Assembly: GCA_037440445.1 (NCBI GenBank)
Contig: JBBIUA010000010.1
Span: forward strand, 13,734 to 77,733
DNA from: Ignavibacteria bacterium
Lineage (GTDB): Bacteria; Bacteroidota; Ignavibacteria; Kapaibacteriales; UBA2268
Reading direction: 5' to 3'
DNA: 64,000 bases
Numbering within the stretch: the stretch's first letter is position 1; each line of letters opens with the position of its first letter. The notes under the pieces were generated by a model. The model saw only the letters and a program-made list of their open reading frames with translations, was not told the origin of the DNA and ran no database searches. Positions 1 to 64,000 of this stretch are shown here, in pieces. The position numbers and the translations under genes were made by a program.

Positions 1-6
1 AAAAAT

Positions 7-2019
7 TTAGCGTTTAATAATTTTAAATTCCACTCTTCGGTTTAACTGCCTACCTTCATCAGTTTCGTTAGTTGCAACGGGGAATTGTTCACCATAGCCG
101 ATAACCTTTAACCTTTTTGGTGCAATTCCATTTGAAATTAGATAATTAGCAACAGATTCAGCACGTAATCTTGATAAATTTAAATTATAAATATGAGAAC
201 CTACACTATCTGTATGCCCAGAAATTTCAACTTCAATATTTGGATGCTCTTTTAAAAATTTGACAATGCGATTTAATTCAGCAAAAGATTCTTCGAGAAG
301 CTTGTAATCGTTGTACTCGAAAAAAATATTATTAAGTCTTATACTTTCACCAACTTCAACTGGAACAAGGAATAAATCGCGTTGAATTTCTTGATAACGC
401 AAATCTGTTCTTATATCAATATTTTCATTAATCGACAAAAAACTATCCGCTTGGGCAAGAAAGCCATATTTTGCACCACCAGGTATAACAATTTTATATT
501 CACCTGTGACGGGATTAGATTCAGTTATTCCAATGACTTTGCCTTCGGGCAAGGTTTCATATTGAATTTTAGCTCTCAATGGTTGATTATTCTTTTTATT
601 TAAAACTTTCCCAGAAACGATTACCACTGATTTTGGTGCTAAGGACTTGGGAAGAAGCACTCTGAAGATATCTTCCTTTCCATATGAATTTTTTGTAGAA
701 ACAAAATAAGCATATTCGCCCGAAGCGGGGATTGTAAAATAAGCGTCCCAACCTTCGGAATTTACAAGTTTTCCCAAGTTTACTGGTTTAGACCATTTTT
801 GCCAAGAGGAATCCAATCGACGAGACATAAAAATATCCAATCCGCCGTATCCTGGATAACCAGCAGAGGCAAAAAACAATGTTTCATCGTCATAAGCCAG
901 GAAAGGCGAAGTTTCATCGTCAGCAGTATTTATAATTGGTCCCAAGTTTAGAGGTTTCGAAAACTTACCGTTTTCCTGTAGAAAACTAACATAAAGGTCC
1001 ATTCCTCCATAAGAATTTTCATCTTCAAACGAAAGTAGCATAACTTTTCCATTAAAAGCAAGAAAGTAAGCAGTTCTTTCGTTAATGTTGTTAAAACCCT
1101 CTATTACTATTTCCTGAGGGAAATCCCAATCTTTACCATTATATTTAGCAATAGAAACCCCTTTTTTAAGAGAACCATCGGGTAAATATACATTACCTAA
1201 AATTAGTGACCTACCATCGGGAGTGGTTCCGAACGCAAAATTATGCATTTCGTTGTTTATTGGTGGTGGTAATATATATGGAGGAGTGAATTGACCATTT
1301 GAATCAATATCAGAGTACCAAATATCCTGCTTTTTGCTGGAACCAAAATTGGCAGGATGCCCGTGCCGAGTAAAATACAATCTTTTTCCATCAGGAGTAA
1401 TAATTGGGGCAAGTTCTTGGTATTCCGAATTAATATTATGTCCAAGATTTTCAGCAGGGTGCATTTCATAAGGTGGGATAAAAACTTCGTTAATTTGTAC
1501 TTCATACTTACTTTCGTCAAATTCTGAAATTCCAACAGCATCAACTTGAAGAAATTCAGTAAGATAGTCAGTTCTAAAAAAAATTTTAATGGATTTGACT
1601 TTGAATGATGTTCTCTCAATCAAATGTTTGAATAATAACCCTTTCCTCGAAGAAATAACAAAATTGTTGTTTAAATATACAAGGTACTTTTTATCTTTTT
1701 CATCAAAAAGATAAATTTCTTTAATACAATTATCCGAGTTATTCAAGTTGATTATAATCGATTTCACAGGTTGTGGTTTTGAAAAACCTAAATGTATGAA
1801 TTCACCATCTTTAGATTTTAAGTACCTTGGCGTCCAAGCGCAAGGCGAAAATCCAAAATTTGGCTTTATACTTGGTTCGCCAAGAGCTTGCTCTATGGAA
1901 TACTGTATTATTCCCAACTCGGAAGAATATCCAAGAACACTCGATGCCCATTGAATTTGAGAATTAGCACTAAAACTTAAAAAAAACAACAAAATAAAAA
2001 TGATAAATTTATCAACCAT
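7..2019 (-). CDS. OmpA-family peptidoglycan-binding protein with PD40/WD40-like beta-propeller repeats (PorE-like)
   Basis: Signal peptide; repeated NLG..INS/T...E..P motifs; C-terminal OmpA domain (IFFEY, EISGHTDSVG, NLNLSRLRAESV, NRRVEF). Confidence 0.85.
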   Translation of the reverse strand: MVDKFIIFILLFFLSFSANSQIQWASSVLGYSSELGIIQYSIEQALGEPSIKPNFGFSPCAWTPRYLKSKDGEFIHLGFSKPQPVKSIIINLNNSDNCIKEIYLFDEKDKKYLVYLNNNFVISSRKGLLFKHLIERTSFKVKSIKIFFRTDYLTEFLQVDAVGISEFDESKYEVQINEVFIPPYEMHPAENLGHNINSEYQELAPIITPDGKRLYFTRHGHPANFGSSKKQDIWYSDIDSNGQFTPPYILPPPINNEMHNFAFGTTPDGRSLILGNVYLPDGSLKKGVSIAKYNGKDWDFPQEIVIEGFNNINERTAYFLAFNGKVMLLSFEDENSYGGMDLYVSFLQENGKFSKPLNLGPIINTADDETSPFLAYDDETLFFASAGYPGYGGLDIFMSRRLDSSWQKWSKPVNLGKLVNSEGWDAYFTIPASGEYAYFVSTKNSYGKEDIFRVLLPKSLAPKSVVIVSGKVLNKKNNQPLRAKIQYETLPEGKVIGITESNPVTGEYKIVIPGGAKYGFLAQADSFLSINENIDIRTDLRYQEIQRDLFLVPVEVGESIRLNNIFFEYNDYKLLEESFAELNRIVKFLKEHPNIEVEISGHTDSVGSHIYNLNLSRLRAESVANYLISNGIAPKRLKVIGYGEQFPVATNETDEGRQLNRRVEFKIIKR

Positions 2020-2815
2020 AAAGTTTGTTATATAAAGTCTTTAAAGTATTTAATAAACGAACATTATGCACTCTTATATAGTCTATGCGATAATTAAGTA
2101 ATAATGAATGTAAAAGGGCAGTTGGAACATCGCGTTCCAAGGGATTTTCTATATTCAAAGTTTTTCCAATAAAGGATTTTCTTGAAATACCCAACATAAG
2201 TGGAACGCCAAGGTCGTAGAAGCGCTCAAAATTACGAAGCAATTCCCAGTTATGTTCAACGGTTTTCCCAAAGCCTATCCCAACATCGGCAATAATATTT
2301 TTAACCCCAAAACTTTTAGCAATATGAATTTTTTCTTCCAAAAATTTGAATATTTCTTCAACAACATTATCGTATTGAGGGTTTAATTGCATAGTCTTCG
2401 GTGTTCCTTGCATATGCATAACAATTAAAGAGCAATCGTGCTTTGCAGCAAGTTCAGCCAGTCGAATATCATTTTGCAATCCGCTGACGTCGTTAATAAT
2501 AGAAGCCCCCAAAGCAACAGCCTTTTCCGCAACTTCATATTTCATTGTATCTATCGATATAACTGCGTTTGGAATTTCTTTTTTTAGTCCCTCGATTACC
2601 GGAAGCACTCTTCGAATTTCTTCTTCTACCGAAACTGCTTCTGAACCTGGGCGTGTACTTTCTCCACCAATATCAATAATGTCCGCTCCATCTCTAAGTA
2701 ATTGAATTCCCCAAGCAATTCCAACCTTTGGCTCTACAAACATTCCACCATCGGAAAATGAATCAGGTGTTACATTTAATATTCCAACAATTTTTGGGAA
2801 CATAACTTTCACCAA
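2012..2815 (-). CDS. folP: Dihydropteroate synthase (start may be GTG 2812 or ATG 2803)
   Basis: GILNVTPDSFSDGG, IDIGGESTRPG, INDVSG, MHMQGTP, GIGFGK, SRKSFIG, RVHNV. Confidence 0.95.
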   Translation of the reverse strand: MVKVMFPKIVGILNVTPDSFSDGGMFVEPKVGIAWGIQLLRDGADIIDIGGESTRPGSEAVSVEEEIRRVLPVIEGLKKEIPNAVISIDTMKYEVAEKAVALGASIINDVSGLQNDIRLAELAAKHDCSLIVMHMQGTPKTMQLNPQYDNVVEEIFKFLEEKIHIAKSFGVKNIIADVGIGFGKTVEHNWELLRNFERFYDLGVPLMLGISRKSFIGKTLNIENPLERDVPTALLHSLLLNYRIDYIRVHNVRLLNTLKTLYNKLYG

Positions 2816-2887
2816 GAAAAAAGCAAAATTATCAAAAACTCAGTTGAAACTAAAATTTAAGAAAATATTTCTTGGTAATCCCTTAAA

Positions 2888-3691
2888 TTAAAACCCGAAA
2901 ATCTTATTAAAATAATCAAATGCCTTGATTATTCTACTACCATACCAAGAAAAGTAATCACCCCGAACAAACAGTATCTCGCTTTTCGGAAAAATTTCTT
3001 TGAATTCCTGTATATGTTTTACAGAAAATGGATAAGGTTCAGATGAAAGTAAAACGAAATCTGGATTCAAAGAGCAAAGTAAATCTTTTTCAACTTTGGG
3101 ATATCTTTCAGGCTCTTCCTTCAAATTGACTCCAATATTATTAAAACCACAAATTTCGAGCATAGAGTTTATAAAAGTATTTGAACCCACAACCATAAAA
3201 GGTCTTCGCCAAATAAAGTAGATGACTTTTTGCCCTCTCAATCTACTCTTATCCACTTTCGATACAAAATCAGACTTCTTTCGAAGGATATTGTTTATTA
3301 TTTTTTGTGCTTCAAAACTCGCTCCAGTAACCTCACCAACTTCAGCTATCATTTTTAAAGCTCCATCGAAATTGTTAACAATAGAAACCCAAACTGGTAC
3401 AAACTCTCTTAGAATATCGATATCCTCTTTAGTATTTTCTTCTTTGTTACCAATTACTAAGTCAGGTTTCAACGAACGAATAAAATCGATATCTAGTTTT
3501 TTTGTCCCACCAATCTTTGGAAGATTTGAAACAAACTCTTTAGGTTCAACACAATATCGTGTAACACCAACAATTTTATCCTTCAAACCTAAGTCGAAAA
3601 GAAGTTCAGTTATTGAAGGAACTAAAGAGACAATTCTTTCAGGAAACTTGGAAAGTTCTATTTCTTCTCCAATATTGTCGATAAATTTCAT
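2888..3691 (-). CDS. Helical-backbone metal/cobalamin ABC-type substrate-binding protein (BtuF-like)
   Basis: RIVSLVPSITE, VGVTRYC, IGGTK, PDLVIGNKEEN, FSWYG; start adjusted to ATG 3691. Confidence 0.8.
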   Translation of the reverse strand: MKFIDNIGEEIELSKFPERIVSLVPSITELLFDLGLKDKIVGVTRYCVEPKEFVSNLPKIGGTKKLDIDFIRSLKPDLVIGNKEENTKEDIDILREFVPVWVSIVNNFDGALKMIAEVGEVTGASFEAQKIINNILRKKSDFVSKVDKSRLRGQKVIYFIWRRPFMVVGSNTFINSMLEICGFNNIGVNLKEEPERYPKVEKDLLCSLNPDFVLLSSEPYPFSVKHIQEFKEIFPKSEILFVRGDYFSWYGSRIIKAFDYFNKIFGF

Positions 3692-3764
3692 ATACAAAAA
3701 AACAAAATAAATCAAATTGAAAGTGAATAAATTCGTTTCTAATAAAACTAAATATTAAATAATT

Positions 3765-6257
3765 ATGGCAAACGAGAAAAATAAAGAAAAAATTTTAGAA
3801 AATATTGAAGAAACGAACATCTCTATCCCTATAATTTTATCTATTCTACCATTACGGGATATTGTAATATTCCCCTATATGATTTACCCCATACTTATAG
3901 GTCGAGCAAGTTCAATTCAGGCTATTTCAGAAGCAATGGAGAAAGACAAGTTCATTTTCCTTACCGCTCAAAAAGATCCGACCATCGAAGATCCCGATTT
4001 CGAGGATATTTATGAATATGGTACTACAGCTAAAATCCTGCAAGTTGTGAAATTACCAAATAATCTACTAAAAGTTTTAATCGAAGGACTTTATCATTCG
4101 AAAATAGTTAAGCCATTAAAAAAAGCAGAATATCTTTTAGCCGAGATTGCTCCTGTTGAAACCCAATTTGATGAAAACGACCAAGAATTAATTGCATTGG
4201 TTCGCCGAGCAAGCGAACTCTTTTACAATTATGTTCGTTCGCACAGACTTCTTTCTCCTGATATTTACACAGCATTCGAAAATATCAAAGACCCAATTAG
4301 AAAATTATTTTTCGCTTCAGTAAATATTCATGTTTCCGTTCCAGTTAAACAAAAAATTCTTGAAAAATCAAATTTAAAAGAGCAATATTTCGAGTTAAAC
4401 TCAATTTTAACTTCTGAATTGGAGATATTAAAAATTGAAGAAGAAATAGATACAAAAGTTCAAAGTCAAATTCAAAAAACACAAAAGAAATATTACATAC
4501 AAGAACAAATTCGAGCATTACAAAAAGAACTTGAAGAAGAAGAGGAATCACTTCCTGAAATCGCCCAACTCAAGGAAGCAATAGAAAAAGCAAATATGCC
4601 CGAGCACGCATATAAAAAAGCAATCGAAGAATTAGAGCGATTGAAAAAGACACCAACAATGTCCCCCGAATATTCTGTAAATCGAACATATTTGGAATGG
4701 CTTACTTCTTTGCCTTGGTCGACAAAAACAGAGGATAATTTTAGTATTGAACATGTTAAAAAAATCTTGGACGAAGACCATTATGATTTAGAGAAACCAA
4801 AAGAGCGAATCTTAGAATACATTGCTGTTTTAAATGTTGCAGGAAGTTTAAAGCGCCAGATTTTATGCTTTGTCGGACCACCAGGAGTTGGGAAAACCTC
4901 ACTTGCTCGCTCGATAGCAAGAGCTTTGGGACGCAAATTTGTACGTTTCTCTTTAGGTGGAGTCCGCGACGAAGCCGAAATCCGAGGGCATCGCCGAACT
5001 TATGTTGGAGCAATGCCAGGTAAAATAATTCAAGCAATGAAAAAGGCTGGGACAATCAATCCTGTCATACTACTCGACGAAATCGATAAAATGTCGATGG
5101 ACTTTCGTGGCGACCCTTCTGCGGCTCTATTGGAAGTGCTTGACCCTGAACAAAATGTTGCTTTCCAAGACCACTATATCGAAGTTGATTATGACCTTTC
5201 TAACGTGTTATTCATCACAACAGCAAATGTTAAGTACGAAATCCCACTCCCATTACTTGATAGGATGGAAATTATTGAACTTTCGAGCTATCTTGAACCA
5301 GAAAAGTTGGAAATAGCAAAAAGACACATCATTCCAAAAATTAAAGAAGAATTTGGAATTGAGGAATTAAATATAGAAATTAACGATGAAGCAATTTTAA
5401 AAATTATTCGAGAGTATACACGCGAATCCGGGGTTCGTAACCTTGAAAGAGAACTGGCTTCCGTCTTCAGAAAAACTATAAAAGAAATAATCTTAGAATT
5501 TGAAAACAAAAATGGGTCGAGTGGGGAAACATCATACAATACTGCGTTGCGCGAAAATCCAAAATTCAAAAGATTTATTAAAAGAAAAAAATTTGTAATC
5601 GACGAAAAAAAAGTCGAGGAGTATTTAAAAGTTCCAAAATTCAAATTCAAAAAAGAAAATCTGGAGCCGAAGGTTGGTGTTGCAATAGGTTTGGCATGGA
5701 CAATCGTCGGCGGAGATATTATGCCAATCGAAGTATCAATTATGCCTGGGCAAGAACGACTTACTTTAACAGGTCAACTGGGCGAAGTTATGAAAGAATC
5801 TGCTAAAGCGGCACTTTCATTCATTCGCTCAAACTATAAAGATTTAAAAGTACCCAAAAACTTTTTCCAAAGGAAAGAAATCCATATTCATTTCCCTGAA
5901 GGAGCCATTCCCAAAGACGGTCCTTCGGCTGGTATAACAATTGCAACAGCCTTGTTATCCGCAGCAAGCGGAATTCCTGTTCGCGGAGATGTTGCAATGA
6001 CAGGTGAAATTACTCTTCGTGGAAATATTCTACCAATTGGTGGTTTGAATGAAAAACTCCTTGCCGCAAAAAGGTCCGATATCAATACCGTTATTATTCC
6101 AAAAGATAATGAGCCCGACCTTGCAGAAGTTAATGAGTTTGTTAAAAAGGACTTAAAGATTATCTTTGTGAAACATTTTACCGAAGCTATTCCTTATGTT
6201 TTTGTTGATTGGGACAAAGCAAAAAATTCAAGCGAAACAAAGACAAAAAATAAATGA
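3765..6257 (+). CDS. lon: ATP-dependent protease La
   Basis: LON N-domain ([10 protein letters not shown]), Walker [10 protein letters not shown], Walker B LLDEIDK, catalytic PKDGPSAG and PIGGLNEKL. Confidence 0.98.
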
Positions 6258-7078
6258 AAAGTTTGAAAGAAAAAATTGAAAAACTTGAAAGAGAATTTTC
6301 AGAAAATCTCTTCAAAGACTTTCAAGAGGAATTTATCGCTGCTTTAAACAATGGCTTAATTCGAGCCGCTGAACAGGACAATAATGGAAATTGGAATGTA
6401 AATGTCTGGGTGAAAAAAGGGATACTTCTTCTATTCAAATTCGGAACTCTTTCAGATTATTCTAATGAGAAATTTTCATATTTCGACAAAAATACATTGC
6501 CGTTAAAGTCTTTTTCAATGAACAATCGGGTTAGAATCGTTCCCGGCGGAACTTCAATCAGAACGGGATGTTACATCGCGCCTGGTGTAATTATTATGCC
6601 ACCAAGTTATGTAAATATCGGTGCTTTCGTAGACGAAGACAGTCTTCTTGACTCCCATACCCTTGTTGGGTCTTGTGCTCAAATTGGCAAGCGAGTGCAT
6701 TTAAGCGCCTCTGCACAAATTGGCGGAGTATTAGAACCAATAGGTGCTCGCCCGGTAATTATCGAGGACGATGTTTTCATTGGTGGAAACTGTGGAATTT
6801 ACGAGGGAGTGCTTGTTCGAAAGAAAGCAGTAATCGCATCCGGCGTAATTCTAACTTCTTCGACCAAAGTTTACGACCTTGTAAACGGAAAAATAATTCA
6901 AGCAAGTGAAAATTCTCCACTCGAAATTCCACCATGTGCAGTTGTAGTTGCTGGTTCAAGAAAAATTAAAGGAGAGTTTGGCGAAATTCATGGGATTTCC
7001 ATTTATACACCAATTATCGTTAAATACCGAGACGAAAAAACAGATGCAAAATCTACTCTGGAAAATTTATTAAGGTAA
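6254..7078 (+). CDS. dapD: 2,3,4,5-tetrahydropyridine-2,6-dicarboxylate N-succinyltransferase
   Basis: [39 protein letters not shown]; hexapeptide repeats; 4-nt overlap with lon. Confidence 0.93.
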
Positions 7079-7083
7079 TTCTC

Positions 7084-7275
7084 ATGGAACATCAAAAAAA
7101 AGCGTTAATAATACTATCAACAACAAACATAATTGTGTCGATTATCTTCTTTATTTCATTTTTGTTCTCCAATAATTCTTTCTTTTTGATAGTTTCTTTG
7201 GTTAACATCTTTGCTTTTATTTTTGCCTTGTATTTAATAAGAAAGTTAAACATTTCAAAACAAAGAAATGAATAA
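7084..7275 (+). CDS. Small hydrophobic protein (two predicted TM helices)
   Basis: ATG 5 nt after the dapD stop; 8-nt overlap with the next gene; two hydrophobic runs and a basic tail. Confidence 0.55.
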   Translation: MEHQKKALIILSTTNIIVSIIFFISFLFSNNSFFLIVSLVNIFAFIFALYLIRKLNISKQRNE

Positions 7276-8497
7276 AGACAAAGTAATTCCAAAGTTAAGA
7301 GAAGATATTGTCTTTCAAATCGTTGAAAATGGCAACAAAAAGAGCATTTTACTTTACGATAAAAGCCAGATTGCAAACCAACCTTTATTGTTCCCAGAAG
7401 AATTTGCCTCCATACTTCAATTTTTCGATGGAAGAACAACATTGGCTCAACTCGAAAAAATAGTTGCGCAAAATTACGCTGGCAATATCGATGAATTTCT
7501 CTCCTATTTCTTAAAATTAATTGATGATTTGAATTTACTATGCTACCTTGAAACTCCATATTTCTTTAAAGTCCGAGACGACTTTATTGCCTATATGAAC
7601 TCACCAACAAGGCCTCCGGTGTGCGTGGGTTACTCGTATCCAAAAGATATGGCTGAAGCAGAAAATTATTTTAAAAATATTTTGTCAAAATCATTAATCA
7701 ACACAACAAACCAAAACATTCGAGCACTTATTGTTCCACACATAGATTTTGCAATTGGCGAACCTGCTCATCAAGTCTATGCTTCTGCCTACTATTCAAT
7801 TTCGCAAAACAATTACGACGCTTTCATTATTTTGGGGACTTCTCACTATGGCAATTCCGATTACTTTATGTTCACAAACAAAGATTTTGAAACTCCATTT
7901 GGAATTGCAAGAATTGACAAAGAATTTATCCGAGAACTTTCTGACTTTCTACCATACGAAATCACCATTGACGAGCAAGCTCATCGTTTCGAACATTCTG
8001 TTGAATTCGCAACAGTTTTCCTTCGTTTCCTTTTCAGAGATCCACATTTAAAATTTATCCCAATACTTGTTGGTCCTTTTAATGAGTTCATTTATCAGAA
8101 TAAATTGCCCAGGAGTGAAGAAAGAATTCAGTCATTGTTTGACATTTTAACAATGAAAGCATTCGAATACTACAAAAATCCATTATTTGTAGCAAGTGTA
8201 GATTTTGCTCACGTTGGACGCAAATTCAACGACCCATTTGATGCTATGGAACAGATAGAAGAAATTCAATCATTCGATAAAAAACTTATAAAACATATTG
8301 AAAATTGCAGTCCAGATGACTTTTTCAAAGAGGAAATTAATGTTAAGGACAGATACAAAATTTGTGGACTTTCTCCAATTTATTCCCTTCTTTCGATAGT
8401 TAAACCACAAAAGGGGAAGCTCCTTGCTTACAATTATTGGGACGATTCTGCAAATAAATCAATTGTATCCTTCGCCAGTTTTTGCTTCGAACCTTAA
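7268..8497 (+). CDS. amrB: MEMO1-family protein (AmmeMemoRadiSam protein B) with N-terminal winged-helix/PqqD-like extension
   Basis: LIVPHIDF, ILGTSHY, FETPFG, EHSVEF, ASVDFAHVG, ICGLSP. Confidence 0.85.
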   Translation: MNKDKVIPKLREDIVFQIVENGNKKSILLYDKSQIANQPLLFPEEFASILQFFDGRTTLAQLEKIVAQNYAGNIDEFLSYFLKLIDDLNLLCYLETPYFFKVRDDFIAYMNSPTRPPVCVGYSYPKDMAEAENYFKNILSKSLINTTNQNIRALIVPHIDFAIGEPAHQVYASAYYSISQNNYDAFIILGTSHYGNSDYFMFTNKDFETPFGIARIDKEFIRELSDFLPYEITIDEQAHRFEHSVEFATVFLRFLFRDPHLKFIPILVGPFNEFIYQNKLPRSEERIQSLFDILTMKAFEYYKNPLFVASVDFAHVGRKFNDPFDAMEQIEEIQSFDKKLIKHIENCSPDDFFKEEINVKDRYKICGLSPIYSLLSIVKPQKGKLLAYNYWDDSANKSIVSFASFCFEP

Positions 8498-8891
8498 GAA
8501 CTTAGACTTTTAATAAATGCAAAATAGTTCTTACTAACATACATTCCACAATTCCAGATTCAATTTCTATCCCTCTTTTATTTTTTTAATGATAACTTTG
8601 GATAAAATAAACCTAAACCCCCGTGAAGGCGAAAATCGTCTCAATTTCTTGGTCGAAATATTTATCAAAATTTTTAAAAAGTCTACTTTAGAATCCCTAT
8701 ACCTTAGTTATTTATTTTTTTCGAGAAACTACTACCAAAATAACCATTAAAATCTGTTCTTTGAAATTGATTGTAAATAGGAATTGTTAAAATTTTCAAT
8801 TACTTTATATTTTACTTTCACATTTTGTTAAACTTTTGAACGAATTATTGTAGAATTAACAGATCTTATTAAACTAACATAATATTTCGAA

Positions 8892-11843
8892 CTATTTACT
8901 TCGTTTTGGCAAAGTAAAATGGAAGGTAGTGCCTGAATTTGGTTTGCTTTCGAACCAAAGCCTACCACCATTTATTTTTACTAATTCTTTAACGATACTT
9001 AATCCCAATCCTGTCCCAATTTCATTGTTTGTTCCAGGGGTTGTGTAAACAAAATCGAGTTGCAATAGCTTATCCTGAACTTCATAAGGAATACCCACAC
9101 CATTATCTTGAACTGAAATTTGTTCAAATTTCTCGCCGTTTTCCTCGATTGTCTTCGAATAAATTCTAACTACACCACCCTCATTTGTAAATTTTATCGC
9201 ATTTGAAACCAAGTTTCGTGAAATTGTATAAGTAGAATTCGAGTCAGCAAAGACAATCACTGAATCGTCGATTCGGGATAATAAAACTATATGCTTTTTT
9301 TGGGCAGAGTTTTGAAAAAAAGATACTGCCGAGTCTACAACAAATTTCAAGTTCAGTTCAACAGGATTGAACTGCGTCGATTTAGTTTGTGTCCTTGCCC
9401 AAATTAGTAATTCTTCGAGCAAATCGGCAAGTTTAGTTGAACTGGTTTGAATTGCAAAAATGAAGTCTCGCATTTCTTCAGTTTTCAACTCGTCGAACGA
9501 ACGAACAAACTCATCACTTAAACTTTTAATGCCATAAATTGGGTTTTTCAAATCGTGTACGATAATGGAAAAGAATCGGTCCTTTGTTGCATTCAACTCG
9601 CTAAGCTCTTTGTTTTTTTGATTCAACTCATTATTAATTCTTTCCAGTTCTTTACTTTTAAAAATTAGCTCCTTTTGTATTTTTTCAAGATGCTCTTGAT
9701 ATTTCACTTGTTCAGTAATATCGTAGAAGACAACAAGAAAAGAATCGAGAATTCCAAATACAAAGGGGACAGAAGAAACAGAATAAATTGTTTGTTCATT
9801 TTTAGTTCGAATCTGGATTTGGCTTTTAGTTTTTCCATCTGGTTTCAAAATAGCATCGAAGATTCTTGATAATTCATCATTCGAAAAGTACTTTGTTAAG
9901 TTCGAAAATGGAACAACTTCGGTTGTGAAAATTTCTCCAAATGTATACTTCGCAATCTGGTTTGAAAAGATAATCTGTTCATTGTGAACGACAAAAGCCG
10001 GAAGGGGTAAATGTTCAACAATTTCACGGTATTGTTTTTCGCTGGATTTTAAAGCTTCTTCGGCTTTGACTTGTGCAGTAATATCACCTCCAATAACCAC
10101 AAGCCCCCTCCTTGAACCATCTATATTGTAGGCTGGAACTTTAATTACATCAAAAATTCTTATGTATCCGTCCTTTGTTTTTACAGATTCTCGGAATCGA
10201 CTTGCTTTACCATTTTCCCAAGTAGTTTTATCGGAGGCAATACAAGTTTCGAATGCCTCTCTATAAAATTCATCATACTCTATCAATTCCAAATCTGTTT
10301 TACCTATTACTTCCTTGCCAATTAAATTGAAAATTTCGAGCATTGAACGATTAGAATAAACCCAGAGGCCTTTTGGGTCCTTGATTGCAACCCCAAAAGG
10401 AAGAGCATCTAACATCGAAAAGATGAAATTCCATGTTTGTTTTAATTCCTCTTCCTTTCGCTTCTTATCGGTAATATCAATTCCAACCGACAAAACTTCG
10501 ACTAAGTTACCATTATTGTCATAGATGGGAGTATTTTTCCATGCAATCCATACCTTTGTCCCATCCTTCTTAATATTTTCGTTTTCGTTTTGTTCAAATT
10601 TTATTGGGTCTTGGAGTACTTCTTTAATTAATAATTCAAGGTTCCTTTCAGTCGAACTTTCAATTTTCGGGACAATAGTTCCAATTACATTCTTACCAAT
10701 AAGTTCATCGCGAGAATAACCAAAAAAGTTCAAACCAAATTGATTCATATATAAAATATTTCCAGAAAGGTCCATATTTAAAATAATGCTGTTTGCATTT
10801 TCGAGCAAATTTTCATAGCGAGATGCAGTTTCTTGATATTTCTTCTGCAAATTAACAATCTCAGTAATATTCTGAAAAGAACCCCATGCACGAAGAACAA
10901 AACCATTTTCAACTATCCCAAAAAGAGAGTTCCGAACATATATGTTATTTCCATTTCTATCTTGAACTACAGTTACAAAACCATCAAGAGAATAATTGTT
11001 TTCAATAAACCTGCGAAGAAGTTCGGCTTTTGTGGGATTATCAAGGCTGATGATTTTAGAAATTGGTGTACCTTTTGCTGATTCAATGCTTTCAAAACCG
11101 TAGAATTTTGCGAATGTCAAATTACAATCTGCTAAATATGCATACCTATAAATCAAATCAATTTGTTGTTCGATTGGTAAAGAAATAGGTAAAGGTTGCG
11201 GAGATTCGAAACACCAAATAGCATCTGTTGAAAGTTCTATATAGGTTTTATATTTTTCTTCGTTCTTCTTCAAAAGATTTTGATAATTCTTTAATTCGGT
11301 TAAATCAACAAAAATGTGAATAAAAGTATCAACTTCATAAAAACTTGCGCCAAATCCAGAACAAATGTGTCTTATATTACGGATTTCCCCACTTGGAACC
11401 GAAATATCGAACTCGCTAATTATTCTGTTAGCACCATTTTCGAGCTTTCGCATAGCATCCTTGCACGTTTCGAATGTTTCTTTCGAAATGAAATCAAAAA
11501 CGGTTTGACCAACTATATCAGTATCTGTAGCAAGCCCAAACAAACGAACAAATTCATTGTTGAACGACAATATTTTTCCATTAGAATCTGTAATCAAAAT
11601 TCCAACAGGAGAGTATTGAAAAAGAGCATCCAAAGTTTTTCTTTTTTTATCAACTTCTTCAAGCAATTCTTTCAATTGCAAAGCCTTCTTCTTCGTAGTG
11701 TTTAGATACAAAAGAAGAGAAATAGTAGTAATTGCAAACAACAAAAATATTAGAAAAGTTAGGGCAAACAAATCATTTAAATTTAAATGGAAAATATTTA
11801 AAGCTGTATCTCGCAAAAATTGTAAACAAATTATTGTTACCAT
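8892..11843 (-). CDS. Membrane-anchored multi-PAS sensor histidine kinase
   Basis: One TM segment, about five PAS/PAC repeats, HisKA IVHDLKNP, HATPase NAIKFT, DNGVGI, GTGLGL; start adjusted to ATG 11843, overlapping the stop of the upstream gene. Confidence 0.9.
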   Translation of the reverse strand: MVTIICLQFLRDTALNIFHLNLNDLFALTFLIFLLFAITTISLLLYLNTTKKKALQLKELLEEVDKKRKTLDALFQYSPVGILITDSNGKILSFNNEFVRLFGLATDTDIVGQTVFDFISKETFETCKDAMRKLENGANRIISEFDISVPSGEIRNIRHICSGFGASFYEVDTFIHIFVDLTELKNYQNLLKKNEEKYKTYIELSTDAIWCFESPQPLPISLPIEQQIDLIYRYAYLADCNLTFAKFYGFESIESAKGTPISKIISLDNPTKAELLRRFIENNYSLDGFVTVVQDRNGNNIYVRNSLFGIVENGFVLRAWGSFQNITEIVNLQKKYQETASRYENLLENANSIILNMDLSGNILYMNQFGLNFFGYSRDELIGKNVIGTIVPKIESSTERNLELLIKEVLQDPIKFEQNENENIKKDGTKVWIAWKNTPIYDNNGNLVEVLSVGIDITDKKRKEEELKQTWNFIFSMLDALPFGVAIKDPKGLWVYSNRSMLEIFNLIGKEVIGKTDLELIEYDEFYREAFETCIASDKTTWENGKASRFRESVKTKDGYIRIFDVIKVPAYNIDGSRRGLVVIGGDITAQVKAEEALKSSEKQYREIVEHLPLPAFVVHNEQIIFSNQIAKYTFGEIFTTEVVPFSNLTKYFSNDELSRIFDAILKPDGKTKSQIQIRTKNEQTIYSVSSVPFVFGILDSFLVVFYDITEQVKYQEHLEKIQKELIFKSKELERINNELNQKNKELSELNATKDRFFSIIVHDLKNPIYGIKSLSDEFVRSFDELKTEEMRDFIFAIQTSSTKLADLLEELLIWARTQTKSTQFNPVELNLKFVVDSAVSFFQNSAQKKHIVLLSRIDDSVIVFADSNSTYTISRNLVSNAIKFTNEGGVVRIYSKTIEENGEKFEQISVQDNGVGIPYEVQDKLLQLDFVYTTPGTNNEIGTGLGLSIVKELVKINGGRLWFESKPNSGTTFHFTLPKRSK

Positions 11844-12391
11844 ATATCGTTCATAAGTTGTACTCGATATATTCTGACACTTTCGAAAAGAACAATTCCG
11901 CCCGCCACAGCCACATTTAAAGAGTGTTTCACACCGAACATTGGAATTTCTATAGCATCGTCGCACATGTTTAAAATCTCGTCTTCGATTCCTACAAGTT
12001 CATTGCCTAAAACAATAACTAATGGGAAGTCGTCTTTTTCGATCGATGTGTATTTTCTTTTTCTATCCGTTATTTCCAAAGCAAAAATTCTATTTCCTTC
12101 CGAACGAAGAACATTTATAGCCTCCTTAGTATTTGCAAAGTAACGCCACGGGACAGTTTGCACTGCCCCAAGAGCCGTTTTTTCAATTTCTTTTCTTGGG
12201 GGATGCGGAGTAAACCCAGAAAGAATCAATTCTCGAGCAAGTGCGGCATCACAAGTTCGGAAGAGAGAGCCAACATTGTACAAACTCCTAACATTATGGA
12301 GAAGCAAAGAAATAGGATGCCTAACTACACTTTTTACTTCATCGACCGAAAGTCTTTGGGCTAAAATTTCAGTATGTAACAACCTTCGCAT
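11837..12391 (-). CDS. TrmH/SpoU-family RNA 2'-O-methyltransferase
   Basis: NVRSLYNVGSLFRT, VLGNELVG, IPMFGVKHSLNVAVA. Confidence 0.9.
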   Translation of the reverse strand: MRRLLHTEILAQRLSVDEVKSVVRHPISLLLHNVRSLYNVGSLFRTCDAALARELILSGFTPHPPRKEIEKTALGAVQTVPWRYFANTKEAINVLRSEGNRIFALEITDRKRKYTSIEKDDFPLVIVLGNELVGIEDEILNMCDDAIEIPMFGVKHSLNVAVAGGIVLFESVRIYRVQLMNDIW

Positions 12392-14864
12392 ATAAATTTT
12401 CTAACTTAATAAATTTAAATGTATTAACATTATTTTTTGAACGAAAAATTAGAAAATAAATACCGCTTGATAAATTTTTAACATCAATTTCCATCCTTAA
12501 AATATTTGATGGTATTGGAGAGTTAAAGTATTCTTTGCCAAGAAAATCAACGAGTGTAAGATAATAATTTTCATTGAAGAGTATGGAGCGATTTATTGCC
12601 AAAATATTTTCGTAAAACTCAATTGTAAATTCAAAGGCTTCTGAATTTGAATCAACAGATGAAACATTTACATAAATACTATCGGACATATCAGATTCGC
12701 ATCCATTAGGAGGAATTATTTTGACAGAGTAGTATCCATTTTTTGTAGGTTTCAAAATCCTACCAGTGGCTCCTTGAATAGGATTCCCATTGAAATACCA
12801 TTGGTTCCAACTGGGATAGTTGGACACAAGTTGACCATCAGGAAGTTGCTGGATCAATGGCTTTGCAGGAGTAGGCAGAATTGTCACATTTAAAAACGCA
12901 GAATCTTTGCAACCTGCAACATTGGTTTGGATAAGTTTTAAAGTTCCATTCGAGGAGTCGTACCAAGTAACCTTGATTTTATTTTCATTTAACAAGTTAT
13001 TCGAAAAGCCATTCTTAATTACCCAATTATTAAATATGTTATCAGTTGAATCAGTCCAATATTCATACTCTCGATGGGAACAAACGGTATTGGCTCCAAA
13101 TATCTTAACAATAGGATTATCATAAATTGTAAGGTTGGTACTAAATGGTTCAGAAATATAATGAACGTTAGTAGCACGAACTCTAACTTTGTATTTTGCA
13201 CTCCCTGGCAAACTCGTTGGTAGTTTACAAAGTATTTCTCCAGCAGTTGTCGATTTTACCCTTCCAAGTTCATACGAAGGATTGAATGAACCGTCAGGTT
13301 TCGAAAGTTCAGCAATAAACTCATTACCTTGGTAAAATGGACAACCTGCAGTTTCGTAACTCAAAGTAAAGGTTCCAACTTTGCAAAACTTTGTATTAGA
13401 CAAATTAGTTATTTTAACAATATTAGACCTTTGATTCTTAATACTTTCTATAGCACCAATATCGGGATTAAACTCATCATCTGCCGAAACCGGTCTTAGA
13501 TTACCAAACAAATCAATTTTAGGAGCAATCGACTTCAATGCATTTCCAATTGCAGGACTGCAGGTATCCAGATCAAAGTTCTCCGCTAAAAGGTTAACAA
13601 ACATCGGTTCATCGGGATATATTTTTTCACCAAGTTTGAGAATTGCTTTGTCCCTATAAAAGCCTGTAGGGAATTTAAAAATAATTGAGTGATCAATTTC
13701 TAAAGTATCATAAGCATCCCCAATAATAGCAATCGAAGAATCTTGGCAATAAAAAATTGAGTTATAAATTTTGGCATTAAATCTCCCCAATAAATAGTAA
13801 CTAAAGAACTTATTTTGCGATATGATTGTTGAATTTATAAAAACTGGTTTCATTAGAATTCCTAAGTCCGAATAAATAACAACTTCGGAGGAGTTATTCC
13901 AATAAATCAAACAATTTGTGAGATTTGAATAAGACCGCCAGTTATAAATTCCGCCTGGATTATTTTTACGAATAATACAATTCATCAGTTCCAAAGTAGT
14001 ATTATTCGAATAAATCCCTGCACCGAAATATTTTGCTTTATTGTTTTCAATTAAGCAGTTCTCAATCTTTACTATACCAGAGTTATAGCAATAAATTCCA
14101 CCTCCATAGGCCCAAGCCTCATTGTTTTTAATTTTAAGGTTACGAAGAGTGGGAGAACTACTGTAACGAATTGTAAAACCTGCGCCACTTTCCATTTCGT
14201 AATTGACGCCATTTTGTATTGTAAACCCTTCTATTAATGTTGCGTTTGTTTCTCCATTTTCAATTGTTACAACGCTCTGACCATTCTTTTGCCCATCAAT
14301 AATAGTGCTATCGGAGCCCTTCAAACCTATTAAAGAAACATCGATGCCACGAAAAACAATATTTTCGAAATATGTTCCAGGTAATACTAATAGAGTATCG
14401 TAATACCAAGCAATGTCCAATCCCTTTTGAATTGTTTTAAAAGGAGATTCTTTCGTGCCATTGTTACTATCATCACCAGTCGGCGAAATATAATATGTTT
14501 TTCCAATATAAATTATTATCTTACGTGGACTCGGTAGTGTTAAAAAGTTGGGATTCGTAGCAACAACACGCAAAAGATAATTTTTACCCAAAGGGGTTGT
14601 ATCGGGAATCACGCAGTTTACCGAAGTGTCTGAAGTTGCCGAAATAGAACCTACTACAGTTGGTGCGGAAAAATCCCCATCTTTATTTGAAAGTTCAACT
14701 CGGAAGATGTTCCCAACTTGAAATATCCCAGAAGTAAATATTCTTGTAGTGAAACTTTCTCCTGGTTTAAATGCATTTCCCGAGAACTCGAACGATGTAA
14801 TTGTTTGCGACAGAAGAAACACAGGCAAAAGAAAAGCAAGTAAAGAAATCATAATATTTTTCAT
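12369..14864 (-). CDS. Secreted right-handed beta-helix (DUF1565-like) protein with Ig-like domains and T9SS C-terminal domain
   Basis: Signal peptide; YYISPTGDDSNNGTKESPFKTIQ, parallel beta-helix repeats, SPAIG..PDIGAIE, C-terminal LSSGIYFL...FKFIK. Confidence 0.75.
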   Translation of the reverse strand: MKNIMISLLAFLLPVFLLSQTITSFEFSGNAFKPGESFTTRIFTSGIFQVGNIFRVELSNKDGDFSAPTVVGSISATSDTSVNCVIPDTTPLGKNYLLRVVATNPNFLTLPSPRKIIIYIGKTYYISPTGDDSNNGTKESPFKTIQKGLDIAWYYDTLLVLPGTYFENIVFRGIDVSLIGLKGSDSTIIDGQKNGQSVVTIENGETNATLIEGFTIQNGVNYEMESGAGFTIRYSSSPTLRNLKIKNNEAWAYGGGIYCYNSGIVKIENCLIENNKAKYFGAGIYSNNTTLELMNCIIRKNNPGGIYNWRSYSNLTNCLIYWNNSSEVVIYSDLGILMKPVFINSTIISQNKFFSYYLLGRFNAKIYNSIFYCQDSSIAIIGDAYDTLEIDHSIIFKFPTGFYRDKAILKLGEKIYPDEPMFVNLLAENFDLDTCSPAIGNALKSIAPKIDLFGNLRPVSADDEFNPDIGAIESIKNQRSNIVKITNLSNTKFCKVGTFTLSYETAGCPFYQGNEFIAELSKPDGSFNPSYELGRVKSTTAGEILCKLPTSLPGSAKYKVRVRATNVHYISEPFSTNLTIYDNPIVKIFGANTVCSHREYEYWTDSTDNIFNNWVIKNGFSNNLLNENKIKVTWYDSSNGTLKLIQTNVAGCKDSAFLNVTILPTPAKPLIQQLPDGQLVSNYPSWNQWYFNGNPIQGATGRILKPTKNGYYSVKIIPPNGCESDMSDSIYVNVSSVDSNSEAFEFTIEFYENILAINRSILFNENYYLTLVDFLGKEYFNSPIPSNILRMEIDVKNLSSGIYFLIFRSKNNVNTFKFIKLENLYAKVVTY

Positions 14865-14933
14865 AAAACCACCTTTATTTTAAAAATTAATTTTTTCACA
14901 ACTCGTCAAAACAATTTAATAAATCCACATAAA

Positions 14934-15983
14934 ATGGAAACTCAAATTGACACATTAAATGAAATAAAAGCATTGAAATATATACCCGATTTCAATGAAT
15001 CTGCAGTAACAATCATAGAACTTTTAAATAATTCAATGAACTTATTGTTAGTAACTCATACAAATCCCGATGGCGATGCAATAGGTTCGTGTTTAGCTTT
15101 ATTGCATTACCTTAAGCAAAAAAATAAAAATACGACTCTAATTCTCCAAAGTCCAATACCTACAAATTTACGATTTCTAAATGGAATAGAAAAAGTAAAA
15201 TTTATTAATAACCAAAACAACTATAAAATACCCCAGGAACTCGATACTATTGTTGTTCTTGATTTAAATGATATTTCTCGTCTTAAAGTACTTCACGAAG
15301 AAATTCTAAAAAGCAAAGCAAAAAAAGTTGTTATTGACCACCACCAAGAGCCGAAAGATTTTGCAGATTTTTATCTTATTGACACAACTGCAAGTTCAAC
15401 TGGTGAGATTCTATTTAAACTTCTTCGACAAGACAAAAACATTAAATGGACACTTGAGATATGCGAGAATCTGTATGTAGCAATTATGACTGACACTGGA
15501 AATTTCCGTTTCGAAAGGACAGACGGCGAAGTTCACAGAATAGTTGCTGAACTAATTGATAATGGTGTAGACCCAGTTAAGCTTTACAATGAAGTTTATA
15601 ATAAGTTGCCTTTCAATGCAGCCAAATTGATGGGTTTGGGGTACAGCAAATTGGAAAGTTATTTCAATGGCAAATTGGTAATAATGCCAATTAAACACCA
15701 AGACTTTGTTCAAACAAATTCCTGCGAAGAAGACACCGAAGAATTCGTTGAATCTTTGCTTTCTATCGACGGTGTCATTATGAGCATCTTGATAATGGAG
15801 ATTATTGAAAGAAACGAAATAAGAGTTTCAATTCGTTCTAAAGGTAATTATTCTGCTCGTGCTCTTGCTTTAAATTTTGGTGGTGGTGGACATATTAACG
15901 CTGCAGGTTGCCGTTTTCCTAATGCTGATCTCGAGAGAACAAAACAAAAACTAATCGAAAAAGCAAGGGAAATATTAGTCTGA
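14934..15983 (+). CDS. nrnA: DHH-family phosphoesterase (bifunctional oligoribonuclease/PAP phosphatase)
   Basis: HTNPDGDAIGS, VIDHH, IMTDTGNF, GGGGHINAAG. Confidence 0.9.
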   Translation: METQIDTLNEIKALKYIPDFNESAVTIIELLNNSMNLLLVTHTNPDGDAIGSCLALLHYLKQKNKNTTLILQSPIPTNLRFLNGIEKVKFINNQNNYKIPQELDTIVVLDLNDISRLKVLHEEILKSKAKKVVIDHHQEPKDFADFYLIDTTASSTGEILFKLLRQDKNIKWTLEICENLYVAIMTDTGNFRFERTDGEVHRIVAELIDNGVDPVKLYNEVYNKLPFNAAKLMGLGYSKLESYFNGKLVIMPIKHQDFVQTNSCEEDTEEFVESLLSIDGVIMSILIMEIIERNEIRVSIRSKGNYSARALALNFGGGGHINAAGCRFPNADLERTKQKLIEKAREILV

Positions 15984-17210
15984 TTTTTCAAAATCCATCA
16001 ATTTGACAAAATCTTCGAAACTTTGTCGTTTCCGAATTAATTTCACACTATCTCCATGAACTAAAATTTCAGCTGGCAATGGTCTGCCATTATAATTCGA
16101 AGCCATCGAAAATCCATAAGCACCAGCATCAAGGATAATGACAATATCTCCTTCTTCGACTTCGGGTAGTGGAACATTTTTCCCTAAAATATCGGAATTC
16201 TCACAAATTTGACCACAGATTTGGGCCATTTGCACAACTCCATCCTTCCCGTAAATTTTTATCCTATGAATCGCTCCATATAACGCTGGACGAATTAACA
16301 TATTCATTCCAGCATCCAACCCAACAAATTTCTTATATCCCCTTTTGATTCCAGTTACGCGGGAGAGTACGTACCCAGCATTCCCTATCAAATACCGACC
16401 AGGTTCAATTTTTAACTCGGGTTTACCTAAATCAAATTTATCACAATATTCAAAGAAAACTTCAGAGATTAATCGAGCGGTGGTTTCAATATCCAATTCA
16501 ACATCTTCATCGCTATATGGGATACCAAATCCACCACCAATATCGATATATTCCGGTTTTATTTCAAGGTCGCTAAAAATTCTTCCAGAAATCCTAATCA
16601 ATTTTTCCAGTACTTCGGCAAAATAATATGGTTCAAGAATGTTAGAACCAGTCATAATGTGAACACCAAAACGTTTTACCCCATCCTTTTTTGCAGCAAA
16701 ATATGCTTGTTTAAGCAATTCATAAGGGACACCAAATTTTGCATCTGCTCCTCCAGTTGTAATTCCTTCGAAACCTCCCTTGCCAATTCCCGGATTTACC
16801 CTAAATGATGCAAAATCTGGACTGCATACCTTAATTAATCTATTGTAAGAAGATATATCATCCAGGTTGATTCTGACTTTACAACTCGATACATATTTTA
16901 AGTCGTCAAAGCTTTCATAATTTCCTGTATAAACAATGTCATCGGGCTTAAAACCCGCAAGCAAAGCCAAACGTAATTCAAATGGGGATGAGCAGTCTAC
17001 ACCGGCACCTAAATTTTTTATAATTCTTAGAATTTGTAAATTGGAATTTGCTTTTACCGAATAATGAATCTTGAAATTTTCGAAAAACTTTGAAAAAGCA
17101 TAAAAAATTTTCTTATAATTAGTTTCGATTAAATTTTGGTCGTAAACATACAACGGTGTTCCGTATTCATCAACAAGTGATTTTATGTCAACTTTACCGA
17201 TGAACTTCAT
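15975..17210 (-). CDS. lysA: Diaminopimelate decarboxylase
   Basis: YGTPLYVY, HYSVKAN (PLP Lys), KFG, DIGGGFG, EPGRY, GQICENSD, YGFSMASNYNGRP. Confidence 0.9.
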   Translation of the reverse strand: MKFIGKVDIKSLVDEYGTPLYVYDQNLIETNYKKIFYAFSKFFENFKIHYSVKANSNLQILRIIKNLGAGVDCSSPFELRLALLAGFKPDDIVYTGNYESFDDLKYVSSCKVRINLDDISSYNRLIKVCSPDFASFRVNPGIGKGGFEGITTGGADAKFGVPYELLKQAYFAAKKDGVKRFGVHIMTGSNILEPYYFAEVLEKLIRISGRIFSDLEIKPEYIDIGGGFGIPYSDEDVELDIETTARLISEVFFEYCDKFDLGKPELKIEPGRYLIGNAGYVLSRVTGIKRGYKKFVGLDAGMNMLIRPALYGAIHRIKIYGKDGVVQMAQICGQICENSDILGKNVPLPEVEEGDIVIILDAGAYGFSMASNYNGRPLPAEILVHGDSVKLIRKRQSFEDFVKLMDFEKSD

Positions 17211-18574
17211 TATACTTCCTCAAAAATCTTTCTATCAAAATGATTTTCAAAAAATTCTCTATGAAGTAATTTAATTGTTTTTTCAAGGTCGGTCTGATTA
17301 ACCACAAAACTGAAATTTATATCGGAAGCTCCCATACTAACCATAATAATCTTAATATTTCTCAGAGCATTAAAAATACGGGAAGCAGTAGTTGTTGAAT
17401 CTTTCAGCCCCTCCCCAACTACACTAACAATTGAACAATCTTTCAAGATTTCCAATGAAGAAATATTCGAAAGTTCTTTTACAATTTTTTCAAGATGAGT
17501 CTTATCGTCGATTGTCAATGAAACACTAATTTCAGAGGTAGAAACCAAATCGACAGAAGTTCGGTATTTATTGAATATGTCGAAGACTTGAGCAAGATAT
17601 CCATAAACTCCAAGCATTCTATTGGATATAATATTTACCACAGTTATATTCTTTCTAAAGGCAATAGCCTTTACAATTTTTTTTCTCGAAGAGCGAAAAG
17701 TAATCAAGGTTCCTTGGGATTCTGGTTTGAATGAATTCAAAACATAGACAGGGATTTTTTTTGCAACGGCTGGGAAAATTGTTTTAGGGTGCAGAACTTT
17801 TGCACCAAAAAAAGCCAATTCAGATGCTTCATCGTAGGATACTTCCTTGATTAATTTTGCATTAGGAACAACTTTGGGGTCGGCTGTTAAAATACCATCA
17901 ACATCAGTCCAAATCTCTAAAACCTTTGCATTCAAAATCGAAGCAATTACAGAAGCAGAATAATCGGAGCCACCTCTACCAAGAGTTGTTGTTTCGTTAT
18001 CTTTATTTGAACCTACAAACCCACCAGTTATCCAAAATCGACTATTTTTATACTTGGAAAATGAGTTCAAAAGGCTTTTCTTAGTATCTACAAAATCAAC
18101 TTCAGCACAAGTAAAGTTCGAATCTGTTTTTATTATTTTTCTTGGGTCGAAATAGACAATTTCCAAACCTTTTGAAAGAAAAAATGAATAAATCAAGTAC
18201 GATGAAAGCAATTCTCCAAAACTTAAAATATAATCCACAGAACGATTCGTAACCTCGCCCAAAATGCTTAATGCCTTGGCAAAAAGTAATAATTCTTCTT
18301 TTTTGGAGTATAAAAAGTCCTTGATTTGTTGTTCTATACCAAGTTCTTTCGCAGCCTTCTGATGTCTATCAAAAATATTCTCAATCAAATAATTTGTTTG
18401 TTCGGAATTTCTTTGTTTAATAGATTCGGCTAATCTTATCAACGAGTCGGTTACACTTGAAAATGCGGAAACGACTATAAATGTAGGATTTGTCTTTTTA
18501 GAAATAATCGAAAAAACATTTAATATTGCAGATGCATTTTGAACAGAAGTTCCACCAAATTTTGAAACTACCAT
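17210..18574 (-). CDS. lysC: Aspartate kinase (monofunctional, two ACT domains)
   Basis: KFGGTSV, TTLGRGGSDYSA, WTDVDGILTADP, FGAKVLHP, STSEISVS. Confidence 0.93.
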   Translation of the reverse strand: MVVSKFGGTSVQNASAILNVFSIISKKTNPTFIVVSAFSSVTDSLIRLAESIKQRNSEQTNYLIENIFDRHQKAAKELGIEQQIKDFLYSKKEELLLFAKALSILGEVTNRSVDYILSFGELLSSYLIYSFFLSKGLEIVYFDPRKIIKTDSNFTCAEVDFVDTKKSLLNSFSKYKNSRFWITGGFVGSNKDNETTTLGRGGSDYSASVIASILNAKVLEIWTDVDGILTADPKVVPNAKLIKEVSYDEASELAFFGAKVLHPKTIFPAVAKKIPVYVLNSFKPESQGTLITFRSSRKKIVKAIAFRKNITVVNIISNRMLGVYGYLAQVFDIFNKYRTSVDLVSTSEISVSLTIDDKTHLEKIVKELSNISSLEILKDCSIVSVVGEGLKDSTTTASRIFNALRNIKIIMVSMGASDINFSFVVNQTDLEKTIKLLHREFFENHFDRKIFEEV

Positions 18575-18593
18575 TTAACCTGTTAATTACTAT

Positions 18594-19160
18594 TTATAAT
18601 CCAATTTCATTCGAAACTTCTTTCATCCCATCTATTGTCAGTTGAATTAGTTCATCAAGGGAAATTCCAAGCATATCAGCCCCTTTTTGAATTATTTCTC
18701 GATTGGCACCGGCGGCAAAAGCCTTCTCCTTCCATTTCTTTTTTACCGACCTTACTTCAACATCTTTTATGCTTTTTGAAGGTCGAACCAATGCCACTGC
18801 TGTAATTAAACCAGTAAGTTCATCTATTGCGTATAAATATTTTTCCATTAAAGTTTCTGGCTCAACATCTGTGCAAGTCCCCCACCCATGGGAAAGAATT
18901 GCACGAATCAAAGATGGCTCCCAACCATGTTCTTCGAGTATCTGTTTTGTCATTTGGCAATGTTTTTCGGGATACATTTCATAGTCCAGGTCGTGAACTA
19001 AACCAACTATCCCCCAAATTTCTTCATTTTCACCAAGTTTTCGGGCAATATAACGCATAACACCTTCAACGGCTTTCGCATGCTTAATTAAAGATTCACT
19101 TTTGTTATACTCTAAAAGTAATTCCAATGCTTCTTCGCGAGTAGGGATTTTCCCATTCAT
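18594..19160 (-). CDS. HD-domain (HDIG-type) predicted hydrolase
   Basis: LIKHAKAVE, GLVHDLDYE, ILSHG, DELTG, FAAGANRE. Confidence 0.85.
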   Translation of the reverse strand: MNGKIPTREEALELLLEYNKSESLIKHAKAVEGVMRYIARKLGENEEIWGIVGLVHDLDYEMYPEKHCQMTKQILEEHGWEPSLIRAILSHGWGTCTDVEPETLMEKYLYAIDELTGLITAVALVRPSKSIKDVEVRSVKKKWKEKAFAAGANREIIQKGADMLGISLDELIQLTIDGMKEVSNEIGL

Positions 19161-19163
19161 TTT

Positions 19164-21056
19164 CTACTCCAGATAAGTGTAACCATATAAGCCAGAACGA
19201 TAGTTTGAAAGGAATTCTTTACCTTCTTGTGGCGAAATTTTTCCTTCCTTCACGGCAGCAGTAACCCAGGTTTCAATTGTTCTCACAAGCCTTTTTGCGT
19301 CGTACTGAACATAATCCAATACTTCTGCAACTGTCTCACCATCAATTACTTGTACTATTTTATAACTATCTTCCTCGACTACAATGTGGACCGCATTTGT
19401 GTCGCCAAAAAGATTGTGTAAATCGCCAAGAATTTCTTGATAGGCTCCTACAAGAAAAACCCCAATATAATAGGGTTCATTAGGTCGAAGTTCATGCAAA
19501 GGAAGATAATGTGAAAAGTTTTTCAGCCCGATAAAATTTTCTATTTTTCCATCTGAATCGCAAGTTATATCATGAATTGTAGCAAATCTCGTTGGTCTTT
19601 CATTCAATCTATGTATAGGTACAATTGGAAAAATTTGGTCGATAGCCCAGGAATCGGGTAAGGATTGGAAAAGGGAAAAATTACAGAAATATTTATCTGC
19701 AAGCATGCGAGAAAGTGGTCTCAATTCGTCGGGCATATGTTTCATTTCAGAAGCAATACGGAAAACTTCGCTTGCTAAAGTCCAGAACAACTTTTCTACT
19801 TTCGCCCGAGTCTGCAAATCAAGCAATCCAAGACTAAACAAATCCAACGAATCTTCGCGAATTTGTTGGGCATCGTGCCATGTTTCGAGCAAATTTATAG
19901 AATTTACATTATCAAGCAAATTGTAAAGTTCTTTCACATTTTCGTGGTCATTTTCAGTAATTTCGTCATTTTCGTAATCCCAACTTGGGTGCGAAGTTGT
20001 TTCCAAAACATCGAAAACTAAAATGGAATGATGTGCAGTCAAAGAACGCCCAGATTCAGTAACAATGTTTGGATGCGGTAAATTATTCTTATCACAAGCA
20101 TCTTTTATCATATAAACAGCATCATCGACATATTCCTTAATTGTATAATTAATACTACTTGGACTGAACGAACGTGTTCCATCATAATCAACACCTAACC
20201 CGCCACCGATATCAACAAATTCAATACCGCAATCCATTTTACGAAGTTGAACATAGAATTGTGAACATTCACGCAGTGCATTTTTTATCATTCGAATATT
20301 AGTTACTTGGCTACCTATATGGAAATGTATCAATTTAAAAGCATCGGCAAGTTTATGTGATTTAATCAATTCCACAGCAGAAATAAGTTCGCTCGCGGTC
20401 AAACCAAATTTACTTTTATCTCCACCTGAATCCTCCCACTTTCCACTACCTTGTGTTGAAAGTTTAATTCTAATGCCAATATTTGGTTTGATTTTCAACC
20501 TTTTAGCAATAGAAATTAGCAATTTCAATTCATTTAATTTTTCCACAACAACAAATACTTTGCGACCCATTTTCTGAGCTAATAGAGCAAGCTCGATGAA
20601 GCTTTCATCCTTATACCCATTGCAAATTATTAATGCATCGGGAGAGCTTGTAACTGCAAGCACAACGTGAAGTTCGGGCTTCGACCCAGCCTCTAATCCA
20701 ATGTTATATTTTTTCCCATAACGCATTATTTCTTCAACAACTGGGCGAACTTGATTTACCTTAATTGGATATACGTTAAAATATTTACCTTTAAAGCCAT
20801 ACTCGCGAGAAGCATCTTCGAAGCATCTGGTTATTGTTTCAATTCTATCGTCAAGAATATCAGGAAAACGAATCAGAACAGGAAGTGAAACATCTCGCAA
20901 AATGAGTTCATCTACAACTTCCTTTAAATCAATTTTAACACCATTCTTGGATGGAGTAACTACAAGATTTCCCTTTTCATTTATATCAAAGTAATTTTGT
21001 CCCCAGCCCCGAATGTTGTATAATTCGATTGAATCTTCAACTCTCCATCTTCTCAT
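19164..21056 (-). CDS. speA: Biosynthetic arginine decarboxylase
   Basis: YPIKVNQ (PLP Lys), GLEAGSKPEL, SKFGL, HFHIGSQ, DIGGGLGVDYDG, TCDSDG, HNLFG, YTYLE. Confidence 0.97.
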   Translation of the reverse strand: MRRWRVEDSIELYNIRGWGQNYFDINEKGNLVVTPSKNGVKIDLKEVVDELILRDVSLPVLIRFPDILDDRIETITRCFEDASREYGFKGKYFNVYPIKVNQVRPVVEEIMRYGKKYNIGLEAGSKPELHVVLAVTSSPDALIICNGYKDESFIELALLAQKMGRKVFVVVEKLNELKLLISIAKRLKIKPNIGIRIKLSTQGSGKWEDSGGDKSKFGLTASELISAVELIKSHKLADAFKLIHFHIGSQVTNIRMIKNALRECSQFYVQLRKMDCGIEFVDIGGGLGVDYDGTRSFSPSSINYTIKEYVDDAVYMIKDACDKNNLPHPNIVTESGRSLTAHHSILVFDVLETTSHPSWDYENDEITENDHENVKELYNLLDNVNSINLLETWHDAQQIREDSLDLFSLGLLDLQTRAKVEKLFWTLASEVFRIASEMKHMPDELRPLSRMLADKYFCNFSLFQSLPDSWAIDQIFPIVPIHRLNERPTRFATIHDITCDSDGKIENFIGLKNFSHYLPLHELRPNEPYYIGVFLVGAYQEILGDLHNLFGDTNAVHIVVEEDSYKIVQVIDGETVAEVLDYVQYDAKRLVRTIETWVTAAVKEGKISPQEGKEFLSNYRSGLYGYTYLE

Positions 21057-21112
21057 TTTTCAATACCTTAGAAATTAAAAACTTACAAAAATAATAAAAA
21101 CGATGTAAATTA

Positions 21113-21775
21113 TTAATCTTTCCAAACAAACTCAAATAGAAAGGATGATAAAGTTACCAATAGACCTGTGTAGCCAAACATCAATAAATTGTCCTTTAGA
21201 ATTAAACTTAAGTCCTTTCCAACAATTGAAAGGTGCGTTGCCTCCACACCAACCATAAGCAAAGGTATCAAAATTGGAACGGAAAGTATTGGAAAGATTG
21301 CTCCTTTGACATTGGCTTTAGAAATAATGGCACCAATAATTGTTGAGGAACCTGCTATTCCAATTCCAGAATTAATAATACTCAAAACAAAAAGATGAAA
21401 AAATTCGATTCTGACTTTATCGAAAAAAACATAAAACATCAAAATTGTTGTAAGATTAATTAAAATTGAAACAAATAAGTTGAAAAGAAACTTGCCAAAG
21501 AAAACGTTATAAGGAGTAGAAATCAGTTTCAATAGCAATATTGTTCCTTTTTCTTCCTCGCTGACAAAAGTTCGACCCATTCCTGTCATCGAAGCAAAAA
21601 AAATCACAATCCAAATCAAACCAGCATAAATGTTGCTTTGAATTAACTCAGTTGGAACGCTGAAATTAATTATTGTCGTAGAAATTAAAGTAAAAAGAAG
21701 TGAAATAGTAATTGTATACCGATTTCGAAACTCAATTTGTAAATCCTTATATGCAATAGCAAGGAAACCGTTCAA
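21113..21775 (-). CDS. ccmB: Heme exporter protein B
   Basis: KDLQIEFR, F..EEEKGT..LL, FFGKF, ILSVPILIPLL; six TM segments. Confidence 0.85.
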   Translation of the reverse strand: MNGFLAIAYKDLQIEFRNRYTITISLLFTLISTTIINFSVPTELIQSNIYAGLIWIVIFFASMTGMGRTFVSEEEKGTILLLKLISTPYNVFFGKFLFNLFVSILINLTTILMFYVFFDKVRIEFFHLFVLSIINSGIGIAGSSTIIGAIISKANVKGAIFPILSVPILIPLLMVGVEATHLSIVGKDLSLILKDNLLMFGYTGLLVTLSSFLFEFVWKD

Positions 21776-21802
21776 TTGTCATTAAAGTATTTAAAGAAGG
21801 AA

Positions 21803-22198
21803 TTAAACGAACCAATCCCTTGTGTATTGTCTTTTATCAACATATTTGACTTTGGCACGAGCAAGACGGGGATCGACCATTTCAAGTTCGACGAAATGAC
21901 GCTCTAAATGACCATTAACTTCATAATAACGATATCCAATGATTCCAGCCTTGATAAGTTTTCTAACAATCTCCCAAAATTTCCTTTGTTCAGCCTCGTT
22001 CAACTTCAACCAACTGAAGGAATTACTGTCGCCCAAATCGAAAAGGCTATCTACAGCATCCATTACGTTATTTATATCCACAGAATCAGATTTGGTTCCA
22101 ACTTCTCTATTATCCAATTTGAAATTAGTTGCAATATTGAGCTCTTTTAATGTGTTAAATTTTACTTCGTTCGATAAGTTAATTTCCATTTCCAACAC
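21803..22198 (-). CDS. Hypothetical protein
   Basis: 131-aa ORF fitting between genes, with a TACTTTTG element upstream; no recognised motif. Confidence 0.6.
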   Translation of the reverse strand: MLEMEINLSNEVKFNTLKELNIATNFKLDNREVGTKSDSVDINNVMDAVDSLFDLGDSNSFSWLKLNEAEQRKFWEIVRKLIKAGIIGYRYYEVNGHLERHFVELEMVDPRLARAKVKYVDKRQYTRDWFV

Positions 22199-22249
22199 AA
22201 TTACACACTATTTTTATCGACAAAAGTAATATTTTCTTTAATTAAAAAA

Positions 22250-22939
22250 CTACCTTTTCTCGAAATCTTTCATCCAAACTTCAAGTAATTTTTTACTTTC
22301 GTTTCCTACAAGATAATTCATCAAAATATTTTCTACAGTCTTATTATAATCAACAATTTTTTCGTTTTTACGGGCAATTACAACGATATCAGGCAATTTA
22401 TGACCACCATATTTTTTATAAAAACTCTCGGGAATCAATGCACCAATAATGCTTGAAAAGGGAATACGAGAGTAATGCTTATGAAAAGAATTCCAGTATT
22501 TTCGAATTTTTACTATATCGAAACCTAAATTCCTTAAAACAAATTTATACTTCTTTTTGTCCCAGAAATCAAGATGGTTTGCCCAATTAGCTTCTTGAGA
22601 ACCAAAAATATGCCGCCCAAGTTGGAACTTGTAGTGACGAGAAGAGAAAATATACAACAATGCACAAGTAAAAAAATCTGGCGTTTGAATATGAAGAATA
22701 CCACCGACTTTGAGCCAAGTTCTCCAACGAACAAGCAATTTCAAAGATTCTGCACGATTAAAATGTTCAAAAAGATGATGTAAACGAATTTCATCTAATG
22801 AATTCTCAGGAAACTCAAGTGTCCTAATATCAGCATACATATCGGCTTTGACATCCATCACAGTATGTTCGCTTGGAGGTAAGTCGATATTAACGTAACC
22901 TTCAAGATATTTATTCCCGCATCCAAGATGAATTTTCAT
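22250..22939 (-). CDS. SAM-dependent methyltransferase (type 11-like, glycan-cluster associated)
   Basis: IHLGCG, YVNID, HLFEH, LKVGG.L.I.TPD. Confidence 0.75.
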   Translation of the reverse strand: MKIHLGCGNKYLEGYVNIDLPPSEHTVMDVKADMYADIRTLEFPENSLDEIRLHHLFEHFNRAESLKLLVRWRTWLKVGGILHIQTPDFFTCALLYIFSSRHYKFQLGRHIFGSQEANWANHLDFWDKKKYKFVLRNLGFDIVKIRKYWNSFHKHYSRIPFSSIIGALIPESFYKKYGGHKLPDIVVIARKNEKIVDYNKTVENILMNYLVGNESKKLLEVWMKDFEKR

Positions 22940-24030
22940 TTTTCCTCCATATTGTAAAAACCAATTTTTTTGAAAATATCAATAAATCTCCGCTCGTAGG
23001 TGTGTTCACGAATTGCACGTTTAAACCCATGATAAGCTATCTCTTTTCGCAAAGATTCATTCGAAAGATAATATTTAACCTTTGCCAGAAGGTCATCAGG
23101 GCTGTCGAAAACTGAAATCTCTTTTTCTGGTAAAAAATAATCAGAAATGTTTTCGACATTTTCTGTCAACAGAAATCCACCAGAACCTGGAATTTCAAAA
23201 ATTCTTCCTTTTATTTGCTTTCCAAATCTATGAATTGTAGCAGAAATGTTCTGTGGTAACCTTAGTAGGTTTTGAAATCTGATTTTTTGGTCACATCTTC
23301 TCGTTAAAAATATACTTGCTAAACTTCTTAATTTGAAACCACCAGAAGCACGGCTGAAATTTAAGTTAATTCTTGAACTACGAAAGACATTCAACATCTC
23401 ATCAAAAGTTATTCGCCCATTTTCCCAACCCCTCCCAAAGCAAGAGATTTTCATTCCGTTTATTTTCAAGTGTTCAACAAATTTTGCCCTATTGCTATGA
23501 TTTTGTCCAACAAATGTAAGTTCGTAGTTATACTTAATATTATCAAAATCAAAATCCGTTGGAATTTGGTAAAGGAAATGATTAAATCCCCATTGGGTTT
23601 GTATGACATTATATATCCCATACTTGTGATACTTGCGAATAGCATTTTGGTCGGTTGTTGAAACAAAAGAAAAATAAGGAGCCCAAAAGCGAGAGAAATT
23701 ATAAAATCTCCAATGGTCGTCTGCAAACCAGTTAAATGTCGTTATTTTTAAGTCATTTTTAATATGCAACAACACTTCCTTAAGAAACTCATCATTGAAA
23801 AGAAAGAAAAAAACCAAATCGGGCTTAAAATTTTCAATATATTCTAAAAGTTTTCGATTCATCCCTTTTTGCCCAAGTTCTCTGTAGTAAACATCAAAAG
23901 GAAAATGGAGAACTGTATGTTTTCCATTTTCCATTTTGAAAAGAGTGTCGTAAAAATTATAATACTCGAAACTCAAACCACGAGTGGGTACACCGTATTC
24001 GTATTTTAACCCACAAAAAAGGATTTTCAT
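22936..24030 (-). CDS. Glycosyltransferase, CgeB/Glyco_trans_1_2-like
   Basis: WFADDHW, TFVGQ, SRINLNF, KGRIFEIPGSGGFLLT, EHTYERR; start adjusted to ATG 24030. Confidence 0.85.
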   Translation of the reverse strand: MKILFCGLKYEYGVPTRGLSFEYYNFYDTLFKMENGKHTVLHFPFDVYYRELGQKGMNRKLLEYIENFKPDLVFFFLFNDEFLKEVLLHIKNDLKITTFNWFADDHWRFYNFSRFWAPYFSFVSTTDQNAIRKYHKYGIYNVIQTQWGFNHFLYQIPTDFDFDNIKYNYELTFVGQNHSNRAKFVEHLKINGMKISCFGRGWENGRITFDEMLNVFRSSRINLNFSRASGGFKLRSLASIFLTRRCDQKIRFQNLLRLPQNISATIHRFGKQIKGRIFEIPGSGGFLLTENVENISDYFLPEKEISVFDSPDDLLAKVKYYLSNESLRKEIAYHGFKRAIREHTYERRFIDIFKKIGFYNMEEK

Positions 24031-24120
24031 AATCAAAAAAACACAAAATTAACATTTAGTAGTTTATTAAACATTCTTGCTTTCAAGAAATTCATTGGCT
24101 TGAAGAGAAGTAGGAATAAA

Positions 24121-24552
24121 TTAAATATCAAAAAGCTTTGTTGAAATATCTTTCTGAAAGAAATATTTATTTAATGGAACTCGAAAGGAAAAGATAAAGG
24201 AATTTTCAAGAAGTCTTTCGAATTCAGCTTTGTAATCGATTTTGGTTTTGTTAGAATTATCAATTTGATAAACTTTTTGGCCTAATTCAGAAAGAGTTTC
24301 AATTTCCGATTTAAGAGATTGTATTGAACGATTAAGGGGGAACTTATTGAAAGCAAGTTCCAAATAATCCTTCGCTTCATTAAAGTTTTTGGATTGGATG
24401 AGGGATTTTATTAAAAAGAAATAAAGAAGAGGGAATTCCCCAAAAGTTTGAATTCCCTCAATACAAAGTTGAATTACTTTTTTGTAATTTTGGTTATCGA
24501 ATTCTTTGCTAATCTGTTCAACAAGTGCAACAGGGTCTAAATTAGAAACCAT
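24121..24552 (-). CDS. TPR-like hypothetical protein
   Basis: Helical repeat pattern (YKKVIQLC..G, EAKDYLELA..KFP.N); start adjusted to ATG 24552, just after the upstream stop. Confidence 0.55.
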   Translation of the reverse strand: MVSNLDPVALVEQISKEFDNQNYKKVIQLCIEGIQTFGEFPLLYFFLIKSLIQSKNFNEAKDYLELAFNKFPLNRSIQSLKSEIETLSELGQKVYQIDNSNKTKIDYKAEFERLLENSFIFSFRVPLNKYFFQKDISTKLFDI

Positions 24553-24553
24553 T

Positions 24554-25261
24554 TTAATTGCGTTTTCCAAAAAGTCGAAGCAAGAATAAGAACAGGTTAA
24601 TAAAATCAAGATAGAGAGATAAGGCACCAAGGATTGCAAATCTACTTATGGCTACATTATCGTCGCTAAGTTGGTAAAACATTTCTTTAATTTTTTGAGT
24701 ATCGTAAGCAGTTAACCCAACAAAAACAAAAACACCTATTAAAGAAATTGCAAAATCGAGAGCAGAACTACCAATAAAAATATTTATAATAGTTGCAAGA
24801 ATAATTCCAATTAAACCCATAAAGAGGAAACTTCCAAAGCTTGTCAAATCGCGCTTAGTTGTATATCCATAAAAACTCATAGCAGCAAAAAGTGCAGCGG
24901 TTGTAAAGAAAACATTTTGAATTGTTACAGCAGCATAAACTAAAAAAATTAAAGACAATGTCAAGCCATTTAAAAAAGAATATATGACGAAAAGAAGCCC
25001 AGCGGTGGAAACACTTATTGACATAATACGACTAGAAAGGAAAACTACTAAGCCAATTTGAGCAAGGAACAAAAAAATCAACATAGTAGTGTTTAAGGCA
25101 AAATACTCAGCTAATGAACTCGAGGCAGCAAAAACTGCTGTTAAACCAGAAATTGCAAGTCCCCCAACCATCCAAGCGTAAGTCTTTTGAATAAAAGATT
25201 GCAATGCAAGCGCAACAGATGGATTATTGTAAGAAGACATTGATTTTTTCATATCCCTCAC
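24554..25261 (-). CDS. Bax inhibitor-1/YccA family membrane protein
   Basis: YAWMVGGL, YGYTTKRDL, LTAYDTQKIK, GALSLYLDFINLFL. Confidence 0.92.
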   Translation of the reverse strand: MRDMKKSMSSYNNPSVALALQSFIQKTYAWMVGGLAISGLTAVFAASSSLAEYFALNTTMLIFLFLAQIGLVVFLSSRIMSISVSTAGLLFVIYSFLNGLTLSLIFLVYAAVTIQNVFFTTAALFAAMSFYGYTTKRDLTSFGSFLFMGLIGIILATIINIFIGSSALDFAISLIGVFVFVGLTAYDTQKIKEMFYQLSDDNVAISRFAILGALSLYLDFINLFLFLLRLFGKRN

Positions 25262-25307
25262 ATATATTTATTAAAAGTTAGAGACGAAAATCAAAAAAAA
25301 TATATTT

Positions 25308-26378
25308 TTAAGTATCGATATGAACAATCCAGTTATAAGTATCTTTGATCATTCCATGTTGCAATCCAGTAAGTGTGTCGTACATTTTTTGTGCAATAGG
25401 ACCAATTTGATTATTATTAATTATCATCTCATAATCACGATAATACAATTTACCAACTGGAGAGATTGTTGCGGCTGTTCCAGTTCCAAAGACTTCCTGT
25501 AAAGTTCCACGTTCGTAAGCTTCGAGAACCTCTTGAATCTTTATTGAGCGTTCCTGAACTTTAATACCCATTTCACGAGCAAGTGTAAGGACAGAATCAC
25601 GCGTTACACCTTGAAGTATTGAACCTTGAGATAATGGAGGCGTAATCAAAATATCATCAATCACAAACATGATATTCATAGCACCAACTTCATCAACGAA
25701 CTCATGTTGAATTCCATCAAGCCAAAGAACCTGCGAAAATCCTTTTTCTTTTGCACGTTTCCCCGCATAAAGCGATGCAGCATAATTTGCTGCAGTTTTA
25801 GCCATTCCCAAACCTCCACGAATTGCACGAACAAATTCATCTTCAATTAATATTTTGACGGGGTTTAATCCCTCGGGATAATAAGAAGCAACAGGAGAAG
25901 TAATAATAATAAAAGTATATTCTTCAGAAGGGTGGACGCCCAGAAAACAACTGCTACCAAAACAAACTGGCCTAATATACAATGATTCACCTTTTACTTT
26001 TGGTACGAACTTATGATCGAGTTTAATAAGTTCAATAATTGCATCAGCAAATTTTTTTTCGTCAAAAGCGGGAATACAAAGACGTTCAGCAGAAGTTTGC
26101 ATCCGTCGGGCATTCATTTCAGGTCGAAACAGATTTACTCCCCCATTGACATCATAATAGGCTTTTAATCCTTCGAAAATAGTTTGACCATAATGCAATG
26201 TCATCATCGAGGGTTCATAGCAAATTGGACCATAAGGAATAATTTTTCCATCGTCCCATTGTCCATTCCTGAAGTAACTTATAAACATATGGTCTGAAAA
26301 AAAACGACCAAAACCTAAATTATTCCAATCAATTGAATCATAACGAGTTACAGTGGATTTTTCAATACTTATACCCAT
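25308..26378 (-). CDS. ilvE: Branched-chain amino acid aminotransferase
   Basis: LGFG, LHYGQTIFEGLKAY, LYIRP, AKTAANYA, EVGAMN, ILQGVTRDS, GTGTAA; start adjusted to ATG 26378. Confidence 0.95.
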   Translation of the reverse strand: MGISIEKSTVTRYDSIDWNNLGFGRFFSDHMFISYFRNGQWDDGKIIPYGPICYEPSMMTLHYGQTIFEGLKAYYDVNGGVNLFRPEMNARRMQTSAERLCIPAFDEKKFADAIIELIKLDHKFVPKVKGESLYIRPVCFGSSCFLGVHPSEEYTFIIITSPVASYYPEGLNPVKILIEDEFVRAIRGGLGMAKTAANYAASLYAGKRAKEKGFSQVLWLDGIQHEFVDEVGAMNIMFVIDDILITPPLSQGSILQGVTRDSVLTLAREMGIKVQERSIKIQEVLEAYERGTLQEVFGTGTAATISPVGKLYYRDYEMIINNNQIGPIAQKMYDTLTGLQHGMIKDTYNWIVHIDT

Positions 26379-26686
26379 TTTTTCACCATTTGAAAGTTTT
26401 AGAAAAATTAATTTTAACAAATTTTTTACATTTAAAGAAACCAGAATTAATATTGTAATAATAATGTGTATAAATAAAATCGAAAATTTGCAGCAAACAT
26501 ATATAAAATCATAAAATCTAAAAATTATTTAAAAACAATTACAACATCAATTTTAACAACCTAAATACAAAAGCTCCATTTACCATTGAAATTCAACCAT
26601 TTCCAGAAAATTTTTTATTAAATTGCATTTTGCGAACTTCGTCTTAAAGAAGTTTTAATGATTATTAACAAAATAAGGAAAAAACT

Positions 26687-27973
26687 ATGTCAACAGAGGG
26701 TTTCAATCCGTTTAAGATGGCACAACAGCAATTCGATGCTGTTGCCAGAAAACTAAATTTAGACCAAGCAACCTGCGATTTACTTCGATTTCCAGAGCGC
26801 GAATACCAATTCAATATCCCAATTCGAATGGACAACGGAACTTATAAGGTCTTTCGTGGTTTTCGGGTTCAACACAATGATGCGCGTGGGCCAGCAAAAG
26901 GTGGAATTCGCTTCCACCCACAAGAAACAATTGACACAGTGCGTGCTCTTGCAATGTGGATGACGTGGAAAACAGCAGTAGTAGATATCCCTTTGGGTGG
27001 AGGGAAAGGCGGTGTTGTTTGTGACCCACATGAACTTACTCTTCATGAACAAGAGCATATCTGCCGTGGTTGGGTTCGTCAGATTGTTAGGAATGTTGGT
27101 CCCTTACAAGATGTTCCCGCTCCCGATGTAATGACGACTAGCCAACATATGATTTGGATGCTCGACGAGTATGAAAAGTTAACCGGCTACAAGGCTCCAG
27201 GATTTATCACTGGTAAACCACTCGGTTTAGGCGGCTCCTTAGGTAGAACCGAAGCAACGGGATATGGAGTGATGTTTACAGTTCGGGAAGCTTTGAAGTT
27301 CTTAGGAATTGACATTAAAAATACCACTGCTTCTTTCCAAGGTTTTGGAAATGTTAGTCAGTATGCTCTTGACCTTTATACTCAAATGGGCGGTACTGCA
27401 ATTGCTGTATCCACTTGGGACCCAAAAGAAAAAAGAGCCATTACTTTCAGAAAGAAAGATGGAATAAAGTTCCAAGAACTAATCGGAATAACAAACAAAT
27501 TTGGCGAAATTGATAAGGAAAAAGCAAAAGAATTAGGCTATGAAATTCTTGACGGAACAGCCTGGATTGAGCAAGAAGTCGACATTTTGGTCCCTGCTGC
27601 GCTCGAAAATCAAATTAATAAAGACACTGTCCAATTAATAAAACCTTCTGTTAAACTTATTGCCGAAGGAGCAAATGGGCCAACCACACCCGAAGCAGAT
27701 GAAGTTCTAAAGGCAAAGAAAATCCATGTCATTCCAGACTTCCTTTGCAATGCTGGTGGAGTAACTTGCTCCTACTTCGAGCAAGTTCAATCGAATATGA
27801 ATTACTACTGGACCAAAGAAGAAGTATTGTCGAAACTCGACCAAAAAATGACAAGTGCATACCATTCCGTTCTCGATTCAGCAAACAAACGAAATGAATA
27901 TATGCGCGATGCCGCATATATGATTGCAATAACTCGAGTGGCAGAAGCTGTTAAAATGAGAGGTTGGGTTTAA
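26687..27973 (+). CDS. gdhA: Glu/Leu/Phe/Val dehydrogenase (glutamate dehydrogenase)
   Basis: GPAKGGIRFHP, GGGKGG, DVPAPD, GRTEATGYG, QGFGNV, EGANGP, NAGGV. Confidence 0.92.
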   Translation: MSTEGFNPFKMAQQQFDAVARKLNLDQATCDLLRFPEREYQFNIPIRMDNGTYKVFRGFRVQHNDARGPAKGGIRFHPQETIDTVRALAMWMTWKTAVVDIPLGGGKGGVVCDPHELTLHEQEHICRGWVRQIVRNVGPLQDVPAPDVMTTSQHMIWMLDEYEKLTGYKAPGFITGKPLGLGGSLGRTEATGYGVMFTVREALKFLGIDIKNTTASFQGFGNVSQYALDLYTQMGGTAIAVSTWDPKEKRAITFRKKDGIKFQELIGITNKFGEIDKEKAKELGYEILDGTAWIEQEVDILVPAALENQINKDTVQLIKPSVKLIAEGANGPTTPEADEVLKAKKIHVIPDFLCNAGGVTCSYFEQVQSNMNYYWTKEEVLSKLDQKMTSAYHSVLDSANKRNEYMRDAAYMIAITRVAEAVKMRGWV

Positions 27974-27990
27974 TTACTAGTTTCCATTTA

Positions 27991-28028
27991 AAATACCCAC
28001 CCTTTCTGGGGTGGGTTTTCTATTTTTT
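27991..28028. terminator. Intrinsic terminator hairpin after gdhA (probably bidirectional)
   Basis: acccaccc (27995-28002) pairs with gggtgggt (28009-28016), followed by a T-rich run; lies between convergent genes. Confidence 0.8.
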
Positions 28029-30192
28029 AAATCTTTAATGGTTGCGATTCAAGTAGAATTTGCCACTTTACTTCTGTTGAGAAACTACGATAAATTACTT
28101 TCTTGTTAGGTATCTTCAACCCATATTGAGGAGAATAATAACTATCCTCAATTTCTATGTTGGAATCCGGAAAGATAATACAAATTTCAACATTATTATT
28201 TCTTAAATAAACAAAGTTACTGTGTATCGAAGCCTCGACACTTGGATAAAGGTTTATGGTTATTAGCTTTTCGCCATATAATTCTAACTGTTCGACAAAT
28301 TCTAATCGATTTAATTCAAAAAGTATTTGGCGGCGACAAGGTTTACCATATGCAAAATGTTCCGCAATTATTTTCTTTTCATCAAGCAAAACTAATCGTG
28401 ATTGTGTCCTATGTTTGTAAATCCAAAACAAATCATCGGCATTTGTTGTCTTCCATAAATTTTGTTCAGTTTTGTTCCAGACAATTGTACTATGCATCAG
28501 AACAGAACGAAACTTGTTTCTTTCTTCTATTGAACAAGTATAGCAAAATGTTCCTGAATCAACAACAAAATCTTTACCAAAAACAAACAAGGTAAAAGAA
28601 AGCTGGTCGTTATGGGAATGTCCACCCTTCCCGTTCTGCCCTATATCGCCACACCGAAATGTAAAATAGTAGTAGGAAGATTTAGCAATGCATAATCCAA
28701 AATTCTGATAATAAAGTATTTTTGGTAAAACATAAATTTTTTCTTTTGGTAAACTTAATCTGGTATAATTTGTTTTTGCAAAAAAGATTCTTGACTTTCC
28801 TGATTCGAAATCATTTCCAGAAACTAAATTTACTAAGTGAAAAAAATGTTGCCTTTTCAATACATTATCGTAACATTCATTGTAATGCTCAAAAGAATCG
28901 AAGAAGAAATTCAAACGAAGGAAATAACCACTGTCGGTATCTCCTATTTGTTCAATTTCTTCATTTGGTTTTCTTAGTGCATATGAAAACTCGACTATTT
29001 TCCTGACAAGATTTTGGAATTCATCAGGAAAAATAATTTGTAAATTTTCTTTGTCTATTTGAAATTTTTGTGAATTCGATTTTCTAAGTTTTCTTGAAAA
29101 ATTCCATCCATTTACTTCATAGTCCAATAAAGATTCAACTTTTTTCTTATTCAAACTTAAAAGTAACAACAAAGAAAAGAACAACATTTCAGCAGTTTGA
29201 AAATGATAATAAGTTGAGCATTCGAAATTTCCACCATCGGGAAAAAATTGATATAAAGTTTCTTGGACTAATTCTTGCAAAGAAAAAGCAAGAATTTGCG
29301 ATGTAAAATTGGATTGGGGTAAATAAGCACCAGAAAAAACCAAAGCAGAAATATTCGCAAAATAATGATTTCCCCGAAGACCTTCGGACCATTCAAGATT
29401 GTTCAAAAGAAAAAGAATGTGCCTGTAAATGCTTTCGAGAAAGAGAGTTTTAAAAATTGAGTCAAATACAATATTACAACTACAAAACAAATCATAAGAT
29501 ACCAGCCAGTTAACCAGCCTAATACCAACATCCATTGACGAACGCCATTGAACTGTGTAACCAACGGGGTTTGTTGCAATAAAATTTAAAATTTGATTTT
29601 CAAATTCATTCAAACAACTAATAGCAAATTCAGGTTCAGTTTCTTGAAAAAGTCTAAAGGCATAAACTAAAATTGGCAAATACTGCATCCTACCCAATTC
29701 CCAAGGGTATTTGATATCGTTACCAATTGCTATTCTAATTTCTTTATAAAATTTGGGGAACCAAGTAAAGGAAGTTACTGGATTCGACCAAAAATCTATT
29801 ATTTTATAATTCTGTTGCTCTAAATCTTCAAGAATAATTTTTGCAAAAGGTTGCCAAAAATCGGGAAGTCTATCAATTATTACCTTTGGCGAAAATTTTG
29901 AATTCCAAGAAACCCAGCCAGTTCCAAGTAAATTAAAATTATGTTCAATTATCTGCTTTGCGATTCTCCGAATTTTATCTTTGTTTTCTTCCAAAAAACT
30001 AGTATCTTGAATAGCAAAATATCCTGTTTCTATATCTGTAAACCATTCGGGAATTTTCGAAAAGATTATCTCCCCAAGTATTTTTTCACGTTTTTTATTG
30101 TTTCGTTTATATAGAATCCTACTTGCAATTTTTTGAATTGCAATGCGTAATGGTAACCGTCTTAATTTCCAAATTTCACCAAAATCGAACAT
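28027..30192 (-). CDS. Heparinase II/III-like protein
   Basis: DIKYPWELGR, GNHYFAN, DGGNFECSTYYH, IGDTDSG, GHSHNDQLSF, VDSGTFCY. Confidence 0.85.
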   Translation of the reverse strand: MFDFGEIWKLRRLPLRIAIQKIASRILYKRNNKKREKILGEIIFSKIPEWFTDIETGYFAIQDTSFLEENKDKIRRIAKQIIEHNFNLLGTGWVSWNSKFSPKVIIDRLPDFWQPFAKIILEDLEQQNYKIIDFWSNPVTSFTWFPKFYKEIRIAIGNDIKYPWELGRMQYLPILVYAFRLFQETEPEFAISCLNEFENQILNFIATNPVGYTVQWRSSMDVGIRLVNWLVSYDLFCSCNIVFDSIFKTLFLESIYRHILFLLNNLEWSEGLRGNHYFANISALVFSGAYLPQSNFTSQILAFSLQELVQETLYQFFPDGGNFECSTYYHFQTAEMLFFSLLLLLSLNKKKVESLLDYEVNGWNFSRKLRKSNSQKFQIDKENLQIIFPDEFQNLVRKIVEFSYALRKPNEEIEQIGDTDSGYFLRLNFFFDSFEHYNECYDNVLKRQHFFHLVNLVSGNDFESGKSRIFFAKTNYTRLSLPKEKIYVLPKILYYQNFGLCIAKSSYYYFTFRCGDIGQNGKGGHSHNDQLSFTLFVFGKDFVVDSGTFCYTCSIEERNKFRSVLMHSTIVWNKTEQNLWKTTNADDLFWIYKHRTQSRLVLLDEKKIIAEHFAYGKPCRRQILFELNRLEFVEQLELYGEKLITINLYPSVEASIHSNFVYLRNNNVEICIIFPDSNIEIEDSYYSPQYGLKIPNKKVIYRSFSTEVKWQILLESQPLKI

Positions 30193-31446
30193 CTATCGAT
30201 AAAGCAAGTACTTTGAACGAATTTTAAGGAAATCATTTAAACCCCTGTTCAAGTATGATTTGAATGAGTCTTCATCATTCTGAAGAAGGTAATCAAATAA
30301 CTTATCAGTACCAGTAACTTTTTTAAACATATTCACAGCAGAAGACTTTAAATTTTTTTCCTGAAATAACTCTGGAAAATTTTTCTTCAATTCAAAAAGT
30401 AATATCATACCATAAGAGTATAGTTTTATATCTTTATTTTTATCGAACATAACCAAAAACCCTTTATCGGTATGTTTCAAATTGTGGAAATTCGATTTGT
30501 TATCAATTTTACGAAATTCTACTCCATCGAATTTTAAATTCAATAGCACTTTTTTAATTTTATTAAAATTTACTTTTGGGATAGAAATATACTGAAAAGG
30601 CATATTACTCCCAATGCCAAGATAAATAAGTTTCAATTCCCCAATGACTCCAAACATTGCCAGGCCACGAATTGAGTTTGGCGAAGTAACATTAGGAGAT
30701 GTTGCAACCCATTCCAATCCAGTATCTTCCCAGTTCATATTTCGCTTCCAATTTTCCATTCTCACGACTGTAAGTTTGCATTTTTTAGGGGTACTATTCA
30801 TCCCCAACCAACCCTCTTCGTTCATCATTATTGCAAGTTCGCCAATAGTACACCCGTGAATATAAGGAATGGGAACTATTCCTACAAACGAGGTTTTATC
30901 TAACTCCAATACATTTCCATCGACTAAATTTCCCCCCAAAGGGTTAGGTCTATCCAGAATCACTACTGGAAGTCCGGCTTCGGAAGCTGCTAACATTACA
31001 TAGAATAAAGTGCTAATAAATGTATATGAGCGAATCCCTATATCTTGCAAATCGACAACAATAATATCAATTAAAGACAATCGATAAGGAGTAGGTTTTC
31101 GATTGTTCCCATAAAGCGAGAAAACAGGAACGCCATATAAACTATCGTCGGGTACATATTTCCCTGCCGGAATAGTTGCATAAAACCCATGTTCAGGTGT
31201 GAAAATTGCTTTTAATGTAAAATTTGGATTGTTAATAAAATATTCAACTGTCAATTTTTGCTCGGAACTTCTACTTGCAGAGTTTGTTAAAAGCCCAATT
31301 CTTTTACCTAAAAGAATATCATAATTATTTTGTATTAGAACATCAATTCCAAGAAGAAGTTTACCATTTTTCGAAGAATTAGCTAAAGCGAAAAATATTG
31401 AGAAAAAACAACAACAAATAATTATAAAAAACTTTCGAAAATGCAT
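30193..31446 (-). CDS. namZ: Exo-beta-N-acetylmuramidase NamZ/DUF1343 family
   Basis: GLLTN, FTPEHG, SLYG, DLQDIGIRSYTF, LDRPNPLGG, HGCTIGELA, TSPN; start adjusted to ATG 31446. Confidence 0.88.
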   Translation of the reverse strand: MHFRKFFIIICCCFFSIFFALANSSKNGKLLLGIDVLIQNNYDILLGKRIGLLTNSASRSSEQKLTVEYFINNPNFTLKAIFTPEHGFYATIPAGKYVPDDSLYGVPVFSLYGNNRKPTPYRLSLIDIIVVDLQDIGIRSYTFISTLFYVMLAASEAGLPVVILDRPNPLGGNLVDGNVLELDKTSFVGIVPIPYIHGCTIGELAIMMNEEGWLGMNSTPKKCKLTVVRMENWKRNMNWEDTGLEWVATSPNVTSPNSIRGLAMFGVIGELKLIYLGIGSNMPFQYISIPKVNFNKIKKVLLNLKFDGVEFRKIDNKSNFHNLKHTDKGFLVMFDKNKDIKLYSYGMILLFELKKNFPELFQEKNLKSSAVNMFKKVTGTDKLFDYLLQNDEDSFKSYLNRGLNDFLKIRSKYLLYR

Positions 31447-31483
31447 TCGATTTTCAACATTTAAAAAATTCAAATTTAAGAAA

Positions 31484-32671
31484 CTAACGGGAATAGGGAG
31501 TTTGAAGGTACTTTCGGGCTTGTTCGTGGGAATCTCGAAAATTCTTCCAAGATAGAACTTTTTGATATTGCATTATTGCATATTTTCTTTTACCTTGAAG
31601 GTCGAAAATTTTGCCTATTTTCAAATTCAAATATATCATAAATGCCGAAGGTCCTTCCTTATCGAGTTTTCTGGACAATTCATCGCATTTATAAAAATAC
31701 GATAATGCTTCTTCGTACTGTTCTTTCTCCATCAGAGCACTACCAATATAATACAATGCCTCCCGAGCAGTTAGTAAATCATAACCAGGTTTCTTTTGGA
31801 TAAACCAATCCAAAATCTTTTTCCAATGTTCATACCATTCTTCAAGATAATACAAAGATACTAAACAACGTCCAAGATAACGCTGAAAAACAGGATTATT
31901 TGGATAACGGTCAACAAGGTCGCGAGCAATTTCAATCGCGGACAAAAAGTCTTTTTCGAAATCATAAAAGATTTGCAACAAAACAAACTTGGCTTCAGTC
32001 GAGGCATATCGGGCATACTTGCTCGAAGCCTGCAATTGCAAAATTCCAAGTTTTTTGTCACCTTTATGAACAAAAAGCATCAAAGGTTTAATTACTGGAT
32101 ATTGCTCCGGTAAAACCTTGGCAAAGTAATTATAAATCCCAGTTCCAAGCATAATGTCGTAATTATTTGGTGCAATTTCAAGACATTTTAATAGAATTTT
32201 GTAAGCAGCATAACCGTCGGTTGCTGCACGGAACCAATTCTCGCGAACTACAAAAAATCTTCCCCGATATCCCAAAGCCCCACCTTTAAAAAACAAGGCG
32301 CTTAGTTCAAATTCATTTGTATCAAGTATTTTATCGCAAAGGTCAATTACTTTTTGAATCTTGTCGAGAAACGATAAGTCATAATCGCGAGAATTACGAT
32401 AAACTGCAATTTTCCACCAATCCACCATTGCATTCAAAAAATAACCCGCAGGAAGCCCAGGATACCGATTAATAACCTCGCGAAAGCAATCCTCCGCTTT
32501 ATCGAACTCCAGGTTATAAATATAGTCGCTACCAAGCCTAACAAGGCTGTCGGCATCAGTCCTCATCGAAGGCCACTGGCTTTGGGATTTATAATGAAGG
32601 AATAGGAAAATAAATATTAATATGAGGAACCTCAGGTAATTATCTTTAAAGAACTTAAGCAATTTGGACAT
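31484..32671 (-). CDS. Exported TPR-repeat protein
   Basis: N-terminal signal/anchor; multiple TPR-like helices; LGTGIYNY motif. Confidence 0.75.
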   Translation of the reverse strand: MSKLLKFFKDNYLRFLILIFIFLFLHYKSQSQWPSMRTDADSLVRLGSDYIYNLEFDKAEDCFREVINRYPGLPAGYFLNAMVDWWKIAVYRNSRDYDLSFLDKIQKVIDLCDKILDTNEFELSALFFKGGALGYRGRFFVVRENWFRAATDGYAAYKILLKCLEIAPNNYDIMLGTGIYNYFAKVLPEQYPVIKPLMLFVHKGDKKLGILQLQASSKYARYASTEAKFVLLQIFYDFEKDFLSAIEIARDLVDRYPNNPVFQRYLGRCLVSLYYLEEWYEHWKKILDWFIQKKPGYDLLTAREALYYIGSALMEKEQYEEALSYFYKCDELSRKLDKEGPSAFMIYLNLKIGKIFDLQGKRKYAIMQYQKVLSWKNFRDSHEQARKYLQTPYSR

Positions 32672-33675
32672 TTTGCTCCATCCTTTTCAACTTTGTAATT
32701 GACCTTTGTAAAATATCTTTGACGTTCAACAACGAGAAAATTACAAATGGGACAGTAAGTATTTTCCACATCAGGAATGTCTGTATTTCCTATGTAAACA
32801 AAATTTAATCCATAAGATTTTGCAATTTCGCGAGCACGAATCAATGTGGAATATGGGGTGGGTGGTTTGTTTGTCATTTTGTAGTGTGGATAAAATCTGC
32901 TAAAGTGCAATGGAATATCTTTTGAAACTGAAGAAATAAATTTTGAAATTTGCTCAAAACATATATCAGTGTCATTTTCACCTGGAATAACTAAATTAAT
33001 GACCTCAATATGAATTCCCATTGAAAACACTCGCTCAATATTTTCAAGAACTGGTTTTAAATGTCCCCCAGTAATCTTTAAATATTTTTGATCGTCAAAA
33101 AATTTTAAATCAATATTTATTGCATCAAGAAGATTTTCCTCTTGAACAATTTTTAGCATTTCTGGTGTGAAGTATCCGTTAGAAACGAAAATATGGAATA
33201 AATTCTTTGTATTGTCATTACGCCGACAAATGTTTATGATATCCCTAGCATATTCAAAAAATATTGTCGGTTCGGAATATGTGTAGGATATCCCATCTAC
33301 TTTGTATCCTTCTGCGATTTTAACTATTTCAATAGGAGAAACTACTCTACTATTCAATAAATTTTCAGGTTTAAGTTTAATTGATTGCGAAAGGTAACTA
33401 TTTTGGCAGTTAGCACATTTAAAATTGCAACCAGGAGTTCCAAAAGAAAGTACCCTAGTTTTTGGTTTAAAATGAAAAAAAGGTTTTTTTTCTATTGGAT
33501 CAATCGCAACGCCGTCGACTTTGCCATAAGTATAGGAAAAAAGTTTACCTCCTTTATTGAAGCGAACCCTGCATATACCACCATATCCATCTTTAATTTT
33601 GCAATAATGACTGCAGAGATAGCATTTAACAGTATTATCATCTACTTTTTCATAAAGATTAGCTTCAACCATCAC
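32632..33675 (-). CDS. amrS: AmmeMemoRadiSam system radical SAM enzyme
   Basis: N-terminal CYLCSHYC..GICRVR, DPIEKKPFFHF, CxxxCxxC (GCNFKCANCQN), YTYSEP, HFSRFYP, VYIGN, C-terminal CPIC/CPNC. Confidence 0.93.
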   Translation of the reverse strand: MMVEANLYEKVDDNTVKCYLCSHYCKIKDGYGGICRVRFNKGGKLFSYTYGKVDGVAIDPIEKKPFFHFKPKTRVLSFGTPGCNFKCANCQNSYLSQSIKLKPENLLNSRVVSPIEIVKIAEGYKVDGISYTYSEPTIFFEYARDIINICRRNDNTKNLFHIFVSNGYFTPEMLKIVQEENLLDAINIDLKFFDDQKYLKITGGHLKPVLENIERVFSMGIHIEVINLVIPGENDTDICFEQISKFISSVSKDIPLHFSRFYPHYKMTNKPPTPYSTLIRAREIAKSYGLNFVYIGNTDIPDVENTYCPICNFLVVERQRYFTKVNYKVEKDGAKCPNCLSSLKIIT

Positions 33676-33681
33676 AAAATA

Positions 33682-34458
33682 CTACAATAAATCCAAAGTT
33701 TTCATATCAGATTCAAAGTTCGAAGGTTTAATCTTGATTAACCAACCCTCGCCATACGGGTCTTGCAAAGCAATATCTGGATTTTTTAAAACAGCGTTGT
33801 TAACTTCCACAACTGTTCCACTTAAAGGAGAAAGAATGGCTTGAGTTCTTAGATCGGAAGAGAAAATCTGAAAGTAAACACTTCCCTGTCTTACTTCGTC
33901 CCCAACCGAGGGTAAATAAATTGTTTGAATCTTACCGAAAGAAAACAAAAGGGCTCTTTCTACCCCAAGAACAACAAGACCCTCGTCGTTCATCATCATC
34001 CAAGAGTATTGCCCAACCCCTTTAATGTTGCTAATAATTTCATTCTGGAAAGGCACTTTAATGTTGTTTGGAACAAGAGACTGAACAAGAGCTGCCGCAC
34101 GCTCGATCACACGCCGAAGTTCCTCACGGGTAAAAGGTTTAGCAATATAATCGAATGCTCCTAATTGCATTGCTTGTAAAGCAGTATTTATCGTGGCATA
34201 GCCAGTAATCATAATAACCAAAATTTTTTTATCAAATTCTTTAACTTTTCGTAAAAACTCTAAACCATCCATTTCGGGCATCATTAGATCGGTTAAAATT
34301 ATTTGTGGATGAATATTTTTCATTGATTCCAAAGCCTCGACAGCGGAAAGAGCAGTGTGAATTTCGAGGTTTTCTTCTTTCTTAAGTAATCTTTTTATAC
34401 TATCCAGAACAATTTGCTCATCATCAACTACAATTATTTTAACTTTTTCATTTTTCAT
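33682..34458 (-). CDS. Response regulator: REC domain fused to a glycine cleavage H-protein-like domain
   Basis: REC: VVDDE, TDLMMP, ITGY, AKPF. GcvH-like: LPSVGDEVRQG, SPLSGTVVEVN, DPYGEGWLIKIKP. Confidence 0.88.
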   Translation of the reverse strand: MKNEKVKIIVVDDEQIVLDSIKRLLKKEENLEIHTALSAVEALESMKNIHPQIILTDLMMPEMDGLEFLRKVKEFDKKILVIMITGYATINTALQAMQLGAFDYIAKPFTREELRRVIERAAALVQSLVPNNIKVPFQNEIISNIKGVGQYSWMMMNDEGLVVLGVERALLFSFGKIQTIYLPSVGDEVRQGSVYFQIFSSDLRTQAILSPLSGTVVEVNNAVLKNPDIALQDPYGEGWLIKIKPSNFESDMKTLDLL

Positions 34459-34466
34459 TTATATGA

Positions 34467-36296
34467 TTAATTTTGTGAAACTTCTTGTTCGAAAAATGCA
34501 GGTAAAACTATTTTAAATACTGCCCCACCCGATGGAGCCGTATCAACTTCAATTGTTCCATGATGTCGTTCAACAATTCCCCACGATACTGCAAGCCCCA
34601 GACCGCTTGTACTTTTTGTAGAAAAAAACGGCTCGAAAATTTTGTCCATTAGATTTTCGGGGATTCCTGGTCCAGTATCTTCAACTGAAATAATACATTT
34701 CTTTTGTTGACGGTAATATTCACTCGATATAGTAATACTACCCTTGTGTTTCATAGCTTCTGCTGCGTTAATCAAAAAGTTTAAAATAACTTGTTGGATT
34801 TGCTTAGAATCGGCTTTAATTTTTGGTATCTTTTCATCTAAGTAAACCTTGAATTCAATATCTTTAAATTGTGGCAATCGATGAACCAAATCAAGAGCCT
34901 GCTTAATAATTACATTTGGGTCGACAGTTTCAAAGCGTGGGGTATATTGTTTTGCAAAATCAAGTAAATTGCGAACAATATCTCTGCATCGAAGTGTTTC
35001 CCTGATTATAACTTTTATATCCTCTTGAAGTGGGTCATCGTTTTCAAGTTCTTCTGAGATACTTTCAGCAAAGGACAAAATACCTGTCAAAGGATTATTA
35101 ATTTCGTGCGCAACTCCAGCAGCAAGTTTACCCAAGGCAGCAAGTTTCTCACTTTGAATCAACTTTTCCATTAGTTGGATTTCGTTGGTTGCATCCCTAC
35201 CAATCGTGCAAGTTCCTATAATCTTTCCACTATAATCTGTCAAAGGAAACCGAAGCATACGAAAATGATGTTCTTCACCATTAATATTAATGGATTCGTC
35301 GTACATACGAGGTTTCCCAGTACGCAAAACTTCGGAATCGTGTAATCTAACAGTCTTGGCAATATTCGAAGGAAGCACTTCCTCGGGAGTTTTCCCGATA
35401 AAATCCTCGGGTTTTAAATTGAAGGCTTTAGCAATTACAGGATTTACTAAAATATATTGACCATTTAAATTTTTCATACTTATCCAATCCTGGGCATTAT
35501 TAATAAAACTTTTCAACTTTTGCTCAAGACTTTCTACCTCTCTTTTCAAGTAAACTAATTCAGTAATTCTATGCCAATTCGAAAGAATGTATCGAACATT
35601 ACCTTTTGAATCAAAAATTGGGGCACGAGTGACTTCCCAATAGGTTTCGTTTGGTGGGGGGGTTGTATGAATCATAATATGTGGTTTTTTTGTTTCGCAG
35701 ATGTAACTAATAATTTCTAGTAATCCATTTTTGTCGCAATTTATTTCGGCAATTTCAAGAACTTGGTAACATTTTTGTCCAATTATTTTACTTTCTTCAG
35801 TTCCAATAAATTCGCAAAATGCTTTGTTTGCTCTAGTTATTGTTTGGTCTAAACTCATTACTACTGTTAAATCCTGAAAACTATCGAAAATGGATTTCAA
35901 GAAGAAATTATCATCTTCTACAATTCTTTCAAGAGTTTCAAGTGTATGGATCTTTTTGTCAAGTTCTTCGTAAGCAAACATTAAATCCCAGAAAATGTGG
36001 GCTATAGTATGCTCAATAAGTTTAATCTCTGGATTTAGTTCTTCTTTCAATTTCTTAACAAAGGCATCGTCTCCGGTAAGTTCAATTACAACTTCAATTC
36101 CCGGAAGTTCTAATGCTTTACGATAATCCTCGAATACCATTAAACCAAGTTCTTTTGCATAAAGGGCTCCTTCGGCATTTGGGTTAATATCGACTACGGC
36201 AATGACTTCTATGTTTAATTCTTTGATATGTCTCTCTTGAATGAGTTTTAGAATAGCATAACAGCCTTTTCCACCACCAATAATTATCGCTTTCAT
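34467..36296 (-). CDS. Cytoplasmic histidine kinase: Rossmann-like N-domain, two PAS domains, HisKA/HATPase (NtrB-like)
   Basis: IIIGGGKG..VVDINP; two PAS regions; AHEINNPL, NAAEA, DTGPGI, FEPFFSTK, GLGLA; no TM segment. Confidence 0.9.
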   Translation of the reverse strand: MKAIIIGGGKGCYAILKLIQERHIKELNIEVIAVVDINPNAEGALYAKELGLMVFEDYRKALELPGIEVVIELTGDDAFVKKLKEELNPEIKLIEHTIAHIFWDLMFAYEELDKKIHTLETLERIVEDDNFFLKSIFDSFQDLTVVMSLDQTITRANKAFCEFIGTEESKIIGQKCYQVLEIAEINCDKNGLLEIISYICETKKPHIMIHTTPPPNETYWEVTRAPIFDSKGNVRYILSNWHRITELVYLKREVESLEQKLKSFINNAQDWISMKNLNGQYILVNPVIAKAFNLKPEDFIGKTPEEVLPSNIAKTVRLHDSEVLRTGKPRMYDESININGEEHHFRMLRFPLTDYSGKIIGTCTIGRDATNEIQLMEKLIQSEKLAALGKLAAGVAHEINNPLTGILSFAESISEELENDDPLQEDIKVIIRETLRCRDIVRNLLDFAKQYTPRFETVDPNVIIKQALDLVHRLPQFKDIEFKVYLDEKIPKIKADSKQIQQVILNFLINAAEAMKHKGSITISSEYYRQQKKCIISVEDTGPGIPENLMDKIFEPFFSTKSTSGLGLAVSWGIVERHHGTIEVDTAPSGGAVFKIVLPAFFEQEVSQN

Positions 36297-37297
36297 TGTT
36301 TTGCCTTTTCCATTTCATTAACATTATTCAAAGGGAATTCTTTATCGAGCATCTCGGAATAATCTTCGATAAACTCATCCAGGCTTCCATAATATGAAAT
36401 TGGCTTTATCGTAAAATGAAGAAGTATTTTCGACAATTTTATTGGAATATAAGGATATAACTTTGCTAAATTCATAATTCGATAATTATAAAAAGCCGAA
36501 GCATCCTCTGGTGTTAAACTATTTTTTACTTCCGTTGGAAATTCATTTCCTTTGATAACTTGGTCGAATGTCTTTAGTCCTTTTGCTACTGCATACGAAA
36601 CAATGTTACCACAACTCCAGAGGTCAAAATCCGAGACATCCTGCATCAAATCAAAATCAATCCATCGATAATTTCCAGTTTCTGTCTCGACAATAATGTG
36701 GTCGTTGCGAATATCACCATGACAAAATTTATTTTTATGTAAAAACTGAATGGCTTTAAATGAATCGAGTAGTTTCCACAAAATCTTTGGCAAATCTTCA
36801 TAAAAATACTCATGATGAGTTTTCCTATCCAGCATCGGAATATATTGAAAAAAGGATTTACCTCGAATATAATCTATAATGCGTACGGCATTTCCCTTTT
36901 CATCGTAGCAAATAAAACCTTGCATAAATCGGTTATCGCCACGAACTAAATTTAAAACTTCACCTTCCTTTTGAGGGTTTCGATAGCAACGAATTCGCAA
37001 GAAACCAATATGAACATAGAATTCCTCGTGAAAAACCATTTTTAGTATTTTTTCGCTACCATCTTTCAAATCAACTGCACTAAAAACCCAATACTTAGGT
37101 TGGTCATCGATTCCAAATCTCGGCTCACGCATATTTCCACGAATAAGATAATCTCCACAATTCAACCGTATAATATCCCCTCGATTTATCCGCATCCAGT
37201 CTGTAGTATCGGTTACTATATTTATCTTATATGGGTTGACTTTCCACCCAAGATATTGCTGAATTTTTTCCGCCAAAATCTCTTTATTGTTTTCCAT
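36293..37297 (-). CDS. Protein-kinase-like (PKL) fold enzyme, atypical
   Basis: Beta-3 Lys (KILKMVF), catalytic loop HGDIRNDHII, metal-binding IDFD, DLWSCG. Confidence 0.75.
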   Translation of the reverse strand: MENNKEILAEKIQQYLGWKVNPYKINIVTDTTDWMRINRGDIIRLNCGDYLIRGNMREPRFGIDDQPKYWVFSAVDLKDGSEKILKMVFHEEFYVHIGFLRIRCYRNPQKEGEVLNLVRGDNRFMQGFICYDEKGNAVRIIDYIRGKSFFQYIPMLDRKTHHEYFYEDLPKILWKLLDSFKAIQFLHKNKFCHGDIRNDHIIVETETGNYRWIDFDLMQDVSDFDLWSCGNIVSYAVAKGLKTFDQVIKGNEFPTEVKNSLTPEDASAFYNYRIMNLAKLYPYIPIKLSKILLHFTIKPISYYGSLDEFIEDYSEMLDKEFPLNNVNEMEKAKQ

Positions 37298-37658
37298 AGT
37301 TTAATTCACTAAAAACCAACTCTTGTTTATACTTTGGTAATTTTTTAACTACTTCTACATACGATTTTCTTATTAATTCATAAACAAAATCATTTGGGAT
37401 ATTGTCAACAAGTTCAACTGTCAACCAGTACTTTTTGTTTAAATGATAACCTGGTTGAATAAAATAATATTCGTCTTTTAATCGAATGGCTTCTTCTTGG
37501 GTTGCCTTCAAACTGACTTTCAATGGAACCGAAACTAAATCTACTAATAAAAACATCTTGTCCATAACTTTAAAGACGAGTGTCTCTTCGTCGAATGGGA
37601 AATTTTCTTCAACAAAAGGCAAACTAAAACAAAACTCACGAATATCCAACACATTCAT
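37284..37658 (-). CDS. MmcQ/YjbR family protein
   Basis: FCFSLP..EE.FPF, VFKVMDKMF, PGYHLNKKYW, SYVEV. Confidence 0.9.
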   Translation of the reverse strand: MNVLDIREFCFSLPFVEENFPFDEETLVFKVMDKMFLLVDLVSVPLKVSLKATQEEAIRLKDEYYFIQPGYHLNKKYWLTVELVDNIPNDFVYELIRKSYVEVVKKLPKYKQELVFSELNYGKQ

Positions 37659-37725
37659 TTTTTTCTTCTTACTGATAATTAAACAAAATTTTTAACTTGC
37701 ATTTTTTATTGAAAACAAAACTCTG

Positions 37726-39276
37726 ATGGTTATGCAAAATTCAATTTATCATTTTGGTGTCAAAAATCCAATTCAAATTCTGACAGATAAACCAAAAGAA
37801 GAGTTTACTCGCTCTGACTTTATTAAAATAATTAAACAAATGGAACTTGAAAGAATAACCCTCCATTATGTTGCAATTGACGGAAGATTAAGACAGATGC
37901 AAATTCCAATCCAAAGCATTTACCAAGTTGAAGCTATTTTATCCGACGGTGAAAGAGTTGATGGTTCTTCTTTATTCCAAGGTATTGTTCCAACAGGTAA
38001 ATCCGACCTTTACGTTGTTCCCCTTTATAAAACTGCATTTATTAACCCATATGACAAAAAAAGTTTAGATTTTATTTGTCGATTTTTCGATAACGAGGGA
38101 AATCCAGCTGACTACACACCGGATAATATTTTACACAAAGCCCACCAACTTCTCATTAATACTACTGGATTTGATTTAAAAGCACTTGGTGAACTTGAAT
38201 TCTATTTAATCTTTGACCAACCACGAAAAATGTATATGCTTCCAAAGCAAAGGGGATACCATGCAAGTCCACCTTTTGCAAAAACTACAGCAATCTTAAA
38301 TGAAATCGCCTCTTCAATTGCCGAACTTACTGGGTCGGTTAAGTATTGTCACAACGAAGTTGGTTACATCGAAAGTCTTCAAAGCGAAATCCCTGAGTTA
38401 AATGGCAAAACCGCGGAACAACTTGAAATTGAATTTCAACTTTCTGATATTGAAGACATTGCAAATTATTTAGTCATTTCCACTTGGATAATTCGAAATG
38501 CAGCTTATCAAAACAACTGTATTGCTTCATTTTTTCCAAAAATTGAACCTGGACACGCTGGCAATGGTTTGCATTTTCATTTAGCACTAACATCTAATAA
38601 CAAAAACATTATGGTCGATACTAACGGAGAACTTTCTAAAGAAGCCCTTATGCTCATTGGTGGGCTCTGTCATTATGCACCAAGCCTTACTGCCTTTGGC
38701 AATACAGTTATCGCATCTTATCTACGTTTAGTTCCAGGACAAGAGGCCCCAACAAAGGTCTGTTGGAGTTATTCTAACCGTCATTCACTAATCCGAATCC
38801 CTTTGGCTTGGAGCAAAACCAATAATCTTGCAATGAAAATCAATCCACAACAGAAAGAACCATTCCATTTTATTGAAAGTCGCCAAACCGTTGAGTTTCG
38901 AAGCCCAGATGGTAGTGCTTTCATACATCTTTTGCTCGCCGGGCTTGCTCTTGCAACTCAGTGGGGTTTGACAAATGGTGAACGCTCATTAGAAATTGCT
39001 CGAAAATATAATGTTTCGGAAGACCCTAATACCCTCCAAGAAAAAGACCTTGATACACTTAGCAGAAGTTGCGTCGAATCTGCTGAAAAACTCCTACTAA
39101 AACGGCACCATTACGAACGAGAAGGTATCTTCCCTAAAGAAGTTATCGATTATTATACTAACATTTTACTTGCCGAAAATGATAAGGACTTAAACCAAAG
39201 GTTGAATTCCTTACCCGAGGAGGAAAAAATAATAGAATCAAGAAGAATTATGCACAGAAATTTGCATCGATGTTAA
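37726..39276 (+). CDS. glnA: Glutamine synthetase family protein (GSI-like, Bacteroidota-type)
   Basis: ERVDGSSLF, GELEFY, HNEVG, EQLEIEF, GNGLHFH, RLVPGQEAP, NR..LIRIP, EFRSPDG. Confidence 0.85.
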   Translation: MVMQNSIYHFGVKNPIQILTDKPKEEFTRSDFIKIIKQMELERITLHYVAIDGRLRQMQIPIQSIYQVEAILSDGERVDGSSLFQGIVPTGKSDLYVVPLYKTAFINPYDKKSLDFICRFFDNEGNPADYTPDNILHKAHQLLINTTGFDLKALGELEFYLIFDQPRKMYMLPKQRGYHASPPFAKTTAILNEIASSIAELTGSVKYCHNEVGYIESLQSEIPELNGKTAEQLEIEFQLSDIEDIANYLVISTWIIRNAAYQNNCIASFFPKIEPGHAGNGLHFHLALTSNNKNIMVDTNGELSKEALMLIGGLCHYAPSLTAFGNTVIASYLRLVPGQEAPTKVCWSYSNRHSLIRIPLAWSKTNNLAMKINPQQKEPFHFIESRQTVEFRSPDGSAFIHLLLAGLALATQWGLTNGERSLEIARKYNVSEDPNTLQEKDLDTLSRSCVESAEKLLLKRHHYEREGIFPKEVIDYYTNILLAENDKDLNQRLNSLPEEEKIIESRRIMHRNLHRC

Positions 39277-39291
39277 ATTTAGTTAAGGTTT

Positions 39292-39903
39292 ATGAGGATT
39301 GTTGATTCTCCCTTCTCATTACTTTTCTTACTTTTAATTGCCTTAAGTGGAATTTTACTACTTTTCAAATTCGAAATTCTTCTTGGCAAACTTTCTTTAA
39401 ATCCATATTCAGTAGTCCATCGAAAAAGATATTACCAATTATTCACAAGTATTTTTGTTCATTATGACTTAATTCACCTTTTATTCAACCTTCTTACTTT
39501 TTATTTCTTTGCCCCTCAACTTGAATTAACAATTGGAAGTATCCCGTTCGCTCTCCTTTTTTTAACTTCTGGAATAGTAGCTTCTTTGCCTTCTTTGATT
39601 AAATATCGTCATAATCCATATTATTATTCTCTTGGTGCCTCAGGAGCAATTTCTGGTGTTATTTTTAGTTACATTATGTTCTACCCAACTTCAAGAATTT
39701 ATATCTTCTTTTTTCCCTTGGGAATACCATCTCCATTGTTCGCTCTTTTATACTTGTTCTATTGCATTTATGCTTCAAAAAAGGAATCGAATATTAACCA
39801 CGAAGCACACTTTTGGGGAGCAGTTTGGGGATTAATTTTTACAATATTGTTTTTCCCAGATTCCTTATTAATTTTTCTCGATTGGATTAAAAGAATACTT
39901 TAG
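39292..39903 (+). CDS. Rhomboid-family intramembrane serine protease
   Basis: H...IHLLFN, GASGAISG (catalytic Ser), HEAHFWGA (catalytic His). Confidence 0.92.
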   Translation: MRIVDSPFSLLFLLLIALSGILLLFKFEILLGKLSLNPYSVVHRKRYYQLFTSIFVHYDLIHLLFNLLTFYFFAPQLELTIGSIPFALLFLTSGIVASLPSLIKYRHNPYYYSLGASGAISGVIFSYIMFYPTSRIYIFFFPLGIPSPLFALLYLFYCIYASKKESNINHEAHFWGAVWGLIFTILFFPDSLLIFLDWIKRIL

Positions 39904-41840
39904 TCAAGTGATTGATTTTCGAAGAATTTGTTATACCACAAAGCCAAGTTTAATAAAGTAAAAATACGAAAGCCATATTTGCCTTTCCCTTCTCGATGTT
40001 GATTCAAAATAAAATTAACATATTCCATATTCAACAATTTTTTCAGCAAATTGGAATTATTCAAGGTAGCAAGAGTAAAATCAAACCATTGATTTTGAAG
40101 CCATTCGTTTATTGGTGCCCAAAAACCTTGTTTTTTTCTATAAATTATTTCGTGTGGCAAAATTCCTTCTACTGCTTTTTTCAAAAGATACTTTGTTGTT
40201 TTTCCATCTGGAACCTTAATTTTTGGAGGCAAAGACATAGTGAATTCCACAATTTGATGATCAAGAAATGGAACTCGTGCTTCGATACTATTTGCCATAC
40301 CCATTTTATCAATCCTCATCAAAAGCAACTCCGCAAGCCTTTGTGAGATTTCCACAAAAGTAACCCATTTCAAAAAATCGAACTTACCTTCACTTAATAC
40401 TAATGCTTCCTCAAATAAGTTCGAAATATATCTCCAAGGTTCTACGAATAAATAACTAAATTCTTTTTTAAACAAAAACTCCATTTCAACTGGGGGAAAA
40501 ATTGAAATTCCACTCCAGTAATATTCTTCATTAAATGCACTTCTACGAATTAACTCAAGCGGCAAAAACTGTTGAAAATTCGAAAAAAGTGGTTTTGAAC
40601 AAAAGTATACTAACCTTTTTATTCCTTTTGGTAATTTGTTGAAATTCTTCCAAATAGTTTCGTAAAATCTATAATCTCGAAGTAACCAGTTGTAACCAAC
40701 AAATTGCTCGTCGCTTCCTTCGCCAACCTGAACTACAATTGTCCCAGAATCCCTTGTCAACTTACTTAAAAAAAATATTGGGATACAAACAGGATCGGCG
40801 TTTGGTTCATCTTCGTACCAAACGAGCTCTTGAATTACTTCAAAAGCATCTTTTTGGTCAATTAAGATTTCATGATGATTTGTCCGAAAAACCTCAACAA
40901 CTTTTCTAGCATACTGCAACTCGTTGTACTTTTCAAGCTCTTTAAATCCTATAGTGAATGTATCTACTTGTCTATCCATCAGTTCCGCCATCAAAGCAAC
41001 ATTCAAGCTCGAATCTATACCTCCGCTTAGAAAAACTCCGAACGGAACATCGCTCATCATTCTATCTTTAATTGCTTTTCTCAAAAGTCGAATTATTTCG
41101 GTAGTTGCTTCTTCTTCGGAAATTCTATGATTAGGTCCTTTTACAAAGGGGTTCCAATATCTTTCAACAAATATTTCTGGATTGTCTTTCATTAAGACAA
41201 AATAATGTGCTGGAGGTATTTTCCTAATATTTTCAAACAAAGTGGAATTATTGGAACTTGCCCCAAAATTCAAGTAATCTGGTATTTCATATATATTAAG
41301 TTTTTTCGAAACAGAAGGATGCTCGAATATCGCTTTTATTTCCGAAGCAAAAATAAATTTTTCATTATCTAAATAATAGTACAAAGGTTTTTTGCCGATT
41401 CGGTCGCGAGCACCAAATAACAAATGTTTTGTTTCATCCCATAAAACAAAAGCAAACATTCCAGAAATTTTTTTGACAACATCAAGACCCCATTCTTTAT
41501 ATCCATAGAGAATAACTTCTGTATCAGTCCTTGAACGAAAACTATAACCTTTTTTCAACAACTTTTCGCGTAATTCAAGATAGTTGTATATCTCGCCATT
41601 AAAAACGATAGTAACAGAACCATCTGCAGTAGACATCGGTTGATTCCCTGCAGGAGATAAATCAATAATTGAAAGTCGTCGAAAAGCAAAACCACAATTA
41701 TTGGAAGGTGATATCCATACACCGTCGCTATCAGGACCCCGGTGGGCAATCGAATTTGCCATTTTATTTAAAATGGGGAAACATACGTTCGACTTGTGAC
41801 GACTTTCATTGAACGACAGAATACCAGCAATGCCACACAT
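39900..41840 (-). CDS. asnB: Asparagine synthase (glutamine-hydrolysing) family amidotransferase
   Basis: MCGIAG N-terminal Cys, HRGPD, RLSIIDL, FNGEIYN, LSGGIDSS, GEGSDE, EARVPFLD. Confidence 0.93.
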   Translation of the reverse strand: MCGIAGILSFNESRHKSNVCFPILNKMANSIAHRGPDSDGVWISPSNNCGFAFRRLSIIDLSPAGNQPMSTADGSVTIVFNGEIYNYLELREKLLKKGYSFRSRTDTEVILYGYKEWGLDVVKKISGMFAFVLWDETKHLLFGARDRIGKKPLYYYLDNEKFIFASEIKAIFEHPSVSKKLNIYEIPDYLNFGASSNNSTLFENIRKIPPAHYFVLMKDNPEIFVERYWNPFVKGPNHRISEEEATTEIIRLLRKAIKDRMMSDVPFGVFLSGGIDSSLNVALMAELMDRQVDTFTIGFKELEKYNELQYARKVVEVFRTNHHEILIDQKDAFEVIQELVWYEDEPNADPVCIPIFFLSKLTRDSGTIVVQVGEGSDEQFVGYNWLLRDYRFYETIWKNFNKLPKGIKRLVYFCSKPLFSNFQQFLPLELIRRSAFNEEYYWSGISIFPPVEMEFLFKKEFSYLFVEPWRYISNLFEEALVLSEGKFDFLKWVTFVEISQRLAELLLMRIDKMGMANSIEARVPFLDHQIVEFTMSLPPKIKVPDGKTTKYLLKKAVEGILPHEIIYRKKQGFWAPINEWLQNQWFDFTLATLNNSNLLKKLLNMEYVNFILNQHREGKGKYGFRIFTLLNLALWYNKFFENQSLD

Positions 41841-41846
41841 CAATTG

Positions 41847-42578
41847 TCACCCACGTACGGTAGCCGATGTGATTAGTTCTATCATTTCCTTTACTGCTTT
41901 TTCAAGTCCCACAAATGCAGCCCGAGAAATTATCGAATGACCAATGCTAAGTTCATCAATGAAATCGATTTTACTGATTGGAACAACATTTATATAATTC
42001 AATCCGTGTCCTGCAGCAACTTTTAAGCCATTTGATTTTGCATATTTAGCGGCTTCCTTTATTCTTCTTAATTCATTATTAATCTCTTTTTCCTTTTTCA
42101 AATTTGCGTACACCCCGGTATGAAGTTCAACAATATCGGCACCAGTTTTCAAAGCAGCATCAATCTGCTCAAACTCTGGTTCAATAAAAAAACTAACTTC
42201 AATTCCAGCATTATGCATAACCTTAACTAATTCTTCATACCTTGGAACATCCTTTGCAACATTTAAACCACCCTCTGTCGTAAGTTCCATTCTTTTCTCA
42301 GGTACTATTGTAACCATATCGGGTTTGATTTTCAATGCAATTTGAATTATTTCATCGACGGCAGCCATTTCAAGGTCAAGTTTTGTAGACACAACTCGAC
42401 GAAGCAATTCGACATCTCTGTCTTGAATGTGACGACGGTCCTCTCGAAGATGGCAAACAATACCTCGGGCTCCAGCCAGTTCGCAAATTATTGCTGCGGC
42501 AACAGGGTCAGGTTCAGTTCCACCTCTTGCTTGTCGGATTGTTGCAATATGGTCAACATTAACATTAAGACTTATCAT
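41847..42578 (-). CDS. pdxJ: Pyridoxine 5'-phosphate synthase
   Basis: LNVNVDHIATIRQAR, HLREDRRHI, VPEKRMELTTEGGL, ELHTG, AGHGL, IGHSII. Confidence 0.97.
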   Translation of the reverse strand: MISLNVNVDHIATIRQARGGTEPDPVAAAIICELAGARGIVCHLREDRRHIQDRDVELLRRVVSTKLDLEMAAVDEIIQIALKIKPDMVTIVPEKRMELTTEGGLNVAKDVPRYEELVKVMHNAGIEVSFFIEPEFEQIDAALKTGADIVELHTGVYANLKKEKEINNELRRIKEAAKYAKSNGLKVAAGHGLNYINVVPISKIDFIDELSIGHSIISRAAFVGLEKAVKEMIELITSATVRG

Positions 42579-42649
42579 TTCAACACCAATATAAAATTCA
42601 AAATTAGTAAAAGTAGAGTTTATTTGGGGGTATAAAAAGCAATGGAAGA

Positions 42650-44293
42650 TTATTCAATCAATGTGAACTTTCCAAATATTTCGTGATTTCTGTATGAAAC
42701 CTTGAAGAAATAGATACCGGTAGGCAAATTTATTGGAAACTTATCGAAGTGAACTACTCTGGTCTTATTTACAATCGAAATATCATACGAATTTGAAGGC
42801 AATGCAATTTCCATAAAATCTGAATTAAAAATCTTCAATTCAACTTTTCCCTGTACTGGTGCTTCTTTTGGAACTGGGAAATTAATTTGGTCTCGCCTAA
42901 TATTGCATGGGTTAGGAAAAACAAATTCTTTTGCGATTGTTTTGAAACCAAGAGTCAAAAATAAAGAATCGGCAATTAAATTTCGATTTCCCTTAAAAGA
43001 ATAATATAGTTCTTTTGGGTAGAGCCGAATGTCATCGCCCAATGGATTCTCCGAAAGAATAATTGTGCATTCCCTAGATGAATCTTTTATTTGATTAATT
43101 GCTGATTGGGAATCAATGTTTGCAAGAAGAACTACAAGCGTGTCCCCAAGTGTCTCAAAATTGGATGCTGGAAAAGTGAACCGTAAAGGCATAATTTCCA
43201 GAGGTCTTAAATATTGGGTTGAAATTGTTGTTCCAGTGTAATTCAAATCTTTATAAAAATTAATTGAAGGAAATAATTCAGCATTTGGAAGAGAAAACGC
43301 ACGAGTGTTGCTTCCAGAGTAATAGATGTAAGGTAAAAAATTTGCCAAAGCCTTTGAAAGAGAACTTTCAACAGATTTCAATGATAAATCTAAAGAAAGC
43401 AAAGCAGAGTTTCCTCTTCCTATGTTTCGCCAAAGTTCAACAATTGGAAAATCCCCAAAAATCAAATAAAGATATTGCAAAAAAATTGCATATCTATATC
43501 CAACATAGTATGTTTGGTCCGAAAGAACGTACTTTTGAAAATCGCTAAATAAACTTCTAACAAATTGTAAATAATCTTTTGTTTCGGGATGTAGTCGCCA
43601 TTCCATAAATGTACTTGTCATTTCGTTAAAAGATGGGAAAAGCGGGTCGCCATAACCAAATTGAAATAAATGATGGAGTTCATGGGCCAATGTTATTTTT
43701 AAACCAAGGAATTCGGTTTCCCTATAAGTTGGTCTTTTAATCCCATTGGTAAAAAAAGTTGAATCAAATTGGCTAAAATTGTTATCAATTATAGAATAGC
43801 AAGCAAACTTATCATATATACCAGAAGTCTTTATTTGCAAATCTGGAACAGTCCATCCATAAGCAACTTCATCATAAAATCCATTTCCAATTTCCCAAAG
43901 ATAAAAATCATAAGCATCTGAACCGCCTCGCCCGCTATCAGTTGGCGGAGCGTCGAAGCCCATTTGAGTATATGCCGAAAAGGCATAGTCCAAGTAAAAA
44001 AGGGCTGAATCGACATAATCGGGAATACCATTTTTGTCTTTATCTTGGGGAGGAACCCGATTCTCTCCTGTTGTGTCATAATGAACAACAAACAAACCAG
44101 AACTTGAAATAGCATAAGTTTGATTCTTTGGTCTTCCTGTTGAATCAAAATAAATTGTAGAAAGAACATTCTCGCTTAATTTTTTATTCTGCCGAATAGG
44201 AAAAGTCAAACACTTTGTTTCCTCTTGGGAAAGGATAGCATTTCCAACGAAAAAAATAAAAAAAGAAAAAAAGAAAAAGGATTTATAGGACAT
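42650..44293 (-). CDS. Secreted zinc metalloprotease (MXAN_6640-like) with T9SS C-terminal domain
   Basis: Signal peptide; FVVHY, D.D.NGIPDYVD, HEXXH (AHELHH), NEMTSTFME; C-terminal VFPNP...TGIYFF..KFTLIE. Confidence 0.75.
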   Translation of the reverse strand: MSYKSFFFFSFFIFFVGNAILSQEETKCLTFPIRQNKKLSENVLSTIYFDSTGRPKNQTYAISSSGLFVVHYDTTGENRVPPQDKDKNGIPDYVDSALFYLDYAFSAYTQMGFDAPPTDSGRGGSDAYDFYLWEIGNGFYDEVAYGWTVPDLQIKTSGIYDKFACYSIIDNNFSQFDSTFFTNGIKRPTYRETEFLGLKITLAHELHHLFQFGYGDPLFPSFNEMTSTFMEWRLHPETKDYLQFVRSLFSDFQKYVLSDQTYYVGYRYAIFLQYLYLIFGDFPIVELWRNIGRGNSALLSLDLSLKSVESSLSKALANFLPYIYYSGSNTRAFSLPNAELFPSINFYKDLNYTGTTISTQYLRPLEIMPLRFTFPASNFETLGDTLVVLLANIDSQSAINQIKDSSRECTIILSENPLGDDIRLYPKELYYSFKGNRNLIADSLFLTLGFKTIAKEFVFPNPCNIRRDQINFPVPKEAPVQGKVELKIFNSDFMEIALPSNSYDISIVNKTRVVHFDKFPINLPTGIYFFKVSYRNHEIFGKFTLIE

Positions 44294-44303
44294 TGTAGAA
44301 TGC

Positions 44304-44723
44304 CTATTTGAACATTTCTTTTATCATTCCCCAAGAACGGTAAAAGCCGTTGACTTTGTGCTCGACATTAACAATATTAGAATACAATGAACTACCATCC
44401 TTGAAAACTATCTTAATTCGGTAGGAATAAGAATTCGAGGAGACTTTTTCGCCTTCGGAATCCTTAAGAAATGCTTCTTGGTCTATGTATTTATATGTTG
44501 TTGGATAACCTTTAGCATAAATTGTTGCAATTTTTTTAAATGAACCGTTATTTACAGAGCGTTCAACTTCAAACAATAAAATATTTTTTTCGGTAGATGT
44601 TTTGAACTCGATAGTAATGTACTTCCCGTTAGAGGTTGCATTTAATTTTTCAATATACGTATCCACAGCAACAACAAAAGCAGTTGCGACAAAAAACAAT
44701 AAACAAAGAAATAATTTCTTCAT
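44304..44723 (-). CDS. Secreted hypothetical protein (single FN3/Ig-like domain)
   Basis: Signal peptide; FEVERS, YKYID, YSYRIKIV, terminal SWGMIKEMF. Confidence 0.65.
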   Translation of the reverse strand: MKKLFLCLLFFVATAFVVAVDTYIEKLNATSNGKYITIEFKTSTEKNILLFEVERSVNNGSFKKIATIYAKGYPTTYKYIDQEAFLKDSEGEKVSSNSYSYRIKIVFKDGSSLYSNIVNVEHKVNGFYRSWGMIKEMFK

Positions 44724-44825
44724 TTTATCAACTTTGTTAATAAACTAATTTACAAAAAAAATTAAACATGTAAACAAAAAAAATTAGTTACTGATTTAGT
44801 AAATTTGAAGTTACGAGGAAACGAA

Positions 44826-45548
44826 ATGTTTAAAATAGTTTTACCAATTTTCGAAGGTCCTTTAGATTTATTACTTTACTTTATTAAAAGGGATGAAATA
44901 AATATTTACGACATTCCTATTGCTCGAATTACAGATGAATTTCTTAATTATATTAGATTAATGCAAAGTCTCGAAATAGAAATAGCGAGCGAGTTTCTGG
45001 TTATGGCTGCTACTTTAATGGAAATAAAAGCAAAAATGCTTCTTCCAAAAGAGATAAATACCCAACCAGAGGCAGATGTAGACCCAAGAAAGCAACTTGT
45101 GGATAGATTAATTGAATATCAGATTTTTAAGGAAGTAAGCCAATTTCTACATAAAAAAATTATAGAAAACCAATATTACTATTTCCGAGATTTATTCGAA
45201 AGCGAAATTCAAGAATTTTCCTCGAAATTGAAAACTTATCGACCAACAAATGTTATGGAACTTGCCAAAGCATTTTACAATTTAATTAACAAACAAAATG
45301 ATTCCATTCGTGAAATTAAGTTAAACGAACTCAAAATTGAAGATGCAATAGAACATATAACAAGTTTAATGAAGAAAGAAAAGCAAATTTCATTTAAGAA
45401 AATTTGTAGTGGTCACTCTTTGCAATACAAAATTTTGTTTTTTGTTGCGGTCTTAGAGCTTGTAAAACAAAAAAAGATTTACGCATATCAATCGGACCTA
45501 GAACACGATATATTTCTTTTTTCAACATCAAACATAATGAACAATTAA
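44826..45548 (+). CDS. scpA: Segregation and condensation protein A
   Basis: FEGPLDLLL, IYDIPI..IT, EFLVMAATL, F.AVLEL; start adjusted to ATG 44826. Confidence 0.93.
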   Translation: MFKIVLPIFEGPLDLLLYFIKRDEINIYDIPIARITDEFLNYIRLMQSLEIEIASEFLVMAATLMEIKAKMLLPKEINTQPEADVDPRKQLVDRLIEYQIFKEVSQFLHKKIIENQYYYFRDLFESEIQEFSSKLKTYRPTNVMELAKAFYNLINKQNDSIREIKLNELKIEDAIEHITSLMKKEKQISFKKICSGHSLQYKILFFVAVLELVKQKKIYAYQSDLEHDIFLFSTSNIMNN

Positions 45549-45551
45549 GGT

Positions 45552-46247
45552 ATGAACAATCATTTTTTTAAACTTGAAAAAGAAGAACAAAAACATATCA
45601 TAGAAGTCCTTATTTTCTCTTCTGAAGAGCCTATTTCATTAGAAAAAATTGTCGATTTCATTGAAAACAATTTCAATAATGCAATATTTGAAATTGGAAA
45701 TAATCAAAATTTTGACCTAAAAATTGAAAACTTTGATGAATATGTTCAATCACTTATCGAAGAAATAAAAGAAGATTTGCTTAAAACTCAAAGACCTTAT
45801 AACATATATGAAGTTGCAGGAAGTTATACATTCGCAACGCTACCAGAATATGGAAAAATTTTGAGTTTGTTACCTTCGTTCAAAAATAAAAAACGATTAA
45901 GCAAGGCTATGCTCGAAACCCTGGCTATTATTGCATATCAGCAACCAATCACAAAACCCGAAATAGAAGAAATTCGTGGAACTAATTCAAGCGAAATTGT
46001 TAACTCTTTACTCGAAAAAGGATTGATTCAGGTGGTTGGACGCAAAGATTCACCTGGTAGACCCTTTCAGTTCGGTACCACTGTTGAATTTCTTAAACTA
46101 TTTGGGTTAAATTCATTACAAGAATTACCAAATCTAATGGAAATTAAATCATTTATTGAGGAAAAGACAAAAACAGAAGACGTTACTTTGAAAATTGATT
46201 TTGAAATAAAAAACAACAATGAAATGGATTCGAATTCTACTCAATAA
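45552..46247 (+). CDS. scpB: SMC-Scp complex subunit ScpB
   Basis: LSKAMLETLAIIAYQQPITK.EIEEIRG, PGRP..FGTT.EFL..FGL.SL.ELP. Confidence 0.95.
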   Translation: MNNHFFKLEKEEQKHIIEVLIFSSEEPISLEKIVDFIENNFNNAIFEIGNNQNFDLKIENFDEYVQSLIEEIKEDLLKTQRPYNIYEVAGSYTFATLPEYGKILSLLPSFKNKKRLSKAMLETLAIIAYQQPITKPEIEEIRGTNSSEIVNSLLEKGLIQVVGRKDSPGRPFQFGTTVEFLKLFGLNSLQELPNLMEIKSFIEEKTKTEDVTLKIDFEIKNNNEMDSNSTQ

Positions 46248-46836
46248 TTTTTGCGTTACACACAACATTGAATGCATTTTCTACAAGTTCCTTACCAATA
46301 CCTAAAATTGGGTCACCATGACCAGGGTAAATATCTTTAAAATCGAGACCACTTAACTTTTTTAATGTCTCGTAATAACTTAGTGTATATGTTTCTCTTT
46401 TTGAATGAATTTGTAAAGGCAAAAATTATTGAGTAATTACACCCTGGGATGGAACATAAAGACTTATCGAATCGGAAGAGTGACCAGGTGTATGCAAAAT
46501 TATTCCCTCAGTATCGCCAACTCTTATTTTCATTCCATCATAAACTTGTATGTCAACTAAATCTCCAGAATTATATGCAAAAATTTTTGGGGAATATCTC
46601 GGTTTTAAAAATTTTAATCCACCTTTATGGTCGAAGTGCTCGTGTGTAATTATTATTTGAGCAACTTTTTTTTGTCCAACCCCAGTTGAAATCTTATCAA
46701 TTTCAGTGATAGCAAAATCATCAATTCCAGCATCAATTAAAGTGTTTAAATCATCTAACTTATTCCAATCCCCAAGAATATAGTACATATTACAGGAATA
46801 CTTTGTTGGATGTGTAGGCAATTTGAAAATCCTCAT
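46237..46836 (-). pseudogene. MBL-fold metallo-hydrolase interrupted by an in-frame TAA (46426-46428) at motif 4
   Basis: ORFs 46426-46836 and 46237-46422 are in the same frame. Motifs LIDAG, THEHFDH and HTPGHS lie before the stop and IYPGHG after it. The expected (F)xGD motif 4 reads T-Q-*-F. Confidence 0.8.
46238..46435. repeat. Perfect 17-bp inverted repeat
   Basis: tactcaataatttttgc (46238-46254) is the reverse complement of gcaaaaattattgagta (46419-46435). Confidence 0.9.
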
Positions 46837-47435
46837 ATTACCTTTTGATAAATATTTACATCGTTCGAAACAAGGCGAAATAATTTAGTTAGTTCGTTTG
46901 GAATCTTTTGGGTCTGTTCCATGGCTAAGTATCCTTCTGGAAGTAAGGAATCGTAAAACATTTGAAGGACACGCATTCTTTCATCGGGAGAGAAATGGAG
47001 AAGTACATTTTTGCAAACAATTGAAGCGAAGCCAGTATCAATTGGGTTGTAATCAAGCAAATTATGTTTGCGAAAAATAACCCTTTTCAATATCTCATCG
47101 ATAATTTTATACCTATTTTCATCAACTTTTTGAAAATACTTCTGAAAATATTCATTGGGGATACGAACTAAATCCTGATAAGGATACTCACCTTTTGTTA
47201 TGGTTTTTTCGTACTCACCTAATTCATCGATATCTGTAGCAACGATTTTAACTCTTTTAAAAGTAAAATAACCCAATTTTTCTGAAAGCAATATGGCCAA
47301 AGTAAAAGGTTCCTGCCCTAGAGCACAACCAGCACCCCAAATCTTTATTTCTGGGTTTGAAATAAAATCCTTGGAAAGCAAATCTGCTAAGCGTTCCAAA
47401 ATAAAATAATCTCGAAAGAAAAACGAAAAAGCCAT
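46833..47435 (-). CDS. CheR-family methyltransferase, catalytic domain only
   Basis: FFFRD, IWGAGCALGQEPFTLA, VATDID, FRKHNL, IVCKNVLLHF, L.PEGYL; start adjusted to ATG 47435. Confidence 0.85.
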   Translation of the reverse strand: MAFSFFFRDYFILERLADLLSKDFISNPEIKIWGAGCALGQEPFTLAILLSEKLGYFTFKRVKIVATDIDELGEYEKTITKGEYPYQDLVRIPNEYFQKYFQKVDENRYKIIDEILKRVIFRKHNLLDYNPIDTGFASIVCKNVLLHFSPDERMRVLQMFYDSLLPEGYLAMEQTQKIPNELTKLFRLVSNDVNIYQKVI

Positions 47436-47489
47436 CGGCAAATAGTGATTTTGTTAAATTTGCAAATTACTTAAAACAAATAAAGTATT

Positions 47490-49208
47490 ATGCTTCAAAG
47501 CCTTTACATAAAAAATTTCGCACTAATAGATGAAATTTCAATAGATTTCGAGGCAGGCTTAAACATTATCCTTGGTGAAACAGGGGCTGGCAAATCAATC
47601 ATCATCGACGCCTTGATGACCACACTTGGAGAAAGAACTTCACCAGAATTAGTCAAAAGTGGCACAAACAAAGCAATTGTCGAAGCAATCTTTACAATAG
47701 ACAACCCAGAACTTTTCAAATTGTTCCTGGATGAATTTGAGGAAGAAACTAAAGATACTTTGATACTCCGCCGGGAGATTTCTTCAAAAGGACAATCCCG
47801 ATGTTTTGTCAACGATTCGCCTATGCCATTGAACAAAGTTAGAGAGATTGGAACTTATCTTGTTGATTTTCACGGTCAACATTCCCACCAACAATTGCTT
47901 TCGCCAAAATTCCAATTAAATTTAATTGATAGCCTTTCTGATACAAAAACATTATTAGAAATTTATTCAAAATTGAAAAGAGAACTCGAAGTTCAAATTG
48001 AAGAAATCCAAAACCTAAAAGATGACTTTAAAAAATATTCCCAAGACAAAGAAATCTTTGAATATGAACTGAATGAAATAATAAGGATAAATCCACAACC
48101 CAATGAACTTCAAAGAATTGAAAACGAACTAAAAAAACTTGAAAATTTTGAGTTATTAATAAACGGTCTCGAAGAAATTTACGAGAAACTTTACAAATCC
48201 AAAACTTCTGTTATCGACATACTTTCGTCAATCTCCAAGAAACTAAATACTTTGGCTCGCTACGACGAAACATTATTAACCTATTTGAATCAAATTGAAG
48301 GAATTATCGAAACTCTTTCAGAGATTTCAAAAGATATTTCAAAAAGGAACGAAGAAATTAATTTTGAACCTGAATACATTGAAAATCTTCGTCGTAGGAT
48401 TTCCGATTTAAAATACCTTGAAAAAAAATATATTAGTTACGAAAACATATTTATTGAAAAAGAGAAGTTAGAAAAAATAATTCAAAGCACAAACAACACC
48501 GAAAAATTAATACAGGATAAGGAAAAAGAAATAATTAAGTTGAAAGAAGAAATATCAAAGGTGGCACAAGAACTTCACCAAAAACGACAAAAAGGTATTG
48601 CGATTTTAGTGAACAAAATCCCAGAGATACTCAACGAATTGGGAATGAAAAATATTATTTTTGAGGTCCAAACATATCAAGAAATTTCACCCAGTAATAA
48701 TATTGAAGATTTATGCACAGAAATCAATAACCAATTTTTTAGACTCTTATCAAATGGAATTGATTCAGTTGAATTTTTAATAGCAACAAACCCCAACACT
48801 AAGCCAATGCCCTTGGAAAACATTGCCTCTGGCGGGGAACTTTCTCGGATTATGCTTGCTTTAAAAAGTATTTCAGCAGAGAAGCACAAATTCCCAACAA
48901 TGATTTTCGATGAAATTGATGTCGGAATTAGCGGAAAAATTGCTTCTAAAACTGCTCAATTGATGAAAAAGTTGGCTTCGAACCATCAAGTAATTGCTAT
49001 AACCCACCTTCCACAAATTGCTTCTGCTGGACAAAATACAATTTTGGTTGAAAAACTTTCTGGAGAAAACACAATTATCCGCGCAAGCAGATTGAACCAA
49101 GAACAAAAGATTGTTGAAATAGCCCGTTTATTAAGCGGAGAAAAAGTAACCGAATCCGCTCTTGAAAATGCTCGAAAGTTAATAGAAGAAACTAACAAAT
49201 TAGAATAA
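47490..49208 (+). CDS. recN: DNA repair protein RecN
   Basis: GETGAGKSII, HGQH, ASGGELSRIMLA, FDEIDVGISG, ITHLPQIA, EIARLLSG. Confidence 0.96.
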   Translation: MLQSLYIKNFALIDEISIDFEAGLNIILGETGAGKSIIIDALMTTLGERTSPELVKSGTNKAIVEAIFTIDNPELFKLFLDEFEEETKDTLILRREISSKGQSRCFVNDSPMPLNKVREIGTYLVDFHGQHSHQQLLSPKFQLNLIDSLSDTKTLLEIYSKLKRELEVQIEEIQNLKDDFKKYSQDKEIFEYELNEIIRINPQPNELQRIENELKKLENFELLINGLEEIYEKLYKSKTSVIDILSSISKKLNTLARYDETLLTYLNQIEGIIETLSEISKDISKRNEEINFEPEYIENLRRRISDLKYLEKKYISYENIFIEKEKLEKIIQSTNNTEKLIQDKEKEIIKLKEEISKVAQELHQKRQKGIAILVNKIPEILNELGMKNIIFEVQTYQEISPSNNIEDLCTEINNQFFRLLSNGIDSVEFLIATNPNTKPMPLENIASGGELSRIMLALKSISAEKHKFPTMIFDEIDVGISGKIASKTAQLMKKLASNHQVIAITHLPQIASAGQNTILVEKLSGENTIIRASRLNQEQKIVEIARLLSGEKVTESALENARKLIEETNKLE

Positions 49209-49906
49209 TGAAATTCGCCACTAAACCTAAATTCATTATTTTCTTACTCTTACTGAATCTTTTGCTAATCCAACATACAATTGGAAGACTAATTATCTAC
49301 CCATTTGTAATCTTAAGTACATGGTTTCACGAAATTGGGCATAGTTTGGCTGCTTTATTGCTAGGTGGCGAAGTTGTCAAAATAGAGATTTTTTATGATG
49401 GCAGTGGTGTTGCCTACCATACTAATACAAGCATTTGGGGAAATTTTGGTAGAGCACTTGTTGCACTAAGTGGACCACTTTTCCCACCCATAGTTGGCTA
49501 TTTTTTTATTTCAACTTCAACTACAAAGAAATTGTCCAAACTTATGATATTTATATTGTCTGTAACCATAATTTTCAGTGTTATATTCTGGGTAAGAAAC
49601 TTTTTCGGGGTTTTCTTTCTGTTGCTTATATCCCTATTTTTAGTTTACACTACTTTAACGCAAAGAGAGACTTTTTTAGTTGTTGTTTCACGCATCATTG
49701 GAGTTCAAGCTTTTATTAGTGTGTATTTGAGTATTGGATATTTATTTTCAACAAGTGGAATTGTTAACCAATCTTCTTTCGCCTCCGATACAGAAATAGT
49801 TGCTCAAAATCTACTTTTACCAAATTGGTTTTGGGGAACTCTGATAATTGTTATTACTTTAATTTTACTTTATTTGGCACTTAAAAGCGTGTTAAAGAAA
49901 AATTAA
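49208..49906 (+). CDS. Peptidase M50B-like membrane metalloprotease
   Basis: WFHEIGH (HEXXH), LLGG, GPL, SD motif; multiple TM segments. Confidence 0.85.
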   Translation: MKFATKPKFIIFLLLLNLLLIQHTIGRLIIYPFVILSTWFHEIGHSLAALLLGGEVVKIEIFYDGSGVAYHTNTSIWGNFGRALVALSGPLFPPIVGYFFISTSTTKKLSKLMIFILSVTIIFSVIFWVRNFFGVFFLLLISLFLVYTTLTQRETFLVVVSRIIGVQAFISVYLSIGYLFSTSGIVNQSSFASDTEIVAQNLLLPNWFWGTLIIVITLILLYLALKSVLKKN

Positions 49907-50895
49907 ACCACCTCCCCAATAATCCAATAGGTTACTTTTTCTTTCAATTCATCTATAACTTTATCTAAATTTTCCTTTGAAACAATTAATATCATTCCAA
50001 TTCCAAGATTGAATACGCTTCGCATTTCTTCGTTTTCAATTTCTCCAACTTTTTGAATAAGTTTAAAAATAGGTGGTATTTCCCAGGATTCCCAGTCAAT
50101 ATGTAAAGTCAAATTTGGGGGTAATATTCTACGAGTATTTCCAAGTATTCCACCTCCAGTTATATGAGAAATTCCGTTAATCAAGGATTTTTGAACCAAT
50201 GGATATACAATATTTAAGTAAGATTTATGGACTTTAAGTAGCTCCTCTCCAAGATAATTGGAAAGTTCAGGAACGTACTCATCTATTTTGAATTTATTTA
50301 GTAAAACATTCCTTGCAAGCGAGTAGCCATTAGTGTGTAATCCATTGGAAGCCAATCCAACTAAAACATCTCCTTTTTTTATATTTCGACCGTCGATAAC
50401 CTTTTTCTTTTCTACAACTCCAACGATTGTACCAGACAAATCATATTCACCATTGGAATAAAACGAGGGCATTTCGGCGGTTTCCCCTCCAATTAAAGCA
50501 CAATTGTTTTCGCGACATGCTTTTACCAAACCACTGACAACTAGGTAGGCAACATCAACATTCAACTTGCCAGTTGCAAAGTAATCAAGGAAGAATAGAG
50601 GTTTGGCTCCAGCGGTTAATATATCATTGACACAGTGGTTTACAAGGCACTGCCCAATCGTATCGTGTTTATTCATTAAAAATGCAATTTTTAGTTTGGT
50701 TCCAACTCCGTCAGTGCTCGAGATAAGGACAGGATGTTGGTATTCTTCGAATCTTCCATCGTAAAAACCTCCAAAAAGACCAAGGTCGCTTAAAACTTTT
50801 TCGTTGAAAGTTGAGCGAACAAGAGACCTAATTCTTTCAACTGTTTTTTCTCCTGCTTCAATATCCACACCGCTTTGCTTGTAAGTATAACCCAT
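49903..50895 (-). CDS. purM: Phosphoribosylformylglycinamidine cyclo-ligase
   Basis: Y..SGVDI, STDGVGTK, PLFFLDY, GGETAEMP, SNGLHTNGYSL, HITGGG, FNLGIG; start adjusted to ATG 50895. Confidence 0.96.
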   Translation of the reverse strand: MGYTYKQSGVDIEAGEKTVERIRSLVRSTFNEKVLSDLGLFGGFYDGRFEEYQHPVLISSTDGVGTKLKIAFLMNKHDTIGQCLVNHCVNDILTAGAKPLFFLDYFATGKLNVDVAYLVVSGLVKACRENNCALIGGETAEMPSFYSNGEYDLSGTIVGVVEKKKVIDGRNIKKGDVLVGLASNGLHTNGYSLARNVLLNKFKIDEYVPELSNYLGEELLKVHKSYLNIVYPLVQKSLINGISHITGGGILGNTRRILPPNLTLHIDWESWEIPPIFKLIQKVGEIENEEMRSVFNLGIGMILIVSKENLDKVIDELKEKVTYWIIGEVV

Positions 50896-50899
50896 AGAT

Positions 50900-53800
50900 T
50901 TATCCTTTATATTTTCCATTCATTTTAATTTGTTCAATTATTTTTGCAGTTCTTTCGGCTTTCAATACGAAAGAATCAAGTTTGGCTTCGATAACTTGCG
51001 GATAAGGATTGCCATCGGTTTCAATAGTTAAAAAGGGCAACGTTGTATCTCTTTCAATGAAATCGGGCAAATCATAATTTGGTTCATTCATTTTTCTTGC
51101 TTGAATTTTATTTACGACTCTCATTTCGGGAACACTTACTGCTTCGGCTAATCGTGTTGGCATACATCCAAAAGGTCCAACATTTACAACACCACAATAC
51201 TTCTCCAAAATATCTTTTAAAGCAATACCCAAAGTTAAACCAGGTTCCCCTTTGTATTCAAGAGGAATTATATGTTTGCTATGGTTCAATATTGGTTCTA
51301 TTAGAGTTTTTGAATATTCATAATAACCAGAGGTAGATAATATCTTTTTAATCCTATGTTCAGCAATTCGCATAAAAAGCACCCTTGTCCATCGTTCAAG
51401 CTTTTTGTGGAAGTCGCTTTCTGGCTCGAGAAGTTTTAGTTTCAAAAGGTAATCTACATAAAATATCCATTCGCTAATATATGCATCTTTAAGAACAAAA
51501 CCTTTAGAAGCAAAATATCGATTAAGATATTTATGTGCAAAATGGTCCCTACGGACATAGATTTCACCAACAAGAGCAATATAACGTGACTTATTTATTG
51601 GTATTTTACTTGGTACTTTCTTCTGAATATTTTTTGCAAAATTTTTTAATCCCTTGTATATTTTTTTAGGATAAAATTCAAAATATTCTAAAAGTTTATT
51701 GTATTCATCCATAAAAATTTTCAAGCCTTCCTCGGGATCTAATGAGTTAGCCATAATACCACTACGAATATCATCTAGAACATCACTGGTAATAATTGCT
51801 TGAATTCCACGCAGAGCAAAATCACCTCCTAAACCTGCAAAACCATCTTCATTCATTAGAACTAAAGTAGCAACATCGGGTATTTTTTTATCTCTAATTA
51901 AATTTCTTATGAAAACAGGATATTGACCAAGACGACAATTTCCAGCTCCTTGGACAATAAAATATGCAATTTTTTGCTTCTTATCCCATATATTTTCAAG
52001 ATAATTTAGCAGATGTCCAACCAACAATAATAGAGGAAGGCATTCTTTACCAGTTGCAACACTACGCGCTAATTTTAGAATTTCGGGGTCACTTTCGGGC
52101 ATAGGTTTTGCATTAAACCCCAAACCTCGAAGTGCAGAAGCAAACAGTGGCGCAGCTAAATCTCCCATCGAAGGAATTAATACATCAATTTCCTTGCTAC
52201 GAAGTGGAATTTTCCGTCCATCTGAACAAACAAAATAAGAGTCATCTCCAGAAAATTCTATTTCAGCAATCCTAAACTCTTGCCTTTCGACTTTAATTTG
52301 ATTCCGAACAGCCCGATAATTTTCAACGATGTCCAAAAATGCATCAATACGGGTATTTATTCCAGCATCGGCAGTGTGTTGGTCTAATTCTAAAGTTAAA
52401 GAAGGTTTAGTACCAATAATTCGTCGAAACTGAGGAATCAACAATGAATCGGGACCACAAGAAAAATTGGTCAAATAAACAGGGAATAATTGTGCGTTAT
52501 TGCGAATAACCTTTGCAGCTTTCAATATCTTTTTGCCTGCTTCCCAAAACTGACTTTCATCTAAGGTATAATTATCAACGGAAAGAAATTCATAAGGGAT
52601 AATATAAATTCCACGACTGGCAAATTTTTGAGGGACACCCTTGTTTGTATAACTTGTAAAGGAGTTGTAGGGTCTTCCAACCAAAACAACAGCAAATTTA
52701 TTTGGTTCACTTTGCAAAAATTCTAAAAACTTTTTACCTTCTTCTTTTACTTCGCTGTGGAATTTATTTTGCCAAAAAACTGCTTCCTCGAAAGCTTTAG
52801 TCGCTTTGGCTTCGTCCACCCCAAGTTGTTTTGCAATTTCTATAAATTTAGGCTTTTCAGCTTCGTATCCATTAGCAAAATTCAAATATTTTGTTAAAAT
52901 TTTATCCTTTAGGTCATAATCCTTAAATGCTTGTTTTAAATAGAAAGGTTCTCCACTAACAAATACACAACTCGAATTAAAATCTAAACGTTGTGGGGTT
53001 TCTTCCTCAGTCCACATTTCGAAAATTTCCGGAAGAAAAATGATGTCGGGTTGCTTGTCTAAAAGATTTTGAAACATACAAAGTGAAATTTGGGCAGGGT
53101 AACAAAAACTTGTATATTCCCTATCAAAACCTCTGGGGTCAGGATAATCAGGCAAAATAACACGAAAGCCAATTTTAGAAAAGAAATTTGAAAACAAAGG
53201 TAATAGAGTAAATATATGATAAGATAAATTTAAACCAATCGTTCTTGTTTCATTTCCTTCTGGGAAAGAAATAGAAGAATTATTAAATAAAATTTCATTT
53301 CTTTTAGCCACAAAATCATATTCTTCAATAATAAAATGTTTGTTATACAATAGATTATAGAACTTATTACATGCCCCTCCAAAAGGAAACGTTTTTGCAT
53401 TGACCACTATTCTATTAATCGAACAACGTAAATCGCATTTTTCTTTACCTCCCATACAAACAAACGGTGTTTTATACTCCACCTCTCTGGTGGCAAGTTC
53501 CTCCAACGAAAATTCTTGGGGTTCGAGAAGTCCGTGTTGAATTTTTTCTTTCACCTGCAAAGCAACTCCGAAAGCACCCATCAAACCAGGCTCGGGTGGA
53601 ACTATTATTCTCTTTCCAAGCAAACCTGCCATTGCAATAGGAATGGCTTTGTTATAACAAACACCCCCTTGCATAAAAATAACTTCACCAACTTGACGGT
53701 TCCCCTTTACCCTATTGATGTAATTCAAACATATAGAATAAACAAGGCCTGCAATAATGTCTTCGCGACTTAGATTCTCATTTTGTGCAGTCTTAATATC

Positions 53801-55222
53801 GGAACTAATAAATGCTGCACATTGGTCACTGAAATTAGGAGGATTTTTAGCCCGAAGTGCTATCTCTTCAATCTCTTCGGTCTTTATACCAAATGATTCA
53901 AATGCAGATTCTTCGATAAATGAACCAGTACCAGCGGAACAGGCTTCATTCATTGCATAATCTGCTGGTACTTTATTAACAAGGTATGTGTATTTAGCAT
54001 CCTGTCCTCCAATTTCAAAAATTGTGTCGACTTTTGGATCGAAATATAAAGCAGCAGTTGCATGAGCTATAATCTCGTTAAATATTCCACGAGTTAATGC
54101 ATGTAATCCAGTAACTTGTCTCCCTGAACCAGTAGTCCCGAGCCCAATTATTTTAATCTTTTTATTGCCGATTTGCTTTGCAAATTCTGAATATACTTTC
54201 TTAGCAGCCCTAATTGGTTCACCGTGCGTATATAGATAAGAGGAGGCAAGAATTTTATTATCGTCGACTCGAATAATAACTCCTTTGGTCGTTGTTGAAC
54301 CAACATCTAATCCAATAATACAAACATCACCATCTTTTGCCTCTCCGCGTTCGAAACTTTTGAATTCAACCAAATCTCGAAATTCGTAAATTGGTCGATG
54401 AAAAACGAAAGAACTTTCTTTTTCTTTAAATAAATTCGAAAAGTTAAACCCAAATGACTTATGATTTTGAAAACAATTAATTGCAGCACCAAGAGCTTCG
54501 AAATACGTTGCTTCTTTTGGAATAACAAATTCAAAATCCTTTTGAAGTAAATGCTTTATTAATAATTGATTCTTTGTAACCCCTCCAAGTAATAAGACTT
54601 TCCCTTTTGGAACTTTATAAAGTAATTCCTCAACTTTGTTAGCCATCATCAATGCAAGACCAGCGAGAACTTCTTCTTTTGGAATTCCTTTGTTTAAAGC
54701 GTGAGTACAATCCGATTTACAAAATACTGAACACCTTCCCGAAACTTTAAAAGGAGAAACATTATTTTGAAATTTCGATAAGTCTTCAATTCCTATATTC
54801 ATTCGTTTGATTTGCTGAAGAAAAAACTCTCCAGTCCCCGAAGCACACTGATTACGGGTTACAATGTCCGTAATATTTCCTGTTTTATCAAGAATGTAAA
54901 CAATAAAAGTTTCACTTCCTAAAGAGGCTATTGCTGATATACCATTTTTATTTGGATAAAGAAATTTAAATGCAATTTCAGTTGCCTCGGCTTCGGAGAT
55001 ATTGGGAAGGTTAATTATGTTCCTTATTTTTCTTCCAGTTACAACAACAGGAAAATTTTGTGGATTTAATAAACGAATTTGTTTTTCGAAAACTTCTCTT
55101 GGTAAACCATTGTGGTTAAAAGAATATACTTTACTAATTTCAAAATCTTTGGTAGAGTTCGAAACAAGTTCAACAAAAGTTATAGTTGAAGCACCAACAC
55201 AAACACCAAAAAATTTATTCAT
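50900..55222 (-). CDS. Fused CoA-activase x2 + DUF2229/2-hydroxyacyl-CoA dehydratase-like protein (PlsA/Ger-like)
   Basis: Two ASKHA activase modules (QCASGTG/RCSVFCKSD; GLDVGSTTTK, EIGGQDAK, ACSAGTGSF, QCAAF), then CYP, FSCGPD, ELDQH, KECLP, CRLGQY, PFGCMP. Confidence 0.85.
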   Translation of the reverse strand: MNKFFGVCVGASTITFVELVSNSTKDFEISKVYSFNHNGLPREVFEKQIRLLNPQNFPVVVTGRKIRNIINLPNISEAEATEIAFKFLYPNKNGISAIASLGSETFIVYILDKTGNITDIVTRNQCASGTGEFFLQQIKRMNIGIEDLSKFQNNVSPFKVSGRCSVFCKSDCTHALNKGIPKEEVLAGLALMMANKVEELLYKVPKGKVLLLGGVTKNQLLIKHLLQKDFEFVIPKEATYFEALGAAINCFQNHKSFGFNFSNLFKEKESSFVFHRPIYEFRDLVEFKSFERGEAKDGDVCIIGLDVGSTTTKGVIIRVDDNKILASSYLYTHGEPIRAAKKVYSEFAKQIGNKKIKIIGLGTTGSGRQVTGLHALTRGIFNEIIAHATAALYFDPKVDTIFEIGGQDAKYTYLVNKVPADYAMNEACSAGTGSFIEESAFESFGIKTEEIEEIALRAKNPPNFSDQCAAFISSDIKTAQNENLSREDIIAGLVYSICLNYINRVKGNRQVGEVIFMQGGVCYNKAIPIAMAGLLGKRIIVPPEPGLMGAFGVALQVKEKIQHGLLEPQEFSLEELATREVEYKTPFVCMGGKEKCDLRCSINRIVVNAKTFPFGGACNKFYNLLYNKHFIIEEYDFVAKRNEILFNNSSISFPEGNETRTIGLNLSYHIFTLLPLFSNFFSKIGFRVILPDYPDPRGFDREYTSFCYPAQISLCMFQNLLDKQPDIIFLPEIFEMWTEEETPQRLDFNSSCVFVSGEPFYLKQAFKDYDLKDKILTKYLNFANGYEAEKPKFIEIAKQLGVDEAKATKAFEEAVFWQNKFHSEVKEEGKKFLEFLQSEPNKFAVVLVGRPYNSFTSYTNKGVPQKFASRGIYIIPYEFLSVDNYTLDESQFWEAGKKILKAAKVIRNNAQLFPVYLTNFSCGPDSLLIPQFRRIIGTKPSLTLELDQHTADAGINTRIDAFLDIVENYRAVRNQIKVERQEFRIAEIEFSGDDSYFVCSDGRKIPLRSKEIDVLIPSMGDLAAPLFASALRGLGFNAKPMPESDPEILKLARSVATGKECLPLLLLVGHLLNYLENIWDKKQKIAYFIVQGAGNCRLGQYPVFIRNLIRDKKIPDVATLVLMNEDGFAGLGGDFALRGIQAIITSDVLDDIRSGIMANSLDPEEGLKIFMDEYNKLLEYFEFYPKKIYKGLKNFAKNIQKKVPSKIPINKSRYIALVGEIYVRRDHFAHKYLNRYFASKGFVLKDAYISEWIFYVDYLLKLKLLEPESDFHKKLERWTRVLFMRIAEHRIKKILSTSGYYEYSKTLIEPILNHSKHIIPLEYKGEPGLTLGIALKDILEKYCGVVNVGPFGCMPTRLAEAVSVPEMRVVNKIQARKMNEPNYDLPDFIERDTTLPFLTIETDGNPYPQVIEAKLDSFVLKAERTAKIIEQIKMNGKYKG

Positions 55223-55241
55223 AAAGAAATTACCACCAAAA

Positions 55242-56090
55242 TTATCTTATAGGTTCCCAGTCGTTAGAAAATGATTTGTTAAATAGCATAACAAAAATGC
55301 CATTCAAAAGCCAACGAATAAGAATTCTAATGTACCCATACTTTCGATATCGCCGAGGTGATTCATAAACACAAATTTCATCGACAAAACGAATTTTACC
55401 AATTTTTGCCAATCTTCGGTACAAATCAAAATCTTCGCCGGCAGAAATCTTTGGATTATACCCACCAACCTTCCAAAAAAATTCTTTGCGAACTACTTGG
55501 CATTCGCCACGACCCATTCCCAAGCCAATTGTATTTAAAAATCGAACATAATTATTATGAAAAAAGTAAAACAATTTGTCCTTCCAATTTTCTTCGTCAG
55601 GAAAGCCACGAACCTTAAAAGCAAGTGCAATTTCTTTGGGATTGTTCTCTTCCCATTCCAAAATAAACGAAAACCATTTTTCAACATCCGAAGGAACTGT
55701 ATCGCCATTGATAAAAACAAGAATATTGCCCGATGCAATCTCCGCACCACGATTCCTTCCTTCTGCTATCGTCTGCCGATAATGTGCTTTATGAACAACT
55801 ACTTTGGAAGTGAACTTTTTCGCAATTTCAACTGTTTTATCTGTACTTCCTCCATCACTTATAATGAGTTCAGCAGAATATTTGTTTAAAATTGATGGCT
55901 TGTAATTAGATAAAACCCCAGGAAGTAATTTTTCTTCTTCAAAAACCGGTATTATAATACTTATTTTGGGATTAAAAAAGAAATTAAAATCTTTTTTGAA
56001 TTTATCAACATGCTCAATCTCAACATAGTTTAAGATGGTTTTTCCTATTTCGTGGTGCATTTTGTACAAAGTCATACAAATAAAAAGCAA
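55242..56090 (-). CDS. Glycosyltransferase family 2 (start probably ATG 56075 or 56060)
   Basis: ISIIIPVFEEE, SDGGSTD, GRNRGA, GGYN...GEDFDL, SPRRY. Confidence 0.88.
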   Translation of the reverse strand: MLFICMTLYKMHHEIGKTILNYVEIEHVDKFKKDFNFFFNPKISIIIPVFEEEKLLPGVLSNYKPSILNKYSAELIISDGGSTDKTVEIAKKFTSKVVVHKAHYRQTIAEGRNRGAEIASGNILVFINGDTVPSDVEKWFSFILEWEENNPKEIALAFKVRGFPDEENWKDKLFYFFHNNYVRFLNTIGLGMGRGECQVVRKEFFWKVGGYNPKISAGEDFDLYRRLAKIGKIRFVDEICVYESPRRYRKYGYIRILIRWLLNGIFVMLFNKSFSNDWEPIR

Positions 56091-56110
56091 ACTTAATAAA
56101 ATTCAAGGAA

Positions 56111-57136
56111 TTAAAAATTGATTGAACCAATTCGTATTGGGAATGGATATATTAAATAAAAACGAACAGGTTTACCAATTTCGATAGCAGGACTGGGCAG
56201 TTTAAAATAATTTAAAGATTGTTTTAGCCAGTTCCAAAAATTCCCTCCATCGGGAAGTAATTTAACTAAATCGTAGTCAAGAGCTATTATCAATTTTCTA
56301 TTTCCCCAAACATATGATCTAACGGGTTCGGAAACCTCTGGATTACATTTTAAAGAACTATCGAGAGGATTGCAAAGATTTCTTACGGCATAACCCAATG
56401 AAATTTCCAACCAATTTGGTAAATATTTCCCAATGCTTTTAGGCAAAAGATTTTGAAGGTTAAAGCTAATCCAAAAAGTGTGGGCACTATAATCATCTAT
56501 AAACATTGTCGAAGGTTTTCGGGAAAAGGAATTGAACCAGCGAGGTGGAAAATACATAAATTTTGGTGTAAAGTTCTGAAAAAAAGGCAAGAATGAATAA
56601 CCAAGATAAAAAATTGTACCACTTATGTCAGCATAAAAGTCAGATGGTGAAAACCCCCAATCTTTTGCAAAACCATCCAAAATTTCGACATAAGCAGTAT
56701 AGCCAAAACCTAATACAGTACCAATAATATTAGACCAATTATAGTCGAAGCCACATTCTATTAAGGATTGCGAAAGAACATACGATGAAAGGAAAGTCCC
56801 ATAAAAATGCCCAATTTTATCTACATACAGTGCATATTCCCCATCTTCGGCAAAGTGGAAACTGCTTTTATTTTTCCAAATTGTTTGGGTTTGCCCGATA
56901 TGTTGAAGAATAAAAACACCCGTATAGGCAGCAGAAAAAGTAATAATTGGAATTGGCTTGATTTTTGTTCTTTTTTGTATTTCAAAACCCGAAATGTGAT
57001 AAAATGGCTTATCGGCTATTTTATATGTTAAGAAAGTGGTATCAATTTTGTTCTCCCAACTTTCCAGGGCAAAAAGTGAATAATTCGCCAAAATTAACAT
57101 TAATAAAAAAAAGGACTTACGCCTTTGAATACCCAT
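56111..57136 (-). CDS. DUF2279/YfiM-like protein
   Basis: Signal peptide; DKIGHFY, VEILDGF..WGFS.SD, DYSAHTFW, LKLPSPA-like C-terminus. Confidence 0.7.
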   Translation of the reverse strand: MGIQRRKSFFLLMLILANYSLFALESWENKIDTTFLTYKIADKPFYHISGFEIQKRTKIKPIPIITFSAAYTGVFILQHIGQTQTIWKNKSSFHFAEDGEYALYVDKIGHFYGTFLSSYVLSQSLIECGFDYNWSNIIGTVLGFGYTAYVEILDGFAKDWGFSPSDFYADISGTIFYLGYSFLPFFQNFTPKFMYFPPRWFNSFSRKPSTMFIDDYSAHTFWISFNLQNLLPKSIGKYLPNWLEISLGYAVRNLCNPLDSSLKCNPEVSEPVRSYVWGNRKLIIALDYDLVKLLPDGGNFWNWLKQSLNYFKLPSPAIEIGKPVRFYLIYPFPIRIGSINF

Positions 57137-57182
57137 TTTTATGTAAATTAGATGTTCAGAAGAAGCAAAAATAAATTAAAAA

Positions 57183-58052
57183 ATGGAAACAATTTCGGAA
57201 ATATTGAAACAGACACGTGAAAAATTAAATTTATCCTTGAAGGAAGTTTCCGAAGCTACAAAAATTCGAGAATCAGTCTTGAATGCAATTGAAAACGGCA
57301 TTTTTAGTTATTTGCCAAGCATCTATATGCAATCATTTATTAAAGAATATATCGATTTTCTTGGCCTTGATTACTCGGAACTTAAACCTCAACTCGATTC
57401 GATTTTCAAATCGAAAACAATTAATGCAAGAGAAAAAAATTCACAAGTCCTGCTTTCCGACCATCAAAGAAAAGTTCCATACACTTCGCAACAATTAAAT
57501 AAAGTTCTTTACTTTGTTTATGCCGGACTATTTCTTTCAATTCTAGCAATAATTTATTTCTCTTTCTTTTATGAACCCGAGGAACTAAAACCACTTGAAA
57601 CACTTAAAACAACCGACACTTTCTCCTTATCCCCATCAAGTGTTCCTCAAACAACAGTCAAACAAGGATTGTCGCAGGATAGTATCAAATTAGAGTTTCT
57701 TGCCACTGATACTGTGTGGATTAATATTGTCATTGATAATAGAGTAACAGAAAAGACAGTACTTTATCCGAATAATCGAAAAGTCTGGAAAGCCCAAAAC
57801 TTTTTTAGATTCACTCTTGGAAATGCTGGGGGAATTATAATTCGCCGAAATGATGAACAATTACCTTCCTTAAGTAAAGAAAAAGTGGTAATTAAAAACA
57901 TAATTGTTACCCGAGATAAATTCTACGTAGAAACAAGCCCAAGAAAAACTCTAAGGCAAATAGAATCAACAAAACCGATTATTATTACCCCCACAGAAAT
58001 TAAAAGAGAAATTCCTATTTTAAAAGACACAAAAAAAACAATTATTCGGTAG
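57183..58052 (+). CDS. rodZ: RodZ-like protein (HTH - TM - DUF4115)
   Basis: LKQTREKLNLSL.EVS..TKI...L.AIENG, single TM, VWI...D, LGNAGG. Confidence 0.8.
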   Translation: METISEILKQTREKLNLSLKEVSEATKIRESVLNAIENGIFSYLPSIYMQSFIKEYIDFLGLDYSELKPQLDSIFKSKTINAREKNSQVLLSDHQRKVPYTSQQLNKVLYFVYAGLFLSILAIIYFSFFYEPEELKPLETLKTTDTFSLSPSSVPQTTVKQGLSQDSIKLEFLATDTVWINIVIDNRVTEKTVLYPNNRKVWKAQNFFRFTLGNAGGIIIRRNDEQLPSLSKEKVVIKNIIVTRDKFYVETSPRKTLRQIESTKPIIITPTEIKREIPILKDTKKTIIR

Positions 58053-58055
58053 ATG

Positions 58056-58129
<74 letters not shown>

Positions 58130-58141
58130 AAATTTAAAATA

Positions 58142-58149
58142 CAAAATTA
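58142..58149 (-). promoter_or_regulatory. TAnnTTTG (-7) promoter element for tRNA-Arg
   Basis: Reverse complement TAATTTTG, 12 nt upstream of the tRNA 5' end. Confidence 0.6.
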
Positions 58150-58233
58150 AGGAATTTTTAAATTTTTTTAAAAAACTTTTGTTAAACAGGTTTTTAAATC
58201 AACTTTATAAGCAATTAAAAAGAAAATTTTTAT

Positions 58234-58241
58234 TAATTTTG
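58234..58241 (+). promoter_or_regulatory. TAnnTTTG (-7) promoter element for SRP RNA
   Basis: TAATTTTG ending 4 nt before the GGGTC 5' stem of the SRP RNA. Confidence 0.65.
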
Positions 58242-58245
58242 TAGT

Positions 58246-58342
58246 GGGTCAGGTCCTATGCTTTCAAGACAAGCCCAACCCCGCCAGGTCCGGAAGGAAG
58301 CAACGGTCAGCTTGGACTTGAAGAGCATAGTAAACTTGACCC
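58246..58342 (+). ncRNA. ffs: Small bacterial signal recognition particle RNA (4.5S)
   Basis: Helix-8 signature CCAGGTCCGGAAGGAAGCAACGG; long closing stems GGGTCA/TGACCC, CTATGCT/AGCATAG, TTCAAG/CTTGAA; followed by a T-run. Confidence 0.95.
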
Positions 58343-58451
58343 TTTTTTTGTATTTATAAATTTTTTGTTAATTTGTTTTTTCAAATGTAACTTTTTTAAT
58401 GAATCTTTGTCTTTATAAAAGATTATAAATATAATTATTTATGGAGGCTTT

Positions 58452-61256
58452 ATGAAAAGGTTCTTTTCTTCTTTTGTTTTTGCATTATTTTTTTTCGCAA
58501 GCATTTTTGCTTTAGCAGATTCTCCTCGTAAAGTATTAATCGAAGAAGCAACAAACACCAGTTGTGGACCTTGTGCAGCGCAGAATCCTTCATTTCAACG
58601 ATTCATACGAAATAATTTCAATGATGTAATCCCTTTAATTTATCATGCTTGGTGGCCAGGGTCTAATGACCCGATGTATCAAGAAAACATTCCAATGAAT
58701 GAAGCAAGAATACGCTATTATGGAATTGAGCAACAAGGTGTTCCAAATGTTCGTGTCAATGGAAAAATAGCCCCTAAAACTGGAAACTGGTACGATGGTG
58801 CTGCTGGCGATACTGTAGCGATCAAAACTGAAGTTGACAAATATCGTGGAACAAATTCTCCAATTACATTGACTGTTGCCGAAACACGTAGTGGAACCCA
58901 ATGCAGCGTAAGTGTAACAATTAACACAACTCAATCATTAGTTGGCAAAAAACTAAGAGTTGCAGTTGTTGAATATTTTATAAGTTATCCCACTCCTCCA
59001 GGTTCAAATGGAGAAAAAGAGTTTTATTGGGTTGCTCGTGCAATGCTCCCCGACCACAATGGAACAACATTGAATTTAGATGCAGGCTCCAATCAAACCT
59101 TTAATTTCACTTATACGATGAAATCCACCTGGAAAGCTCAACAAATTTATATTGTTGCTTTCATTCAAGACAATAATACAAAGGACGTTCTCCAAGCAGC
59201 ACAAAATCTTAAAGTTGCAAAAGTTCAAGTTGCTGGTCCAAATCCATTCCTTACAATCCCAAGAAATGGTGAAGTAACCTACGCTTTTAATGTTACAAAT
59301 CCAAATGATGAACTAATGCGGGTTGATATTGCATTAAATAATGGAGCAAGTTATATACCAGCAAATTGGAAAACTACTTTAAGCACAAACCAATTAGTGC
59401 TTCAACCAAATCAAACCCAAACTGTTAACGTAACATTAAAAAGTGGAAGCAAAGCAGAATTTGCAGTTGTTGCTGTGGACTTCGTTCCACGAGTTCAAAC
59501 TCCATACGATCAATCCCTTGGTGCTTTTTATGCTTTAACTGAAGATACAAAATACGCTTTTTACACAATTTCTCCATCTTATACCTCAAGTTCAATTTTT
59601 GCTTATCAAGGAATACTGGCAAATACTAAATACTCGAATGATGCTGCCCTTTTACCCTTCGCTCTCGATATCTTAAGTAATTATTCGATGACCAATTTTG
59701 AACTTGCCGTCCTTGGATTTAATTATTGGATACGAGGTGTATTAGGCGGATATTATGTTGAAAGTTCTCCTTTATATGCATCATTGAATGCAATGATATC
59801 TGCTGGGAAAAGTCTGCTTTTAACTTCAGAAGTTGATCTTTCCTTTTCTTATGGGGCACAAGGTTCTCAAACCGCGCGAGACTTCTTTTCGAATAAGCTT
59901 TTCATCAATAAAGCACAAAACGCTGTTCTTAGGGTTACAACCGATCAAAGTGGAAATATTACAGGTGTTGTTTCGTATCCTGCCACTGGAGTTTCTGGTG
60001 ACCCAATTGGTAATGGAATTAATTTAACAATGAATCAATATAATCAAACTTCGCATCCATATTACATTGTCTTCACAGATATCTTAAGTGTAACAAATCC
60101 AAACAAAGCAAAAGCATTCCTATACTACGACAACAATCCATCGGCAATTGGTGGAGTACGCGTCGAACACGATAATTACAGTCGATTGGTTTATCTTACT
60201 ACAGGTTTCGAAGGAATTGCCAATCCAACTCAACGAAATAATTTTGTAAACAAAATAATCGATTGGTTGCTTTCCAAACCAACAGTTAAAATTGGACCAC
60301 AAATTGCTTTAAGTTTAACATCTATTGATTTCCAAGAAGTTGTTGTTGGAACTACTGCAACGCAAACCTTTGATATAAACAATATTGGAGACGAGCCATT
60401 GATTATTAATGAACTCTATGTGGACCGAGATTTTGACCCCGATCAAGTTTTTAATATTCAAAATCCACCAACATTACCATTGACTATTCAACCTAATCAA
60501 AAATATACCGTAACGGTTTCCTTTTCTCCAAAAGATGAAGCAATGTCCTACACTTCTTCAGTAATAATCAAATCCAACGCAAAGAATTCTCCCGAAGAGA
60601 TTGTTTCTCTCGATGGAATTGGTGTTGCTGGTAATGTTCCAATCATTGCATCAAGTAAATCTGAGGTTAATTTTGGCAGTGTTGCTGTTCAAAGCTCAAA
60701 AGTTAGTGATGTTGATATTACCAACAATGGTTTAGCCGATTTAGAAATAACAAGTATTCAATTAGTTAATAATCCAGATGTCTTTTCTATTATGGGAGCC
60801 CCCGAATTGCCGAAGACACTTGGACCTGGTGAATCTATTACAATTAGTATCCTTTTCACTCCTACTGAAGCAATAGAATATTCTGCATTGTTAAGAATTC
60901 AATCTAATGCATCGAATGAGCCAACATTAAATATTCCTCTTTCTGGAAAAGGAGAACAGGCAGGTTCAGTTGCCGAGGCTGAATTCCCAATCGGCGTTTA
61001 TGTTTCAATATCGCCCTTCCCAGTATCGAATGAACTTACTTTGCTTGTTTCCTCGAAAAACGAAATTAACCAGGGAATGAACATTCAAATCTACGATTTG
61101 AAAGGAAATTTGGTTACCGATTTAGGTAATGCACTGCTTTCCAAAGGTACTTCGCAACTTAAATTTTCTGTGCTCGAATTACAAAATGGACGTTACAATT
61201 TGAAGTTGCAAATTGGTAAGGATGTTAAATTCATCCCGCTTATCATTGTTAAGTAA
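58452..61256 (+). CDS. Omp28-related T9SS-secreted protein with thioredoxin-like CGPC motif and two Ig-like (choice-of-anchor D-like) domains
   Basis: GGAGG RBS; signal peptide; KVLIEEATNTSCGPC, YHAWWPG, GVP...NG, VAFIQD; two DF/NFG.V...I.N.G...L.I...FxP..Y...I.SN repeats; C-terminal IYDLKG...G.Y.L...IIVK. Confidence 0.8.
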   Translation: MKRFFSSFVFALFFFASIFALADSPRKVLIEEATNTSCGPCAAQNPSFQRFIRNNFNDVIPLIYHAWWPGSNDPMYQENIPMNEARIRYYGIEQQGVPNVRVNGKIAPKTGNWYDGAAGDTVAIKTEVDKYRGTNSPITLTVAETRSGTQCSVSVTINTTQSLVGKKLRVAVVEYFISYPTPPGSNGEKEFYWVARAMLPDHNGTTLNLDAGSNQTFNFTYTMKSTWKAQQIYIVAFIQDNNTKDVLQAAQNLKVAKVQVAGPNPFLTIPRNGEVTYAFNVTNPNDELMRVDIALNNGASYIPANWKTTLSTNQLVLQPNQTQTVNVTLKSGSKAEFAVVAVDFVPRVQTPYDQSLGAFYALTEDTKYAFYTISPSYTSSSIFAYQGILANTKYSNDAALLPFALDILSNYSMTNFELAVLGFNYWIRGVLGGYYVESSPLYASLNAMISAGKSLLLTSEVDLSFSYGAQGSQTARDFFSNKLFINKAQNAVLRVTTDQSGNITGVVSYPATGVSGDPIGNGINLTMNQYNQTSHPYYIVFTDILSVTNPNKAKAFLYYDNNPSAIGGVRVEHDNYSRLVYLTTGFEGIANPTQRNNFVNKIIDWLLSKPTVKIGPQIALSLTSIDFQEVVVGTTATQTFDINNIGDEPLIINELYVDRDFDPDQVFNIQNPPTLPLTIQPNQKYTVTVSFSPKDEAMSYTSSVIIKSNAKNSPEEIVSLDGIGVAGNVPIIASSKSEVNFGSVAVQSSKVSDVDITNNGLADLEITSIQLVNNPDVFSIMGAPELPKTLGPGESITISILFTPTEAIEYSALLRIQSNASNEPTLNIPLSGKGEQAGSVAEAEFPIGVYVSISPFPVSNELTLLVSSKNEINQGMNIQIYDLKGNLVTDLGNALLSKGTSQLKFSVLELQNGRYNLKLQIGKDVKFIPLIIVK

Positions 61257-61277
61257 GTTCAAATCGAACCAAAATAC

Positions 61278-61322
61278 AAGGTTGTCCCAAAAGTCTTCGG
61301 ACGAGATGGGACAACCTTTTTA
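61278..61322 (+). terminator. Intrinsic terminator with an inner cUUCGg hairpin
   Basis: aaggttgtccca (61278-61289) pairs with tgggacaacctt (61307-61318); inner gtc-ttcg-gac; followed by a T-run. Confidence 0.8.
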
Positions 61323-61356
61323 TTTATACTTTTGTTAATGTTATGTGGAGGTTACT

Positions 61357-63195
61357 ATGAGAAGGCATCATTTTACATTAAAATTGGTTATCCTTTTATC
61401 AATTGTTCTTATTAATGGAATATTTACCACATTGTTTTCTGAGCAACCTAAGTACATACTTTTTGACAACTTAGAAAACCAGAGATTTGTCGATAGTGCC
61501 TATTGGCAATATCTTATAGACCCGCAATATATGCCCGATATTGCTCCTTATGTTATTCGAAAACCTTTTAACGACTTAACCTTGCAACAATATAACCTTA
61601 CTGATTTTGATGTAGCAATTTTTCTACTCGGAGACAATCGGTTAAATACAAGAGTAGGTAATGCAAGCGTTTTAGATGCAATTAGGAAAATGATTGCTGC
61701 TGGGAAAAATTGCTTGATTATTGGAAGGAATGTTCTTTACTATGCATTTAATCCGTCAGGGGGAAACCTTAACCCTGAAGTACAAAAGTTTCTTTATGAT
61801 ACTTTAGGAATCGAATATCTAACAAGACTAAAAGTTTCGAAACAGAGTGGGAATGAGATAACCTATTGGAGTTTTAATATTCGCGGGGCTTTTGGAGACC
61901 CAGTCGGTCAGTCAATAATCAAGTGGTGTAACATAGGATTCAACCCACAACCTGGTATAACTTGGTGGCCCCTTGCAATATATTTGGAATTTGATGTTTT
62001 TAAATCGAGGGATCCGGAAAAATATCCACCAGTTGACCACTTCATTAGAACGAATAATGACTATCCCGATGACACCATTGTTGGAATCAGAACCGAACTT
62101 GGAACCTCGAGGCTTTGTTTTTGGACCATTGGCTTTGAAGCATTCGCTGGAGATATTCCTCGTGCTTACCAACTCTATCGGGCAATGACTTGGCTAAAAG
62201 GAAATATTGCCCCGGATGGAGCTACATACGATGTCGACCCAATAATAGTCGATTTTGGCGAAGTTGAACCAGGCAAATCCGACACAGTAGAACTTAAAAT
62301 AATAAGCACTGGAAAACTTGACCTTCGACTTGAAGAAGTTGATTTTTGGGAAAATCCAGATGACGTTTTCGAAATAATTTCAGGGAAAATCACAAATCCT
62401 GTGATTCTTAAACGTGGCCAAACTTATTCCGTTAAAATCAAATTCACACCAAAAGAAAGAACATCCTATAGAGGTTCACTTTCGATAAAATCAAACGATA
62501 TCTACCAAGAATATAGATACATCGAAATTTGGGGCACAGGCAAAGGAGTTCAAACAAAAGGTCCTATTTTAGAAACCAATTTCCCTGATTATACAATTGA
62601 TTTCGGGAAGGTACCAAAACCAACAAGTAAAATCATTGAGTTGGTATTAAAAAACGTCGGAGACCAAACTTTGCAAGTATCAGAATTTGCAATTGATACT
62701 ACTTACAAGGATTATAATCGTTTCGACTTTGCACAAACTCTCCAAACTCCAATCTATATTGAACCTGGGGACTCATTCAAAGTTAAAGTTCGATTTTCTG
62801 CAGCCACCGAGGAAGAAAGAATTTATTATGCAAGAATCCATGTTGTAACAAATGCAAAAGAAAATAATGAATTTTACATCGAACTCAAAGGTGAAATCGA
62901 AGGTTTCAAATCTGTCGAAGGAAACCAAGACGACAATAATATTCAAGTCTATAACAACTTGGACGCTCAATCCATAGAACTTCTCTTCCCTGAATATCGA
63001 CCTGCTGACCCTCTTTTCATAATTATTATTAACAATCTGTCCCAACGAGTTTTCAATAAAATCGCTTTGCCTGATGAAATAGTAAACAATCGATTCAAAA
63101 TTGATTTACAAAGCCTTCCATGCGGCCCCTACTATTTAATTGTGAGATTAAATAATAAACAACTTGTCTATCCATTTCTGGTAATTGGTAAGTGA
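61357..63195 (+). CDS. T9SS-secreted protein with two Ig-like (choice-of-anchor D-like) domains; paralogous to the C-terminal part of 58452-61256
   Basis: GGAGG RBS 5 nt before ATG 61357; signal peptide; shared MI.AGK, G..GDP.G, RL...T.GFE motifs; VDFGEV and IDFGKV repeats; CTD-like end. Confidence 0.75.
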   Translation: MRRHHFTLKLVILLSIVLINGIFTTLFSEQPKYILFDNLENQRFVDSAYWQYLIDPQYMPDIAPYVIRKPFNDLTLQQYNLTDFDVAIFLLGDNRLNTRVGNASVLDAIRKMIAAGKNCLIIGRNVLYYAFNPSGGNLNPEVQKFLYDTLGIEYLTRLKVSKQSGNEITYWSFNIRGAFGDPVGQSIIKWCNIGFNPQPGITWWPLAIYLEFDVFKSRDPEKYPPVDHFIRTNNDYPDDTIVGIRTELGTSRLCFWTIGFEAFAGDIPRAYQLYRAMTWLKGNIAPDGATYDVDPIIVDFGEVEPGKSDTVELKIISTGKLDLRLEEVDFWENPDDVFEIISGKITNPVILKRGQTYSVKIKFTPKERTSYRGSLSIKSNDIYQEYRYIEIWGTGKGVQTKGPILETNFPDYTIDFGKVPKPTSKIIELVLKNVGDQTLQVSEFAIDTTYKDYNRFDFAQTLQTPIYIEPGDSFKVKVRFSAATEEERIYYARIHVVTNAKENNEFYIELKGEIEGFKSVEGNQDDNNIQVYNNLDAQSIELLFPEYRPADPLFIIIINNLSQRVFNKIALPDEIVNNRFKIDLQSLPCGPYYLIVRLNNKQLVYPFLVIGK

Positions 63196-63219
63196 TTGAA
63201 AAAATCTGAATAAATAAGG

Positions 63220-63250
63220 AAGGGGCTTATATATTAAGCCCCTTATTTTT
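63220..63250. terminator. Intrinsic terminator between convergent genes (probably bidirectional)
   Basis: aaggggctta (63220-63229) pairs with taagcccctt (63235-63244), followed by a T-run. Confidence 0.85.
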
Positions 63251-63267
63251 TCCAAATTTTAAAGTGA

Positions 63268-63945
63268 TTAAAATTCAAGAGTCTCACCAAATTCCATTAC
63301 TCTACAATTTTTTCCCAAAGCCTCGACTTTCTTTTTAAATTCAATCGGGTCGGCAGGAATTACTGGAAAAGTATTATAATGCATTGGAATTGTCAAAACT
63401 GGATTTACAAATTCAACAGCCTTAACCGCATCATCAATTCCCATTGTAAAATTGTCTCCAATAGGAACAAGGAATAAGTCAATTTTGTCAAGTTCACCAA
63501 TAAGTTTCATATCAAGGAACAAACCAGTATCCCCAGTATGGTAAACCGTTTTGCCTCCCATTTTAATAACAACCCCTGCAGGTTCACCCATATACCTTCC
63601 ATCAGGGGATGATGAACCGTGCTGAGCAATTGTAAACTTTAATCGACCAAAAGGAAAATTGTATGCACCACCAATATGCATATTATGAGCTTTGCAGCCA
63701 TTTTCGGCAGCATAATTTGCAAGTTCGTTTACTGCTATTACAAGTGCATCGTTGTTTTTTGCAATAGTAAAAGCATCACCAAGATGATCTCCATGTGCAT
63801 GTGTCAAAACAACAAAATTGACTTTAACATCATCAACTTTAATAGGGCAAGTAGGATTTCCTGTAATAAATGGGTCAATAATTAACTTGTAATTTCCATC
63901 ATCAAGAATAAAAGTCGAATGACTAAGATAAGTGAGTTTCAACAT
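63268..63945 (-). CDS. UPF0173 metal-dependent hydrolase (MBL fold)
   Basis: IIDPFITGNP, THAHGDHLGD, HGSS, YHTGDTGLF, PIGDNFTMG, IPMHYNTF. Confidence 0.92.
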   Translation of the reverse strand: MLKLTYLSHSTFILDDGNYKLIIDPFITGNPTCPIKVDDVKVNFVVLTHAHGDHLGDAFTIAKNNDALVIAVNELANYAAENGCKAHNMHIGGAYNFPFGRLKFTIAQHGSSSPDGRYMGEPAGVVIKMGGKTVYHTGDTGLFLDMKLIGELDKIDLFLVPIGDNFTMGIDDAVKAVEFVNPVLTIPMHYNTFPVIPADPIEFKKKVEALGKNCRVMEFGETLEF

Positions 63946-64000
63946 TTTTTACTCCAAATTGTTCGACATAAAATTAAATTAACATTTTTCCATAAATTAG

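Follow-up and report, generated by a model that had tools for sequence, protein, structure and literature searches.

A conserved bacterial gene cassette encoding a putative Hanks-type kinase, a Rossmann-domain histidine kinase and a response regulator with a lysine-less H-protein barrel

The genes for a stripped-down protein-kinase-like enzyme (PKL), a soluble sensor histidine kinase (HK) and a response regulator with a lysine-less GcvH-like barrel (RRG) form a conserved signalling unit that recurs in several lineages of uncultured bacteria. The unit was analysed in a window of 64,000 nt, the whole stretch of DNA under study, from contig JBBIUA010000010.1 of the Ignavibacteria bacterium assembly GCA_037440445.1, where the six-gene locus lies at positions 31,484-37,658. 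We propose, with middling confidence, that the three proteins constitute a self-contained cytoplasmic cassette with a post-translational output, in which a signal would pass from HK to Asp57 of RRG and from there to PKL as the effector.

Organization of the locus

The locus comprises six ORFs, all on the minus strand. The ORFs and the features within them are as follows.

37284-37658, minus strand: YjbR/MmcQ-family gene (PF04237, 82 bits); local neighbour, outside the conserved cassette
36293-37297, minus strand: PKL, 334 aa, putative stripped-down Hanks-type protein-kinase-like enzyme (weak Pkinase match); core member
36698-36721, minus strand: PKL catalytic loop H193-G-D-I-R-N-D-H200, within PKL
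36650-36658, minus strand: PKL D214-F-D216, within PKL
34467-36296, minus strand: HK, 609 aa, soluble sensor histidine kinase (Pfam PAS_4, PAS_9, HisKA, HATPase_c); core member
~36012-36296, minus strand: HK N-terminal Rossmann-like domain (fold model and faint GFO_IDH_MocA match)
~35181-35903, minus strand: two PAS domains of HK (PAS_4, PAS_9)
~34500-35135, minus strand: HisKA and HATPase_c of HK (Pfam)
33682-34458, minus strand: RRG, 258 aa, response regulator (Response_reg and GCV_H); core member
~34105-34437, minus strand: REC domain of RRG (Response_reg, 106 bits)
~33700-34011, minus strand: lysine-less GcvH-like barrel of RRG (GCV_H, 70.7 bits)
33853-33861, minus strand: RRG hairpin S200-S-D202, the site of the lipoyl lysine in GcvH (alignment to GcvH)
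32632-33675, minus strand: radical SAM enzyme (AmrS, AmmeMemoRadiSam system; TIGR04337); local neighbour, outside the conserved cassette
31484-32671, minus strand: TPR protein with a hydrophobic N-terminus (TPR families); local neighbour, outside the conserved cassette

By their coordinates, the YjbR and PKL genes overlap by 14 nt, HK and RRG are separated by 8 nt, RRG and the radical SAM gene by 6 nt, and the radical SAM and TPR genes overlap by 40 nt. The junction between PKL and HK, read directly from the sequence, is a 4-nt ATGA overlap that places the start of HK on the stop of PKL. This arrangement of six same-strand ORFs, with its overlaps, gaps and domain calls, had been put forward in the original prediction, and coordinates, junctions and profile matches agree with it.

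Conservation of the three-gene core

Linkage was surveyed in the 80 best loci out of 378 related species. PKL, HK and RRG are adjacent in this order and on one strand in 50 of these loci, a frequency from which we conclude that the core gene order is not due to chance. PKL is followed by HK and then by the end of the contig in a further eight; the HK/RRG pair lies 4.4 kb from PKL in one locus, and one locus is fragmented. The intergenic gaps between PKL and HK are small, and the value of -4 (ATGA) occurs in ten of the 80. PKL has no HK/RRG beside it in 16 of the 76 informative loci. RRG is nevertheless encoded elsewhere in all five genomes tested in which PKL stands alone, and in three of them the unlinked RRG is immediately preceded by a full HK.

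The presence of PKL and RRG is closely matched. Among 41 relatives of the window genome, 14 carry both, one PKL only, one RRG only and 25 neither; the corresponding numbers for 121 genomes of the phylum of genome G440 are 18, 1, 1 and 101. The three genes, predicted to be partners in one circuit, are conserved neighbours and co-occur across at least two phyla. One genome of the same genus (G407, with an L011-type locus) retains PKL without RRG and, together with the solitary PKL loci, shows that PKL can persist without the HK/RRG pair. Outside nine close relatives, every other gene family recurs in 6 of the 80 loci at most, and the non-triad families scanned in these loci are unrelated housekeeping genes; among them, no neighbour supports a metabolic enzyme as the target of the cassette. 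Within one family the distribution is patchy, with occurrence in five of 15 other genera.

Such patchiness fits the horizontal spread of a gene block, and PKL might merely be co-inherited with the pair, as part of a mobile or co-regulated unit in which there is no direct interplay or PKL is a dead scaffold. The solitary PKL genes (16 of the 76 informative loci, and all 80 loci of a more distant clade) and a kinase profile score under the cut-off point the same way. We consider this explanation improbable, however, as both genes are kept when unlinked (five of five genomes), their co-occurrence is near-perfect in two phyla and the catalytic residues of PKL are invariant over 35-93% identity.

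Local neighbours of the cassette

The radical SAM enzyme belongs to the AmmeMemoRadiSam family (TIGR04337, 304.2 bits against a cut-off of 220), which assigns it to a separate system of its own, and the TPR protein has a hydropathy maximum of 1.72 at residues 7-25. The original prediction coupled the radical SAM enzyme to the three signalling proteins and had the H-like domain recruit PKL, or serve as its substrate, in the control of a metabolic enzyme. In the docking form of this circuit, the domain would act like a lipoyl module and lead the kinase to an enzyme of the 2-oxoacid dehydrogenase or glycine-cleavage type. The GCV_H fold of RRG is in keeping with such a circuit, as is the position of the radical SAM gene, which begins a few bases past RRG in the window and in eight of nine close relatives (L003-L010), directly follows PKL in the ninth (L011), and has a same-family counterpart within 4 kb of PKL in two of 80 distant (metagenome) loci. 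Against it, the radical SAM, TPR and YjbR genes accompany PKL in only nine of the 80 loci (L003-L011), all from close relatives; the YjbR gene is upstream of PKL in those nine only, and 71 of 80 genome loci have no radical SAM gene nearby. AMMECR1, the partner family of this radical SAM system, has its match in the window genome on a different contig (C6), no dehydrogenase or glycine-cleavage gene is found among the conserved neighbours in the 80 loci, and the lipoyl lysine is replaced by Asp in all 51 RRG sequences. The three flanking genes are thus local neighbours only and not part of the conserved cassette. The core triad of the circuit stands, its coupling to the radical SAM enzyme does not, and the lipoyl analogy is weakened; with the radical SAM and lipoyl parts largely refuted, the docking circuit is very improbable.

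The response regulator RRG

RRG has a two-domain architecture. The receiver (REC) domain is recognized by Pfam Response_reg (106 bits), and D12, D13, D57, T85 and K107 of this domain do not vary among 30 sequences. Residues 150-253 match GCV_H (PF01597, 70.7 bits against a cut-off of 22.2), with scores below the NCBIfam cut-offs for GcvH (67.4 against 117 for NF002270 and 61.9 against 115.85 for TIGR00527). No DNA-binding domain was found in RRG with Pfam, and the predicted H-protein-like output of a regulator of this kind is confirmed.

The column of the lipoyl lysine, set by alignment with the window genome's own GcvH (..EAVKT..), holds Asp (residue 202) in 51 of 51 RRG sequences; the barrel therefore carries no lipoate. 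A genuine GcvH with the lysine is encoded separately in the window genome. All 51 sequences have Ser or Thr at residue 200, two positions before this column. In the analogy originally drawn with lipoyl docking and the pyruvate dehydrogenase (PDH) kinase, the fold is retained and the presentation of a lipoyl group is lost.

The sensor histidine kinase HK

The C-terminal part of HK matches HisKA (60.8 bits) and HATPase_c (85.1 bits) in Pfam, and conservation across 56 sequences includes the H-box (HEINNPL) and the G-boxes (DTGPG, GLGL). Hydropathy analysis detects no transmembrane segment. The N-terminus, for which a dinucleotide-sensing Rossmann domain had been predicted, does adopt an NAD(P)-type fold in the model (pLDDT 84), with five beta-alpha units. 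The closest structure is the NAD-binding domain of the acylating acetaldehyde dehydrogenase DmpF (PDB entry 1nvm; r.m.s.d. of 2.5 Å over ~102 residues, 25% identity, Foldseek E 3.5e-4). Sequence matches are faint, both to GFO_IDH_MocA (E 0.0098) and, by profile, to PDB entries (E 0.005-0.013). In 28 sequences the domain has an invariant G7-G8-G9 in its glycine-rich loop, with G11 almost invariant, an invariant D36 as the acidic residue after beta2, and an invariant E72-L-T-G75; from this fold and these motifs, the domain may bind NAD(H).

The protein-kinase-like enzyme PKL

The Pkinase match of PKL covers residues 109-221 only and, at 30.3 bits, falls below the Pfam cut-off of 31.7. A search yielded 1402 homologues at E<=0.001 out of 2174 candidates. 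The AF2 model (pLDDT 86) shows a bilobal protein-kinase fold, and all 50 structural matches listed are protein kinases, with Mycobacterium tuberculosis PknB the closest (Z 17.2 and 3.8 Å over 226 residues).

Among 30 sequences there is no variation in K86, E111, the HGD.RNDH loop or the WIDFD motif, and so none in D195 or D214. The roles of beta3 Lys, alphaC Glu, catalytic Asp and DFG Asp were assigned from the secondary structure of the model together with a profile alignment in which PKL is compared with STK17A and titin kinase; K86, E111, D195 and D214 are also kept in distant PKL clades, and their invariance over 35-93% identity argues against a dead enzyme. Other kinase features are reduced. 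PKL lacks the APE motif, and only six residues separate DFD216 from the alpha-F Asp D223, so that the activation segment is nearly absent. The GxGxxG Gly-rich loop is missing, its place being taken by a conserved ExRFG loop that is modelled with low confidence, and in the catalytic loop HGDIRNDH a His is aligned to the Mg-binding Asn. No transmembrane segment is detected by hydropathy. Residues conserved only in the HK/RRG-linked clade cluster at positions 217-228, 235-244 and 268-272, surrounding the activation-segment stub and the C-lobe. With intact catalytic residues, a Pkinase score below the cut-off and His for Asn, PKL is best described as a putative kinase.

Sister clades and fusions of PKL

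In a sister clade of PKL, a Usp gene (PF00582) lies directly beside the kinase gene in 57 of 80 loci. HK and RRG accompany PKL in none of the 80 loci of the more distant clade, so the basic activity of PKL is independent of them; the two clades were drawn from different collections with different queries, and the split between them in the tree may partly reflect sampling. The window contains no Usp beside PKL, and a search of the genome (97.6% complete) with the PKL-linked Usp profile gave no match at E<=0.001. The N-terminal domain of HK is unrelated to Usp (hhalign probability 0.3%). PKL is fused to a REC domain in one protein of 467 aa (P0239), and to a rhodanese and a cNMP-binding domain in another (P0385); the PKL-REC and PKL-cNMP fusions are each known from one sequence, in single-member clusters. 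A third candidate, in which half of PKL is joined to a histidine kinase core (P0249), looks like an artefact. By its sequence relatives, with REC and cNMP fusions and Usp pairing, PKL appears to be an effector whose regulatory partners vary.

Control may also run in reverse, with PKL as an input that conveys a second signal by phosphorylating RRG (for example at Ser/Thr200 or in the receiver) or HK, and with the barrel acting on another target. The same linkage and co-occurrence data fit this scheme, and so do the hairpin residues, Ser/Thr at 200 and Asp at 202 in every one of 51 sequences; the small Usp partner of the sister-clade kinase could equally be a substrate. Established examples of response regulators phosphorylated by Hanks-type kinases, such as the pairs PrkC-WalR and Stk1-CovR, count in its favour. 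The fusions, on the other hand, put PKL downstream of REC and cNMP-binding input domains, and Ser200 may be structural, because genuine GcvH proteins, too, often have a Ser two positions ahead of the lysine (the ESVK motif of Escherichia coli). We regard reverse control as unlikely, yet worth serious consideration.

Proposed mechanism

In the forward scheme, with PKL as the effector, HK would use its two PAS domains and its NAD(P)-type Rossmann domain to read a signal from inside the cell, autophosphorylate the H-box histidine and pass the phosphate to Asp57 of RRG. This phosphotransfer is predicted from the adjacency of the genes in 50 of 80 loci. The lysine-less H-protein barrel would act by binding a protein, for which PKL is the genetically linked candidate. 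With a near-zero activation loop, PKL would need a partner in trans for on/off switching, and the barrel would either control PKL or serve as its substrate. As the catalytic effector, PKL would in turn phosphorylate target proteins. Gene context suggests the candidate binding of RRG or HK to PKL, as it does the direction of control; the nature of the signal, the contact between RRG and PKL, and the targets of PKL are likewise proposals.

A more specific version, which is rather doubtful, converts the His-Asp phosphorelay into Ser/Thr phosphorylation by way of a repurposed swinging-arm hairpin. Here the invariant [S/T]-x-D tip of the barrel, in the loop that bears the lipoyl-lysine in H proteins, would dock in the open catalytic cleft of the loop-less PKL as a substrate or pseudosubstrate, phosphorylation of the receiver would set the exposure of the tip, and Usp would play the same part in the sister kinases.

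Comparison with known systems

The cassette resembles classical two-component systems in the intact H-, N- and G-boxes of HK, the full acidic pocket, Thr and Lys of the REC domain, and the adjacency of the genes. It differs in that the output of RRG is a lysine-less H-protein barrel, neither DNA-binding nor a known enzyme, HK is soluble with an N-terminal Rossmann-like domain, and a third conserved gene encodes a putative protein kinase. RRG shares the fold family of GcvH and lipoyl domains (70.7 bits in Pfam) and the common DPYGEGW motif near the C-terminus, but has Asp for the lysine, a one-residue insertion past the hairpin, a fusion to REC and sub-cut-off scores.

The best structural matches of PKL are Hanks-type kinases (PknB, PknG and YabT; Z 16-17 over ~225-230 residues), with which it shares invariant equivalents of the beta3 Lys, alphaC Glu, catalytic Asp and DFx Asp. 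In contrast to these, it has no GxGxxG motif, a HGDxRxDH loop with His for Asn, nearly no activation segment, no APE motif and no sensor or transmembrane part. The PKL-Usp pairs contain the same kinase family (35-46% identity), keep HGDxRxDH and WIDFD, and likewise show a tight pairing of the kinase with a small partner gene; the partner is Usp (PF00582) instead of HK/RRG, and the window genome is without that Usp.

Cross-talk between Hanks-type kinases and response regulators occurs in PrkC-WalR and Stk1-CovR/GraR, where the genes are unlinked and the regulators DNA-binding. In these systems, as proposed here, a two-component pathway interacts with a kinase of the Ser/Thr type; here, however, the three genes form a conserved operon-like cassette and the regulator is non-DNA-binding. 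The PDH kinase, a GHKL-type enzyme, recognizes the lipoylated lysine of the E2 lipoyl domain. A kinase is paired with a lipoyl-fold domain in both cases, but PKL is of the Hanks type and RRG lacks the lysine.

Implications

Hundreds of uncultured species from at least two phyla carry the cassette, which is unstudied; its three proteins are small and soluble, and thus testable by ordinary biochemistry. Most response regulators studied so far target DNA or contain an enzyme of known type. RRG joins the receiver to a lipoate-free H-protein barrel and shares its operon-like cassette with a minimal putative protein kinase. The Rossmann domain in the soluble HK could provide a direct read-out of the redox or nucleotide state of the cell. 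If the barrel gates the kinase, the cassette would hard-wire the two main phosphorylation systems of bacteria to each other, and an output domain so far unstudied would gain a function. Were the [S/T]-x-D tip to act as suggested, kinase-gating barrels would form a new class of outputs among response regulators, and Hanks-type kinases would have a new mode of regulation.

Organization of the locus

The locus comprises six minus-strand open reading frames spanning 31484–37658, arranged as in the original prediction, and the junctions computed from their coordinates agree with it as well: a 14-nt overlap between YjbR and the protein-kinase-like gene (PKL), a 4-nt overlap between PKL and the histidine kinase gene (hereafter the sensor kinase), gaps of 8 nt and 6 nt on either side of the response regulator gene (RRG), and a 40-nt overlap between the radical SAM and TPR genes. 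The PKL/sensor kinase overlap is an ATGA seen directly in the sequence. The predicted domain assignments were confirmed by Pfam and NCBIfam.

Features of the locus and its surroundings
37726–39276, plus strand: glutamine-synthetase-like gene, 516 aa, divergent to the cassette; both glutamine synthetase domains
37284–37658, minus strand: YjbR; open reading frame
36293–37297, minus strand: PKL, kinase-like, 334 aa; open reading frame, Pkinase 30.3 bits
34467–36296, minus strand: sensor kinase, a histidine kinase of 609 aa; open reading frame, two PAS, HisKA and HATPase_c domains
33682–34458, minus strand: RRG, response regulator, 258 aa; open reading frame, Response_reg 106 bits, GCV_H 70.7 bits
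32632–33675, minus strand: radical SAM enzyme, AmmeMemoRadiSam type; TIGR04337, 304 bits against a cut-off of 220
31484–32671, minus strand: TPR protein; open reading frame, hydrophobic segment at the N-terminus
28027–31473, minus strand: NamZ-type exo-beta-N-acetylmuramidase and heparinase II/III-like protein, 3' of the TPR gene
27995–28016, T-run on the plus strand: terminator-like hairpin, 9 pairs, 6 of them G-C

Hydropathy analysis detected no hydrophobic segment in PKL or the sensor kinase. A scan with the sigma-70 consensus, which may not apply to this organism, found 46 promoter-like sites where 47.2 were expected; for terminator-like sites in the same region the count was 10, with 7.5 expected. 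The sole strong terminator-like hairpin of the region (27995–28016) lies just beyond the heparinase II/III-like gene; as it falls past the last gene, no clear internal terminator interrupts the run of eight minus-strand genes that starts with YjbR and ends with the heparinase II/III-like gene. The NamZ-type and heparinase II/III-like genes are kept with the cassette only in close relatives. The divergent glutamine-synthetase-like gene, whose score of 212.6 falls well short of the GlnA equivalog cut-off of 429, stands beside the cassette in seven of the nine close relatives and is also present in a further locus, L019.

A conserved three-gene cassette

One genome per species was scanned for PKL relatives, which were found in 378 stretches; the best 80 loci were kept, all their open reading frames were searched with the proteins of the window, and the arrangements were counted. 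The titles of these loci name Kapaibacteria, Ignavibacteria, Zixibacteria and 'FCB group', together with many 'uncultured Hyphomicrobiales', which we take to be a labelling artefact.

Arrangements in the best 80 PKL loci
PKL, sensor kinase and RRG adjacent in this order on one strand: 50
PKL and sensor kinase, followed by the contig end: 8
Sensor kinase/RRG pair 4.4 kb downstream of PKL: 1 (L058)
Fragmented arrangement: 1 (L081)
PKL without sensor kinase or RRG in 2.7 kb or more of downstream sequence: 16
Uninformative: 4

Among these 80 loci, the nine closest relatives (L003–L011; 75–93% PKL identity) are the only ones in which PKL is accompanied by YjbR, the radical SAM enzyme, the TPR protein and NamZ, and the window's genome has its match to AMMECR1, the partner family of this type of radical SAM enzyme, on a different contig. 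What is conserved as a unit is thus the triad, and the link to the radical SAM gene is local: of the originally proposed signalling unit, the linkage of PKL, sensor kinase and RRG stands, and the coupling to the radical SAM enzyme does not. The AMMECR1 match, the only one in the genome (G000:C6:34517-35011, L088), lies in a 503-aa open frame that may be a fusion with a second AmmeMemoRadiSam component.

When all flanking genes were clustered, no further family exceeded nine of the 80 loci. Outside the close relatives, the scanned neighbour families consist of unrelated housekeeping genes, none of them in more than six of the 80 loci, except for an ABC ATPase family that occurs in nine and is not adjacent to the triad. 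The triad is flanked variously by genes for dockerin, TonB receptor, FeoB, SSB, porphobilinogen deaminase, PRTase, PLP enzyme, MCP, SDR and ABC ATPase proteins, and no target enzyme was found among its conserved neighbours in the best 80 loci.

One close relative of the same genus (L011, 7989–10232; probably genome G407) has an otherwise syntenic locus from which the sensor kinase and RRG are missing, with the radical SAM gene directly after PKL, approximately 150 nt on. A search of that genome for RRG elsewhere gave no match at E ≤ 1e-20, and the locus seems to have lost the two-component pair by a natural deletion that spared the kinase.

Co-occurrence across genomes

A sample of the window's own phylum contained PKL in only one of 401 genomes, that of the window itself. 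Because this sample was too sparse, the co-occurrence profile was built from 41 relatives of the window genome, and a second profile was built from 121 genomes of the phylum of genome G440 (titled Zixiibacteriota). The figures are given as counts, without a statistical test, since the relatives are not independent.

Occurrence of PKL and RRG
41 relatives of the window genome: both 14; PKL only 1 (G407); RRG only 1 (G424, 89% complete); neither 25
121 genomes of the G440 phylum: both 18; PKL only 1 (G512, gene at contig edge); RRG only 1 (G534); neither 101

The same co-occurrence pattern appears in two distant groups, and the distribution is patchy, as that of an accessory module would be. In the first sample, PKL is present in 9/9 and RRG in 8/9 of the other genomes of the window's genus, and the cassette extends to five of the family's 15 remaining genera; 16 genomes from the order's other families all lack it. 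In the G440 phylum, the two genes lie approximately 3 kb apart on one contig in all 18 genomes that have both. Where PKL stands alone, RRG is encoded elsewhere in the genome in five of five cases (barrel 46–64% identical; frames of 262–269 aa); directly upstream of it lies a full sensor kinase in three, a histidine kinase without the N-terminal domain in one, and nothing in one. Taken together, linkage, retention of the unlinked copies and co-occurrence make it very probable that the three genes are functionally tied.

A genome of the same genus, G410, has two identically scoring copies each of PKL and RRG, on two contigs (C16:20424-24033 and C23:23535-27144), which could be a duplication, or redundancy of assembly or binning (contamination is given as 5%).

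PKL as a putative minimal kinase

The Pfam Pkinase match of PKL is weak and lies under the cut-off of 31.7 bits. The predicted structure (pLDDT 86) matches protein kinases only, in agreement with Foldseek; the best matches are Mycobacterium tuberculosis PknB (Z-score 17.2), Staphylococcus aureus PknB (16.9), PknG (16.4), PKR (16.1) and YabT (16.0). Residues K86, E111, D195 and D214 are invariant and are kept in representatives only 35–46% identical. A profile search of the PDB aligns the PKL motif HGDIRNDH with the HxDxKxxN motif of STK17A and titin kinase, whose catalytic-loop Asn is replaced by His200 in PKL. The GxGxxG motif is absent. A loop with the pattern ExRFGIxxQPK, between strands 48–55 and 71–76, is highly conserved and modelled with low confidence. 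Only six residues span D214-F-D216 to D223, so that the activation segment and APE motif are missing. Our reading is that PKL is a putatively active but minimal Hanks-type kinase, which would not be regulable through an activation loop of its own.

The PKL family is extensive and strongly conserved, with 1,402 homologues at E ≤ 0.001 among 2,174 candidates, the 120th being still 57% identical. In the ESM Atlas, the clusters closest to PKL are unnamed and occur most often in Thermodesulfobacteriota, a lead only.

The sensor kinase has a Rossmann-like N-terminal domain

The H-box and ATP-binding boxes of the sensor kinase are conserved across 56 sequences. Within its first 95 residues, G7-G8-G9, D36 and E72-L-T-G75 are invariant (28 sequences). 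The domain is modelled (pLDDT 84) with a five-stranded beta-alpha architecture and a long helix after it, and its nearest structure is the NAD-binding domain of the acylating acetaldehyde dehydrogenase DmpF (PDB entry 1nvm; r.m.s.d. of approximately 2.5 Å over approximately 102 residues, 25% identity), with Gfo/Idh/MocA proteins, GAPDH and homoserine dehydrogenases next. The sequence-only match is weak; the Rossmann fold that had been proposed for this N-terminus is upheld by the predicted structure. It is reasonable to suppose from this modelled fold that the domain senses a dinucleotide.

Some sensor kinases from loci labelled Zixibacteria (L036, L038, L045 and L062) are shorter, approximately 473–478 aa against approximately 605 aa, and by score lack one of the two PAS domains.

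RRG couples a receiver to a lysine-less H-protein barrel

The RRG receiver has the full active-site set (D12, D13, D57, T85 and K107), invariant in 30 sequences, and no DNA-binding domain was matched in RRG by Pfam or NCBIfam. Fifty-one RRG sequences were aligned to the genome's own genuine GcvH. The column of the lipoate-carrying lysine is Asp in all 51; two residues before it stands Ser (46) or Thr (5), and after it come L, M or F, then mostly Arg, and then a one-residue insertion (His in 34, Gln in 13). GcvH and RRG have the H-protein fold in common, but RRG is without the lipoyl lysine and its barrel scores under both NCBIfam GcvH cut-offs. By these criteria the barrel is no H protein, and it is unable to carry lipoate. 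The original prediction had likened it to the lipoylated domains on which certain kinases dock; with the lipoyl lysine gone, that analogy therefore has no basis.

The ESM Atlas places ordinary GcvH clusters closest to the RRG barrel, with a value of just 0.79, again only a lead. Stand-alone GCV_H proteins of 142 aa (P0217–P0233) are 35–41% identical to the RRG barrel.

Other partners in the wider kinase family

The PKL family is compact: cluster representatives number 595 at E ≤ 0.001, falling to 89 at E ≤ 1e-30. Around a more distant PKL clade, 80 metagenome loci were taken; none has the sensor kinase or RRG near PKL, and 57 have a universal stress protein (Usp) gene (PF00582, 150 aa) as the immediate same-strand neighbour of PKL (for example L167:4644-6244), downstream in 33 and upstream in 24, frequently overlapping it. 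PKL–Usp in this sister clade represents a second, unstudied kinase–partner pair; among the literature matches listed, as far as their text was available, a search for an adjacent Usp and protein kinase pair with phosphorylation returned only an unrelated review. A search with a profile of the PKL-linked Usp found nothing in the window's genome and, at best, a marginal match in three other triad genomes. A relationship between the N-terminal domain of the sensor kinase and this Usp was rejected (hhalign probability 0.3%).

Trees were computed with FastTree (156 PKLs) and IQ-TREE (65 PKLs, drawn at random as 32 of 79 and 33 of 77). In both, which are unrooted and join two sets from different collections, PKLs of genomes with the sensor kinase and RRG form one side of a branch (SH-aLRT 100). 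Residues conserved only in this clade cluster at 217–228, 235–244 and 268–272. P0239 (467 aa, on a 234-kb contig), in which PKL is fused to a receiver domain, is placed outside the triad clade and nearest to it, and P0385 (683 aa) joins PKL to rhodanese and cNMP-binding domains; each is the single sequence in its cluster. P0249 (379 aa), likewise the single sequence in its cluster, joins the first 200 PKL residues to a histidine kinase core and is probably an artefact.

Proposed signalling order and novelty

We favour an order in which the sensor kinase would act on RRG, and RRG would then act on PKL, because RRG has no other output, PKL itself lacks a regulatory loop, input domains including a receiver are found fused to PKL relatives, and the PKLs of the sister clades take another small partner. 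PKL might conversely phosphorylate RRG or the sensor kinase, and the invariant Ser/Thr-x-Asp tip of RRG would then be the obvious candidate site; this direction is a serious rival, though less likely than the favoured one. The originally predicted control of a metabolic enzyme finds no pointer among the neighbour families of the best 80 loci.

A literature search, with subscription journals outside its scope and sources consulted in part, gave, among the matches listed, no study of a REC–GcvH regulator or of the PKL family, and the 'GcvH-like' proteins in those matches are, in the text available, all lipoylated GcvH-L or LbpA. The two-component pair and the Hanks-type kinase are known parts; what is new is that the output is an H-protein barrel without the lysine, that the soluble sensor is headed by a Rossmann domain and that a third gene is obligatory.
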